A stretch of DNA of 55,004 nt. Source: Salinivirgaceae bacterium (GTDB lineage: Bacteria > Bacteroidota > Bacteroidia > Bacteroidales > SZUA-534). This document shows, piece by piece, positions 1 to 55,004 of the stretch. The notes beneath the pieces were generated by a model. The model was not told the origin of the DNA. It worked only from the letters and a program-made list of their open reading frames with translations, and searched no databases. The stretch is from positions 1-55,004 of the forward strand of contig JAUXEM010000003.1 of the NCBI GenBank assembly GCA_030620515.1, given 5' to 3'. Within the stretch, counting starts at the first letter, position 1; every line of letters begins with the position of its first letter. Made by a program: the position numbers and the translations under genes.

Positions 1-1
1 A

Positions 2-199
2 TATAAAGATGTAAATAGTAATAAATATTTAAATATTAATTATTTAAATCATTCTATTAATTCTAATCCATTAGATTTTAGCATAGTTACCACTATTAAT
101 AATTCTCTTACAAATCTTAATTTTTCTTATTCATCTACAGATTATGAGCCGTTTACTATTATGTATAAAGTGCCAAAATCATATACATTAATGCAATGA
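2..199 (+). CDS. 3' end of a CDS truncated by the window edge (possibly DUF4292-like)
   Basis: Frame 2 is open from base 2 to TGA 197-199 (...YKVPKSYTLMQ*), overlapping the next ATG (ATGA). Family guess rests only on the usual Bacteroidota gene order. Confidence 0.55.
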   Translation, partial: YKDVNSNKYLNINYLNHSINSNPLDFSIVTTINNSLTNLNFSYSSTDYEPFTIMYKVPKSYTLMQ

Positions 200-1410
200 A
201 AATTTGTTTCGTTATAATTATACTATTAATATTTTCACTTAATGTTTTTTCTCAATCTAAAGTCGATTTGGAAAGAAAGAAAAGAGATAATTACAATAAT
301 ATAAAATTTACTAATGAACTATTAGAAAAAAATAAAAAACGAAAAACTATTTCTTATAATCGACTGTTATTATTGAATAGCAAAATTAAATCTAGAACCA
401 ATATTATTTCTAATATAAATGGAGAACTTGATTTAATTGCAGATAGAATACTTGTGCATCAAGATATTATTTTGAACTTAGAAATTGATCTGATTAATTT
501 AAAAGATGAATATGCGAAGATGATATATTATGCCTTTTTGCATAAGAGTTCGTACGATAAATTGATGTTTATTCTTGCCGCTGAGGACATAAATATGAGT
601 TTTAGAAGGTTAAAATATCTTCAGCAATATAGTACACATCGTAAAAATCAAGCACAATTAATACAAAATACAAAAATTCAAATTAGCGAAGAAATTGTAC
701 ACCTAGAAATTATAAAGGCTAATAGAAAGGATTTGCTTTTAAATAAACAAATTGAAAATAAAAATCTGCTTTCTGAAAAACAAGAACAAAACACTAGTCT
801 GAAAGGATTAAAAACAAAAGAAAAGCAACTTAGAAAAAAGTTAAAAAAACAATATAAGATTGCTAATAATTTGCAAAAAGAAATAGCACGTATTATTGAG
901 GAAGAAGCTAGAATTACTGCTAGTAAAGTTAGTAAATCATCGGCAAATTTTTTTCAATTAACACCTGAAGAACAATTAATTGCTGATAATATTATAAGGA
1001 ATAAGTCGCATTTGCCTTGGCCAACTCAACGAGGTATAATTACAAGTAATTTTGGAGAACATCCGCATCCTGTAATTAAAGGTGTTAAAGTTAGAAACGA
1101 TGGGGTTGATATTGCTACAAATGAGGGAGCTGTTGTTCGTGCCATTTTTGAAGGTACAGTAAGTCGTATTTTTGTTTTGCCAGGTGCTCATAAAACTGTT
1201 ATAATAAGACACGGAAATTATTTAACAGTTTATTCTAATTTAAAAGATGTTATAGTACGACAAGGTGATAAAATTATTACTAAACAAACTATTGGAGTTG
1301 TCTATACAGATAAAGATAATGAAAATAAAACAGTACTGCAATTTCAAATATGGAAAGAAAATGTAAAATTGAATCCCGAAGATTGGTTAACCAAAGGTAA
1401 GAATGGATAA
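196..1410 (+). CDS. EnvC-like murein hydrolase activator (signal peptide, coiled coil, degenerate M23 domain)
   Basis: Long coiled coil, then LPWP..G.I...FG, NDGVDI and VIIRHGNYLTVYSNL; M23 metal-binding His residues are missing, as in EnvC. Confidence 0.85.
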   Translation: MKICFVIIILLIFSLNVFSQSKVDLERKKRDNYNNIKFTNELLEKNKKRKTISYNRLLLLNSKIKSRTNIISNINGELDLIADRILVHQDIILNLEIDLINLKDEYAKMIYYAFLHKSSYDKLMFILAAEDINMSFRRLKYLQQYSTHRKNQAQLIQNTKIQISEEIVHLEIIKANRKDLLLNKQIENKNLLSEKQEQNTSLKGLKTKEKQLRKKLKKQYKIANNLQKEIARIIEEEARITASKVSKSSANFFQLTPEEQLIADNIIRNKSHLPWPTQRGIITSNFGEHPHPVIKGVKVRNDGVDIATNEGAVVRAIFEGTVSRIFVLPGAHKTVIIRHGNYLTVYSNLKDVIVRQGDKIITKQTIGVVYTDKDNENKTVLQFQIWKENVKLNPEDWLTKGKNG

Positions 1411-4400
1411 TAATTTTATTCTTTTAAAAGAGAAACTAAATAATTTTATTAATAAATATTATTTTAATTTATTTATTAGAGGTAGTATAATTGTACCTAT
1501 AATTTTTATTTCAGTACTTTATTTTGTTTCTGGCTTTGAGTATTTTGGATGGTTTTCTATAAATACACGCTTTTTTTTATTTCTCTTTTCTATTATATCC
1601 CTTCTCTTTTTTTTTAGTTACTTTTTGTTTATTCCCTTACTTAAGGTATTTAAATTCGGAAAACGAATTTCCAACAAACATGCTTCAAAATTATTATCAG
1701 AATATTTTCCTGAAATTGATGATAAAATTCTTAATGTTATCGAATTAAATGAACTTGAAAACAATTCTAATGATTTAGTTCGTTATAGCATAAATCAGAA
1801 AAGTGATATAGTAAATAAATTTGATTTTACTAAAGCTATAAATTATAAAAAACACCTAAAGCTATCAAGATACCTTATTTTAAGTCTTTTTGTTTTTATT
1901 GCTACCTTATTTTTTAAGCCGGAGCTAATTATTGATGGAACAAAAAGAGTTGTACACTTTAATACTTCCTATGTTAAAGATGTTGGATTTAGTATAATTA
2001 TTGATACTGCTGCATTGGTTGTTAAACGTGGAGATAATTTAAAAATTGATATATTTATTGTTGGAAATATATTGCCTGACGAATTATTCATAAAATTTGG
2101 TGGTACAGATTATCTTTTAGAAAAAAAAGATATTTCAAAATACACGTACTATTTTAAAAATGTAAATAATTCTTTTTCATTTATAGTCTTTAACGATTTT
2201 TTTGAAAGTAGTAATTTTAGTATTAAAGTTTTGGATAAACCGATTTTGAAAAATTATGAAGTTGATATTGTTTATCCAAATTATATTAACAAGCCAAATG
2301 AAAATAAACAGAATTTGAGTGAAATTACTGTTCCAATAGGTTCAGAGTTAAAATGGTCGTTTAATTCAGTTTTTTGTGATACTATTTTTATACAACATAA
2401 AAATGAAATATTTTCTCTTTCTGAATCTCCTAATGGTTTTGTTTATAATGAATTAGCTCTTAAGTCACATAGCTTTAATGTTGCTTTAAGTAATAAAAAT
2501 ACCTTATTTAAATCCACTATATCTATAAAGGTAAAGGTTATACCTGATTTATACCCGTCTATTGAGGTTAGTTATGTTAAAGATAAGAGTAATTTAAGAA
2601 TATTTTATTTTCATGGACTAATTTCTGATGATTTTGGATTTTCAAAACTGCTTGTTTTTTCTCATGATAATGTTAATGGTTTAGAAATACCAATAATCAA
2701 AAATTTAAAAAGGCAAGAATTTTATTTTTCATATGAATTTCCTTTAAATGTTTTAGATAACGAACTGTATTTTCTTATTTATGACAATGATAAAATATTA
2801 GGTCCAAAATTTACGAAATCTGAAATATTGAAAATTAGTATACCAACAATTGAGCAAATAGCTAAAAATGAAAAGCAAAATTTTCTAGATATTCATAAGA
2901 AATTGGATCAAAGTTTACTAATGGCTTCTGAAATTAGAAAAGATATTGAGGAAATTAAAAAAAGTTTAATTAGTGAGAAGTTAGAAACTTGGGAAAAGAA
3001 ATCTAAATTAGAATCTTTAACAGCAAAACATAAACAGTTAGAAAATTTACTGAAAGAAATATCAAATCAGAATCTTAAAAAAGATAATTTTAATAATTCT
3101 TTTAATCAAACCACTGAACAAATTTTAGAGAAGCAAAAGCAAATTCAAGAATTGCTTAATAATGTGATGAGTGATGAATTAAAAGAATTATTAAAGGAAC
3201 TAGAAAAACTTGCTTCTAAGTTTGACGAAAATAAATTGAATGAAATCAATAGTAAACTTGAAATGAACTATGATGACTTATCTAAAGAATTAGATAAGAA
3301 TTTAGAGCTTTTAAAAAAGTACGAAATAGAGGAGAGGGTTAAACGTGATATCGATAGATTGAATGACTTAAGTCAAAAGCAAAAACAATTAAGCAATAAA
3401 CTTTCAGAAGAAAAAATTAATCAGAGCCAGTTACTTGAAGAAAATATGCAAGCTTTAAGTGAATTGAAAAAAATAGAAGAAGACTATAATGATATTTTAG
3501 AGAAGAATAATGATTTGTCCGATCCATTTAAAATGGAAGATTTTAAAGAGTCTTTTGATAAATTGAATAATGATATAGAAGATAACCAATCTGATATTAG
3601 CGATAATTCTGATAAATCAAATGAGCAATCAAAAAAGAATTCTGATAATTTAAATAAGCTAGCTGATGATATGCAGCAAATGATGAATGGTAGTTCTCAG
3701 CAAAAAGCTGGCGAAAATGCAGAATCATTACGTCAGTTACTAGAAAATTTATTTATTTTTTCATTTACTCAAGAAGATTTACAGAATGAATTACTTTACG
3801 TGCTTATTGATAATCCCCGTTTTGTTCAATTAATAAAGGAACAAAATAAAATTAATGATGATTTTTTAATAATTAAAGATTCATTATATGCTTTAAGTAA
3901 ACGCTCTAGTTTGTTAGGAAATCATATTTCTCGATCAGCCTTTGGAATTCAAAGTGAATTAATAAATACTATACATTTCTTAGAAAATAGGAAAGTAGGT
4001 TTAGCTCGTAAAGCTCAAAGAGAAATAATGACTCAAACTAACGATATGATATTGTTATTATCAGAATCTCTTAAAAAAATGGATTCAATGGGTAATGGTT
4101 CAAGTGGTTCTCCAAATAAAAAACAAAAACCTAAGAAAGGCAAAGAACCTTCATTATCTGATCTAAAAAAGGGTCAAGAAGGTTTTAAGGAACAATTAGA
4201 AAACATGCTCAAGCAAATGAAAGGAAAATCTGGTAAACCAGGAAAAGGAGAGCTGGGAAAGATGCTTGCCCAACAAGAGATTTTTCAGCAATTGTTGAAT
4301 GAGCTTAGTTCTAATGGGAGTGTAGGTAAAGAGTTAAGTAAAGAACTTAATGAAATTAAAAAATTAATGGAAGCAAATAAAAGAGATTTAGTTAATATGC

Positions 4401-4684
4401 AAATCTCTAATACTACATTATTTAGACAGAAACAAATTATGTCACGATTACTCGAGGCGGAAACTGCTGAATTGGAAAGAGATAAAGATGACAAGAGAGA
4501 ATCTCAGCAAGCTTTAAAATATAATATAAGTAATCCTGAAAATTTATTTGAGGATAAAATAGATAGTGTTAATTTTAATGAAATATTTAATACTAAATCT
4601 GTAAACCTTTTTGACTTTTATAAGTATAAGTATCAAGAGTATATAAAGAACATTAATTCTAATAGGAATGAAAAAAGAAATTAA
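1403..4684 (+). CDS. DUF4175-like membrane-anchored coiled-coil protein
   Basis: N-terminal TM helices, Ig-like region with IPDLYPSI and ISDDFGFS, long K/E/Q coiled coil, C-terminal RQKQIMSRLLEAE; typical position upstream of ybeY-mnmG. Confidence 0.75.
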   Translation: MDNNFILLKEKLNNFINKYYFNLFIRGSIIVPIIFISVLYFVSGFEYFGWFSINTRFFLFLFSIISLLFFFSYFLFIPLLKVFKFGKRISNKHASKLLSEYFPEIDDKILNVIELNELENNSNDLVRYSINQKSDIVNKFDFTKAINYKKHLKLSRYLILSLFVFIATLFFKPELIIDGTKRVVHFNTSYVKDVGFSIIIDTAALVVKRGDNLKIDIFIVGNILPDELFIKFGGTDYLLEKKDISKYTYYFKNVNNSFSFIVFNDFFESSNFSIKVLDKPILKNYEVDIVYPNYINKPNENKQNLSEITVPIGSELKWSFNSVFCDTIFIQHKNEIFSLSESPNGFVYNELALKSHSFNVALSNKNTLFKSTISIKVKVIPDLYPSIEVSYVKDKSNLRIFYFHGLISDDFGFSKLLVFSHDNVNGLEIPIIKNLKRQEFYFSYEFPLNVLDNELYFLIYDNDKILGPKFTKSEILKISIPTIEQIAKNEKQNFLDIHKKLDQSLLMASEIRKDIEEIKKSLISEKLETWEKKSKLESLTAKHKQLENLLKEISNQNLKKDNFNNSFNQTTEQILEKQKQIQELLNNVMSDELKELLKELEKLASKFDENKLNEINSKLEMNYDDLSKELDKNLELLKKYEIEERVKRDIDRLNDLSQKQKQLSNKLSEEKINQSQLLEENMQALSELKKIEEDYNDILEKNNDLSDPFKMEDFKESFDKLNNDIEDNQSDISDNSDKSNEQSKKNSDNLNKLADDMQQMMNGSSQQKAGENAESLRQLLENLFIFSFTQEDLQNELLYVLIDNPRFVQLIKEQNKINDDFLIIKDSLYALSKRSSLLGNHISRSAFGIQSELINTIHFLENRKVGLARKAQREIMTQTNDMILLLSESLKKMDSMGNGSSGSPNKKQKPKKGKEPSLSDLKKGQEGFKEQLENMLKQMKGKSGKPGKGELGKMLAQQEIFQQLLNELSSNGSVGKELSKELNEIKKLMEANKRDLVNMQISNTTLFRQKQIMSRLLEAETAELERDKDDKRESQQALKYNISNPENLFEDKIDSVNFNEIFNTKSVNLFDFYKYKYQEYIKNINSNRNEKRN

Positions 4685-5063
4685 TATAGCATCTAAGATT
4701 GAGAATATTTCATTGGTTGAAAATCTAATTGACGAAATTTCAACAGATTTATCATTAGTAGCCGACATTTATGGTAATATATTAATTGCAATCATTGAAG
4801 GTGTTACTAATTCAATTATTCATGGGAATAAAAAGGATGAATCTAAATTGGTTAATATAATTATATCTGAAAATAATTCTGTTTTAAGTGTAAGAATTTG
4901 TGATGAAGGTGCAGGTTTTGATTTTGACCATATTCCTGATCCTACAAAACCTGGCAATGTTGAAAAACCTGATGGTAGAGGTGTTTTTTTAATGGAGCAT
5001 TTAGCTGATGAAATAAGCTTTGATAAAGGTGGAGCTATTGTTAATCTAAAATTTAATATCTAA
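4668..5063 (+). CDS. HATPase_c (RsbW/anti-sigma kinase-like) ATP-binding protein
   Basis: EGVTNSIIHGN, DEGAGFD and GRGVFLM motifs. Confidence 0.85.
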   Translation: MKKEINIASKIENISLVENLIDEISTDLSLVADIYGNILIAIIEGVTNSIIHGNKKDESKLVNIIISENNSVLSVRICDEGAGFDFDHIPDPTKPGNVEKPDGRGVFLMEHLADEISFDKGGAIVNLKFNI

Positions 5064-5064
5064 A

Positions 5065-5484
5065 GTGTTTAATTTTTTTAATGAAGATGTATCGTTGCCA
5101 GAAATTGACATCGATCAAATATCTTGTTGGTTAGTTTCAGTAATTGAGACTGAAAAAAAAACTGCCGGTGATATTAGTATTATATTTTGCTCTGATTCCT
5201 TTCTTATCAATTTAAATAAGATGTATTTAAATCATGATTATTACACTGATATAATTACGTTTGATTATAGTGAAAGCAATATTATAAGTGGTGATGTTTT
5301 TATTAGTACCGATAGGGTAAAAGAGAATGCAATTAAATTTTCAAACACTTTTAATTCTGAGTTGTACCGTATAATGGTTCACGGAATATTACACCTTATA
5401 GGTTATAAGGACTTTAGTATTTCAGAAAAAGAAACTATGACAGGAAAGGAAGATGAATTCCTTAATGGATTAATAAAAAAATAA
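5065..5484 (+). CDS. ybeY: rRNA maturation endoribonuclease YbeY
   Basis: [13 protein letters not shown] and [10 protein letters not shown] motifs; GTG start. Confidence 0.93.
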
Positions 5485-5485
5485 A

Positions 5486-7360
5486 ATGTTAAATGAATAT
5501 GATGTTATAGTTGTTGGTGCTGGTCATGCTGGCAGTGAAGCTGCTGCTGCTGCTGCTAAACTAGGATCTTCTACTTTATTAATAACAATGGACATGACTA
5601 AGATTGCACAAATGTCGTGTAATCCTGCAATAGGTGGCATAGCTAAAGGTCAAATAGTAAGAGAAATTGATGCTTTGGGTGGTTATACTGGAATTGCCAC
5701 GGATAAATCAAGCATACAATTTAGAATGCTAAATCGTTCTAAAGGTCCTGCGATGTGGAGTCCACGTGCGCAATGTGATCGAATGGTTTTTTCTCAAGAC
5801 TGGAGAGATCATCTTGAGACTATCGATAATTTAGATATGTTTCAAGACAAAGTTGTTTCACTGGTTTTAAATAATAGCATTGTTACTGGTGTAGTTACTG
5901 AATTAGGTTTTACATTTATTTCCAAGTCGGTAATTTTAACTAACGGCACTTTTCTTAATGGCTTAATGCATATTGGTAGTACCAAAATTAAAGGCGGAAG
6001 AATGGCCGAACCAGATTCCAATGGAATTACAGAGCAACTTTTTGGTGCTGGTTTTACTACTGGTAGAATGAAAACAGGAACTCCTGCACGATTAGATGGA
6101 AGATCTATTAATTTTAGCAAACTGATAGAACAGGAGGGAGATATTAACCCTTCCTTTTTTTCTTACATGAATAGTGACAATACATATGTTGAGCAAAGAT
6201 CTTGCTATATTGCACACACTAATGCATCCGTTCATAAATGCTTAGAGAGGGGTTTTAATGAATCACCTCTTTTCAATGGTTCAATTAAAGGTGTTGGACC
6301 ACGGTATTGTCCAAGTATTGAGGATAAAGTTGTTACCTTTGCTGAGAAAAGTAGCCACCAATTATTTTTAGAACCAGAAGGCTTTACTACTAATGAGTAT
6401 TATATTAATGGATTTTCATCTTCTTTACCTTGGTATATACAGCTTGAAGCGTTGCGTTTAATTCCTGGTTTAGAAAAGGTAAACATTTATCGTCCTGGAT
6501 ACGCAATTGAATACGACTACTTTGACCCAACCCAACTTAATTCATCTTTAGAAACAAAATTGATATCTAATCTTTATTTTGCCGGACAAATTAATGGAAC
6601 AACAGGCTATGAAGAAGCTGCCGCACAAGGTCTAATTGCAGGTATTAATGCTCATTTGAAAATTAACAATAAACCTGAATTTATTTTAAGACGAGATGAA
6701 GCTTACACAGGAGTTTTAATTGACGATTTAATTACAAAGGGAGTTGATGAACCATATCGCATGTTTACAAGTAGGGCAGAATACAGAATATTACTACGCC
6801 AGGATAATGCTGATTTAAGACTAACGGCAAAAGGATTCCACCTTGGCTTGGCAAAAGAAGATCGGTATTTAAGGATGATTGAGAAGAAAAACGCAATTGA
6901 AAATATTATTGAATTCTTCGGCAATACCAGCATAAAGCCCGAGCAAATTAATAGCTATTTAGAAAGTATTAAATCATCTCCGCTTAAACAATCTATAAAA
7001 GTTATTAATTTAATTAGTCGACCAGACGTTTCAATTTTTGGTTTAGCTGAAAATTTTGAACCGCTTTCTGAGCATCTTAAATGTATTATTTCACAAAGAC
7101 ATGATATTCTAGAGGGGGCAGAAATATCAATGAAATATAAAGGATATTTATTGAGAGAGAAACAGATTGCAGAAAAAATAAAGAAACTTGAAAGCGCAAC
7201 GATACCAAAAAATATAGATTACAATAAATTCCTTAGCATATCTACTGAAGCTAGACAAAAACTTTCAAAGATACAACCCCAAACAATAGGGCAGGCTACC
7301 CGCATTCCTGGCATTAGCCCATCAGATATTAATGTTTTATTAGTTAGTTTTGGAAGATAA
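5486..7360 (+). CDS. mnmG: tRNA uridine-5-carboxymethylaminomethyl synthesis enzyme MnmG (GidA)
   Basis: GAGHAG FAD motif, [45 protein letters not shown]. Confidence 0.98.
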
Positions 7361-7376
7361 TGTTCCACGTGGAACG
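7361..7376. promoter_or_regulatory. parS-type site TGTTCCACGTGGAACG
   Basis: 14-bp perfect palindromic core matching the ParB/Spo0J consensus TGTTNCACGTGAAACA. Confidence 0.85.
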
Positions 7377-7397
7377 GTTAACTAAACAATTACTTTA

Positions 7398-7413
7398 GGT
7401 TCCACGTGGAACA
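7398..7413. promoter_or_regulatory. parS-type site GGTTCCACGTGGAACA
   Basis: Same palindromic core, 37 bp from the first site. Confidence 0.85.
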
Positions 7414-8043
7414 ATATTTGCTAAGGTCCATTCTATTTATTGACTTTGTTCGTATTGTTTAATGCGGAGTTTTGGTATTTTTAATCTAAAGATTTATATA
7501 CGTGTTTTGATTATTAGTTGGCAACATTGTAATTACTGATGGTTCAAAATAAATTATCTAGTTATACAGCTTAGTTTATTTGCTGCTTTGAATTCTATAT
7601 TTTTACTATTCATGCTTAATGCTTTCTTTCATTTAGCTAGGTTTAAATTTGGTAAGTGATACCAAAAATTTATATTTTTCAATATTTGTTATGTATTTCA
7701 TTCAGCCAAAAACCTTGAAGTGTTTATTGGCATCTGCTTATATTTGAACACAAAGTTGTTGTTGCGTTTAGGTTGATTATATCGTATTTAGTAAAGAGTG
7801 TATTTATTATTATAGGACATTTTGATTCATTTATAACTTGAACGTAGCGTTTCTAAATATTGTAAACTGTAATATTTACCTCTGCAGGTGTTTCGAATAT
7901 AGACCAAGCTTTCCAAAATTCTTTAGCAAAAAAATTAATTTACTAGTCTTATTTTTGTATTAGGCAATTTTATATTAAAGTTGTAATAGTTAGGTTTGAA
8001 CGATATGGTTATAGTTGTGACTCTTATTGAAACGATTGCTTTA

Positions 8044-8059
8044 TGTTTCACGTGGAACG
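8044..8059. promoter_or_regulatory. parS-type site TGTTTCACGTGGAACG
   Basis: Matches the parS consensus. Confidence 0.85.
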
Positions 8060-10751
8060 TTATTGATTAGGATGGCATTTTATAATCATTGTATTTTCTT
8101 ACAATCAAAATGTATAGATCTATCTCTAAAATTTATTTGTGAAAATTATTGAAAAATTTCATTTCTGTATTTTAAACAATGATTGAGTAGAGTTGGTTTG
8201 CTTGTAAATAAGGAGTTTTAAGGGACAGCCTATTCAACTTGTTTATATTGTTCTGTTGAGAAGTTGTTTGCTATGCATTGAAAACCAAATTGTTTTTTGT
8301 TTGTAGTAATTACATTTTTTGAAATTGTTATTGTGTAAATAGTTATTTTATTTGTTTTATTGGTATAAGTTTTAGTTCTGAATTTTAGTTAGTTATAGTT
8401 GTTGCTAATTTTTAATATAGCAATTTATTTGTAGTGCTTTGTGTTGAGCATTATATCTCGTTTCTTTTTTCATTTAAATATACTCTATTAGTGTTCATAA
8501 TGTTTTTTTATTCTTAATTTCACTGAGGCGAGGTTTATTTTTTTAAAGAAGTGTTTTTAGAATAAGTTTTTTATTGTTTATTAATTTATTAAAGCTTTTT
8601 AATTTTATTACAAGCGCTTTAGTTTCTTTTAGTTTTTGTTTCAAAATAATAATTCCTATGGCTCTAAGGCTAAAAAATCTGTTTAGCTAAGGGTTTCTTA
8701 TGATCTTTGTGGTATTGTTTTAAGTGTAATTATTTACTTTATTTTCATTAGTTTGTTGCATTTTTACAATATTGTGTTAGTGAAAATTATAAATCTCTAT
8801 TCAAAATTACATAATATTCAATTGATCATAAATGTACATTTTGTATCATTACCTGCCCAATTAAGCTAGCTTGAATATTTTTCGCTGGTTTGTTGGCTTG
8901 GTACTAAATATCTAGAAAGTATTAAACCTAGCGATTTTTATTTCGTAGAGGTTTTGCGTATAGTTTCAATTTTTTTTCTCACATGCTGCATAAGTAAAAC
9001 TACTAAGACAATTTTTCCTTGTTACCATTCTTTAGGTTAATGCTCTTTTAGTTATATTAAGTGTTGACCCTAGGCTATTTTTTGTCTTGTGTTATTAAAA
9101 CTTGAGTTGTGAAGTAAGGTAATTCACCAATTTTTTTATTAAAAATTGATGTCTAATCTTTTTCACATACTTGGTAATTGATCAATATTAGTAAATTTAT
9201 TTTATTAGAAGAATAATTCCTTTCTCTTCCAGAGCTTTGTTTTCTTAAAATCTTTAGGTAATTGGTTTAATTGGAAAATAAATAAACCAATCATAATCGT
9301 AGCTAACCTAAATTATGTCTGAGTTAATTACTGAGGTAGGTTGTTTCCACGAAATACAACATATTAAATTTAGGATCACTATTTGTCTACATAGTACCAT
9401 TAAAATTGCAACTTTCTAATAATCAATAACTGGCAATCAATTGACTAAATCCATGATTTATTAAGGCTAAGTGACCATTATAAAAAAGTATCTGATTTTG
9501 ATAGACATATTTAGCACATAAACAGAAATTTAAATGTTCACACTACCTCTATATATGTTTTTTTACCTTTATCTATTCAAATCTTAATTCTAAATCATAG
9601 AATTTCTTATTTAGTAAACAATTAGTTTTTTTAAGATAGCTGCAAGAACAAACCGGCGCACAAGGAATTTGTCTTTAAATTATTTTTACCATTTTGAAAT
9701 ATTTTTCCGATCGTTTTAATTAGTTTGTTACCTTGAATATTGATGAATATTTGTCCTCTAAAATTAACTGACAGTATATTTAAGACTATATTTTAAAAGC
9801 TAAGACCTTATGCAGGCGTATTACTTAATGAAAAAGAATTATGACAATACTACTAGGTATTTTCTAATTATAATACTAATGTCAAGTTACTGTTGATGCC
9901 AACTCTTTTTTGTTTTTTAAACTAAAACTACTAGTAATGAGTATTTCGGTTTTAGGTTATTCATTAACTGGAACTATGTGTTTTCGATTTTCAATTGATT
10001 GTTGTAATATCAAAATATATGTTGATGATAGAAGAATGTAGAATATTTAGCAATTTGAGTAAAGAGAAATTTTATAGTGTAATTACATTGTATACAGACT
10101 TGTGATTTTGGAAGGAATAAATTTTATTAATCTGATGAATAAGTAGTGGTTCACTTTTCGATTAATATATGGAGTACATGCTAAAAAGTATACACATATT
10201 GCATAGTTTACAGAAAGATACACATTTTGCTTGTGCATTTGATGATATATGACATTATGAATTCTTACTGTAATTCTACTATGTTGTATTTTATACTTTA
10301 TCTAGGCAAAAAATGTATTTCTAATTTTTGAACTTGTTTTTTAGCAAAGCTTATACAGATAATTGTTCGTGTAGCCAATATTTTTTACTTTTTGTTGTTT
10401 TAGCAATCTTTACGATAGTTTATTGATTTCAATGGCTACGTTTTTGATAAAAATCAGATTAAATGAGCCTAAATATCTAAATAACAGATAAATAGCAAGT
10501 TTTGTGTATCATTTTGCCTATTTATTTAAGTTTTTTAGAAAGTATGTTTTGTTTTAGCTGTTTCAGATATATAAACCGTTATTTAACCATACTAGTTTGG
10601 CGGTATTTCTATTCTAGATATGATAGAAGATGGTGTTTTTATCTATAGCTTATTTTTTATAATGTTGTGCTATTTTTTCATTGAACATTCAGAACCATTA
10701 TTCGTTTGAAAATAAAGTCATTTTAATTAAAGATAGTGTTAACTAAAATTA

Positions 10752-10759
10752 TACCTTTG
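10752..10759 (+). promoter_or_regulatory. Bacteroidota -7 promoter element TACCTTTG for typA
   Basis: TAnnTTTG about 60 bp upstream of the ATG. Confidence 0.6.
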
Positions 10760-10818
10760 TGCGCTCAAAAATTATGACTTTTTAAGCAACAAAGCACTAA
10801 TATTGAAATATTTAAAAA

Positions 10819-12621
10819 ATGAAATTAAGAAATATTGCCATTATTGCACACGTCGACCATGGTAAAACCACTTTGGTTGATAAAATTTTATTGCAAACAA
10901 AACTATTTAAAGATCATGAGAATCCAGGAGAATTAATTTTGGATAGCAATGATTTAGAGAGGGAGCGAGGCATTACTATATTAGCTAAAAATGTATCGGT
11001 TACCTATAACGACATTAAGATTAATATTATTGATACTCCTGGTCACTCCGATTTTGGTGGTGAAGTTGAAAGAGTGCTTAATATGGCCGACGGAGTTTTA
11101 CTTTTAGTAGATGCTTTTGAAGGTCCTATGCCTCAAACACGTTTTGTTTTACAAAAGGCAATTGAACTTGGATTAAAACCAATTGTGGTTGTTAATAAAG
11201 TTGACAAGCCAAACTGCCGTCCGGAAGAAGTTCAAGAAGAAGTTTTTGAGTTAATGTTTAGTTTGGATGCCACCGAAGAACAGCTTGATTTCCCTACAAT
11301 TTACGGTTCAGCTAAAAATGGTTGGATGGCAAAAGATTTTAAGACTCCATCAGATGATATAATACCGTTATTAGATGCAATAATAGAATACATACCCGAA
11401 CCAAAAGTTGAAAAAGGTTCTCTTCAAATGTTGATTACTTCTTTAGACTTTTCGTCGTATGTAGGACGAATTGCTGTAGGACGTATTCACAGAGGCGAAA
11501 TTGAATCTGGACAGCAAGTAAGTTTATGTAAACGCGATGGCTCAATTAAACGTTCTAAAATTAAAGAGTTATTTGTTTTTCAAGGAATGGGTAAGGTAAA
11601 AGCTGATATTGTTAAAGCTGGCGATATTTGTGCTTTGGTTGGTATCGAAGGATTTGAAATTGGTGATACAATTGCTGAACTTGAAAATCCTGAAGCATTA
11701 GATCCTATTTCAATTGATGAGCCTACAATGAGTATGCTCTTTACTATTAATAATTCTCCATTTTTTGGTAAAGATGGTAAGTTTGTTACATCAAGACACA
11801 TTAAAGATAGACTTGAGAAAGAGCTTGAAAAGAATCTTGCCATGCGTGTGGAAGCTACTGAATCAGCAGATGCTTTTACTGTTTTTGGTCGTGGAGTATT
11901 ACACCTATCTGTATTAATTGAAACTATGCGCCGCGAAGGCTACGAATTGCAAGTTGGACAGCCACAAGTTATTATTAAGGAAATTGGTGGAGAAAAATGT
12001 GAACCTATTGAACAAATGGCGATCGATTTACCTGAAGAATATTCAGGAAAAGCCATTGAAATGGTAACCAAGCGCAAAGGTGAATTGTTAAACATGGAGC
12101 GAAAGGGTGAAAGAATACATCTTGAATTTAAAATACCTTCGCGCGGTATTATTGGCATGGCAAGTAATATGCTTACAGCAACTGCTGGTGAAGCTGTTAT
12201 GAGTCACCGTTTTATAGCTTACGAACCATATAAAGGACCAATTGAAAGTCGTATTAATGGTTCACTTATTGCAATGGAAGGCGGAACATCTTTTGCATAT
12301 GCCCTTGGAAAATTGACCGATAGAGGTAAGTTTTTTATTGGTGCTACTGAGGAAGTTTATGAAGGAATGGTTGTGGGTGAAAGTTCGCGCGCAAGCGATT
12401 TGGTTTTAAATGTCACTAAAACTAAAAAGCAATCAAACGTTCGTTCATCGGGTACCGACGATAAAGTAACACTTGCTCCTCCAATTCGATTTTCGTTGGA
12501 AGAGGCTTTAGAATATATTCAGAAAGATGAGTATGTTGAGATAACACCAAAATCTATTCGTTTACGTAAAATAAAACTAAAAGAGTTTGAGCGTAAGCGT
12601 GAAAAAAATGCTGCGAATTAA
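10819..12621 (+). CDS. typA: Translational GTPase TypA/BipA
   Basis: IAHVDHGKTT, DTPGHSDFGGEVER, GRGVLHLSVLIETMRREG, C-terminal TPKSIRLRK. Confidence 0.98.
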   Translation: MKLRNIAIIAHVDHGKTTLVDKILLQTKLFKDHENPGELILDSNDLERERGITILAKNVSVTYNDIKINIIDTPGHSDFGGEVERVLNMADGVLLLVDAFEGPMPQTRFVLQKAIELGLKPIVVVNKVDKPNCRPEEVQEEVFELMFSLDATEEQLDFPTIYGSAKNGWMAKDFKTPSDDIIPLLDAIIEYIPEPKVEKGSLQMLITSLDFSSYVGRIAVGRIHRGEIESGQQVSLCKRDGSIKRSKIKELFVFQGMGKVKADIVKAGDICALVGIEGFEIGDTIAELENPEALDPISIDEPTMSMLFTINNSPFFGKDGKFVTSRHIKDRLEKELEKNLAMRVEATESADAFTVFGRGVLHLSVLIETMRREGYELQVGQPQVIIKEIGGEKCEPIEQMAIDLPEEYSGKAIEMVTKRKGELLNMERKGERIHLEFKIPSRGIIGMASNMLTATAGEAVMSHRFIAYEPYKGPIESRINGSLIAMEGGTSFAYALGKLTDRGKFFIGATEEVYEGMVVGESSRASDLVLNVTKTKKQSNVRSSGTDDKVTLAPPIRFSLEEALEYIQKDEYVEITPKSIRLRKIKLKEFERKREKNAAN

Positions 12622-12633
12622 AATTTATTATAT

Positions 12634-12662
12634 AAAGCGAATCTATTAAGATTCGCTTTTTT
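12634..12662 (+). terminator. Intrinsic terminator of typA
   Basis: AAAGCGAATCT-loop-AGATTCGCTTT followed by a T run. Confidence 0.85.
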
Positions 12663-12678
12663 CTTTTCACGTGAAACT
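12663..12678. promoter_or_regulatory. Degenerate parS-type site CTTTTCACGTGAAACT
   Basis: 13/16 match to TGTTTCACGTGAAACA, intergenic. Confidence 0.6.
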
Positions 12679-12875
12679 TACATGGCTAATGAACCTGTGA
12701 AAAAGTGTGTGGTACTCGGTTATGAGTATTTGCAAGTATAAAGGTGAAGTCTTTTATGGAATTTCAGCAGATTGCCTAATTATACCTTATCACAAACATT
12801 CTTTACAGCCTGTGCATAAAGTCAGTTTTTTAAAGATATTTTTTATTTGAAAATAATTTTACATTTTGAAAAAAA

Positions 12876-12933
12876 CTTCAGTCAGCAATCGACAGCTTAT
12901 ATTAGTACTGAATTTACTGCTTACTGAAGACTG
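12876..12933. repeat. Inverted CAGT/ACTG short-repeat arms with no gene between them
   Basis: CTTCAGTCAGCA (12876-87) pairs 11/12 with TGCTTACTGAAG (12918-29); ACTG recurs four times at 7-9 nt spacing. Confidence 0.5.
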
Positions 12934-12951
12934 TTATTATTATCATTATTT

Positions 12952-14442
12952 TTAAAATTCCGAATAAGCATCAATTTTTGGCTCATCTTTGAAACCATGT
13001 GCCCCAAATATAAGGTTAAGCCCAAACATCACGTTAAATGCTCTCATATCTGCTCCAGCTGGAATCTTATTGCCATTCTCTAACACGTAGTTTGTATAAA
13101 CTAAAGGAATATGATCAAGAAGCATATAGAATTGTATAGGTCCTCCGCGAATAGCTAAACCAAAACCTAAATAGTTTTCACCAGTTAGAGCAACGTTGTA
13201 GTTTAAATTTGCTGTTATAGCTTGATATAAATTTACATTTGCCGACAGATTAAATTCTTGATGAAAATAATTTCTATCGAAAGTAGAACGTGATAGTAAA
13301 CCAATACTAACCACGTGATTAACATGGTACTGACCACCAAAATAGAGCATTGTTCCTATGCCGGTTGTATATTTTTCATTTCGCGCATGGTAATTAATTA
13401 CTGTTTTAATAGTATCAATTAAATCGTCAACAGCCTGATCAATACTATCAACATTGTCATTGTTAATAACCAATCCTTCAAAATCATATTGACCATTGAA
13501 ATGAATAGAATTCAAATCATTTTTCCAGCTAATAAATCCTAAATCGTTTAGCGAGGCTGAAAAAGACCATGCTTCGTTTAATTCATAGGTTGCACCAATA
13601 TCTATTGCTAATCCCAAATTTGAAAAATTTGTACCATAATCCTTAAAAATTGTGCCCACATCCATATTTTTAAACTCATCTTTAATATTCGCATCAACAT
13701 TTCCGTCTTCATCTGTGGTAATTTCAAGCGGACCTGACGAATAAATATCACCTTGGGCATCTAATTTCCATACTTCATTACTGGTTTCGAGTCTAGCTTT
13801 GCTAATATCTGTCTTAATACTTGCTAAACCTTGTAATAGTTTAAAACGACCACCAATCCTTAGTTTTTTTGTTAAATTTCTAGAATAACCCAATGCATAT
13901 TCAGAATATAACTGTAAATCTACTCCAGTACCAGCAAAATTGAAAGTGGAGCCTTCCGGAAATCCATATTGTGGTATTTTAAATAGATCGGAGGCAATGG
14001 TTCCATTCAATTTTATTTTTTCTGACATAGAAAAAGTAATGTAACTTTTGTCCAATCGAAAGCCAAATATAATAGGAGAAATTAGTTCATAAGTTCTAAT
14101 TTGTGCACCATCACCAATTACATCGTATAGTTTACCATAATCGTAATACTGACTTAATAATGAAATTGTTCCCGAATCAGAGCTTTGTAACAATACATCA
14201 GCAGGTAAGTTTGATTGATAATTTATGTAGATAGAATTTATTCCTGGAACACCAATAAAACCATTACAACGAGGTGCCATAGCTGGATTAATAAAATTGC
14301 TTTGTGGAACATTTTCCAGAAAATATAGAGACATTGGATCTTGTGCTTTACCAGTAAAGCAAGCTAAAAGCAAACCAAGTAATATTATATATCGAGAGTA
14401 TTTTTTTTGCATAATTTTATTTAATGAATTGTTATAGTTCAA
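12952..14442 (-). CDS. DUF5723-like outer-membrane beta-barrel protein
   Basis: Signal peptide, QSNFINPA, GLAIDIGATY, SASLNDLGFISW, FGLNLIFG. Confidence 0.75.
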   Translation of the reverse strand: MNYNNSLNKIMQKKYSRYIILLGLLLACFTGKAQDPMSLYFLENVPQSNFINPAMAPRCNGFIGVPGINSIYINYQSNLPADVLLQSSDSGTISLLSQYYDYGKLYDVIGDGAQIRTYELISPIIFGFRLDKSYITFSMSEKIKLNGTIASDLFKIPQYGFPEGSTFNFAGTGVDLQLYSEYALGYSRNLTKKLRIGGRFKLLQGLASIKTDISKARLETSNEVWKLDAQGDIYSSGPLEITTDEDGNVDANIKDEFKNMDVGTIFKDYGTNFSNLGLAIDIGATYELNEAWSFSASLNDLGFISWKNDLNSIHFNGQYDFEGLVINNDNVDSIDQAVDDLIDTIKTVINYHARNEKYTTGIGTMLYFGGQYHVNHVVSIGLLSRSTFDRNYFHQEFNLSANVNLYQAITANLNYNVALTGENYLGFGLAIRGGPIQFYMLLDHIPLVYTNYVLENGNKIPAGADMRAFNVMFGLNLIFGAHGFKDEPKIDAYSEF

Positions 14443-16072
14443 TTTCGTTACTTACTAAGTCAAAATTTAGCTGGAATTCAAGCCCATAAAAATCAAACAT
14501 TTTTACAAACTGAGTTCCATTATCAGTTGTTATTGTTCGTGTAGATAGCAATATTTTTTGAACATTTTGTTCTTTGTAAAATTCAATTTTTTCTTTTGTT
14601 AGTATTACATCTGTTTTAGATAATCCTGGTTCAATAACCTTACCATCTATACCATCTGAATCAAGAATACCAGATGCTAAAAGCTCTTCTGGTCCACTAA
14701 ACAATGAATCAATAATTACATAATTTTCATCAACAACATATGCTTGGGCGGTTAGTTCAAACGGAAACCAATTGCTAAATTCAAAAGAAAGTGTTGCCGA
14801 TTTAAGATATGTTAACATATCATCGTCAATCATGTTATTTATATCGAACCTACGAATAGTGTCAATTCTTGTATAAGCCGACGTACGTAACCATAAAGGT
14901 ATAATTATATTTATGTTGCCAGAAATTCTATTGTCTTGAGTTACAAAGTTATCAGTATTAAGATCTTCTGGTTTCGGATTAATATTAACTAATAAATGAT
15001 AATCAAGTTTATCTGGAAACATATTTATTACATCGTTTATGTTAGAATTAGTTCTATTATATAGAAAAGAATTCTCAGTTGGTATTACCTCTGATGCATA
15101 TTCTGCAGGCTTTACATTAATGGTGTTATTTGAACCTAATTCTAATAGTTTTGTTTCTCCAGTACTTGATCTTCTTACTATTGCTTCTTCTAAAATAGCA
15201 TCATACGGAATACCAAAATAATTATCAAACTCTAATAACATCTGAATGTCATAAAATTCAATTAAATCAACAGCGTCTATATCTTCAAAAAGCGAATAGT
15301 CTAGTGTTTCTTTTCTATCCATAATAGTAGATTGACCAAACCTGCCAAAAACAATTTCTGGTATTAATCCGTTCATTGATAGTGTTACATTTATTTCAGG
15401 AGTTTGGTTAGGATCGGGTGGATTAGCAGTATTAATTGCAATATTTGCAGTTATGTTCATGGTAAAGTAGCTGGAATCTTGTCCTTGTCCAAATATAATT
15501 TTATAACCAGCTAAGTCTTGTTGCTCTTCAGCATTTGGCAAAGTTGCATCATAGTTAAAAATTAAAACTACACCATCTTTGGTTAATTCCGGAAATTCAA
15601 CATCTATATTGCCTGTATAACCACTCGGAAGTTGAAGATTTAGTGCAAGAGTTGCTTCTTGAATGAGCATACTGTCGAAACGCTGATTTGAATTAGTGTT
15701 TAATTTTATTCGTTCAACAAATATTTGCTCCGCGTTAGTTGATTTTTTAGTATTGGATATAGGATAGTTTTTTGTGAAATTTACATCTTCAATAGCAATA
15801 ATATCATCCCAAGTCGAAGTGAAATTATCTATATATTTTACACAAAGTAAGCCATCTTTTTCAACTGTAATGTTATCTGATATACTGTCGCCTAATCTGT
15901 CAAAAATATCTTCAGCAAAAAAACTTGCTTTTGCTATAGGCCCCGAAAAAAAAATGGGTCTGTCAAGTTTTGTTAAATTATCTGGATCAATAACAACATC
16001 GTCGGTAAAACAACCTGAAAAAGTTATTAGTAAGAAGCCAGTTAATGCAAATATTATATTTCGTTTTACCAT
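14432..16072 (-). CDS. Hypothetical lipoprotein, partner of the DUF5723-like gene
   Basis: Lipobox ITFSGC; beta-rich; stop overlaps the downstream ORF. Confidence 0.7.
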   Translation of the reverse strand: MVKRNIIFALTGFLLITFSGCFTDDVVIDPDNLTKLDRPIFFSGPIAKASFFAEDIFDRLGDSISDNITVEKDGLLCVKYIDNFTSTWDDIIAIEDVNFTKNYPISNTKKSTNAEQIFVERIKLNTNSNQRFDSMLIQEATLALNLQLPSGYTGNIDVEFPELTKDGVVLIFNYDATLPNAEEQQDLAGYKIIFGQGQDSSYFTMNITANIAINTANPPDPNQTPEINVTLSMNGLIPEIVFGRFGQSTIMDRKETLDYSLFEDIDAVDLIEFYDIQMLLEFDNYFGIPYDAILEEAIVRRSSTGETKLLELGSNNTINVKPAEYASEVIPTENSFLYNRTNSNINDVINMFPDKLDYHLLVNINPKPEDLNTDNFVTQDNRISGNINIIIPLWLRTSAYTRIDTIRRFDINNMIDDDMLTYLKSATLSFEFSNWFPFELTAQAYVVDENYVIIDSLFSGPEELLASGILDSDGIDGKVIEPGLSKTDVILTKEKIEFYKEQNVQKILLSTRTITTDNGTQFVKMFDFYGLEFQLNFDLVSNEIEL

Positions 16073-16228
16073 AGTTTTATTATTTCAGATTTAATAGTTT
16101 GTTCATATTTTGAAGCATTTGTATTACATGCGTTGTAATTAAAATGTATGTGTTTTATTACAGAGAATATTAGTACATTATTTATTTTGTTACTTATACT
16201 TGTTTGTTGCATGCTAGTTTAAAATCTG

Positions 16229-18721
16229 TTAATTAAGTACTTTAATTTCAACTCGGCGGTTTTGAGCCTTTCCTTCGGGTGTATCATTAGGCGCAATTGG
16301 CTGATCAAAACCATATCCTTCATATTCAATTCTATCTTCTTCAACACCACGTGAACTTAAATAGTTTTTTACAGTAAGGGCACGAGCTTTCGATATACGT
16401 TTGTTAACTGATGCAGAACCAACATTATCGGTATGTCCCGATACTTCTATTCGTACATCTGGGTTTCTAATAAGTAGTATTGCTAATTTATCTAAACCTT
16501 TAAATGACCCTGCTTTCAGCGTTGATTTACCAGAGTTAAATAAAATATTTTCAACCACAATTTTAGCACCAGTCGACATTTTCTTCAATGCAAAGTTTTT
16601 AGCAGTAAAGGTTTGATTCTCTTGAAATTTGTATGTTTCATTTAAGAAGAAGTATCCTGTAGCTTCAACTTCTATCAAGAAAGGACCTTGTTCTTCAAGT
16701 TGTGCAGTGTATTTTCCATTTGTACTATCTGAAACTACGATTGAAAAAGGCTCGGTTTCAGAAGGACGATAAAAACTTAATGCTCCGTGTACTGGTGTTG
16801 TACTTGTTTCATCAGTAATTACCCCAGTAAGTGTATATAAAATCTTACTGCGTTTCATGACAATATCGTTAGTAATTAAGCTGCTTTCTTCTAATGTTGC
16901 ATCTAATGAATCGTAAACAGCAAAATAGTTTTCGGCTTCAACTTGTAAAACCATATTGTATTTATCCTCAAATGTTACCGAATATTTACCTTTTGAATCG
17001 GCAAATTGCCTTGCATAAATAGAATCAGTTATAGCATCTTTAATAATTATGCTTGCCATTACAGGTTCATAATTATCAATGTCTCTAATAAAACCAGATA
17101 ATGTAAATGGATGCTTAATTTTCTCCATCTTATAATCAAGAACAATAGTAGCATGTTTTTCATTCGGACAGTTTATAGAATCTACAATAGATTTATATCC
17201 TTCTTTATCAATTTGTAAGCTATAATCTCCAATATCTTCAAACGAAACCATATAAATACCTGCTAGTGTATCAACAGGAACATTGATAAAGGATTTTTCC
17301 GTTTTGTTATCAATAATGTTTACTGTGGCTGAAATAACATCACCGCTTTCAATATCTGTTACCGACCCAATAAGTGAAAAAGGTTTGCGTGGGTCAATTT
17401 GTATTTTGTATATATCTAAACCTCCATAACTGTCACCTCTTATTGTAGAATATAGTGCTACCATTGAATCGCGTGTTGGGTGATAAAAAAGTTCATCGGC
17501 AGGGCTATTTATTGGATGACCTAAGTTTATTGGGTTGCTCCAACTTCCATCAATTTGTTTGAATGATTTATAAACATCGAATCCACCCATTCCTAAATGA
17601 CCTTTCGATGAGAAATACAAGGTATTACCGTCATCTGAAATATAAACGCCCTCTTCGTCAAAAGGTGTGTTTAAACCGTTACCAATATTGTATGGTTTTG
17701 CCCACCTATCGTTTTTTTTATATTTGGCAACCCAAATATCTTTTCCACCAACCGAACCTCGTCGGTTAGTAATAAAATAGGCTGTGTTGTCTGGACCAAC
17801 TGAAATAGAGGTTTCTCGATAGGCAATATGATTTATTTTTCCTTTAACTTGCTTAATTTCTTTCCATTTTTTCTTTTCAGAATCATATCTTGTCATTAAT
17901 AAGCGACCAGTTTGCCTTTTTCCTTCATAAAAGAATATACGGTTTTTGGTTTTATCGACCCCCGCCATACTCACATTTGCGTTTTTATTTAAAGCCTTTA
18001 AAGCCGATACCCATTCACATTGTTGGTGAATACAGTTGTTTGCTAAAAATATTCTCTCTTTGTATTTAAATCTAGAAACGGTTTTTGTGGGCTCTTTCTT
18101 TGGTCTTTTTGATGTGAAAAACAGATTGGAATCATTAGGTGGCAAGTAAGCACTGTGCTCGTCGAAATATGTATTTATTAATGGTCCTAAATTTACAATA
18201 AAAACATCAGACGAATCTTTTGTAAGTTTTATACTATAATCGCATTCTGCAATGTATTGATCTATTCGTTGTTTTTGTTCTTTCTGTTGCCATGTTTTTA
18301 ACGAACTTAAATAGTTACTATAAGCTTCTTTAGCTTTGTTATAGTCATTATTGTATTGATATGAACGTCCTAAAGCTAAATAGTAATCCTTCGCAATTTC
18401 GGGAGAACTATTAAGTAAATACTCTAAGGATGCATCCTTATCGGAAGATAAAAGATTGCAGATTCCTATTTTGTAATTTAATGCATGTGAATTAGAGTTG
18501 TAACCATAAAGCTTTATGTAGTTCTTTAATGCTTCGTCGTATGTTCCTTTTCCTTTACGATAGTACCTTTCTGCTGTTTTAAACCATTTCATAGCATTTT
18601 CTATACCATCTTGATTTGCAAAATAAGTTTTCTGATCAATCTTAGGATTTTCTTGTGTTTTGCCAGTAAAGTTAAGAACTACAAAAAATAGAATAAGAAA
18701 TAAAGGTCTTAATTTAAACAT
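16229..18721 (-). CDS. OmpA-family protein with TPR, PD40 propeller and three carboxypeptidase-regulatory-like domains (PorE-like architecture)
   Basis: GGKDIW, GGFDVY and GGLDIY PD40 motifs; C-terminal SGHTDNVG...GKAQNRRVE. ATG 18721 preferred over 18754 because it gives a clean signal peptide. Confidence 0.85.
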   Translation of the reverse strand: MFKLRPLFLILFFVVLNFTGKTQENPKIDQKTYFANQDGIENAMKWFKTAERYYRKGKGTYDEALKNYIKLYGYNSNSHALNYKIGICNLLSSDKDASLEYLLNSSPEIAKDYYLALGRSYQYNNDYNKAKEAYSNYLSSLKTWQQKEQKQRIDQYIAECDYSIKLTKDSSDVFIVNLGPLINTYFDEHSAYLPPNDSNLFFTSKRPKKEPTKTVSRFKYKERIFLANNCIHQQCEWVSALKALNKNANVSMAGVDKTKNRIFFYEGKRQTGRLLMTRYDSEKKKWKEIKQVKGKINHIAYRETSISVGPDNTAYFITNRRGSVGGKDIWVAKYKKNDRWAKPYNIGNGLNTPFDEEGVYISDDGNTLYFSSKGHLGMGGFDVYKSFKQIDGSWSNPINLGHPINSPADELFYHPTRDSMVALYSTIRGDSYGGLDIYKIQIDPRKPFSLIGSVTDIESGDVISATVNIIDNKTEKSFINVPVDTLAGIYMVSFEDIGDYSLQIDKEGYKSIVDSINCPNEKHATIVLDYKMEKIKHPFTLSGFIRDIDNYEPVMASIIIKDAITDSIYARQFADSKGKYSVTFEDKYNMVLQVEAENYFAVYDSLDATLEESSLITNDIVMKRSKILYTLTGVITDETSTTPVHGALSFYRPSETEPFSIVVSDSTNGKYTAQLEEQGPFLIEVEATGYFFLNETYKFQENQTFTAKNFALKKMSTGAKIVVENILFNSGKSTLKAGSFKGLDKLAILLIRNPDVRIEVSGHTDNVGSASVNKRISKARALTVKNYLSSRGVEEDRIEYEGYGFDQPIAPNDTPEGKAQNRRVEIKVLN

Positions 18722-18828
18722 AGTAAAAAATTGAAGTTTGTTCGCAATAAACATATTTTAAAAATTTAAATATAGTAGTTATTATGAATATCTAATACTG
18801 AATTTTATAAAGATTATTTAAATAGTAT

Positions 18829-18859
18829 AAAAAAAAGCAGATCGGGGAGATCTGCTTTC
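18829..18859 (-). terminator. Intrinsic terminator, minus strand
   Basis: Minus strand reads GAAAGCAGATCTCCCCGATCTGC followed by T8. Confidence 0.75.
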
Positions 18860-19105
18860 TTGTTTTGTCGAAATAAAATTATAAAGATATAATTCCATTT
18901 CTAATACTGTCTAACTGCCTAATGTGAAGATTTCAACACTAACCACAATGTTGAGCGAACTCATAAACCAACCAAAATTTACCATTATTAGAATACAGTT
19001 TAACAGTAATATCTTAACGTGTAGTTTTCCATAAAACGTTTAAAAGCTTACACAAAACCACTAATATTGTTATGCCTAATACATAAAAAGCCTTTTGTTT
19101 TTATA
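18829..19105 (-). ncRNA. Candidate small RNA or terminated leader
   Basis: TATATTTG -7 element (19111-19118, minus strand) and a strong terminator about 270 nt downstream, with no long ORF between. Confidence 0.35.
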
Positions 19106-19408
19106 TAACACAAATATAGTAAATTTGTTTAAGATTAAAAGGTCTTATTGTGTAAAAAAGATTTATTTTGATTGATGTGCTATTTATATATTAAAATTTT
19201 TATGGAGACTTGGAATTGAAAATCAGATACATGCAAAAAATTTGATATAGAATAAATCTTTTTTGATAGAGATTTATGAAAAAAACCATTTTTTTTCTCA
19301 TAATTATACAAATCACTATTTTTGGCTACAAATAAATTGTATCCTTTAAATAAATTGTATTTTGCAAATGAAATTGGTGAGTAAATCCATCATATAAAAT
19401 ATCATGAA

Positions 19409-20407
19409 ATGAGACAACTAGGAATTATATTTATTGTAGCTATAACAATTTTGGCTACTGGCTGTAATCAAGGAAAAGTAAAACGTTCATTATTACCTGG
19501 AGTTTCCGGAAATGCGGGCGAAGTGCTTGTAATTATGGACAAAGAGAAATGGAATGGTAGCCCTGGTGAATTAGTTAGGGATTTATTATTGCAAGATGTG
19601 CCTGGCTTACCGCAAAGTGAACCTTTATTTAATACTGTGAATATTAGCAACAGGGCATTTTCCGCGTTATTCCGCATTCATAGAAATATTGTAATAACAA
19701 AAATTTCATCCGAAATTGAAAAACCAGTGATTACTGTTGAGCGCGATAAATGGGCAGAACCACAAACGGTAATTTATATTATGGCACCTAGTCGTGAGAC
19801 ATTTTTAAATTTATTTAATCAGAATACTGATAAAGTTTTGGGCTTACTACTTAAAGCTGAGCGCGATAGATTAATGAATAATTACAAAAAATATGCTGAA
19901 AGGCCTGTAATTGAAAAGCTGAAAAGAAACACAGGTATTCACCTAACTATACCAAAAGGTTATACCTATGACCTAGACACAAATAATTTTATTTGGATAT
20001 CGCATGAAACGCCTCAAATAAGTCAAGGTCTTTTTGTTTACTCATACGAGTATAAAGACACATCTGACTTTAACCAGATTTCGCTCATTAATAAACGCAA
20101 TGAGTTTTTACAAAATTATGTTGCCGGTCCACGTAAAGGTTCGTACATGACAACCGAATTACAATATTTACCAACTTTCCGTTCCTACGAATGGAAAGGT
20201 CAGTATACAGCTGAATTACGAGGATTGTGGAAAGTAGAAGGAGACTATATGGGCGGTCCGTTTGTAAGCTTAAGCCGATTAGACAAAGTGAATAACCGTG
20301 TAGTTACTGTTGAAGGTTATGTTTACGCACCAAAATACGACAAGCGCAAATACATTAGACAAATGGAAGCAATATTATATTCCTTCGATTTTGAAAAAAA
20401 GAAATAG
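19409..20407 (+). CDS. DUF4837-family lipoprotein
   Basis: Lipobox LATGC; ELRGLWKVEGDYMGGPF and EGYVYAP motifs. Confidence 0.8.
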   Translation: MRQLGIIFIVAITILATGCNQGKVKRSLLPGVSGNAGEVLVIMDKEKWNGSPGELVRDLLLQDVPGLPQSEPLFNTVNISNRAFSALFRIHRNIVITKISSEIEKPVITVERDKWAEPQTVIYIMAPSRETFLNLFNQNTDKVLGLLLKAERDRLMNNYKKYAERPVIEKLKRNTGIHLTIPKGYTYDLDTNNFIWISHETPQISQGLFVYSYEYKDTSDFNQISLINKRNEFLQNYVAGPRKGSYMTTELQYLPTFRSYEWKGQYTAELRGLWKVEGDYMGGPFVSLSRLDKVNNRVVTVEGYVYAPKYDKRKYIRQMEAILYSFDFEKKK

Positions 20408-20432
20408 AATCTATAATACTATGAAAAATAAT

Positions 20433-20563
20433 GTGTCCGAAAAGTCTAGTGAGAGAGTCTTTGCGAGGAGGTACGACGGAGCAATCGGTTGAATTATAGA
20501 ATGTAAGGATAGCCTCTCTAGCCTGAGGCTAGATCGCAGACTCAATACTCACTTTCTGGACAC
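20433..20563. mobile_element. MITE-like palindromic element, copy A
   Basis: Terminal inverted repeats GTGTCCGAAAAGT / ACTTTCTGGACAC (11/13); internal TTGCGAGGAGGTACGACGGAGCAATC and nested hairpins. Confidence 0.6.
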
Positions 20564-20575
20564 CCTCTTTTTTAA

Positions 20576-20603
20576 TTCTGTATTCTTCATTCTATCTTCA
20601 TAA
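20576..20603. repeat. TTCTnnn heptamer array
   Basis: ttctgta ttcttca ttctatc ttcataa, next to the nitroreductase TAG stop. Confidence 0.7.
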
Positions 20604-20604
20604 A

Positions 20605-21333
20605 CTAAATTTCCCTTACAACATCCTTATAAGCAAATCTTTTTTGTGGATACCAAACCCCATCATCTGCTGCTTTCCCAACCGAAATAATCATATTTAT
20701 TTCAGCTTTTCGAGGAAGCTTCAGGAATTTTTTTACTCTCTTCGAGTCAAATCCTTCTAAGGGGCAAGTGTCGTAACCCTCAGCCTTAACACTCAACATA
20801 AACGTTTGTGCTGCCAAGGCTACACTTTTATGTATAGTAACTTTTTTATTTATGCTTGTTACTTCACGTACAACGGGCTGTTTTAATCCTTTAAAAAATA
20901 CAAAGGTTTTTTTCAATAAGGATAAGACAAATAGAAAGTCGAAAGTATAAAATAAGGGCATTAGCTTTGTATAGTATAAAGTTCTCTTTTTTCTGCGAGA
21001 TTCTTTTTCAAAGCTATCTTTACTATTTATTAAATCGAGATTGAATTTAATAGACTGTTTGTATTTATCAGGGCGGACAACGAAAACCACTAATTCATTT
21101 GCTGTTTTTGCTGGCAGTTGGTCTAAGCAATAATAAGCAATTTTGCTTTTACTTTCTTCATTAGTAATTCGGTAAAACTCCCACAATTGCATGTTGCTGC
21201 TATTAGGCGATAATATTGCTCGCTCAATACTACGTTCAACAATGCTTTTATCGTAATTATGGCTTTTATCGTAAATACGAACCGATCGGCGTTCTTTTAC
21301 TATTTTATCAAAAATGGATGTCTCAGTATTCAT
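20605..21333 (-). CDS. Nitroreductase family protein
   Basis: RRSVRIY, SPNSSNMQLWEF, GYDTCPLEGFD. Confidence 0.9.
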   Translation of the reverse strand: MNTETSIFDKIVKERRSVRIYDKSHNYDKSIVERSIERAILSPNSSNMQLWEFYRITNEESKSKIAYYCLDQLPAKTANELVVFVVRPDKYKQSIKFNLDLINSKDSFEKESRRKKRTLYYTKLMPLFYTFDFLFVLSLLKKTFVFFKGLKQPVVREVTSINKKVTIHKSVALAAQTFMLSVKAEGYDTCPLEGFDSKRVKKFLKLPRKAEINMIISVGKAADDGVWYPQKRFAYKDVVREI

Positions 21334-21622
21334 AAAATTATTTTTTGCCGTGCAAAGATGTGCAAAAATTTCATTACTAAATCAAATAGAACCACATTAT
21401 AAAAGTTTGATTTTAATTTCGCTAGTTGCAGTGTAACTATGCTGAAAATGAATATATTATATCGTTTTGTTATCACCTAAATAGTGAAAATGTACCGCAA
21501 CTTTATACCCTAGCTGCTAAATGTTATGTTTTTTACTTGCAGATATATAGTTTAATATTAGCATTTAAAGAATTCTAAATTATTTTCTAGCTTTGTACTA
21601 CTAAAATATTTAGAAAATAACT

Positions 21623-22603
21623 ATGGTAAAATTTTTAATTATAAGGTTCAGTTCAATTGGCGATATTGTTTTAACAACCCCCGTGGTTCGTGGTTTAAAG
21701 CAACAAGTAGAAGGAGCAGAAGTGCATTATTTAACAAAACCCCAGTTTGCTTCATTACTTACCGACAATCCATATATTGACAAGGTTCATACTTTAAGTA
21801 AAAATATAAATGATACCGTTAAAGATATTGTAAAAGAAGATTTTGATTATATTATAGACCTGCATCACAATTTGCGTACATCTTTAATTAAAAGAAAATT
21901 GCCAGTTGTTTCCTTCGCTTTCGACAAGCTTAATTTTAAAAAGTGGTTATTGGTTAATATTAAGATTAATAAAATGCCAAAAGTTCACATTGTAGAACGC
22001 TACATGGATACTCTAAAGGTTTTCGATGTAAAAGAAGATGGTAAAGGTCTTGACTTTTATATTCCGAAAATAGACAATATTATACCTGAACAAAAACACT
22101 CGGCGTTTAATGGTAAATATATGGTGGTTGTTCTTGGAGCCAACCATGCTACAAAGCAAATTCCGAAAGAAAAGTTGGTTGGCATAATTAATAACTCTGG
22201 GATACCTGTTTGTTTAGTTGGTGGTAAAGATGTTGAGCTTGTTTCGCAAGAAATTGAGGAGCAATTAAAAGTTCCTTTTTTAAATACTGTTGGTAAGATA
22301 AACCTTAATCAATCGGCATCGTTTATTCAGCAAAGTTCCATTGTATTAACGCCCGATACTGGAATGATGCATATTGCTTCGGCTTTTCAGAAAGACATTA
22401 TATCGCTTTGGGGAAATACTGTTCCCGATTTTGGAATGTTTCCGTACAAAGCAGGCGAACAATCTAAAATTTTTGAGGTTAACAATTTACGCTGTAGACC
22501 CTGCTCAAAAATTGGTTTTATAAAATGTCCTAAAAAGCATTTTAAATGCATGAATGACATTAATAATGATCAAATTATAAAACATATACAATCACTTATT
22601 TAA
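21623..22603 (+). CDS. Glycosyltransferase family 9 (heptosyltransferase-like)
   Basis: RFSSIGDIVLTTP, DTGMMHIASA, CRPCSKIG..KCP..HFKCM. Confidence 0.9.
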   Translation: MVKFLIIRFSSIGDIVLTTPVVRGLKQQVEGAEVHYLTKPQFASLLTDNPYIDKVHTLSKNINDTVKDIVKEDFDYIIDLHHNLRTSLIKRKLPVVSFAFDKLNFKKWLLVNIKINKMPKVHIVERYMDTLKVFDVKEDGKGLDFYIPKIDNIIPEQKHSAFNGKYMVVVLGANHATKQIPKEKLVGIINNSGIPVCLVGGKDVELVSQEIEEQLKVPFLNTVGKINLNQSASFIQQSSIVLTPDTGMMHIASAFQKDIISLWGNTVPDFGMFPYKAGEQSKIFEVNNLRCRPCSKIGFIKCPKKHFKCMNDINNDQIIKHIQSLI

Positions 22604-22654
22604 ACAGTAGAAATATTAAAATATATGGAACAAGGGATTTTACTAGAGGCAAAT

Positions 22655-22689
22655 TAGAATATAGAATACAGAAAGTAGGCAGTAAGAAG
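22655..22689. repeat. AGAA heptamer array
   Basis: tagaata tagaata cagaaag taggcag taagaag. Confidence 0.65.
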
Positions 22690-22747
22690 CGATTTCAATT
22701 ATAAACAATAACAATTCATTCATTAGTGTGGTTTTAAATAGAATACT

Positions 22748-22777
22748 AATCTGTGTTAATCTGAGTTATCTGTGGTG
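22748..22777. repeat. ATCTGwG 9-10-mer tandem repeat (three units)
   Basis: aatctgtgtt aatctgagtt atctgtggtg. Confidence 0.55.
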
Positions 22778-22838
22778 AAATTAAATGATAAGATTGAATT
22801 AGAAAGCAATTTAAGCTTTTGTGAATAAAAATTAAAGA

Positions 22839-24119
22839 ATGGATACCATTTACGGAAAAAACATACAACGCACCGATATTGAAATAATGGCTCCAGTTGG
22901 GTCATATGAATCACTAATGGCAGCTATACAAGCAGGCGCTAACTCTGTTTATTTTGGCATTGAGCAATTAAACATGCGTGCCCGTTCATCTAATAATTTT
23001 ACTGCTGACGATTTGGCTAAGATTGTTGGTATTTGCGAAGAGAATAATGTGAAATCTTACCTAACTGTAAATACCATTATTTACGACCACGAAATGCTTT
23101 TGCTGAAAAAGGTAATTGATGCTGCAGCTGAACATAAAGTTACTGCAGTTATTGCTGCCGACATGGCTGTGTTGCAGTATGCTTACGAAAAAGGCGTGGA
23201 AATACACGCATCAACACAATTAAATATTAGCAATTTTCAAGCTGTTAAATTTTTCTCCCAATTTTGTGATGTAGTAGTTACTGCTCGTGAATTAAATCTT
23301 AACCAAGTTGCTGCAATAACCGAGCAAATAGTTAATGAAGATATTCGTGGGCCAAAAGGGGAATTAATGCGTATTGAGATTTTTGCTCATGGTGCACTAT
23401 GCATGGCTGTTTCGGGAAAATGCTATCTTAGTTTACACGAGAATAATACTTCAGCAAACCGTGGTGCCTGTTACCAAACTTGTCGTAAAGCTTACGATGT
23501 TACAGAGAAAGACACAGGTAATCAACTCCATATAGACAATCAGTATATAATGTCACCCAAAGATTTATGTACTATTCCATTTTTAGATAGAATAATTTTA
23601 GCTGGGGTTGGTGTGCTTAAAATTGAAGGGCGTGCAAGGGGAGCTGAATATGTTAAAACTGTGGTTGCAACGTATAACGAAGCTCTTGACGCAATTTTTG
23701 AAGGAACATTTTCTTCAGAAAAAATAAAAGTGTGGGAAGATAAATTACGAACCGTATTTAATCGAGGCTTTTGGGATGGTTATTATTTGGGGCGTAAACT
23801 TGGTGAGTGGAGCGAGGTTTATGGTTCACGAGCTACAAAACGGAAGCAATATATTGGTAAATGCACCAACTATTTTAGTAAGCTTAATGTAGTAGAAATT
23901 TCCATGGCAAGTGGAGTAGTAATTGTTGGCGACGATATAATTTTTGTTGGCGAAACAACAGGAGTTGTGGAAATGAAAGTTGTAGAATTAAGGGTTGATT
24001 TGAAGTCTGTTGAAAAATCAGAAAAAGGTGAAAAATGTTCTCTTATTGTGAGCGAGCTTGTTAGGCGTGGTGATAAAGTTTACAAACTGGTTGATGCTGC
24101 TCCTGATTTAATGCAATAA
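22839..24119 (+). CDS. Peptidase U32-family protein (likely Fe-S-dependent RNA hydroxylase type)
   Basis: HASTQ, EIFAHGALCMAVSGKC, NRGACYQTCR, LKIEGRAR. Confidence 0.9.
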   Translation: MDTIYGKNIQRTDIEIMAPVGSYESLMAAIQAGANSVYFGIEQLNMRARSSNNFTADDLAKIVGICEENNVKSYLTVNTIIYDHEMLLLKKVIDAAAEHKVTAVIAADMAVLQYAYEKGVEIHASTQLNISNFQAVKFFSQFCDVVVTARELNLNQVAAITEQIVNEDIRGPKGELMRIEIFAHGALCMAVSGKCYLSLHENNTSANRGACYQTCRKAYDVTEKDTGNQLHIDNQYIMSPKDLCTIPFLDRIILAGVGVLKIEGRARGAEYVKTVVATYNEALDAIFEGTFSSEKIKVWEDKLRTVFNRGFWDGYYLGRKLGEWSEVYGSRATKRKQYIGKCTNYFSKLNVVEISMASGVVIVGDDIIFVGETTGVVEMKVVELRVDLKSVEKSEKGEKCSLIVSELVRRGDKVYKLVDAAPDLMQ

Positions 24120-24213
24120 GAGAATATATGATTAAGAACCAAGAATTCAGAAAGTTGCAACTAGCTTGCTTATTTATTAGTGCATTCGTCGCAATTTTTT
24201 AATAATGTAATTA

Positions 24214-24666
24214 TTGACCTACAACCAAATAAAAACCCGTCTTGCTCCTTGTGTATTGCACTGTGAAAAATGTTTTGCTTTTGCCAATGGAGACATTGCC
24301 AACCAAAGCGGGTATTTAAAATATTTATTAGGAAATTTTGACAACTATGCCGAACGTTTTGTTGACTTGTTAGATAATGCTGTATTTAGTAATTATCCTC
24401 AGTTTAAAGTAATGCTAAATTCTTTTTCTGAATCCGAGTGCAAAGGATGCAGAGAGGAAAGTTGCAAATTATTTAAAAGCTGTAAGGTTCGAAAATGTCA
24501 TGAGAAAAAGAACGTTGATTACTGTTTTCAATGTTTTGAGTTTCCTTGTTCTAATACAGGTTTCGACGAGAATCTATATAAGCGATCGGTAGATATTAAT
24601 TTTAAAATGAAAGAAATAGGAGTAAAGGTTTATTATAATCAGATTAAATATTTGCCAAGATATTAA
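24214..24666 (+). CDS. DUF3795-like Cys-rich protein
   Basis: APC.LHCEKC, CKGCR, CKVRKC, DYCFQCFEFPC; only a TTG start is available. Confidence 0.65.
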   Translation: MTYNQIKTRLAPCVLHCEKCFAFANGDIANQSGYLKYLLGNFDNYAERFVDLLDNAVFSNYPQFKVMLNSFSESECKGCREESCKLFKSCKVRKCHEKKNVDYCFQCFEFPCSNTGFDENLYKRSVDINFKMKEIGVKVYYNQIKYLPRY

Positions 24667-25039
24667 TAAGTTTTATACAAAATCATTTGATGATGAATAC
24701 TGATAACAAAGTGTGAATGTATCAAATAATTATGTCTTATTACTTTCTACCTGCCGACAAGGCAAGCTGTTATCTTTTTGCATATTGCTACTCATACCTT
24801 TAATACTATAAACATTGGCTGTTAGAGTATTTATTGCCGATACACAAGAGTTATTTTGTAAATAAATGACTAACTAGCCTATTCTAAACAACTATAAGTC
24901 TATATTTGCGCCCGTTAAAAAAAAGGAGCTTATGTAAGATGTATATTTCATTTTACATCTATAATATAATCAGAAAGATACTAGTTATACGAAACCTTAG
25001 AGCAATCGAGGCTATCTGTGTGACGCAAATAAAAAAATT

Positions 25040-26653
25040 ATGAAGCGATTATTAAGAAACTTTACTAACAATCCTAAAAACGATATTTTGTCAGGTTTTA
25101 CCGTTGCCCTTGCATTAGTACCAGAGGCAGTTGCTTTTGCCTTTGTTGCTGGTATTGACCCATTGGTCGGTTTATACGGTGCATTTATGATGGGTATTGT
25201 TACTTCGCTTTTTGGTGGACGACCGGGTATGATTTCAGGAGCTACTGGAGCAATGGCTGTGGTAATGGTTCATATGATTCAAAAAGGAAATGCGGTAGGA
25301 ATGACTTTGGAAAACCCAGTTGAAAACTTAGGACTTCATTGGTTATTTATTACATTAATTATAGTTGGAGTTATTCAAGGTTTGGCAGGTGTATTTAAAC
25401 TAGGGAAATATGTTCGCCTTATTCCACATCCTGTAATGATGGGTTTTGTTAATGGTTTAGCTATTGTAATATTTGTTTCGCAGCTTGGTATGTTTAAAGA
25501 GCGTGTTGGCGATTCCATGGAATGGTTGCAAGGTTTTAGTTTATATATAATGATTGGCTTAGTCGCCTTAACAATGGCAATAATGTTTATTTTGCCGAAA
25601 ATTACAAAAAAAGTACCTGCAGCTCTTATTGCTATTGTTGTTGTTGCTGCTATTACAATATTTAGTGGCTTCGATGTCAGTACTGTAGGTTCATTTATTA
25701 GAAGTGGTGGTGGAGTAGGACTAGGAGGTGGGTTGCCGACTTTTCAAACTCAAATATTTGGATTATTACCAACCATAAATGGTCATTGGGGTTTAATATT
25801 ATCTACAGCAGTTTTACTTGCAGCGGTGGGGCTTATTGAATCGTTAATGACTCTGAATTTAATTGACGAGTACACCGAAACACGTGGTAGTGGAAACCGT
25901 GAGTGTGTGGCTCAGGGTACTGCAAATATTCTAAACGGATTTTTTGGCGGAATGGGTGGTTGTGCCATGATAGGACAATCTATTATTAATGTTAACTCAG
26001 GTGGGCGTGGTCGTTTGTCAGGAGCTGTTGCTGCTTTAGCTTTACTGGCTTTTATATTATTTGCAGCACCACTTATAGAGCAAATTCCTATTGCTGCTTT
26101 GGTTGGTGTAATGTTTATGGTTGTTATAGGAACCTTTGCTTGGAGTAGTTTTCGCATCATTAATAAAATTCCAATTTCCGATGCTTTTGTGCTAATTATT
26201 GTTTCGGCTATTACTGTTTGGCAAGATCTTGCTATTGCTGTAATTGCTGGTGTTATAGTATCTGCTTTAGTTTTTGCATGGAAAAGTGCTACACTTATTC
26301 GTATGAAAGTTAGACAAAAAGAAGATGGTACTAAAGTGTATGAAATGTGGGGTCCATTATTTTTTGGTTCAGCACTGGGCTTTACTAATAGGTTCGATGT
26401 AAGTACAGACCCACAAAATGTTGAGATTGATTTTATTGAATCGAAAGTAAACGACCATTCAGGAATTGAGGCAGTAAGCAATATTGCCGATAAGTATTTA
26501 GCTGCCGGAAAAATACTAAAGTTAATGCATTTAAGTTCAGAATGTAAAACACTTTTACTTAAAGCTAATCCTAAATTACATACCGTTATTGAAACATCGG
26601 TTGACGACCCACGGTATTATGTGGTTACCAACTCGGTAGATAAGGAAGTTTAA
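25040..26653 (+). CDS. SulP-family inorganic anion transporter with STAS domain
   Basis: VALALVPEAVAFA, GGRPGMISGATGA, GGCAMIGQS, GPLFFGS; TATATTTG promoter at 24901. Confidence 0.93.
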   Translation: MKRLLRNFTNNPKNDILSGFTVALALVPEAVAFAFVAGIDPLVGLYGAFMMGIVTSLFGGRPGMISGATGAMAVVMVHMIQKGNAVGMTLENPVENLGLHWLFITLIIVGVIQGLAGVFKLGKYVRLIPHPVMMGFVNGLAIVIFVSQLGMFKERVGDSMEWLQGFSLYIMIGLVALTMAIMFILPKITKKVPAALIAIVVVAAITIFSGFDVSTVGSFIRSGGGVGLGGGLPTFQTQIFGLLPTINGHWGLILSTAVLLAAVGLIESLMTLNLIDEYTETRGSGNRECVAQGTANILNGFFGGMGGCAMIGQSIINVNSGGRGRLSGAVAALALLAFILFAAPLIEQIPIAALVGVMFMVVIGTFAWSSFRIINKIPISDAFVLIIVSAITVWQDLAIAVIAGVIVSALVFAWKSATLIRMKVRQKEDGTKVYEMWGPLFFGSALGFTNRFDVSTDPQNVEIDFIESKVNDHSGIEAVSNIADKYLAAGKILKLMHLSSECKTLLLKANPKLHTVIETSVDDPRYYVVTNSVDKEV

Positions 26654-26850
26654 TTCAAAAAGGAATGAACCCACCCTCTTTGCCGTGGGCAAACCTACTT
26701 ATTCAGGTTTACCTTTAGGCTGGTAATGTATTTTGCTTTTAATATTTATTCGTGCATTTGCGGCAATTATTTTTTCTACAACTAAAACTGAGATACCATT
26801 GATACTAACCATACTGATTGATGTTGCTATTGTTTTCTTCTTTTTTTACA

Positions 26851-26885
26851 TTCTTAATTCTGTATTCTAATTTCTAGTTTCTTTC
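26851..26885. repeat. TTCTnnn heptamer array (five units)
   Basis: ttcttaa ttctgta ttctaat ttctagt ttctttc, exact 7-nt period. Confidence 0.75.
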
Positions 26886-26909
26886 TTCGGAATAAAATAT
26901 CTTTGCAAC

Positions 26910-27656
26910 ATGGAAGAACCTCAATCTACACGGATAAATAAATACCTTAGCGAAGTTGGCTTTTGCTCGCGCCGAGCAGCCGATAAACTTATTGAGCAAG
27001 GCAAAGTAACCATTAACGGAAAGGTTCCTGAAATGGGAACCAAAATTGTGGAAGGCGATGTGATTTATGTAAATGGCAAACTAATTTCCGATCCTAAAAA
27101 CAAAGCTGTTTATATTGCTTTTAATAAACCTGTTGGTGTTGTTTGTACCACCGATGGGCGGGTTGAGAAAAATAATATTATCGATTTTATTGGTTACCCG
27201 AAACGTATTTTCCCAATAGGTAGATTAGATAAGCCAAGCGAGGGTTTAATTTTCTTGACCAACGATGGCGATATAGTAAACAAAATACTTCGAGCTCGCA
27301 ATCACCACGAAAAGGAATATCTAGTTAAAGTAGATATACCAATTACAAAAGAATTTATTACAAAAATGGGCAATGGTGTTCCTATTTTAGATACAATTAC
27401 GCGAAAATGCCACGTAGAACAAATTGACCGATTTCAATTTAAAATTATTCTTACTCAAGGCTTGAATCGCCAAATTAGGCGTATGTGCGAATATCTAGAT
27501 TATAATGTAATGGCTTTAAAACGAGTACGCATTATGAATGTTACCCTAGACACTCCTGTAGGTAAGTGGCGCGATTTAACAAATAAAGAAGTTAATGAAA
27601 TAAGAAATATGGTTTCTGATTCTTCAAAAATATTCGATGAATTGGAGAGTGAATAG
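26910..27656 (+). CDS. rluF: 23S rRNA pseudouridine synthase F (S4 domain + RsuA-family core)
   Basis: [37 protein letters not shown]. Confidence 0.88.
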
Positions 27657-27658
27657 TT

Positions 27659-28051
27659 ATGCCACGTCGAATACCTAAAATAACGATAGCCAACTTTGGC
27701 AAATATACCACTTGGGATAGAACAAGTAATAAATTACCAAAATTATTAAAATATACTACAACAGTTGAAGCTGTTGTTGGTAACGAGTTTGGAATAATTA
27801 TAGATGTTGACAATTATAAAGGTAAGGTTTTAGAGTTCATTATTAAGCATCCTCCAATTTTAAACACCAAAGGCAACTTAATGCCCCAATTTAAAGGCGA
27901 GCTTTTTGTTCATTCAAACCACACACAGTTTTTTGTTGGTGATGGTATTTGGCTGCCAATTAACGATAAAGTTGGAGAGTGGGAAGTAATTATTCTTTAT
28001 GAGGGCAAAAAGCATGTTTCCAAAAAATTTCAGATAGTACTACCAGAATAA
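27659..28051 (+). CDS. DUF3859-like hypothetical protein
   Basis: EFG..I, HPP, F.GD.IW.P..DKVGEW pattern; 2 bp after rluF. Confidence 0.65.
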   Translation: MPRRIPKITIANFGKYTTWDRTSNKLPKLLKYTTTVEAVVGNEFGIIIDVDNYKGKVLEFIIKHPPILNTKGNLMPQFKGELFVHSNHTQFFVGDGIWLPINDKVGEWEVIILYEGKKHVSKKFQIVLPE

Positions 28052-28281
28052 GTGTTATAATATTTGCTGTGCTTCTTTGGAGAGCTGTTCGTTGTGAGAA
28101 AACGACAAAGCAGTGTATTATATTTACCATATTGAATTTTAAATCTATAGAAAGTCATTTCAAAATGTAGTAAATTAGTTAAGAATTACTTCACTTTGTT
28201 CGTAATGACTCTGAGCACATTTTGTCATTGCAATAACAATCAGCAATAGACCCTTTCCATGCATGTTGCACTGCGTGGCGG

Positions 28282-28309
28282 AATAGCTTGTCCCGTATTA
28301 TCGGGAACG
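28282..28309. repeat. Dispersed hairpin repeat shared with the element at 46928-47091
   Basis: AATAGCTTGTCCCGTATTATCGGGAACG, 27/28 identical to 46972-46999. Confidence 0.8.
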
Positions 28310-28400
28310 TGGCAGTCTCTTGCCACCAATCTAAATGATTGAAAAATGGTTTTGAAAATAATAGAGCTGACAAAGTAAATTAAAATTACCTTTGCACCTT

Positions 28401-29636
28401 ATGAGCAAATACGATGTTATTGTTGTGGGTGCCGGTCCGGCCGGATTATTAGCTGCAGGTAGGGCTGCCGAAATAGGAAGCAAAGTGTTAATTGTTGAAA
28501 AAATGCGTCAACCTGGGCGTAAACTTCTTATTACCGGAAAAGGTCGATGTAACATTACTAACAATGCTGAAATTGGTGAGTTTGTTAAGCATGTTTATCC
28601 CAGCGGAAAATTTTTACGCTCTGCTTTTTCTCAGTATTACTCTAAAGATATAATTGATCTGCTTCAAAAATACGGCGTAGAGTCAACCCTTGAAAGAGGA
28701 GGACGGTATTTTCCAACTAGTAATAAATCGCTCGATGTGTTAAATGCATTACTTGAATGGGTTGGTGAACTTGGAGTAGAAATTAAATGTGACATAAAGG
28801 TCGAAAAACTTTTAGTAGAAGATGCTGCAATAAAAGGTATTCAAGCAAATGGGCAGCTTTTTTTATGCGAAAAAATAATTTTGGCAACTGGTGGAAAATC
28901 ATATCCAGCAACTGGTTCAACCGGTGATGGCTACGAGTTAGTAAAAAAAATTGGGCATACCATTGTAAAAGTTATGCCGGCTCTTGTTCCGCTCGAAACC
29001 GAAGGGCAAGTTGCTAATAAACTGCAAGGGTTGAATCTTAAAAACGTAAAAGCAGTTGTGTGGATTAACGACAAAAAAATGAGTGAGTCGTTCGGCGAGA
29101 TGATTTTTACTCATTTTGGACTTTCAGGTCCTATAATATTAACTTTAAGTAGATTTGTGGGAATTGCTCTGCTAGAGAAAAGTAAAGTGAATATAACTGT
29201 TGATTTAAAGCCTGCTCTTAACGAACAAAAACTCGACAATCGTTTAATTCGCGATTTAAATGAGCATGGTAAAAAGAGAATAGGAAATATCTTTAAATTT
29301 TGGCTGCCAGCAACAATGGTTCCTGTATTTATTGAGCTATTGGGAATTGACCCTGATAAAGAATGTCATCAAATTTCAGGCAAAGAGCGAAAGCAAATTA
29401 AACATTTACTAAAAAATCTTCCGTTTACTATTAATAGCATTCGTTCCTTTAAAGAGGCAATTATTACTGCTGGAGGGGTTTCAACCAAAGAAATACAAAC
29501 AAAAACCATGGAATCGAAACTTGTTAAAGGTCTTTATTTTGCTGGTGAAATGATTGATCTCGATGCAGAAACCGGAGGTTACAATTTGCAAATTGCCTAT
29601 TCAACGGGATGGGTTGCTGGTAATTCTTGTAAATAG
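28401..29636 (+). CDS. HI0933/BaiN/YhiN-family flavoprotein
   Basis: GAGPAG, KLLITGKGRCNITN, TGSTGDGY, FTHFGLSGP, TGGYNLQ; ATG 28401 taken as start. Confidence 0.92.
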   Translation: MSKYDVIVVGAGPAGLLAAGRAAEIGSKVLIVEKMRQPGRKLLITGKGRCNITNNAEIGEFVKHVYPSGKFLRSAFSQYYSKDIIDLLQKYGVESTLERGGRYFPTSNKSLDVLNALLEWVGELGVEIKCDIKVEKLLVEDAAIKGIQANGQLFLCEKIILATGGKSYPATGSTGDGYELVKKIGHTIVKVMPALVPLETEGQVANKLQGLNLKNVKAVVWINDKKMSESFGEMIFTHFGLSGPIILTLSRFVGIALLEKSKVNITVDLKPALNEQKLDNRLIRDLNEHGKKRIGNIFKFWLPATMVPVFIELLGIDPDKECHQISGKERKQIKHLLKNLPFTINSIRSFKEAIITAGGVSTKEIQTKTMESKLVKGLYFAGEMIDLDAETGGYNLQIAYSTGWVAGNSCK

Positions 29637-29651
29637 CATATTATATACTAT

Positions 29652-29680
29652 AAAAAAACCGCCTCAGTTACGAAGCGGCT
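29652..29680 (-). terminator. Intrinsic terminator of pgk
   Basis: Minus strand AGCCGCTTCGTAACTGAGGCGG followed by T7. Confidence 0.75.
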
Positions 29681-29714
29681 TCTTAATCCTATATTCTAAA
29701 TTCTGTATTCTATT
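29680..29714. repeat. TTCTnnn heptamer array overlapping the pgk stop
   Basis: ttcttaa tcctata ttctaaa ttctgta ttctatt. Confidence 0.75.
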
Positions 29715-30894
29715 CTGTTACAGCTGCAATTCCGGGTAATAATTTACCTTCAAGAAATTCAAGCGATGCTCCACCACCAGTTGAAATATGACTCATTTTA
29801 TCGGCTAATCCACTTTGGTTAACAGCAGCAACCGAGTCGCCACCACCAATAATTGAAATAGCAGAAGAATCGGCAACAGCTTGGCAAATACCAAATGTTC
29901 CTTTAGCAAAGTTTGGCATTTCAAAACATCCCATAGGACCATTCCAAACAATTGTTTTAGCAGTTGCAATTTCGGCAGTGTAAGCTTCAACGGTTTTAGG
30001 ACCAACGTCTAATGCCATCATACCTTCAGGAATATCTAAACCAACCATTTCAATGTTAGCATCGTTATCAAATTTATTGGCAGCTAAGTTGTCAAGAGGT
30101 AATAATAATTTAACACCTTTTGCTTTAGCATCCGCTAAAATTTGCTTAGCCGTTTCAATTAAATCCTCTTCAACCAAAGAGTTTCCAATTGTATGTCCTT
30201 GTGCTTTGTAAAAAGTGTAAGCCATTCCACCTCCTATAAGTATGGTATCTACTTTTTCAATAAATGTTTTTAGTACCTCTAATTTTCCTGAAACTTTTGC
30301 CCCACCAACAATGGCAACAAATGGTGTTTTTGGATTAGCAACAGTATCCCCTAAAAATTTAATTTCTTTCTCTAAAAGGAAACCAGCCATTTTCACATCA
30401 ACATATTCTGCAATAACTGCAGTTGAGGCATGTGAGCGGTGAGCTGTTCCAAAAGCATCGTTAACATAAACATCGGTACCTTCGGCTAATTGCTTTGCAA
30501 AAGTAGGCATAGCATCTTTGTCTTTGTTTTCAGCTTTATAAAAACGAAGGTTTTCTAATACAAGAATTTGTCCTGGCTGTAAAGCAGCTTTGGCTTCTAA
30601 TACCTTTGGTCCAATACAATCGTCAACAAAAATTACATCAATACCCGAAAGTTTTGTTAATTCAGGAATAATATGTTTAAGAGAGAATTTTTCTTCTGGT
30701 CCGTCTTTTGGTCTTCCAAGGTGTGACATTAAAACGGCAGAACCACCATCGTCAAGAATCTTTTTAATGGTAGGTAATGCACCAATAATACGAGTGTTAT
30801 CACTTACTTCAAAGTTGGCATTTAGTGGCACATTAAAGTCAACTCGTACAATGGCTTTTTTGCCATTAAAGTTGTAATTACTAATTTGTGTCAT
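29710..30894 (-). CDS. pgk: Phosphoglycerate kinase
   Basis: VRVDFNVP, SHLGRP, NDAFGTAHR, STGGGASLEFLEG. Confidence 0.99.
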   Translation of the reverse strand: MTQISNYNFNGKKAIVRVDFNVPLNANFEVSDNTRIIGALPTIKKILDDGGSAVLMSHLGRPKDGPEEKFSLKHIIPELTKLSGIDVIFVDDCIGPKVLEAKAALQPGQILVLENLRFYKAENKDKDAMPTFAKQLAEGTDVYVNDAFGTAHRSHASTAVIAEYVDVKMAGFLLEKEIKFLGDTVANPKTPFVAIVGGAKVSGKLEVLKTFIEKVDTILIGGGMAYTFYKAQGHTIGNSLVEEDLIETAKQILADAKAKGVKLLLPLDNLAANKFDNDANIEMVGLDIPEGMMALDVGPKTVEAYTAEIATAKTIVWNGPMGCFEMPNFAKGTFGICQAVADSSAISIIGGGDSVAAVNQSGLADKMSHISTGGGASLEFLEGKLLPGIAAVTE

Positions 30895-31162
30895 AATGTT
30901 GATTTTATGATTATTTTAAATCGTTTAATGCATTTATATTGAGCATACAAATATATAAAATAGCAGTAGTATTTTTACCAATAGAAAAACAAATTATTAT
31001 TGTGCTAAAGGTTCACTCATAAATATCTTGCGATTTTAAAAAATGTCTTTGCACCTATATAAAATTAAAATAATTACAGTTCCGCTGCTATGCCTGCAAT
31101 AAAACAATATGGTATAAATATACTGTTTGCCAAATATGAATTCAAACCATAAAATATTCTAC

Positions 31163-31192
31163 AAAAAAACCTCCAGCTAAAAGCCAGAGGTT
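31163..31192 (-). terminator. Intrinsic terminator of the response-regulator gene
   Basis: Minus strand AACCTCTGGC-loop-GCTGGAGG followed by T7. Confidence 0.7.
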
Positions 31193-31216
31193 CTATATAT
31201 TAATATTTATAGTTAT

Positions 31217-31603
31217 TTATTTGCTTAAAAAGTTATCTATTTTTTCCAATAAAACTTTTCCCATTATTGGCTTTGAAAGATAATCGTCGCAACCAGCACT
31301 CAGAATCTTTTCTTTCTCACCTGCTAATGCATAAGCTGTTTGAGCAATTATTGGTAGCTCAGGTCGAATTTTTTTAATTTCATTCGTAGCTTCGTAACCA
31401 TTCATCTCTGGCATCTTAATATCCATCAATACAAGGTCTATTTCCGCATCATTTTGAACAGCCTCAAGAGCTGTTTTGCCTGTTTCAGCCCATATTAGAA
31501 CAGCGTTTGTTCTTTTTAAAAGCGCCTCAAGAAAAAGATAATTTGTTTTCTCGTCTTCTGCTATAAGTATCTTCTTCCCTGAAAAATCGTAATTATTAAA
31601 CAT
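31217..31603 (-). CDS. Single-domain response regulator (CheY-like receiver)
   Basis: ILIAED, LMDIKMP, TAYA, YLSKP. Confidence 0.93.
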   Translation of the reverse strand: MFNNYDFSGKKILIAEDEKTNYLFLEALLKRTNAVLIWAETGKTALEAVQNDAEIDLVLMDIKMPEMNGYEATNEIKKIRPELPIIAQTAYALAGEKEKILSAGCDDYLSKPIMGKVLLEKIDNFLSK

Positions 31604-31928
31604 AAATGTTTGTTTTAAGATAAAAACAAAATTAAGCTTTTTTTTATCAATTTAACCAAAAGTTAAAGTAATAAAAAAAACGCATTGTATAAATCTACTT
31701 GCCACACTAATTTGTTCGAATGGCGCTTTGCTAATATATAAAGAAAAGAATTATCAGCAATTTTATTCTATTTTTAATTTATAAATATATGCTTTTCTCT
31801 AATACTATACAATAACCAGTAGTATAAATTACCTATTGGATAGTTTCTACATTCCTGTATTTATGTTTATTACACGCTTGTACTAAAAAGTATATGCTGC
31901 TTTATTTGAATATATATACTCCTTTTAT

Positions 31929-31955
31929 TATTTTTGACCAACCGTTCATTCAAAA
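31929..31955 (+). promoter_or_regulatory. -7 promoter element overlapped by a putative TetR operator
   Basis: TATTTTTG (31929-36) overlaps the imperfect palindrome TTTTGAccAACCGTTcatTCAAAA (31932-55), just upstream of the TetR ATG. Confidence 0.6.
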
Positions 31956-31963
31956 TAGAACCA

Positions 31964-32545
31964 ATGCCAAGAACAAAAGAACAATTCAAAGAATTAAGAC
32001 AAGAAAAAATTAACAAGATTAAGCAAGTGGCTATGGAGCTATTTGCTTCTGAAGGGTATATACAAACATCTATTTCAAAAATTGCTAAAGCAGCTAATAT
32101 ATCCAAAGGTTTATTATATAACTATTTTGAAAGTAAAGATGATTTGTTAAAATGCATAGTATCAGAAGGTGTACAAGATGTATTTGAATCGTTCGATATT
32201 GACGGTGATGGACATTTGTCAACTGATGAGTTTGAATATTTTGTTAGACAAAGTTTAAAAAATACGATTGAGAGAAAGGAATTCTATAAGCTGCTATATA
32301 CCATAATGCTGCAACCAAATGTACATGATATAATAGCAAATGTGCAAAATGATATTTCAATTCGCGTTTTAACGGTTGCAAATGAATATTTTCAAACCCG
32401 ATTTGATGATCCGCAAACGGAGTTTCTTCTTTTCTCGTCTATGATGAAAGGTTTAAGCATGCAATATGTTTTTGCAGATGGATATATAACAGACGAGATG
32501 ATGGAAAAATCAATAACAAGAATATTGGATTATTATAGAAAATAG
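31964..32545 (+). CDS. TetR/AcrR-family regulator with an EF-hand-like loop
   Basis: MPRTKEQF start; HTH TSISKIAKAANISKGLLYNYFESKDDL; DIDGDGHLSTDEF loop. Confidence 0.92.
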   Translation: MPRTKEQFKELRQEKINKIKQVAMELFASEGYIQTSISKIAKAANISKGLLYNYFESKDDLLKCIVSEGVQDVFESFDIDGDGHLSTDEFEYFVRQSLKNTIERKEFYKLLYTIMLQPNVHDIIANVQNDISIRVLTVANEYFQTRFDDPQTEFLLFSSMMKGLSMQYVFADGYITDEMMEKSITRILDYYRK

Positions 32546-32563
32546 AATTCAGAAGTTAGTATA
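32536..32563. repeat. Left arm of cassette 1 (AGAA heptamers)
   Basis: tagaaaa tagaatt cagaagt tagtata; contains the TetR TAG stop. Confidence 0.75.
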
Positions 32564-32576
32564 AAATAATGAGATT

Positions 32577-32660
32577 ATGGACAAAGCACAATCATATAAA
32601 GATTTATTGATGTGGCAAAAGGGACACGAACTTGTTTTATAGACATATCAAACTATATAA
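32577..32660 (+). pseudogene. Decayed four-helix-bundle (23S IVP family) gene
   Basis: Translates to MDKAQSYKDLLMWQKGHELVL*TYQTI*, the family's N-terminal YxDLxxWQKxxxL signature with an in-frame stop. Confidence 0.8.
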
Positions 32661-32730
32661 TATTTTTGAATCAATTAATTATGAAATAATAATGCTAAAA
32701 TAATATTATAGAAGAAAGATAGGGTTACCA

Positions 32731-32758
32731 TTCTTAATTCAACTTTCTATTTTCTAAC
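32731..32758. repeat. Right arm of cassette 1 (TTCT heptamers)
   Basis: ttcttaa ttcaact ttctatt ttctaac; 32745-56 is the exact reverse complement of 32536-47. Confidence 0.75.
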
Positions 32759-32774
32759 TTTTAAAAATTTTAAC

Positions 32775-33530
32775 ATGAACCTATTAATTACATCAATTAT
32801 TGCTCTTGCTTTTTCTATATCTACCCAAGCGCAAGATGCTACAGCCATTATTAAAAACGCCGACGATAAACTACAGGGTAATTCTAACAAAAGTTTAATG
32901 GCAATGTCAATTGTTCGTCCTAAATATACTCGAACTATTGAATTTATGAATTGGAGCCTTGGTCGCCATTATTTTATGACTTATGTTACTGCTCCAGCAA
33001 AAGATAAAGGGCAGGTTTTCATGAAGCATAAAACTGATATGTGGAACTTTATGCCTGCAATAAATCGCATGATAAAACTACCTCCAAGCATGATGAGTCA
33101 AGGTTGGATGGGCTCAGATTATTCCAACGATGATTTGGTTAAACAATCGTCTATTGTGGTAGATTATACTCATACACTAATTGGTGATGAGGAAATTGAA
33201 GGACGCATGTGCTTCAAAATAGAACTAATTCCGAACGATAATGCCAATGTAGTTTGGGGTAAAGTTATTTATTGGGTCGATAAGGAACATTCTATTATCC
33301 CGAAAGGTCAGTTTTACGATGAAGAGTTTTATTTAGTACGCACAGAACTAGGACATGACATTAAAAACTTCGATGGTCGCGATTTATTTTCTAAAATGGA
33401 GATTATTCCTGCCGATGAAGATGGAAACAAAACGATAATTGAAATAAAATCAATTGAATTTGATGTGGATATTAAAGAGAGTTTTTTCTCGCAACAAAAC
33501 ATGAAAAGAATTAAATCTGTGAGACTATGA
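32775..33530 (+). CDS. Outer-membrane lipoprotein-sorting (LolA-like) periplasmic protein
   Basis: Signal peptide; PAKDKGQVFM, WMGSDYSNDDL, FFSQQNMK. Confidence 0.85.
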   Translation: MNLLITSIIALAFSISTQAQDATAIIKNADDKLQGNSNKSLMAMSIVRPKYTRTIEFMNWSLGRHYFMTYVTAPAKDKGQVFMKHKTDMWNFMPAINRMIKLPPSMMSQGWMGSDYSNDDLVKQSSIVVDYTHTLIGDEEIEGRMCFKIELIPNDNANVVWGKVIYWVDKEHSIIPKGQFYDEEFYLVRTELGHDIKNFDGRDLFSKMEIIPADEDGNKTIIEIKSIEFDVDIKESFFSQQNMKRIKSVRL

Positions 33531-33683
33531 TTTTGGTTTCAAAATCATATTGCCAAACTGATTATTAGCGGTTGTCGAGGGATCTTATAGATTAGTCCCG
33601 CCTGCCAAGTTCAACATTGGGCATATTCCCCGCACTATTGTGCGCAATGATAATAAAATACTTATCGCAATTTATTTACCTAA

Positions 33684-33699
33684 CTGCCTACAAGGCAGG
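33684..33699. repeat. REP-like CTGCC-n-GGCAGG palindrome
   Basis: CTGCCTACAAGGCAGG; relatives at 24750-66, 51593-608 (inverted) and 51628-42. Confidence 0.55.
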
Positions 33700-33727
33700 C
33701 TAATGTTTTATACTAAAGCTTAATATA

Positions 33728-35143
33728 ATGAACAGAATAATTAAAATGGCATGGCGAAATATCTGGCGAAACAGGCGCCGCTCCCTTATTACAATAGCTT
33801 CTATATTTTTTGCGGTATTCTTTGCTGTCGTAATGCGCTCGATGCAGCTAGGTAGCTATGGTCATATGATAAAACAGACTATCGAGAAGTATTCGGGTTA
33901 TTTACAAGTACAAAATCCTGAGTATTTTGATGAGCCATCATTGGATAATTCTTTAGAATATTCCGATGAGCTAATTCAAACTTTAATTTTAACCGAAGGT
34001 GTGAAAATTGCAGTTCCTCGTATCGAATCTTTTGCGCTTGCCTCAACAGGTCATCAAAGCAAAGGAGTATTGGTTTCTGGCATTGATGTTGAAAAGGAAA
34101 AAATGCTTAGCAATCCTGAGCATATGCTCGTGAATTATAAGCTTACTCCCGCTATTGTTGAAACCATACTTATAGAATCTAATTTTGAAACTAAGCAGCA
34201 AGAGTTTTTAAAGCTATTTGAAAATAGTGTTTATCATGATTTAGATAGATTGGGTTTAGATTTGGCATTAAAACCAGAACAGCTTGAACCTTATCATGCA
34301 CTATTTAATAAATATGCGAAGATTCAAGGAGCTTACCTTAAACCAAACGATGATGGTGTATTAGTTTCTAGCAGGCTTGCTAAATTTTTAAGAACTGAGG
34401 TTGGAGATACGATTACTTTAATTGGTAGTGGTTATCATGGTAATACAGCTGCAGATATTTTCCCAGTACGTGGAATAATTAAAATTCCATCGCCCGATTT
34501 AGATAATAAAATAATATACATGTCGTTGCCTAAAGCGCAAGAGTTTCTAAGCATGCAGAATCGTATTACCGCAGTAGCTATTAATCTTGATAATAGTAAA
34601 GAAATGATACAAATTCAAGAGCAATTACTTTCGACAATTGACCCAACTGAATATACTGTTAAAAATTGGGAAGAGCTTAACCCAGTATTAAAACAGCAGA
34701 TTGAAGGTGACGATGCAAGTGGAAAGATGTTCGTTGGTATTCTATATTTTATTGTGTTTTTTGGAATTATTGGCACAGTAATGATGATGATTGCCGAACG
34801 CAAACGAGAGTTTGGGGTACTTGTAGCTATCGGAATGCGAAAACGAAAGCTAGCTACAATAGTCTTAATTGAAATGTTTCTTATGGGATTTGTTGGCACA
34901 ATTACAGGTATGTTGGCAGCAATGCCACTGGTTATTGGTTTTAATATTAATCCAATAAAAATGACTGGTGAAACAGCTAAAATGTATGAAGATATGGGCT
35001 TTGAGGCTGTTATGCCAACAGCACCAATCGACCATTATTTTACATGGCAAGGCATAATAATTCTTCTAATGGTGATACTAGCTTGCTATATCCCTCTTAA
35101 AAAAATTAGGAAAATGAAAGTTATGGATGCTTTAAAGGCTTAA
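33728..35143 (+). CDS. ABC transporter permease (MacB/FtsX/LolE type)
   Basis: MAWRNIWRNRRRS, large periplasmic domain, ERKREFGVLVAIGM. Confidence 0.92.
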   Translation: MNRIIKMAWRNIWRNRRRSLITIASIFFAVFFAVVMRSMQLGSYGHMIKQTIEKYSGYLQVQNPEYFDEPSLDNSLEYSDELIQTLILTEGVKIAVPRIESFALASTGHQSKGVLVSGIDVEKEKMLSNPEHMLVNYKLTPAIVETILIESNFETKQQEFLKLFENSVYHDLDRLGLDLALKPEQLEPYHALFNKYAKIQGAYLKPNDDGVLVSSRLAKFLRTEVGDTITLIGSGYHGNTAADIFPVRGIIKIPSPDLDNKIIYMSLPKAQEFLSMQNRITAVAINLDNSKEMIQIQEQLLSTIDPTEYTVKNWEELNPVLKQQIEGDDASGKMFVGILYFIVFFGIIGTVMMMIAERKREFGVLVAIGMRKRKLATIVLIEMFLMGFVGTITGMLAAMPLVIGFNINPIKMTGETAKMYEDMGFEAVMPTAPIDHYFTWQGIIILLMVILACYIPLKKIRKMKVMDALKA

Positions 35144-35256
35144 GACTGAAGAAAACAGATTGATGTTGATTGAAAGAGATTGAAAGAGATTGAATGAGAT
35201 TGAGGAAGATTGAAAGAGATTGAAAATAAGATTGAGGTAGGTTGAAATGTGATTGA
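35144..35256. repeat. Left arm of cassette 2 (GATTGA decamer array)
   Basis: GATTGA at 35158, 35168, 35178, 35188, 35198, 35208, 35218 (exact 10-nt period), then 35230, 35240 (GGTTGA) and 35251; GACTGA at 35144, right after the stop. Confidence 0.9.
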
Positions 35257-35281
35257 ATTGTAGTTAATAAAACTTAAAATT

Positions 35282-35653
35282 ATGGAAAATAATAATTGGG
35301 TTGAATACAAGATTTCAATTGGAAATAGATTGAAGGAGTTTGCACTTAAGATTCTGCAACTTTCTGAGATGTTACCAAAAAATGCAAGATCAAATGTCAT
35401 CAACTATCAAATTACTAAATCTGGAACATCAACTTATGCTAATTATAGAGCTTCGCTTAGGGGGCGCTCAAAAAAAGAATTTTTCAGCAAATTATCAATC
35501 ACTGTTGAAGAAGCCGATGAAACCGAAATGTGGCTCGATTTAATTATAAGCTCAAAAATATTAGATAATGATTTTATAAAAGGGCTACATAGCGAAAGTG
35601 TTGAATTGATTAAGATATTAGCTAGCATGAGAAAGAAGTTGAGTGATGATTGA
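35282..35653 (+). CDS. Four-helix-bundle protein (23S rRNA IVP / TIGR02436-like)
   Basis: RLKEFA, QITKSGTSTYANYRA..RGRSKKEFFSKLSI..EEADET.MWL. Confidence 0.92.
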   Translation: MENNNWVEYKISIGNRLKEFALKILQLSEMLPKNARSNVINYQITKSGTSTYANYRASLRGRSKKEFFSKLSITVEEADETEMWLDLIISSKILDNDFIKGLHSESVELIKILASMRKKLSDD

Positions 35654-35757
35654 ATGAGATTGAAGAAGATTGATAAAGAATAAAAATAAAATTACAATCA
35701 ATCTTTTCCTATCAATCTTAATCAATCTGCGAAGCATCAATCTAATTTAAATCAATT
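35648..35757. repeat. Right flank of cassette 2 (three GATTGA units, then a TCAATC array)
   Basis: GATTGA at 35648, 35658, 35668; TCAATC at 35698, 35712, 35722, 35737; TCAATT at 35752. Confidence 0.9.
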
Positions 35758-35807
35758 TGTACTAGACAAAATATAAAAGAAAAAGTAACTAAATTAAACA
35801 CACTAAA

Positions 35808-37235
35808 ATGATAACTTCAATATCCTGGAAAAATGTATGGCGAAATAAGTCACGAAGCTTAATTGTGATAATTGCTGTTACATTAGGAACCATAGCAGGT
35901 GTATTTGTAGCTGGTTTAATGAATGGATGGGTTAATCAGCGCATTAAAGCTGCCATTTATACCGAAGTTGGGCATATAAAAGTTCAAAATCCCGATTTTT
36001 TAGTCAATGAAGAAGCTGCTTACTCCATTTCAAATTTTTTAGAAGTAACAAAATACCTTGACAATTCTACCCACGTTAAAGCGTGGTCAGCACGTAGTAA
36101 AATTATGGGAATGGCATCTACAGCACGTGGAAATGCCGGACTAACATTAAAAGGCATTCACCCTGAGAAAGACAAGCTTGTATCGGATATTTATGCCAAC
36201 TTATTGCCAAATACAGGAAGCTATTTTGAATCAAAATCAAAACAACCACCCGTATTTATAAGCCACAAAACTGCTGAACAATTAAAAATAAAGAATTTTA
36301 GAATTAGAGATGTTACTGTTGATAGTTTAAAAACACTGGATGTGCCTGAAAATGTAATCCTTAAATTAGATACCTTAATTAATACGCGTTTTATTACACA
36401 GAAAAAGTTCGAAGTCGCAATTAAAGAGGTTTGGAATAGTACAGAGATTAAGAGCTATGGTCCAGCATTATTATCAACAGCCGCCTATTTTCACCCTCGT
36501 GCTAAAATTACCTTTAGTTTTACTAAAATAAATGGAGAGCTAGGTTATCAAACTTATCAGGTTTGCGGTGTTTACAAAACATCGAATACCATGTTCGACC
36601 AAAACAGTGCGTTTGTAAAACACTCCGACCTTGCTCCCGCTGCAATGTTAGCCGATAACCAGATTCACGAGATCTCTATTTTACTAAACAGCGAAGAAAA
36701 TATCGCAGGTTTTAAAACCACCTTGCAAACAAAATTCCCTGAAGCGTCTGTTATGGACTGGAAAGAACTTGCCCCAGATGCCGGTATGATGGCAGATTTT
36801 ATGACAATGTACTATTATATAATAATGGGAATAATATTTTTTGCTTTAGCCTTTGGTATAATTAATACTATGTTAATGGCTATATTAGAGCGTATTAAAG
36901 AAATTGGAATGTTAATGGCTATCGGCATGAATCGTATAAAAGTATTTATCATGATTATGCTTGAAACAGTGTTCTTAACCCTTACAGGAAGTTTAATTGG
37001 AATGATACTTGGCGGTTTGCTAATTAAAATCACAGGTGAAACTGGTTTAAATTTCTCGTCAGTTGCTGAAGGTTTCGAAGCTTTTGGATGGTCGTCAGTT
37101 GTGTATCCAACCATTGAAACTTCTTTCTTTTTAGGTGTAATTTTAATGGTTATAGTCATTGCAATTTTATCGTCGATAGTGCCTGCCAGAAAAGCGTTGA
37201 AGATGAAACCAATTGATGCACTGAAGATGGAATAA
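35808..37235 (+). CDS. ABC transporter permease (MacB/FtsX/LolE type), second subunit
   Basis: ISWKNVWRNKSRS, ERIKEIGMLMAIGM, PARKALKMKP. Confidence 0.92.
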   Translation: MITSISWKNVWRNKSRSLIVIIAVTLGTIAGVFVAGLMNGWVNQRIKAAIYTEVGHIKVQNPDFLVNEEAAYSISNFLEVTKYLDNSTHVKAWSARSKIMGMASTARGNAGLTLKGIHPEKDKLVSDIYANLLPNTGSYFESKSKQPPVFISHKTAEQLKIKNFRIRDVTVDSLKTLDVPENVILKLDTLINTRFITQKKFEVAIKEVWNSTEIKSYGPALLSTAAYFHPRAKITFSFTKINGELGYQTYQVCGVYKTSNTMFDQNSAFVKHSDLAPAAMLADNQIHEISILLNSEENIAGFKTTLQTKFPEASVMDWKELAPDAGMMADFMTMYYYIIMGIIFFALAFGIINTMLMAILERIKEIGMLMAIGMNRIKVFIMIMLETVFLTLTGSLIGMILGGLLIKITGETGLNFSSVAEGFEAFGWSSVVYPTIETSFFLGVILMVIVIAILSSIVPARKALKMKPIDALKME

Positions 37236-37236
37236 G

Positions 37237-37264
37237 CCGAGTTTCGGGATTCGTGTTGCGAGTT
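37237..37264. repeat. Left arm of cassette 3 (CGAGTT heptamers)
   Basis: ccgagtt tcgggat tcgtgtt gcgagtt; pairs 10/11 with AACTCGTAACA at 37661-71. Confidence 0.7.
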
Positions 37265-37288
37265 ATAAAAAATGAAAACTTTTGGAAT

Positions 37289-37669
37289 ATGAGCAATTAT
37301 ACTGATTTAGAAATATACAAAATGGCTAATGATTTGGCTATACAGATACACCATTTGTCTTTAAAAATGCCAAAGTATGAATTATATGAACAAGGGAGTC
37401 AAGTTCGCAGGGCTTCCAAAAGCATAAAGGATAATATTGCAGAAGGATATGGAAGGAGAAGATATAGAGCTGAATTTATAAGATTTCTAAATTTTGAACA
37501 TGCATCTTGTGATGAGGTTCATTCACAATTAACAATGATAAATAAGTTTCATATTAACAAAAACCCAGTAGATGAATTAATCTCTAACTATAATATTCTT
37601 TGTGGGAAAATAAACAATTTTATTTCTTATTCAGAAAAAAACAGGAAAACCAATAAATCAAACTCGTAA
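37289..37669 (+). CDS. Four-helix-bundle protein (23S rRNA IVP / TIGR02436-like), second subtype
   Basis: NYTDLEIYK, ELYEQGSQVRRASKSIKDNIAEGYGRR...EFIRFL...ASCDE; ATG 37289 taken as start. Confidence 0.92.
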   Translation: MSNYTDLEIYKMANDLAIQIHHLSLKMPKYELYEQGSQVRRASKSIKDNIAEGYGRRRYRAEFIRFLNFEHASCDEVHSQLTMINKFHINKNPVDELISNYNILCGKINNFISYSEKNRKTNKSNS

Positions 37670-37730
37670 CATAAAAAAAATAGACAAAAGCTAAAAATTA
37701 TACATAGAATTCACAATATAAACAAAAGAT

Positions 37731-38426
37731 ATGAAAGTAATAGAAATTCATAACGTAAATAAAATATACAACGAGTCAGAAGTAAAAGTACATGCAGTAA
37801 ATGGAGTAACTCTCGATTTTGAGGAGGGTGAATTTGCTGCAATCGTTGGGCCATCAGGTTCTGGCAAAACAACCCTTCTGAACTTGATTGGAGGGTTAGA
37901 CAATCCTACATCGGGCGATGTTATGATTGGCGGATCGTTAATGAGTTCGTTGAAAGGCTCGGACCTTACCGATTTTAGAATGCACAACATTGGTTTTGTT
38001 TTTCAGGCTTATAACCTAATTCCTGTTTTAACAGCTCGCGAAAACACCGAATTTGTTATGAGGCTGCAAGGGAAAACAGCTAAAGAATGCAGCAACCGAG
38101 TTGAAGAATTACTTAAAGCTGTAGGTTTAGAAGAACGCATGGAGGCCCGACCATCAAAACTATCAGGCGGACAGCAACAACGTGTTGCAGTTGCTCGCGC
38201 CCTAGCTTCTAAACCAAAATTTGTTTTGGCAGATGAACCAACAGCTAACCTCGACTCAAAATCAACCGAAACTTTGTTAGACATTATGGAGAAGTTGAAC
38301 AAAGAGGAAAATATCACTTTTATTTTTAGTACACATGATGCGCGCGTAGTTAAAAAAGCTCGCCGAGTAATTACCATTGAAGACGGTAAAGTTATTAGCG
38401 ATGAATACAAAAATATAGAAGACTAA
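37731..38426 (+). CDS. ABC transporter ATP-binding protein (LolD/MacB type)
   Basis: GPSGSGKT, LSGGQQQRVAVARAL, ADEPTANLD, STHD. Confidence 0.96.
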   Translation: MKVIEIHNVNKIYNESEVKVHAVNGVTLDFEEGEFAAIVGPSGSGKTTLLNLIGGLDNPTSGDVMIGGSLMSSLKGSDLTDFRMHNIGFVFQAYNLIPVLTARENTEFVMRLQGKTAKECSNRVEELLKAVGLEERMEARPSKLSGGQQQRVAVARALASKPKFVLADEPTANLDSKSTETLLDIMEKLNKEENITFIFSTHDARVVKKARRVITIEDGKVISDEYKNIED

Positions 38427-38502
38427 AGAAATACTTAAAGTGATAAAGTTTAAAGTACTTAATGTTAGTAACATGAATTCATATTTATAGTATATATCAC
38501 AA

Positions 38503-39657
38503 ATGACAAAACATTTATATCTATTAACCTTACTTTTCTGCACAAGTGTTGTATTTGCCCAAGAACAACTTTCTTTTAGCGGATATGTTTCAAACATGGG
38601 ACAAACGGTTGTAGCAAAAGATACCAATGGAGATTACCAAGCGGCTTGGGATTTAATAATTCACAACCGTTTGAATTTGTCATATTATGCCAACGATAAT
38701 TTTACCTTTCATTTACAAGGTCGAAACCAGTTTTTGTGGGGCGAATCTGTAAGTCTAAACGCCGATTATTCTGAAACCTTTGCGCAAGACCGCGGTTGGA
38801 TTGACATGAACTGGAATTGGTTTGTAAACGATAATAATTTCCTAAACACTCAAATTGATCGAGCTTACGTGGAATATGTAAGTGGTAATTTGGAAATGAG
38901 TTTGGGTCGCCAACGAGTAAATTGGGGACGCACTTTTGTGTGGAATCCAAATGATATTTTTAATGCGTTCTCCTACTACGATTTCGATTACATGGAACGC
39001 CCTGGTTCGGATGCATTTCGTGCTCAATACTATTTTGGCATGGCATCGTCTGTTGAAGTAGTTAGCAAAATTGACAGTGCAAATAACTTAACTTTTGCGG
39101 GAATTGGCAAGTTTAATAAATGGGGATACGATTTTCAGGTTTTAGGCGGTTATGTAAATTCACATGACTATGTTGTTGGAGCTGGTTGGGAAGGCAATAT
39201 TAAATCACTGGGTTTTAGAGGTGAGATGAGCTACTATCATTCTGAGAAAAACTTTGCCGATACTACAGGTTCTTTTTTGGCATCATTGGCTGTAGACTAT
39301 TTATTTCCTAAAAGCATACAAGCACAAGTGGAGTTCTTGTATAACGATCCCAAAAATATTCTTGACCTAAATAATGGCTCGGCTTTGTATCAAGCTCCGC
39401 CTGATTCAAAAAGCTTATCGTTTTCTGAATATAACTTTTTTGTAAATATTGTTTGGACAGCTACCCCTATATTAACTATTAATTTAGCCTCAATGTATTA
39501 CACCGATTATAAAGGTTATTTTCTGATGCCCGGCATCGACTTTTCTGTTAGCGAAGATTTATACTTTTCATTAATCTATCAGTACTTCAATTTAGAGGTA
39601 ATGGATCAGCGCTCAGCAACTAATTTGGCCTTTGCTCGACTAAAATGGAATTTCTAG
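38503..39657 (+). CDS. Putative outer-membrane beta-barrel protein
   Basis: Signal peptide, GRQRVNWG...WNPNDIFN, ERPGSDA, C-terminal RLKWNF. Confidence 0.75.
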   Translation: MTKHLYLLTLLFCTSVVFAQEQLSFSGYVSNMGQTVVAKDTNGDYQAAWDLIIHNRLNLSYYANDNFTFHLQGRNQFLWGESVSLNADYSETFAQDRGWIDMNWNWFVNDNNFLNTQIDRAYVEYVSGNLEMSLGRQRVNWGRTFVWNPNDIFNAFSYYDFDYMERPGSDAFRAQYYFGMASSVEVVSKIDSANNLTFAGIGKFNKWGYDFQVLGGYVNSHDYVVGAGWEGNIKSLGFRGEMSYYHSEKNFADTTGSFLASLAVDYLFPKSIQAQVEFLYNDPKNILDLNNGSALYQAPPDSKSLSFSEYNFFVNIVWTATPILTINLASMYYTDYKGYFLMPGIDFSVSEDLYFSLIYQYFNLEVMDQRSATNLAFARLKWNF

Positions 39658-39732
39658 TTAAGAGTAAAAAGATAAAAGTATAAAGTTCAAGACTAATGCC
39701 TAGAATCCTATTACTTTTTCTCGTTTCTCTTT

Positions 39733-40500
39733 CTAATCCTGCAAAAAGTTATCTAATAAACCAGAACTTTCTTTTCGAGCATTTTTTCCTCGTGGCGAAA
39801 CAGCTTGAATAAGTTTACTAATTGGCATGCTTTGTAACCAAACCTTTCCTGTTCCTTGCAAAGTGGCTAAAAAGATTCCCTCGCCACCAAAAACCATGCT
39901 TTTTAACCCACCGGCTTTTTGAATATCGTAATTAATTGAATCTTCAAAACCAACAATACAACCGGTATCAACTTTAATTGCTTCACCATTAAGCTGACGT
40001 TCAACAACTGTACCTCCAGCATGAATAAAAGCTCTTCCATCACCTTCAAGTTTCTGAAGAATAAATCCTTCTCCTCCAAAAAATCCTGCACCAATTCTTT
40101 TATTCAACGTAACCGAAACTTTGGTTCCAAGCGCAGCACATAAAAAAGCATCCTTTTGTACAATTACTCGGTTATTATGCTTACTAAGTTCTATAGGAAT
40201 AATAGATCCGGGATAAGGTGCGGAAAAGGAAACATGTTTTTTGCCTAATCCTTGATTTGTAAAATGTGTGAGAAATAAGGACTCCCCTGTTAAAGCACGT
40301 GCACCAGCTTGAAAAACCTTGCCCATAAATCCTTGGTTGGGTTCACTCCCATCGCCCATTTTTGTTTCAAAATTAATGCCATCGTCCATATACATCATGG
40401 CACCAGCTTCGGCAATTACCGTTTCCTGTGGATCAAGCTCTATCTCTACTAATTGAATATCATGACCAATAATTTTGTAATCTACTTCGTGGCTTTGCAT
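39733..40500 (-). CDS. TIGR00266/AIM24-family protein
   Basis: [33 protein letters not shown]. Confidence 0.9.
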
Positions 40501-40711
40501 ACTTATTAAGTTTTGAGATTAAAATATAAATTTACACATATCAGATGTACTAAACACTGAATTGGATACAGAAAAAGATAAATTTTTAAGAATATTAATT
40601 CTCACCTAACAAACCATCTAATGGAGAAGAATAAGTAATCTGCTTTCCAAACTCAATAGCCTGTTCCATTGTATAATCATGGTGCTTTATTAAATACTGG
40701 AATTGGTTTTG

Positions 40712-40867
40712 TTATCTTTTTGTTAAACAAGGCGAGCAAACCATGACAAGTGCAATAAATAAACCTGAGCTAATACATAAAATATCACGCTTAGCATCAT
40801 GCTTTTTTTTATAACATGGCACACATATTGCCGTACATGTAAGTATAGTTAAAAAGTTTTTTTTCAT
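40712..40867 (-). pseudogene. 51-aa Cys-rich small ORF or decayed gene fragment
   Basis: ATG follows AACCAATTAACCC; MKKNFLTILTCTAICVPCY...CSPCLTKR*; contains two A8 runs. Confidence 0.25.
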
Positions 40868-40882
40868 GGGTTAATTGGTTTA

Positions 40883-40919
40883 GAAACCCCGTTCATTTCG
40901 CTCGAAATGACGGGGTTTC
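40883..40919. repeat. Strong GC-rich hairpin
   Basis: GAAACCCCGT(T)CATTTCG-CT-CGAAATGACGGGGTTTC. Confidence 0.7.
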
Positions 40920-41137
40920 GTTTTTATATCCCTTTATGCTATGAGCCACCCTGACACTTTAACATCAGTTTATTCCATACTTTTCCATGCATTTTCGTTG
41001 ATAATTAACTAGTCCTCGTTTTCTATTATTGAGATTATATACTATTTCTATCATTCATTAAAACATAAATCCCGCCACTATGTTATTATTGAAGTTTATT
41101 TAATAGTTATTATATTGGCACAAAAAAATTGACAATG

Positions 41138-41902
41138 ATGAAAATAGTTTCCTGGAATGTTAATGGAGTAAGAGCAGTCGCAAAAAAAAATTTTTTTAAC
41201 GATTTTGAGAAAATGGATGCAGATGTTTTGTGTTTGCAAGAAACAAAAGCTCAAGATGATCAGGTAAAAGAAACACTGGCTTCTCTATTTGGTTATCACA
41301 TTTACTCAAATTCAGCCGAGAAAAAAGGCTATTCGGGAACAGCAATAATTTCAAAAACAGTGCCTTTAAATGTAACTAAAGACATTGGCATTACCGAGCA
41401 CGATAAGGAGGGTAGAGTGCTTTGTGCAGAATATGAAAAATTCTTTGTTATTACAGTATATGTGCCGAATTCAAAAAATGACTTATCGCGCCTTGATGAC
41501 AGACAAAATTTCGATAAAGCTTTTTTCAATTATTTAAAGAATCTTGAAAAATTGAAACCCGTTATTGTTTGTGGCGACTTTAATGTGGCACATAAAGCCA
41601 TTGATTTAGCCCGACCAAAACCAAACTACAATAAATCGGCCGGATTTATGCAAGAAGAAATTGATGGTATGGATCGCTACACTCAAGGTGGATTTGTAGA
41701 TACTTTCCGACACTTTATTGGTGACTCTCCAGATAAATATTCATGGTGGAGCTACCGAGCTGGTGCACGAGGCAATAATGTAGGCTGGAGAATTGATTAT
41801 TTTTTGGCAAGTGAATCTTTGGTACCACAAATAGCAAATGCAAGTATTTTAAATGAGGTTATGGGTTCCGATCACTGCCCAGTTGCCATTGAATTGAAAT
41901 AA
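41138..41902 (+). CDS. xth: Exodeoxyribonuclease III (AP endonuclease)
   Basis: SWNVNG, LQETK, GDFNVAH, GWRIDY, GSDHCP. Confidence 0.95.
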   Translation: MKIVSWNVNGVRAVAKKNFFNDFEKMDADVLCLQETKAQDDQVKETLASLFGYHIYSNSAEKKGYSGTAIISKTVPLNVTKDIGITEHDKEGRVLCAEYEKFFVITVYVPNSKNDLSRLDDRQNFDKAFFNYLKNLEKLKPVIVCGDFNVAHKAIDLARPKPNYNKSAGFMQEEIDGMDRYTQGGFVDTFRHFIGDSPDKYSWWSYRAGARGNNVGWRIDYFLASESLVPQIANASILNEVMGSDHCPVAIELK

Positions 41903-41972
41903 TTTGCTGTAATTTGTTTGCTTTGTTTGAAAAATTATACTTTTGCACATCTACATGTATAGATATATCGAT

Positions 41973-42686
41973 ATGACAAAAATATTATTTCTGCTTGCCT
42001 TTTCTGTTTTTTTAATATTAAACGCAAATGCACAAACAGTACAGCATATTAATGCTACTTCTTTTTCTAAGCTAATAAAAACTCAACAAGGACTTATTCT
42101 TGATGTTAGAACAGAACAAGAATACTCAAGAGGCCATATTGATGGATCCACATTAATAAGTACTTCAGATCCTAAGTTTGCCGAGAAAGCAAGCCTGTTG
42201 CAAAAAGACAAACCAATATATGTTTATTGCCTAACAGGTAGTCGTAGCTATGCCGTAGTAAATTATTTGAGTCAAATAGGATTTTCAAAATTATATAATT
42301 TACAAAAAGGCATACTTGAATGGCATCAGTTGGGTTACAAAATTGTGCAAAGTTGCGTTGTTGCTGTAAGCGAGAGTAGAACTTATAATACCAGCGAATT
42401 TAATACGCTAATAAAATCGTCGAATATTGTATTGGTTAATTTTAGTGCATCGTGGTGCGCTCCGTGTAAAAAACTAGCTCCAACTATTGAAAGTATAAAA
42501 AGCAATTTTGGCAGTAAAATTAAGGTTGAGAAAGTAGATGTCGAAAGCAATAAAGATTTGCAAACATCATGTAATGTACAATCCATTCCTGGCTTAATTC
42601 TATACAAAAACGGGAAAGAATATTGGAGGCATACAGGATTAATAAGTTACGATGAACTTTCTAAAAAAATTAATGTCCATTTATAA
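41973..42686 (+). CDS. Exported rhodanese-thioredoxin fusion protein
   Basis: Signal peptide; LDVRT..EY..GHI and YCLTGSRS, then WCAPC and SIP. Confidence 0.85.
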   Translation: MTKILFLLAFSVFLILNANAQTVQHINATSFSKLIKTQQGLILDVRTEQEYSRGHIDGSTLISTSDPKFAEKASLLQKDKPIYVYCLTGSRSYAVVNYLSQIGFSKLYNLQKGILEWHQLGYKIVQSCVVAVSESRTYNTSEFNTLIKSSNIVLVNFSASWCAPCKKLAPTIESIKSNFGSKIKVEKVDVESNKDLQTSCNVQSIPGLILYKNGKEYWRHTGLISYDELSKKINVHL

Positions 42687-42697
42687 TATTCCAATAA

Positions 42698-44338
42698 ATG
42701 CATAATTCTGACAAACCATTACCAAAGTACTTTATTAAATTTAACAGCCCCATAAATACTATACCATTACCTGAACAATTTACTTTTCCCTTTAACTATC
42801 AGCCACATAAACTATGCCTTATTGCTGCAAAAGAGTTGCAAAAAAATTTATCGAAAACTAAGTCTAAAGGCAAAATGTATGGTGTACTTGTAGTAAAATC
42901 TAGTAATGATATAATTGGCTACTTAGCTGCATTTTCGGGTAATAATAGTAAAGAATCCTTTCCAAATTTTGTGCCTTCAGTTTTTAATTTTTCTGATAAA
43001 GAAAGCTTTTATAGAAAAGGTGAAGCAGAGCTAGATAATATAAGTGTAGAAATAAAAACGCTTGAAAATTCAAAGCAGCTTTTAGAAATAGTAAACAAAA
43101 TTAAAGAAACAAAAGAAAGAGCTGCCACAGAATTAGATCAACTAAAAAAAGAGTTGAAAACGAGCAAAGTTGAAAGAGCTAACTTACGTAAAACGCATAA
43201 TGATTCTAATCAGAAAGAAGCCGTTTTTAAGGAATTGGAAAATCAGAGTAAGCGGCAGAAAAGCATTTTAAACCAACAGAAAAAATTCTGGAAGCTAGAA
43301 TTGGAAAATGTAGAAAGTGTCTATGCTAATTTACAGATAGAAATAACAGATTTAAAGACGGAAAGAAAAACTAAATCAGCCAAATTGCAACAGCAATTGT
43401 TTAGCTCTTACAATTTGTTAAACGCTAAACAAGAAGCTAAAAATTTACTTTCGATATTTTCTGACTATAACAATACAATACCACCTGCTGCAGCAGGGGA
43501 GTGTGCTGCACCAAAATTATTGCAATATGCTTTTAAAAACGAATTACAACCCATTGCCTTAGCTGAGTTTTGGTGGGGACCATCACCAATGTCAGCTGTA
43601 CGTAAACAAGGATACTTTTACTCTGCCTGTCAATCAAAATGTAAACCAGTACTAAGCCATATGCTTAAAGGCTTACATATTGAACAGAACCCTTTAAACC
43701 AAGTTGATACTACTGCCAAAATATTTGAGAAAGTATTTGAAGATATTCATATACTTGTAATAAATAAACCTTTTGGCTTATTGTCAGTTCCAGGTAAAAC
43801 CAATAACGACAGTGTCTATAATCAAGTTAAGTGCGCTTACCCTAATGCAAGCGGACCCTTAATTGTTCATCGTTTAGACATGGCTACATCGGGCTTAATG
43901 ATAATTGCCAAAACTAAAGAAGCACATTCTGTATTGCAAAAGCAATTTGCAAAACGCACAGTAAAAAAACAATATGTTGCTTTACTTAAAGGCAAGCTTA
44001 TTAAAGATAAAGGAACCATAAATTTACCATTACGCGTAGACTTAGATGATAGGCCACGTCAGCTTGTTTGTGAAACTCATGGGAAACCTGCACTAACAAA
44101 ATGGAAAACATTGAGTTGTGAAAACGGAATAACAAGAATACAGTTTATTCCTATAACAGGTCGCACACATCAATTACGCGTTCATGCGGCTCATAAAGAT
44201 GGATTAAATTGTGCAATTATTGGCGATGAACTTTATGGCGAAAAAGCCGATCGTTTATATTTACATGCCGAAAGTATTGAAATTCAGCATCCTGAGTCTG
44301 GAGAAACTTTGTGCTTTACAAAAAAAGCAGAATTTTAA
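42698..44338 (+). CDS. RluA-family pseudouridine synthase with N-terminal coiled-coil extension
   Basis: GECAAPKLL, VHRLDMATSG, TGRTHQLRVH. Confidence 0.92.
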   Translation: MHNSDKPLPKYFIKFNSPINTIPLPEQFTFPFNYQPHKLCLIAAKELQKNLSKTKSKGKMYGVLVVKSSNDIIGYLAAFSGNNSKESFPNFVPSVFNFSDKESFYRKGEAELDNISVEIKTLENSKQLLEIVNKIKETKERAATELDQLKKELKTSKVERANLRKTHNDSNQKEAVFKELENQSKRQKSILNQQKKFWKLELENVESVYANLQIEITDLKTERKTKSAKLQQQLFSSYNLLNAKQEAKNLLSIFSDYNNTIPPAAAGECAAPKLLQYAFKNELQPIALAEFWWGPSPMSAVRKQGYFYSACQSKCKPVLSHMLKGLHIEQNPLNQVDTTAKIFEKVFEDIHILVINKPFGLLSVPGKTNNDSVYNQVKCAYPNASGPLIVHRLDMATSGLMIIAKTKEAHSVLQKQFAKRTVKKQYVALLKGKLIKDKGTINLPLRVDLDDRPRQLVCETHGKPALTKWKTLSCENGITRIQFIPITGRTHQLRVHAAHKDGLNCAIIGDELYGEKADRLYLHAESIEIQHPESGETLCFTKKAEF

Positions 44339-44348
44339 ATGCCAAAGA

Positions 44349-44840
44349 TTACTTAGCAACTCTAAAAGTGAAATGCTTTTGTACGGTATAGCTAAATACA
44401 ATTACTATTAGTGTTGTAACAATTTTCGAAAAAGTTGGGTACCATAAAAAGTGCTCCACAAAAAGTTTTAAGAAAAAGTAGTTAAGAAGAATACTTCCAG
44501 ATACTGACATACCATACCTAAGAATTTGAATACGCTTACGTAGATAAGAACCTGGAAAACTTATAAACTTTGCCAATAAAAATCCCACCGGAAAAGTAAT
44601 TACAAACGACATTAGAAAAGCCGCAATATGTGGTGATACGGCATACATCCCAAAATATACAATTTCCTTATCGAGAATATAATTATAAGCTATAAAATAT
44701 AAAAAGATATCTAATACGGTATTAAAGCCTCCTGTTGCTGCATACTTAAATGTTTGTTTAGGCATGAATTTTTTAAATGGTGGGTAAAACCACAACACCA
44801 TATTTTCAATAAATTGTATAAAATTATAAAATAGCTTCAT
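44349..44840 (-). CDS. GtrA-family membrane protein
   Basis: FKYAATGGFNTVLD and four TM helices; ATG 44840 lies downstream of a TATATTTG promoter (44859-66). Confidence 0.85.
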   Translation of the reverse strand: MKLFYNFIQFIENMVLWFYPPFKKFMPKQTFKYAATGGFNTVLDIFLYFIAYNYILDKEIVYFGMYAVSPHIAAFLMSFVITFPVGFLLAKFISFPGSYLRKRIQILRYGMSVSGSILLNYFFLKLFVEHFLWYPTFSKIVTTLIVIVFSYTVQKHFTFRVAK

Positions 44841-45005
44841 GATATGAGTTTTCAGGCGCAAATATATAATTTTATGTTTACATATGACATTTGTAGTTTT
44901 TTTGAACTTCATTTCCGCTCTTTTGTGAACACCAAAGCACACAGCTTTAATAATAACATCACTTGATGGAAAGAGTCTGCAAAATAAAAAAACCAATTCA
45001 AATTA

Positions 45006-45035
45006 ACCGTTTACAGACAATTACGACCGCTTAAC
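45006..45035 (+). promoter_or_regulatory. Direct repeat ACCGyTTA with 20-nt period (possible regulator site)
   Basis: ACCGTTTA at 45006 and ACCGCTTA at 45026, upstream of the esterase gene. Confidence 0.35.
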
Positions 45036-45147
45036 GAATTCTCGTTTTATAATTCCACTATTTGTTGGAAATTTAGTAAAGTATTGCATCACAACAACTA
45101 TTATGCAGAAACAATTTTATTAACTAAGAATCTTAAATTAAAGAACT

Positions 45148-46323
45148 ATGAAAAATTCACACTCAAGTAGAATTATGCTGCTTATTGCGGCAATGTTTAT
45201 CTCAATTAGCTTCTCGTTTGCTCAGAAAAAGGCACACACTTTTAATAGCGAAAAACACACGCTTACATCAAAAGTATTAAACGAAGAACGTGTTGTCTCC
45301 GTTTATTTGCCAGGAAATTATAAAACCTCAGCCCAAAATTTTTCAGTTATTTATTTGCTAGATGGCAGAAGCCATGCTCAGCATGCACAAGGAGCTTTAG
45401 GGTATCTATCCGCTGGTGGACAAATTCCTCAGTCAATTATTGTTGCCGTACATAATGTGGATCGCAATCGAGATTTTTCACCTGTCCATGTAGACAAAAT
45501 TCCAACCTCAGGTGGAGCCGATAAATTCTTAACCTATCTTTCGGATGAATTAACCCCTTTTATAAATAAAAGCTACCGCACTTCCGATTTTAACATTTTA
45601 GTAGGTCATTCTTTTGGAGGAACTTTTGCTGTTCATGCTTTATTAACAAAACCAGAACTGTTCGATGCTTATGTAGCAATTAGTCCTGCCTTGCACTATG
45701 CTGACAATTATTTAGTTAATAGATCAAAAACCGATTTAAAATCATCCTATAAAGGACAAAAATACTTTTACATGACTGTAGGTGACGAGCCAAATTATTT
45801 TGAGCCATTAAAAGAATTTGCTTCGCTGGTAAAAGAAAAAAGCGGTGATGCCATTAGTTTCAACTACACAAAGATGATGGACGAAGATCATGGGTCAATA
45901 CCTTATGTGTCGTTATATAAAGGAGTACAGTATGCTTTTTCTGAATGGAAGCTATCCAAAGAATCATTTATGGCTGGCTTAGAATCTATCGATAAGCATT
46001 ATGCAAGAGTTTCGCTAAAGTATGGAAATACTGTTGCTACACCTGAGATGGTAATAAACAAACTAGGTTACTATTATATAGGGGAGAATAATTATTCTAG
46101 TGCCATTACTGTTTTAAAAGAAAATACTAAACGTTTCCCAAAATCGGCTAATGTTTACGATAGCTTAGGCGATGCTTACGAAGGAAATGACCAAATGAGT
46201 TTAGCTGCTGAAAGTTTCAAGAATGCATGCAAAATTGGAAAAGAAACAGGAGATAAAAACTTGGCTGTTTATGAAAAAAACTGTAAAAGAGTACAGGAAA
46301 AGTTATCGGCATCAAATAAATAG
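45148..46323 (+). CDS. Exported alpha/beta-hydrolase (IroE-like esterase) with C-terminal TPR
   Basis: YLLDG, GHSFGG nucleophile elbow, EDHGSI, SANVYDSLGDAY. Confidence 0.88.
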   Translation: MKNSHSSRIMLLIAAMFISISFSFAQKKAHTFNSEKHTLTSKVLNEERVVSVYLPGNYKTSAQNFSVIYLLDGRSHAQHAQGALGYLSAGGQIPQSIIVAVHNVDRNRDFSPVHVDKIPTSGGADKFLTYLSDELTPFINKSYRTSDFNILVGHSFGGTFAVHALLTKPELFDAYVAISPALHYADNYLVNRSKTDLKSSYKGQKYFYMTVGDEPNYFEPLKEFASLVKEKSGDAISFNYTKMMDEDHGSIPYVSLYKGVQYAFSEWKLSKESFMAGLESIDKHYARVSLKYGNTVATPEMVINKLGYYYIGENNYSSAITVLKENTKRFPKSANVYDSLGDAYEGNDQMSLAAESFKNACKIGKETGDKNLAVYEKNCKRVQEKLSASNK

Positions 46324-46353
46324 TCTTTAATTCAGATAATAAAAGCACATTAC

Positions 46354-46391
46354 CAAGGCAAAGCTATGGCATATGCCATAGCTTTGCCTTG
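46354..46391. repeat. Perfect 38-bp palindrome
   Basis: CAAGGCAAAGCTATGGCAT|ATGCCATAGCTTTGCCTTG. Confidence 0.95.
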
Positions 46392-46927
46392 CAATTGGTA
46401 TTTAGGGTTTGCTGAAAAATGTAAACCAAACTAATATTCAGGAATTTAATGTTTGATGTTAAATGCAAGCTTTATTGCACCTGCTATTTAAAAACATTGC
46501 ATTTGTTACTCAATTTATTTTTGTTGACAAATAGATCTAACATGCTGATTATTAGTAAATAACTGAAATTTAATTCTTTGAAAGTTTGTTTTAAGATTGT
46601 AAGGTTTTATTTTTACGTGGTATGTATAATGCACACGGACTGTAAAATTCAATTAATAGGCTTGCTTAATACATTATTGTAATATCAGATATCTGTTTTT
46701 CCATATTTTTACCGAATTAAATTCCCAATTTTAATTACTTTTTGTTCAAGCGTCCCACTTCAATTTTTAATTTGGTTTGTGCAAAAGATGTTTATCAAAA
46801 TCGGAAGTTATTTTTGAGTGAACACTCAGTGTTTTATTATTTGCAAAATGAACAAGAAAAATTGGGCAAATAGAGCCTATGCTTTTTATCTTATTTCTTT
46901 TTTATATGGATATTTTTGTAAGAATAC

Positions 46928-47091
46928 AGCGGCTGTCAAAAGAGTTAGCATTATTAGTTATTGCGAGGAATAATAGCTTGTCCCGTATTTTCGGGAACGA
47001 AGTAATCTGTTGATAAACAAACCAAATAGAGTGCTTCATTAGCCTTTGGCTAAACTGCAATAACAAAAACCAAACTTTTTAAACAGCCGCT
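46928..47091. mobile_element. MITE-like palindromic element, copy B
   Basis: 19-bp terminal inverted repeats (16/19) AGCGGCTGTCAAAAGAGTT / AACTTTTTAAACAGCCGCT; internal GTTATTGCGAGGA...TGCAATAAC. Confidence 0.65.
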
Positions 47092-47112
47092 TTAATATCT
47101 CTTGCTTCTATA

Positions 47113-48135
47113 TTATTCAATAATTGTATTCCAATTAAATTTATCTTTAATATCACCTAACTGAATGCCAGTAAGCTTTTTGTATAAATCGGTACAAACG
47201 GGACCTGCAGTTCCATCTGGTCTAAACATATATTCAGTACCATCTTTTTGCAAATCAACAATTCTTTTAATTGGAGATATTACGGCTGCTGTTCCACAGG
47301 CACCACACTCTTCAAATTCAGCTAATTCTTCCACAGCAACAGGTCTGCGTTCTACTGTCATACCAGAATCTTTAGCAATATCCATTAAGCATCTATTTGT
47401 AATACTTGGTAATATCGATTCCGACTTTGGCGTAACATATGTATTGTTTTTTATACCAAAGAAATTGGCTGGACCACATTCGTCAATATACTTTTTCTCT
47501 TTTGCATCTAAGTATAATGCTGCAGCAAAGCCATTATCATGTGCTTTTCCACCCGAAACTAGACTTGCAGCATAATTACCACCAACTTTATACACTCCAG
47601 TTCCAAGAGGAGCGGCTCTGTCAGAATCTCTTACAATTTGAACATCAACAGGCTTAAAACCTTCTTTAAAGTATGGACCTACTGGAATACCAAATACCAT
47701 AAATAAGTATTCGCTTGCAGCCTTAACACCAACTTGTGCACCAGTACCAATTAATAATGGGCGCAAATAGAAGGCTGCTCCTTTTCCATAAGGAGGCATA
47801 AACTCTGAGTTTAGTAGAATTGTTCTTTTACAAGCTTCGAAAAATATATCAGCAGGTACTTCTGGCATCATAATACCATTGGCTGAATTTACCATACGTT
47901 TATGGTTTTCTTCCCAGCGGAAAAGTCTTACTTTATCGTCTTTACCTTTAAATGCTTTTAATCCTTCAAAAGCTTCTTGCCCATAATGCAAACAAGTAGC
48001 AGCCATGTGAATTGGAATGTTCTCATCTGAAGAAACCTCTAGTTCACCCCATTTTCCATTTTTATAGTAACATCTAATATTATAATTGGTTGCAGAGTAA
48101 GCAAACGATAATTTTTCCCATTCAATATTTTTCAT
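47113..48135 (-). CDS. ilvE: Branched-chain amino acid aminotransferase
   Basis: LHYGQEAFEGLKA, YKVGGNYAAS, ILPSIT, CGTAAVISP. Confidence 0.96.
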   Translation of the reverse strand: MKNIEWEKLSFAYSATNYNIRCYYKNGKWGELEVSSDENIPIHMAATCLHYGQEAFEGLKAFKGKDDKVRLFRWEENHKRMVNSANGIMMPEVPADIFFEACKRTILLNSEFMPPYGKGAAFYLRPLLIGTGAQVGVKAASEYLFMVFGIPVGPYFKEGFKPVDVQIVRDSDRAAPLGTGVYKVGGNYAASLVSGGKAHDNGFAAALYLDAKEKKYIDECGPANFFGIKNNTYVTPKSESILPSITNRCLMDIAKDSGMTVERRPVAVEELAEFEECGACGTAAVISPIKRIVDLQKDGTEYMFRPDGTAGPVCTDLYKKLTGIQLGDIKDKFNWNTIIE

Positions 48136-48519
48136 AAAATAAATAGTTTAATAAGTTAGTATTAGGCTTTGTTTTGTATGCCAGTTAAGCTAAAATGGTT
48201 AATAAACTACAAATAATGCGATGTAGAATGTCGCCTTATTTAGCGGAACAAAAGTAATTATTATTAAAATGTTGTCAATACCATTAATGATGTTAAAAAA
48301 TAGGTGTGATTACATTTAAAGAATTAGGATTCAAGTAAGAGTTTTGCTTTTTTATAATTTAGATTATTTATAAGGGTATAATTTTCCGAGGCATGCCACG
48401 TATTTTTTCTGAAATTTGGTTTTCCCCGCCTAGCCAGTCTGACAGGTTGAATTTTAATACCTTGTGGGTCTGTCTTATTTATTCTTTTTGAGGTTTGCCT
48501 TGAGGTAATTTACTAAAAT

Positions 48520-48549
48520 AAAAAAGCCTCGTATTAACGAGGCTTTTTT
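48520..48549. terminator. Symmetric intrinsic terminator after the usp gene
   Basis: AAAAAAGCCTCGT-loop-ACGAGGCTTTTTT. Confidence 0.85.
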
Positions 48550-48594
48550 ATTTTTAGTTTTTATACTTACTACTAAAAAATCATGGCTCAATTT

Positions 48595-49434
48595 TTATCT
48601 AAAACCACCATATTTAATTATTTGAGTGTTGCGATTTATTACCATAATTGGAATTCGTTCATCGTAATCTGGTTTTTCAACAAGAAACTGTTTGTATTTT
48701 TTAACCATCATAACAATTAAATCAGAATCAATCATTTCGGCAAAACGTAGAACCTCGTCTTCAAATACTTTATTCTTTTTGGCTGTTTTAATACCGTAAA
48801 TAATATTCTTTTTGTCGAGAGTCCTTTTTGTAAAGTAAATATTGTTAATCATATCTTTCTTTCTTGATTCATCGGTAAGATATGGCTTAATAATATTAAT
48901 GTTGCAGTTGTAGTATTTTGAAAGATACACTACCCAATGTAGAGTTTCTTTATACGTTTTATCATCGTCTATTGGTATAACTATTTCCTTATAATAATTA
49001 TGGGCAGGTTTTTCCTGAGCAATTACAAAAGGTATATCCAGTCCACCAAAGCGTTTTACTACTCCTTGTGGGTTAAACGAAAGCTTGTCGTTAACTTTAT
49101 ATGATTTACCTATAATTACCAAGTTTGCGTTTGCTTCTCGCACAAGTTTATTAACATTTGAACGTGTAGTGCCTAATTCTACAGCAAGAAATGGGTTTGT
49201 ACCATGTTCTTCTGCTATTCGCTTACCAACTACTGCAAGCTTTTCTTTTTCAGCGGCAATAAGTTTTTCTTTTACTGCTTTTCCTGCAAATAAGCCAGGT
49301 TTTTCGACAAATCGAACCAACATTATGTAATTGTTCACTTCCTTGGCAAGCTGAACACCGTGTTGCAAAGCAACCTCTGAGGATTCTGAGTAGTCCCAAG
49401 GTATTAAAATCACGTCTTTTCTATTTCTTGCCAT
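48595..49434 (-). CDS. Universal stress protein (tandem USP domains)
   Basis: ILIPWDYSESS..AL, KEIVIPID, SDLIVMM. Confidence 0.82.
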   Translation of the reverse strand: MARNRKDVILIPWDYSESSEVALQHGVQLAKEVNNYIMLVRFVEKPGLFAGKAVKEKLIAAEKEKLAVVGKRIAEEHGTNPFLAVELGTTRSNVNKLVREANANLVIIGKSYKVNDKLSFNPQGVVKRFGGLDIPFVIAQEKPAHNYYKEIVIPIDDDKTYKETLHWVVYLSKYYNCNINIIKPYLTDESRKKDMINNIYFTKRTLDKKNIIYGIKTAKKNKVFEDEVLRFAEMIDSDLIVMMVKKYKQFLVEKPDYDERIPIMVINRNTQIIKYGGFR

Positions 49435-49476
49435 AGCTAAAAGATTATTGTTTGTTGTTTTAATATTATTACAAAT

Positions 49477-51354
49477 TTAATTATTTTCTTCAACTAAACT
49501 CCTAATTGCTTCTAATTGCTTGTTTTTATTTACATCTCGAAGCCTTTTTGCAGTATCGGTGAAGTATGAATGCTTTTCAATAAAACCTATTTGAATTTGA
49601 TTCCACTTATTAATATCGTCTTCAATTATCTTATGTTCAGTAAGTTCGCGAAACAAGTTGCCCGAAACAGGAATAAAATCTACTCTTCCTAAATAATCGA
49701 GATCTGCATCGCAAATAATTTCTTGTAAATGGTTTTTTGGCTCCGGAGGTAATTTTGTAACCATAATAATTTCTTCAATCGTTTTAATTTGTTCTGGAGT
49801 GTAATCATAATCAGGCAAAATCTCTTTGGCCATTTCAACACCAGCCTCTTCATGGTCTTTATAGGTTCTGGTAAAACCAGCATCGTGGAATAGGGCAGCC
49901 GTTTTAAGCAATAAAAGCTCTTCATCAGTAATGCATTCTCCTCGGCCAATTAATTCTACCTGTACTGTAACGTCAATAGTGTGTTTTAGATTGTGGTAGA
50001 ATAAATTTCGAGGAAGACTATCCTCCAATATATTCATTATATGTTCTTCTAAATCGTCGAAACGAATAAGGCCTAAACGAGTAACAAATGTTTGGTTGTG
50101 CTTTAGCCCAACACCACCTACAGATAATGCAGGTCTAAACCCTTCAATAAAATACATGTCGATATCGCCTTTGTATTTTACAGGCATTTTTCCTCGGTAT
50201 TGACATAAAAAGTAATCTTTAACCAATTCGTATGTCATTCCTGTAATATTTACCCTTCCAGTTTCTCCAGAAGCTTCCATTCTACTGGCAATATTTACAG
50301 TATCACCCCAAACTTCTAGTCTTTTTTTATTGCTAATTGAGTTGCTGAATACTGGTCCTGTATGGATTCCCATTCGTAAATCCCATATTTTTTTATTCTC
50401 TGAAATATATTGGTTTTTTAGATGCTCCATGTATTGCTGCATTTCGAATGCCGCTAAAACCACTTCAATTGGATTAGTTCTGTTTTTTTTAGGTATTCCT
50501 CCTGCACACATGTATGAATCTCCAATTGATTTAATTTTTTCAATGTGAAGTTTCTTTACTACATCGTCGAATTGAAACTCAAACCTGTCTAAATCATCTA
50601 TTAGTCGTTCGGCATTTTCTTGTTCTGCTATTTTCGTAAACCCAAGAACGTTTGAGAAAAGTACAGTTACCATCTTAAAGCGTACTGTTTTTTCTTTTTC
50701 TTTAAGTTTTTCGAACTCCTCTTTTGGCAGGTAATTAGTTAATAAATCTTCATATTTTGCTTTTTGCTCAGAAAGCTCGTGGGTTCTAATGCTAATTTCT
50801 TTTTCAAGTAAAAATCGTTCTTTTGTTATTCTATAATCCGCCCAATAATATATTACAATCACAAGTCCTCCCATTAAAAGAAAGTAAATAACCCAGGTAT
50901 AATCAAAGCTTGATGTATTAGATGGAATACTTAAAAAAATTCTATCTGTAAATACCTTACCTTTTTCATTTCTCGACTCTATAACTATTTCAGTATTTGG
51001 ATTGTTGAAAAAAACAAAATTATTATCTGAATTTAACATCCAAGGAATACTCTTAGATTCGCTAGGTAATAAATAGAATTTGTATTGTGTTAAACCTAGT
51101 TTTTGAATAGTGCTTGAATCTATCGTAATTTTAATGTTCTGAGGTAGTGCCTTGTTGTTTAATTGTATAAATCTTGACGATTGCTGTTGATTATTATTGA
51201 TTAAGTAAATAGAATCGTTAATTGTAATTTGATTTACTAATGCAACGTCATTACTTGAAATACCTTTATAAGGAAAGGCTAACAATAGCCATCCGAATAA
51301 TAGTAAAGCAAGGGTTTTGTGTTGTTTTAGACCCAAAAAGTGTCGTTGCTGCAT
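49477..51354 (-). CDS. Membrane-anchored class III nucleotidyl cyclase fused to an HD phosphohydrolase
   Basis: Signal peptide and one TM; KIKSIGDSYM, GIHTGPV, WGDTVNIASRME; then YHNLKHT, LFHDAG, HEE, DADL. Confidence 0.88.
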   Translation of the reverse strand: MQQRHFLGLKQHKTLALLLFGWLLLAFPYKGISSNDVALVNQITINDSIYLINNNQQQSSRFIQLNNKALPQNIKITIDSSTIQKLGLTQYKFYLLPSESKSIPWMLNSDNNFVFFNNPNTEIVIESRNEKGKVFTDRIFLSIPSNTSSFDYTWVIYFLLMGGLVIVIYYWADYRITKERFLLEKEISIRTHELSEQKAKYEDLLTNYLPKEEFEKLKEKEKTVRFKMVTVLFSNVLGFTKIAEQENAERLIDDLDRFEFQFDDVVKKLHIEKIKSIGDSYMCAGGIPKKNRTNPIEVVLAAFEMQQYMEHLKNQYISENKKIWDLRMGIHTGPVFSNSISNKKRLEVWGDTVNIASRMEASGETGRVNITGMTYELVKDYFLCQYRGKMPVKYKGDIDMYFIEGFRPALSVGGVGLKHNQTFVTRLGLIRFDDLEEHIMNILEDSLPRNLFYHNLKHTIDVTVQVELIGRGECITDEELLLLKTAALFHDAGFTRTYKDHEEAGVEMAKEILPDYDYTPEQIKTIEEIIMVTKLPPEPKNHLQEIICDADLDYLGRVDFIPVSGNLFRELTEHKIIEDDINKWNQIQIGFIEKHSYFTDTAKRLRDVNKNKQLEAIRSLVEENN

Positions 51355-51502
51355 TGTTTATTCAATAAGTTGAATTTGCACGGAATATAGCAGGATTATT
51401 TGAAAAAATCAAATTTTTTCCTAAATGATACTATTTATTAGACTAATTGGGTAAAAAGCAAGATAAATATTTTCTGCTATTTGTAAAATAGATAAATATG
51501 TA

Positions 51503-51535
51503 AAACCCGCATAAATATTAATTTTATGCGGGTTT
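51503..51535. terminator. Hairpin, possible terminator of the sigma operon
   Basis: AAACCCGCATAAA-loop-TTTATGCGGGTTT. Confidence 0.55.
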
Positions 51536-51856
51536 CTACAAAACATTTAGTTTCTTCTGCAATACTTAGTTATGTTTCGTTAGATTTTGAGACCTGCCTT
51601 GGCGGCATACAGATATGAGTCCGTCGTCTGCCGCCAGGCAGGCTGACTTATTCTGGGCAGGTAGTGAGCCAATAAATAACATGGTGATAATATGCATGTT
51701 AGCAAGAATTTCTAATTTTGTGCAATATTCTCATTGTCAATTAGATATAAAAACTTAACGAACTATCGATAATAATTCTAGTATAAAACTACTGAATATT
51801 TATTTCTTAGCTTGACAGTTATGTGTTGTAGGCAGATTTAGTATTTATCGATTATC

Positions 51857-52855
51857 TTAAAACACAATACCAATACCAATGGCAAACGGATATAGCTCTG
51901 GACTTTCATCTCCTTGAAATAGTTTTTGTAAGCTATACGATCCATAAATTCCAAACCAATCGTAGCCGATTCGGGCTGTTACTGCTAGCGTATATGGTGA
52001 CACATGAAAATCACTTTTATCTTTCGATTTTTTTCCATCGTTGGTTTTCATTTTTGTGTGCGAACCTAGTTTTATGCTCCCTTCAACACCAGCTGATATA
52101 AACAGTGGGTTATCTTGTACCGGAATTTGAAATTCTAACAAAAGAGGAACGGTAAGATATGAAACAGTTAATTTGCTTTTTGAGTTGTTATTTATGGTGT
52201 CTATTTCGTAAGTTAGATAAGATGAGTCTGGTATTAAACGAACCTGTGTGTTTTTAAATTTGTAATTGTTCCATTTAAAACCAATGCCTGTTACCAACCC
52301 AATTCGGTGCTTAATTATTGGAATACCCAGTTCTGCAAAGTTTATAATAACTTCATACGATTTGTTAGTATTAACTGCTAAATATTCAGAATCTTCAGGC
52401 AAGGTTGTGCTAAAATCTGAAGTCATATAATTATTTAGTCCCATGTAAAATCCTGCCCAGTGAGGTTTAAATTTTTTATTGATTGAGCCAACTGAAAAAT
52501 CATTGTCTGAATCATTATCCCAATAATCGTCCCTATCTTCCCAGTCATCCCAATCGGTATCTTTATCTTTTTCTCTTGTAATTATTACATCTTCGCCGTC
52601 ATCAATAACCGAAATTTTTAGTTTTCCAACTCTAATTTTTGTTGTGTCAGCAATTTTAGTATTTTCATTAAGCTCATTAAGTTCTCGTTCTAGGTCTCCA
52701 AAAGCGGTGTCCCTAACTATCACCTCTTCCTGTGTAATCTTTTCTGTAATAGTGTCAGGAACATTCATGCTAATAGTATTGCTATAAGAAGCAAGAGCAA
52801 CAGATGAACCTAAATAGATAGTAAATATAAATAGTATTAATGATTTGAAATTCAT
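51857..52855 (-). CDS. Outer-membrane beta-barrel protein with acidic N-terminal extension
   Basis: Signal peptide, HWAGFYMGLNNY, KSKLTVSYLTVPLLLEF, C-terminal GIGIVF. Confidence 0.75.
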   Translation of the reverse strand: MNFKSLILFIFTIYLGSSVALASYSNTISMNVPDTITEKITQEEVIVRDTAFGDLERELNELNENTKIADTTKIRVGKLKISVIDDGEDVIITREKDKDTDWDDWEDRDDYWDNDSDNDFSVGSINKKFKPHWAGFYMGLNNYMTSDFSTTLPEDSEYLAVNTNKSYEVIINFAELGIPIIKHRIGLVTGIGFKWNNYKFKNTQVRLIPDSSYLTYEIDTINNNSKSKLTVSYLTVPLLLEFQIPVQDNPLFISAGVEGSIKLGSHTKMKTNDGKKSKDKSDFHVSPYTLAVTARIGYDWFGIYGSYSLQKLFQGDESPELYPFAIGIGIVF

Positions 52856-52877
52856 AATTGTATGGTTTTAGTTATTT

Positions 52878-54095
52878 TTATTTTACATTAGTTGAAAAAG
52901 CAAGATGCTTTGAAGAGAATGTTAGTTTTGTTTTTTGCGTTCCTTTCACTTTTTTTACTTTCACTTTTCCATTCGTTATTTTGTTTACTCCTGAAATTCC
53001 TGCTTTAACTATGTTGCTTGCTAAACTTTTAGAATTAATCTTTTCTTTTGTTGCTTTTTGTTCAACACTTGCAATTTTTTTGTTTAAAATAGCAGAACTT
53101 GAGGCCTTTATTATTTTTTTATTAATTGTACATTTTTTACATTTAATATTGTTTATGGTTTTAGGTTTAAGAGATTCAACATGTGGGGTTCTTTCATTTT
53201 CGAAAGCATTATTGCTAAAAAAACTTTCTTTTTTTATTTTTCTGGTTTGTTGGGAATCATTTTTAAAACTAATTGCATCTTCTTTAATATTTTTGCTTAT
53301 TTGTTTTGTTGTTCTTATTTGACCCGTATTACTGCTGGCATCAACATCAATTATTGTTGCTGTTTGTATATTATTCAGTATTGATGGTGTTCTGTAAACA
53401 AATAACGACAAAGCCAAAACTGCCGCAATCGATGCTGCGGATGAAATATACTTTCTTGTCTGTGCGCCTAAAAACTGGAATTTCTTCAGATTCGCCTTGT
53501 TGGGGAATACAATCGAATAATCGGGAGCAAATTTAATCTGGCTAACTAAATCGTACTCTTTTTTCAGCTTCTTGTTTTTGGCTATATATTTATTAAGGGC
53601 AGTTGCCCCTTGGTAATTCAACCACCCTTCGCTACAAGCAATACAATATTCGATAAAATTATTAGGGTTAATAACATGCGAAGTAAAGCTTTGCTTCAGG
53701 GTGAGTTTTTCGTTATAAATTGTATTTTCAGAAATGAATTTTGTTTTTGCAAATAGGTTAAATTCTTTTTGTTTCTCTTTTTCAGCTAATACTGCGGTGT
53801 TAAATCGCTGCTCTTCGTCAGGCGAAAGCTGTTGTTCTAGTTTTGCCACACATAACTGCTGAAAAAACTCAGAATTTGCCGAACTCGTTTCATAAGGAAT
53901 GTTTTTTAAGTTCTCTTTATTGCTCAAAATAATTTCTGATGTTTCATTTTCACTATTCTTAAACAGCTCAAATTCATCATTAATATTAGGATTTGCTGCA
54001 AGAAATTGAACTACTTCATTTGCAGTTTCTTCAGAAAGTTTTCCTTCCGAATAATCTACCAAAAACAGTTCGTAGTTATTTTTACCTATTCTCAT
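52878..54095 (-). CDS. Putative anti-sigma factor (three repeated N-terminal units + one TM)
   Basis: Directly downstream of the ECF sigma; NYE.F..DY.EG.L unit; TM AASIAAVLALSLFVY. Confidence 0.65.
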   Translation of the reverse strand: MRIGKNNYELFLVDYSEGKLSEETANEVVQFLAANPNINDEFELFKNSENETSEIILSNKENLKNIPYETSSANSEFFQQLCVAKLEQQLSPDEEQRFNTAVLAEKEKQKEFNLFAKTKFISENTIYNEKLTLKQSFTSHVINPNNFIEYCIACSEGWLNYQGATALNKYIAKNKKLKKEYDLVSQIKFAPDYSIVFPNKANLKKFQFLGAQTRKYISSAASIAAVLALSLFVYRTPSILNNIQTATIIDVDASSNTGQIRTTKQISKNIKEDAISFKNDSQQTRKIKKESFFSNNAFENERTPHVESLKPKTINNIKCKKCTINKKIIKASSSAILNKKIASVEQKATKEKINSKSLASNIVKAGISGVNKITNGKVKVKKVKGTQKTKLTFSSKHLAFSTNVK

Positions 54096-54107
54096 TTAAA
54101 ATCCTAT

Positions 54108-54593
54108 TTAAATTACGGCTTCCATACTACCAATGTATTCTTTAAGTGCTACACGAGCTCTAAATATGTAAACCTTTACTTGCGATTCACTTAAACCTGT
54201 AATTTCTCCTATTTCTTTATACGAGTAACCCTCGTAGTCGCGCAATAGGATTATTGATTTTTGCGTCTCGTTTAGTTTGTTTAATGCGTCAGTAAGCACA
54301 TCGCTTAAATCGGTGTACTGTTTTGTGTGAGAGTATTTATCTTCACGCACTTGTTCAAAATCTGTTTGTCGTTTTTCTTTTCGAATAACATCAATCATTG
54401 TGTGATAAGCTGTTGTAAATATATATGACTTCACTTTTAGTGGATTCACATTTTTTACATTTATCCAAAGTTTCTCAAAACTATCTTGAACAATGTCTTT
54501 AGCTTTTTCGCTGTTTTTAATGTTTTTTAGAATAAAGCGATAAACATTATCCGAATACTCATCTACGGCATTATTGTAATCTTTTAAATTCAC
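54108..54593 (-). CDS. ECF RNA polymerase sigma factor
   Basis: AKDIVQDSFEKLW, LRDYEGYSYKEIGEI, VKVYIFRAR; GTG start. Confidence 0.93.
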   Translation of the reverse strand: MNLKDYNNAVDEYSDNVYRFILKNIKNSEKAKDIVQDSFEKLWINVKNVNPLKVKSYIFTTAYHTMIDVIRKEKRQTDFEQVREDKYSHTKQYTDLSDVLTDALNKLNETQKSIILLRDYEGYSYKEIGEITGLSESQVKVYIFRARVALKEYIGSMEAVI

Positions 54594-54671
54594 TTTAATT
54601 ATTGCTTAGTTAAAGTTTTTTATTTATTATAAACGATTCACAAAAAAAATTTAAATATGTTTTCTTTTGAG

Positions 54672-54755
54672 AACGTACAATGAAATAAATTGTTACCCTC
54701 GTGAGGGTTTTCTTCTGGCTTTATGTAAGTGACGGAAAGGTATGCGATTTGTTAC
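54672..54755 (-). promoter_or_regulatory. Two tandem ECF-type promoters
   Basis: Minus strand GTAAC-N16-CGTC (54755-54731) and GTAAC-N16-CGTT (54696-54672). Confidence 0.65.
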
Positions 54756-55004
54756 AAACTTTTTTATTTCTTTTGTTTTGGCATGGTTAAATGTTGCACG
54801 TTTGCGGCATAGCTGTTAAGCTAACAAAAGGATACGTATTCCTTCGGTTTAATGCTACATCGAACTAAGCGCATGAATTATTCAGGTTATTGCGCCGTGC
54901 AAGTCCATAAGGTGGGGATTTTTTTTTCAGGCGTATTGAAAAGATGAAACACCTTTGAGCATGCCTGTAGGTAATCAATCCTACGTGGAAAGGTTGGTCA
55001 GCCA

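Follow-up and report, generated by a model that had tools for sequence, protein, structure and literature searches.

The window analysed here, a 55,004-nucleotide stretch of a Salinivirgaceae bacterium contig (JAUXEM010000003.1), contains a TetR–LolA–FtsX–FtsX–ABC operon. Three of its spacers are occupied, two by an intact PF05635/TIGR02436 gene each and one by a stub of 21 codons, all in the orientation of the operon. With about an even chance of being correct, our preferred reading assigns all three inserts, including the decayed one, to a widespread class of intervening sequence (IVS)-type cassettes that lie between cistrons, outside rRNA. In each cassette, mirror-image arrays of 7-10-nt repeats flank a PF05635/TIGR02436 gene that has no promoter of its own and encodes a four-helix bundle. 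ORF-carrying 23S rRNA IVSs have the same build, but these cassettes are lodged in mRNA spacers and not in rRNA helices. No prior description of such cassettes was found in the literature searched. The host operon comprises the following genes, all assigned using Pfam:

31934-32545, + strand, TetR_N regulator with an EF-hand pair, operon gene 1
32775-33530, + strand, LolA_like lipoprotein-sorting gene
33728-35143, + strand, FtsX/MacB-type permease 1 (FtsX/MacB_PCD)
35808-37235, + strand, FtsX/MacB-type permease 2 (FtsX/MacB_PCD)
37731-38426, + strand, ABC transporter ATPase (ABC_tran)

A preliminary description of this DNA had reported repeat-bracketed cassettes at three stop codons of the operon, and that observation is largely real. 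The cassettes and their neighbours all lie on the + strand, and the three left arms are positioned at the upstream stop codon as described. The left arm of cassette 1 overlaps the TetR TAG (32543-32545), that of cassette 2 starts at 35144 directly after the permease 1 TAA (35141-35143), and the left heptamers of cassette 3 start at 37236 directly after the permease 2 TAA (37233-37235). The two intact proteins, IVPa and IVPb, are strongly divergent (22% identity), and the nine ORFs scanned (31217-39657) contain no recombinase domain, in line with the inserts having been called transposase-free. The presence of a gene or remnant at each junction holds for the two intact PF05635 genes, whereas the stub is a credible but unproven remnant. 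Likewise, the claim that each cassette has its own inverted array is strong for cassette 2 and moderate for cassette 1, but the right side of cassette 3 is a single 11-nt match.

Cassette 2 has the most complete anatomy:

35144-35257, + strand, left array of about ten units of period 10 (each GATTGA and a purine-rich spacer of 4 nt; TRF and arm alignment)
35282-35653, + strand, gene IVPa, 123 aa, PF05635 and TIGR02436, KSGTSxxANYR subfamily (Pfam, NCBIfam)
35639-35679, + strand, second array of direct GATTGA units, overlaps the 3' end of IVPa (TRF and arm alignment)
35694-35758, + strand, right array of inverted TCAATC units with an embedded GCGAAGC (arm alignment and orthologues)

IVPa matches PF05635 with an E-value of 5.9e-14 (52.6 bits, cut-off 33.8). 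TRF detected 5.8 copies of period 10 at 35168-35225, and direct copies recur at 35639-35679. The arms, with inverted TCAATC units at about 35694-35758, comprise up to 36 nt at 72% complementarity, and the flank score was reached by 16 of 5000 random genome pairs. The GCGAAGC element of the right array (35729-35735) is kept in IVPa orthologues, and the second GATTGA array is able to pair locally with the right array across a 22-nt loop.

Cassette 1 carries only the stub:

32535-32562, + strand, left arm of heptamer-like TAGAAAA/TAGAATT/CAGAAGT units (complementary to 32730-32756)
32577-32642, + strand, putative PF05635-type gene remnant of 21 codons, limited to the N-terminal helix (blastp-short, hhalign)
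32730-32765, + strand, right arm of TTCT units, its end 10 nt upstream of the LolA-like start (arm complementarity)

The arms (32536-32562 and 32730-32756) are complementary over 27 nt at 74%, or over 20 nt at 85%, and the AGAA heptamers gave no TRF call at score 30. The flank score of 25 was judged through the copy C111, whose score is the same and was attained by 29 of the 5000 random pairs; this background fits the stub flanks only roughly because its pairs are spaced 360 nt apart for full-length genes. The best blastp-short matches of the stub are the N-termini of PF05635 family members (26.5 bits, equalled by none of 200 shuffled stubs), and hhalign sets it on helix 1 with P 0.006, yet a probability of only 6%. 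The ORF is thus a credible, though not proven, candidate remnant of a PF05635-type gene. Downstream of it the remainder of the gene is deleted, with AT-rich sequence in its place.

Cassette 3 is eroded on the right:

37236-37265, + strand, left array of four CNNGTTN heptamers (CGAGTTT, CGGGATT, CGTGTTG, CGAGTTA; orthologues)
37289-37669, + strand, gene IVPb, 126 aa, PF05635 and TIGR02436, SxxDNIAEG subfamily (Pfam, NCBIfam)
37661-37671, + strand, eroded right arm of one unit (AACTCGTAACA) overlapping the stop codon (complementary to 37254-37264)

IVPb matches PF05635 with an E-value of 4.9e-24. Its flank score is not significant, having been reached by 4462 of 5000 random pairs, and the right side offers only the match of 37254-37264 to 37661-37671 (91%). 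Both IVPb orthologues carry four homologous left heptamers and right arms of 4 and 11 units, and because of these full inverted arrays cassette 3 is read as an array.

Family membership of the cassette proteins is backed by matches to the structures 2rld (E 1.5e-29) and 2gsc (E 5.7e-23). Each PDB deposition of the solved relatives contains five chains of identical sequence, and a Xanthomonas relative has been cited as a homopentameric toroid (PMC4990558). The genome contains 15 PF05635 matches, and in all 14 copies with upstream sequence the upstream ORF is co-oriented and ends 31-164 nt before the gene. When the flanks of these genes were tested, 11 of 14 copies beat at least 98% of random pairs: eight had an inverted-flank score reached by at most 62 of 5000 pairs and three more a score reached by 100 of 5000. 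Another genus has scores of at least 28 at 15 of its 19 PF05635 genes. Elsewhere, in more than ten phyla, 49 of 75 testable loci had scores reached by none of 200 shuffles (the other 26 failed to beat every shuffle), and 72% exceeded the 95th percentile of 278 within-locus controls; annotated examples include Nostoc punctiforme and Planktothrix plasmids. The combination of a PF05635 gene with inverted arrays is thus general across phyla.

The arm motif follows the protein clade: labels change 26 times, compared with 50.9 times on average after shuffling (none of 200 shuffles as low), and a Mantel test agrees (r 0.156, 5 of 2000 permutations). The AAAGT arm class corresponds to a single protein clade across four phyla. 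The paralogues C82 and C84, located at different loci, have the common arm motif GAGTG(A/C)GCTAAAGT, which their clade also carries in Planctomycetota, Desulfobacterota and Myxococcota. These comparisons indicate that arm motif and protein clade are co-inherited, with a unit period that differs between clades from 7 to 10 nt.

Comparison of the operon across relatives revealed both empty and filled junctions. The junction between the two permeases is filled in two of 12 relatives, holds a gene-less arm hairpin in one and is short in nine; the junction before the ATPase is filled in two of 12, and in another genus a junction occurs in filled, 3'-stub and other states. In two other genera the corresponding junctions are filled with orthologues of IVPa (82% and 74% identity) and IVPb (61% and 59%), therefore the cassettes of this operon were inherited and not newly inserted. 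Independent acquisition, as originally proposed, could apply to the deep past only. The cassette genes have dN/dS values of 0.06-0.15, indicating purifying selection. IVPa orthologues retain the GATTGA units despite saturated dS, and between IVPb orthologues the arm sequences differ while complementarity stays. One metagenome contig has an extra single 10-nt unit after 35195. Judged from these alignments, the cassettes have resided in the operon for a long time with repeated loss, and their arrays grow and shrink by whole units. No near-identical copies at different sites were seen that would back current mobility of the proposed mobile element, the 13 aligned paralogues of this genome being 17-44% identical to IVPa.

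We infer the mechanism and mobility of the cassettes as follows. Transcription would occur by read-through from the operon promoter, and the arrays would pair in the transcript to form an imperfect 15-42-bp stem with its base at the stop codon upstream and close to the start codon downstream. This would loop the gene out, and the stem would serve as a substrate for RNase III, by analogy with rRNA IVSs; together, looping-out and cutting would account for the operon tolerating such an insert. The toroidal protein (pentameric in solved relatives) probably binds its own repeat arrays, and spread to new sites would be rare. Counting left-right pairs in the minimum free energy fold of the whole-cassette RNA, a long-range stem of 15-42 bp was predicted in 13 of 14 cassettes. 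The earlier suggestion that the arms loop the gene out in mRNA agrees with the long-range stems predicted for cassettes 1 (22 bp) and 2 (42 bp); for cassette 3 only 6 bp are predicted. Arm mismatches show no G·U bias (229 mismatched arm columns at 54 loci; 45 G·U-compatible in the sense strand versus 41 A·C, p 0.75), hence RNA-level selection is unsupported. Nor does the stability of the arm duplexes favour the sense strand (26 versus 22 loci, p 0.23). Arm pairing in the mRNA is therefore physically likely, but carries no RNA-specific selection signal.

This result bears on an alternative that we regard as unlikely, though the most serious of those considered: a DNA-level element, in which the inverted arrays are element ends, either stacked sites for the encoded protein or DNA hairpins or cruciforms, and RNA pairing is a by-product. 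The arrays would then serve excision, integration or gene conversion by host enzymes; stacked sites would resemble heptad operators or the repeats found subterminally in some transposons. Besides the missing G·U bias and the equal stability of both strands, most arm mismatches (143 of 229) are transversions at degenerate unit positions, the motif is conserved where synonymous sites are saturated, and the AAAGT arms travel with their gene across phyla. Mirror-register identity (0.857) exceeds that within arms (0.774 and 0.798), as expected under concerted evolution of both ends, and the five-chain relatives and the toroidal Xanthomonas relative would suit such sites; Avd binds nucleic acids. 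However, the ORF scan found no recombinase in or near the cassettes, the copies have no common conserved termini, recent duplicates are absent from this genome, and no target-site duplication is readable from filled and empty sites. Moreover, the left arm has more G than C at 50 of 54 cassette loci (50 versus 2), a polarity that a symmetric DNA site would not need, and a unit period that ranges between 7 and 10 nt among clades fits poorly with a single, fixed protein-DNA geometry.

Somewhat less probable again is that the arrays came first, as a general, fast-evolving intergenic feature whose hairpins were a target in which genes landed or survived, as IVSs sit in rRNA helix loops. Such arrays would be akin to TAACTGA repeats and to the cyanobacterial STRR, which are intergenic arrays of tandem 7-nt repeats. 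This genome has 528 arrays of period 6-11, of which 247 are intergenic and period 7 is the commonest (104), and only ten of the 247 have a PF05635 gene within 200 nt. There are also four gene-less inverted array pairs (loops of 8-182 nt) and solo hairpins, and a relative has many one-sided arrays of one heptamer. AATG arms flank two unrelated protein clades, and many AATG arrays occur in genomes lacking the matching clade; one relative, whose genome is only 70% complete, has 353 AATG-array windows and no PF05635 match. Orphan arrays also abut stop codons (35 of 117 between co-oriented genes begin within 10 nt of one); the arrays as a class are not specific to the gene, a point that also weighs against the preferred reading. 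Orphan heptamer arrays were reported in Beggiatoaceae, cyanobacteria, Bacteroidetes and Geobacter (PMC4679880, PMC2700814). A host-derived target, however, leaves unexplained the C82/C84 motif at different loci and in other phyla, orphan arrays lack the polarity of cassette arms (57 versus 46), and the array-less avd of a diversity-generating retroelement (DGR), a single case, suggests that the association is specific to free-standing genes.

It is improbable, more so than either of these, that the cassettes are domesticated regulatory modules, in which an RNA-binding protein on its own 5' array competes with arm pairing and thereby adjusts its own production as well as the coupling or stoichiometry of the cistrons on either side. 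The strong purifying selection, the greater conservation of IVPa compared to the flanking permeases (60-71%), the G-rich, C-poor array 5' of the start codon and the location of the stem base would fit, as would alternative pairing of the cassette 2 right array with the near or far GATTGA array, also present at the Planktothrix locus. In contrast, presence is patchy with frequent loss among close relatives having the same operon, host genes are unrelated between loci, protein clade showed no correlation with dispersed arrays of its motif, and the G·U signal is absent. An artefact of chance, AT-rich spacer composition or assembly has a negligible probability. A crude duplex-energy statistic failed to separate most loci from background, cassette 3 is not significant by itself, and source-metagenome contigs break at arrays; but the alignment statistics (5000 genome pairs, 200-300 shuffles per locus, 278 within-locus controls), recurrence in finished, annotated replicons and conservation of arrays in orthologues from other assemblies contradict it, and as far as these controls allow it is already refuted.

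The comparison with rRNA IVSs proposed earlier suits the preferred IVS-type cassettes well. In Coxiella, the IVS is described as cut by RNase III and as closed by a terminal stem of 28 bp, with tandem heptamers, variable between strains, on the 5' side of its ORF (PMC4990558). 23S rRNA IVSs of Coxiella, Leptospira and others likewise encode the PF05635 family ('S23p') in an ORF enclosed by stem-forming terminal inverted repeats, have 5' tandem heptamers in strain-variable number, lack a recombinase and occur in ORF-less and decaying versions (PMC4990558). In contrast to them, the cassettes occupy intercistronic mRNA spacers from the stop codon and not rRNA helix loops, have overtly periodic arms of 7-10-nt units on both sides, and have stems that are putative RNase III substrates, whereas cleavage was shown for IVSs. 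The cassette genes are under purifying selection, while the Coxiella ORF has been reported as decaying (PMC4990558). The orphan heptamer arrays (TAACTGA and Geobacter heptanucleotide elements) share with the arms tandem 7-nt spacer units, frequent overlap with the upstream stop, variable number and patchy distribution across phyla, but as described in those reports they are one-sided direct repeats without a gene, unlike inverted pairs around one gene family (PMC4679880, PMC2700814). The main text of PMC4679880 contains no 'Four helix', 'S23' or 'intervening sequence', and that of PMC2700814 no 'four-helix' or 'S23'.

Integron cassettes, too, are small genes that lack promoters, share one orientation and sit in transcribed arrays, and their inverted repeats keep their structure while the sequence varies. 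MITEs likewise have gene-less hairpin derivatives. Here, however, inverted repeats bracket the gene in place of one 3' attC, the termini differ between copies unlike those of MITE/TIR elements, the nine ORFs scanned include neither an integrase nor a transposase, and no target-site duplication was identified between filled and empty sites. The DGR protein Avd belongs to a homologous four-helix-bundle fold family, and PF05635 has been described as Avd-like (PMC10053308). The genes of the window have no adjoining reverse transcriptase or template/variable repeat, and the single DGR of this genome, on another contig, has an avd (C289, with the reverse transcriptase 660 nt downstream) without inverted arrays, its flank score being reached by 2812 of 5000 random pairs. 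One paralogue weakly matches the NCBIfam model DivGenRetAVD (E 5.5e-6, below the cut-off).

The single row of co-oriented genes at 31934-38426 begins with a TetR_N regulator, followed by a LolA_like protein, two FtsX/MacB-type permeases (Perm1 and Perm2) and an ABC ATPase, and three of the spacers in this ABC-export operon are unusually long. Two of them contain a gene matching PF05635 (IVPa and IVPb) and the third a short ORF. The three repeat-bracketed units are referred to here as cassettes 1-3.

Features of the ABC-export operon, in window coordinates
31934-32545, co-oriented: TetR_N regulator with an EF-hand pair (Pfam), first in the row
32577-32642, co-oriented: stub ORF of cassette 1, 21 codons, TetR-LolA spacer
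35282-35653, co-oriented: IVPa (cassette 2), 123 aa, Perm1-Perm2 spacer, PF05635 and TIGR02436
35729-35735: GCGAAGC-type insert in the right arm of cassette 2
37289-37669, co-oriented: IVPb (cassette 3), 126 aa, Perm2-ATPase spacer, PF05635 and TIGR02436

The inverted arrays of cassette 2 are unambiguous. About ten GATTGA units with a period of 10 (TRF) occupy 35144-35257, directly 3' of the Perm1 TAA, and inverted TCAATC units lie at approximately 35694-35758, giving an inverted-flank score reached by just 16 of 5000 random genome pairs. Extra direct GATTGA units (35639-35679) overlap the 3' end of the IVPa ORF and are separated from the inverted units by a 22-nt loop, so the right array has two possible pairing partners, these nearby units and the distant left array. 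The arms of cassette 1 (20-27 nt, 74-85% complementarity) have a score of 25, a value reached by 29 of 5000 random pairs in a background spaced for full-length genes rather than for a stub. In cassette 3, four CNNGTTN heptamers stand directly 3' of the stop codon on the left, and the right side has one 11-nt match overlapping the stop codon of IVPb itself; the flank score of this cassette alone was not significant against 5000 random genome pairs. Thus, a preliminary description of three genes or remnants, each bracketed by its own inverted array, holds for cassettes 1 and 2 and by half for cassette 3, which has the left heptamers but no full right array. All three left arms do start at or over the upstream stop codon, as that description stated. 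The top matches of the 21-codon ORF of cassette 1 are the N-termini of family members, and none of 200 shuffled stubs scored as high. Hhalign placed it on the first helix (P 0.006) with a low probability because the stub is so short, and we read it as the likely remnant of an internal deletion in a family gene.

Several other features of the operon were observed. Its regulator contains EF-hand_7 (E 4e-8), a Ca-binding module unusual in a TetR-type repressor. The LolA-Perm1 spacer (33531-33727, 197 nt) has inverted segments (cccgcctgccaag ... ctgcctacaaggcaggc) that differ from the AT-rich arrays in being rich in GC and are probably another small repeat element; in the relatives L014, L025 and L016 this junction is 544, 286 and 230 nt long, respectively, with the family gene absent. 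The last gene of the row (38503-39657, 384 aa) has no Pfam match and is kept right 3' of the ATPase gene with 47-66% identity in 11 of 12 relatives, these 11 being the fetched stretches that reach this position (the L014 contig ends before it).

IVPa and IVPb score 52.6 and 85 bits against PF05635 (cut-off 33.8) and 73.4 and 90.1 bits against TIGR02436, "four helix bundle protein" (cut-off 24). The two proteins share 22% identity, in agreement with the high divergence initially noted between them. A profile of 13 paralogues matches 2rld (E 1.5e-29) and 2gsc (E 5.7e-23), each entry with five chains, so that the window proteins are related at the sequence level to the solved four-helix-bundle pentamers 2GSC and 2RLD. 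The conserved motif of the family is quoted as GxxRxxxSxxxNxxE in PMC3936711. The Q, S, N and E residues are invariant across all 13 paralogues, and the motif region reads RRASKSIKDNIAEG in IVPb and TKSGTSTYANYRAS in IVPa, where K replaces R and the last motif position is without E. PF05635/TIGR02436 proteins are present in 30 of 33 genomes of the bacterial family, with 0-15 copies per genome, and are spread over many phyla. To our knowledge, no function has been assigned to them since rRNA intervening sequences (IVSs) were described. Defence models (PADLOC) gave no families for four proteins scanned, a phage collection had no match for the one cassette protein queried, and recombinase domains were absent from the nine ORFs scanned at the locus, consistent with the proposed transposase-free nature of the cassettes.

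The same genome contains 15 PF05635 matches. A co-oriented ORF ends 31-164 nt upstream of all 14 copies with upstream sequence, another lies downstream of 13 of the 15, and the arm sequence differs from copy to copy. Testing their flanks, a check suggested with the preliminary description, produced inverted scores reached by no more than 100 of 5000 random pairs at 11 of 14 loci (never at four, by at most 62 at four and by 100 at three); the scores of cassette 3 and of the copies on contigs C284 and C289 were not separated from the random pairs. Local alignment was used for scoring instead of the duplex energy of 150-nt flanks, which was below the 1st percentile of 1500 random pairs in just 4 of 14 loci and is an unsuitable statistic because coding background, with its higher GC content, pairs readily.

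Species-representative genomes scanned with a subfamily pattern yielded 80 loci, which belong to Bacteroidota, Planctomycetota, Verrucomicrobiota, Acidobacteriota, Desulfobacterota, Cyanobacteriota, Patescibacteria and others. Among the 75 with sufficient flank, the inverted score was matched by none of 200 shuffles in 49, and 72% were above the 95th percentile of 278 within-locus controls. A period of 7 predominates, and certain clades have 8, 9 or 10. Scores of at least 28 were obtained for 15 of 19 genes in another genus of the same family. On the Nostoc punctiforme plasmid pNPUN01 the gene is framed by GTCGGAG/GTCGGAA units and their inverse, and a Planktothrix plasmid has complete array hairpins on either side of a copy between a DISARM gene and an MmeI-type gene. 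The number of units per arm varies from 1 to approximately 11 with a period of 7-10, which gives no support to the idea of five units wrapped around a pentameric ring.

The Nostoc cassette (L151) adjoins TnsA and XisH/XisI genes, and that of Planktothrix agardhii plasmid p1 (L152) lies between drmD of DISARM and the MmeI-type enzyme; both are mobile or defence contexts. The family has also been found in cas loci, according to the accessible text of PMC3936711. ABC-exporter operons house 4 of the 14 free-standing copies of the genome (both window copies, C82 and C312a; contigs C82, C312 and C164), and IVPa, C82 and C312a are each flanked by a pair of paralogous permease genes (FtsX or ABC-2 type). 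In several relatives, two cassettes stand 1-6 kb apart on one contig. Some operons appear to be preferred homes of cassettes.

Comparison of the operon across relatives, also suggested at the outset, revealed filled, empty and gene-less junctions among the 12 of 32 other genomes of the family in which it was found. At the Perm1-Perm2 junction, two genomes of two other genera carry an IVPa orthologue (82% and 74% identical) with GATTGA units in common and different unit numbers, one has a 104-nt hairpin of both arms with the gene missing, and nine have a spacer of 41-150 nt. At the Perm2-ATPase junction, two genomes carry an IVPb orthologue (61% and 59%), two an unrelated insert, and eight have 47-73 nt. 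A six-frame profile search of these operon loci found no additional family member. The filled, gene-less and short states indicate that the cassettes were inherited and repeatedly lost, and the origin of the three from different clades points to separate acquisitions long ago. Independent acquisition, as first proposed, is thus upheld by the separate clades, but it was not recent. The unrelated insert of 550-640 nt that replaces the IVPb cassette in L014 (5928-6571) and L016 codes for the C-terminal portion of what would be a larger winged-helix/ATPase-like protein, and it holds an internal 9-nt tandem (ACTACCCAGAAA-type), indicating that this spacer tolerates other inserts too.

A junction in another genus shows similar states. 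In one filled state, the arrays differ by whole units among genomes approximately 96% identical; in another, the gene is only 63-66% identical between flanks of 85-93% identity; a 3' stub with the right arm and unrelated inserts were also seen. In two of these genomes, the upstream ORF runs into the array, which provides the stop codon. In alignments across phyla, the upstream open frame ends a median of 6 nt after the left arm has started, and the distance is within 15 nt in 23 of 31. Unit numbers vary between orthologous cassettes, and in one metagenome contig the left array of cassette 2 is longer by one 10-nt unit (a single contig with a depth of about 5). In the parts of the window covered by three DNA contig sets, no joint removing a cassette was present; a lone 4812-nt skip in a contig alignment was disregarded, as one side comprised just 20 letters.

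The cassette genes have dN/dS values of 0.06-0.15 wherever dS is estimable, and IVPa is conserved above the flanking permeases. Between IVPa orthologues, synonymous sites are saturated and the GATTGA unit is unchanged, so the unit itself is constrained. The arms of IVPb orthologues vary at the two variable positions of CNNGTTN, with the matching complements in their right arms. Over 43 loci, arm identity in the mirror register was 0.857, compared to 0.774 and 0.798 between neighbouring units within arms (p 2e-4), a value favoured by the choice of the best register. On a protein tree (a quick tree from few columns), arm-motif classes required 26 changes against a shuffled mean of 50.9, and none of 200 shuffles was as low. 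The ten AAAGT-type loci form one short-branched clade (support 94) spanning Bacteroidota, Myxococcota, Thermodesulfobacteriota and Planctomycetota, and the ATCGG and CAGAA classes are one clade each. Protein and arm 6-mer similarity are correlated (Mantel r 0.156, 5 of 2000 permutations), and two paralogues at separate places in the genome have an arm motif in common. AATG-type arms flank two unrelated protein clades, which counts against a strict one-to-one rule of motif and clade. The arms belong, at least partly, to the cassette unit. A trans-regulon, in which a protein clade would govern dispersed arrays of its own motif, is not supported, as AATG-array counts per genome do not track the presence of the matching clade.

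A further conserved element, GCGAAGC (or GCAAAGC / GCCAAAGGC), is kept inside the right TCAATC array of all IVPa-type loci, including the right arms in L014, L025 and L016, and in a gene-less copy on contig C23 of the same genome (G000 C23:1840-1910). GCGAAGC is a very stable DNA/RNA mini-hairpin sequence.

When each cassette RNA was folded in full, from the upstream stop to the next start, the MFE structure joined the left and right sides by a long-range stem of 15-42 bp in 13 of 14 cases, with 22, 42 and 6 long-range pairs in cassettes 1, 2 and 3, respectively. Physically, the predicted stems are comparable to that of the Coxiella IVS, which is 28 bp long and is cut by RNase III at the first heptamer according to the accessible text of PMC4990558. 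The earlier proposal that the arms pair in the mRNA and loop out the gene is consistent with the predicted stems of cassettes 1 and 2, and less so with the six pairs of cassette 3. The G·U signature of a selected RNA helix is nevertheless absent: the 229 mismatched columns of 54 loci include 45 G·U-compatible (sense) vs 41 A·C, and duplex energy did not differ between sense and antisense. There is, however, a strong polarity: in 50 of 54 loci, the sense strand of the arm 5' of the gene is rich in G and poor in C, a bias not shared by orphan arrays (57 vs 46). Arrays supplying stops in all three frames were rejected as the main reason for this polarity because the effect is weak, being seen in 17 of 54 left arms, whereas shuffles predict 10 and the right arms give 9. 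Judging from the predicted folds, arm pairing in the transcript very likely happens, and the conserved traits are the unit sequence and its mirror relation. The anatomy, generality, age and selection of the cassettes are well supported. Their most economical reading would combine a transcript-level stem, a cut by RNase III and a protein binding its own repeats, and we give it roughly an even chance. The conserved mirror relation together with the missing G·U signature leaves some room for arms that serve as ends at the DNA level, which we consider unlikely, and a reading of the cassette as a domesticated regulator is rated as improbable.

Arrays also occur without the gene. The genome has 528 arrays of period 6-11, including 247 intergenic ones, most frequently of period 7 (104), and only 10 of these 247 are within 200 nt of a family gene. 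Among orphan arrays between co-oriented genes, 35 of 117 begin within 10 nt of the upstream stop. A genome-wide palindrome scan produced mostly terminator-like hairpins; 15 were left after a periodicity filter and seven were inspected, of which two (C23 and C7) carry unit types of cassette arms from this genome and two more abut stop codons. One gene-less hairpin combines GATTGA 10-mers with a GC-AAAG-GC insert resembling that in the right arm of cassette 2, and another has the CTAGA units of cassette C67. One relative has many one-sided arrays of the heptamer framing one of its own cassettes. The relative G005 has very long one-sided AATGNNNN octamer arrays of the AATG type (353 four-unit windows in 2.8 Mb), which start directly 3' of stop codons (e.g. 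L155 350-480, L156 300-400) and are each followed by a conserved dispersed repeat of approximately 50 nt; no PF05635 gene was found in this assembly, which is 70% complete. Published cases of orphan heptamer arrays come from Beggiatoaceae, cyanobacteria, Bacteroidetes and Geobacter (accessible text of PMC4679880 and PMC2700814). The main text of the Beggiatoaceae paper (PMC4679880) contains no "four helix", "S23" or "intervening sequence", that of the Geobacter paper (PMC2700814) no "four-helix" or "S23", and the literature searched, seen in part, held no link between heptamer arrays and the PF05635 family. Gene-less arrays were either shed by cassettes or represent an independent genomic habit to which the genes have adapted their place. 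We keep the latter order of events, with the arrays first, as a distinctly unlikely rival.

Among known systems, the ORF-carrying 23S rRNA IVS is closest, with the protein family, a terminal stem, variable heptamers and the lack of a recombinase in common. Like these IVSs, the cassettes have terminal inverted repeats enclosing the ORF in their predicted stems (weak in cassette 3, with six pairs) and tandem repeats of variable number 5' of the ORF. However, all three units sit between protein-coding operon genes and not in an rRNA helix, so they do not count as rRNA IVSs but as an element of this kind in a different niche. No description of PF05635 proteins as repeat-bracketed operon cassettes outside rRNA was present in the literature searched, which covered few subscription journals and no supplements. 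In a broader and decidedly tentative scheme, which we regard as improbable in full, free-standing PF05635 genes and their mirror arrays would be ancient, pan-bacterial, recombinase-free "hairpin cassettes", whose ring-shaped protein recognises clade-specific units. They would colonise transcribed untranslated niches (rRNA helix loops and stop-codon operon spacers), shed gene-less hairpins and one-sided arrays, and be the source of ORF-less rRNA IVSs and of the heptamer arrays between genes that have long lacked an explanation (STRR, TAACTGA and others).

The pattern is general and gives a large orphan family a concrete partner. If free-standing members are nearly always cassette cargo, the rRNA IVS is one particular form of a more general element and the family gains a testable partner in its own repeat arrays. 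Operon spacers would then harbour unnoticed structured inserts with a possible role in cutting or reshaping polycistronic mRNAs, and the heptamer arrays of cyanobacteria, Beggiatoaceae and Bacteroidota would gain a candidate link. Annotated copies in cultured carriers, for instance Planktothrix agardhii and, on plasmid pNPUN01, Nostoc punctiforme PCC 73102, make the question directly testable.

Other known systems differ more. Transposons and MITEs have conserved termini, whereas each cassette copy has its own arm sequence, and no target-site duplication was recognisable between filled and empty junctions. Integron cassettes have a single attC 3' of the gene and go with an integron integrase and attI; here, repeats bracket the gene. 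In contrast to diversity-generating retroelements (DGRs), the window genes have no adjacent reverse transcriptase or template/variable repeats, with RVT_1 matches only on contigs C245 and C289. The NCBIfam Avd model matches neither window protein, just the paralogue on C67, below the cut-off. On C289, a weak PF05635 match 660 nt upstream of a reverse transcriptase, between apparent variable and template repeats, is therefore a true DGR avd, and this single case has no inverted arms. The surrounding retroelement (C289:4700-6700, outside the window) looks complete, with the 3' end of the target gene carrying the variable repeat, avd, a near-identical adenine-rich template repeat and RVT_1 (5933-6628) in this order.
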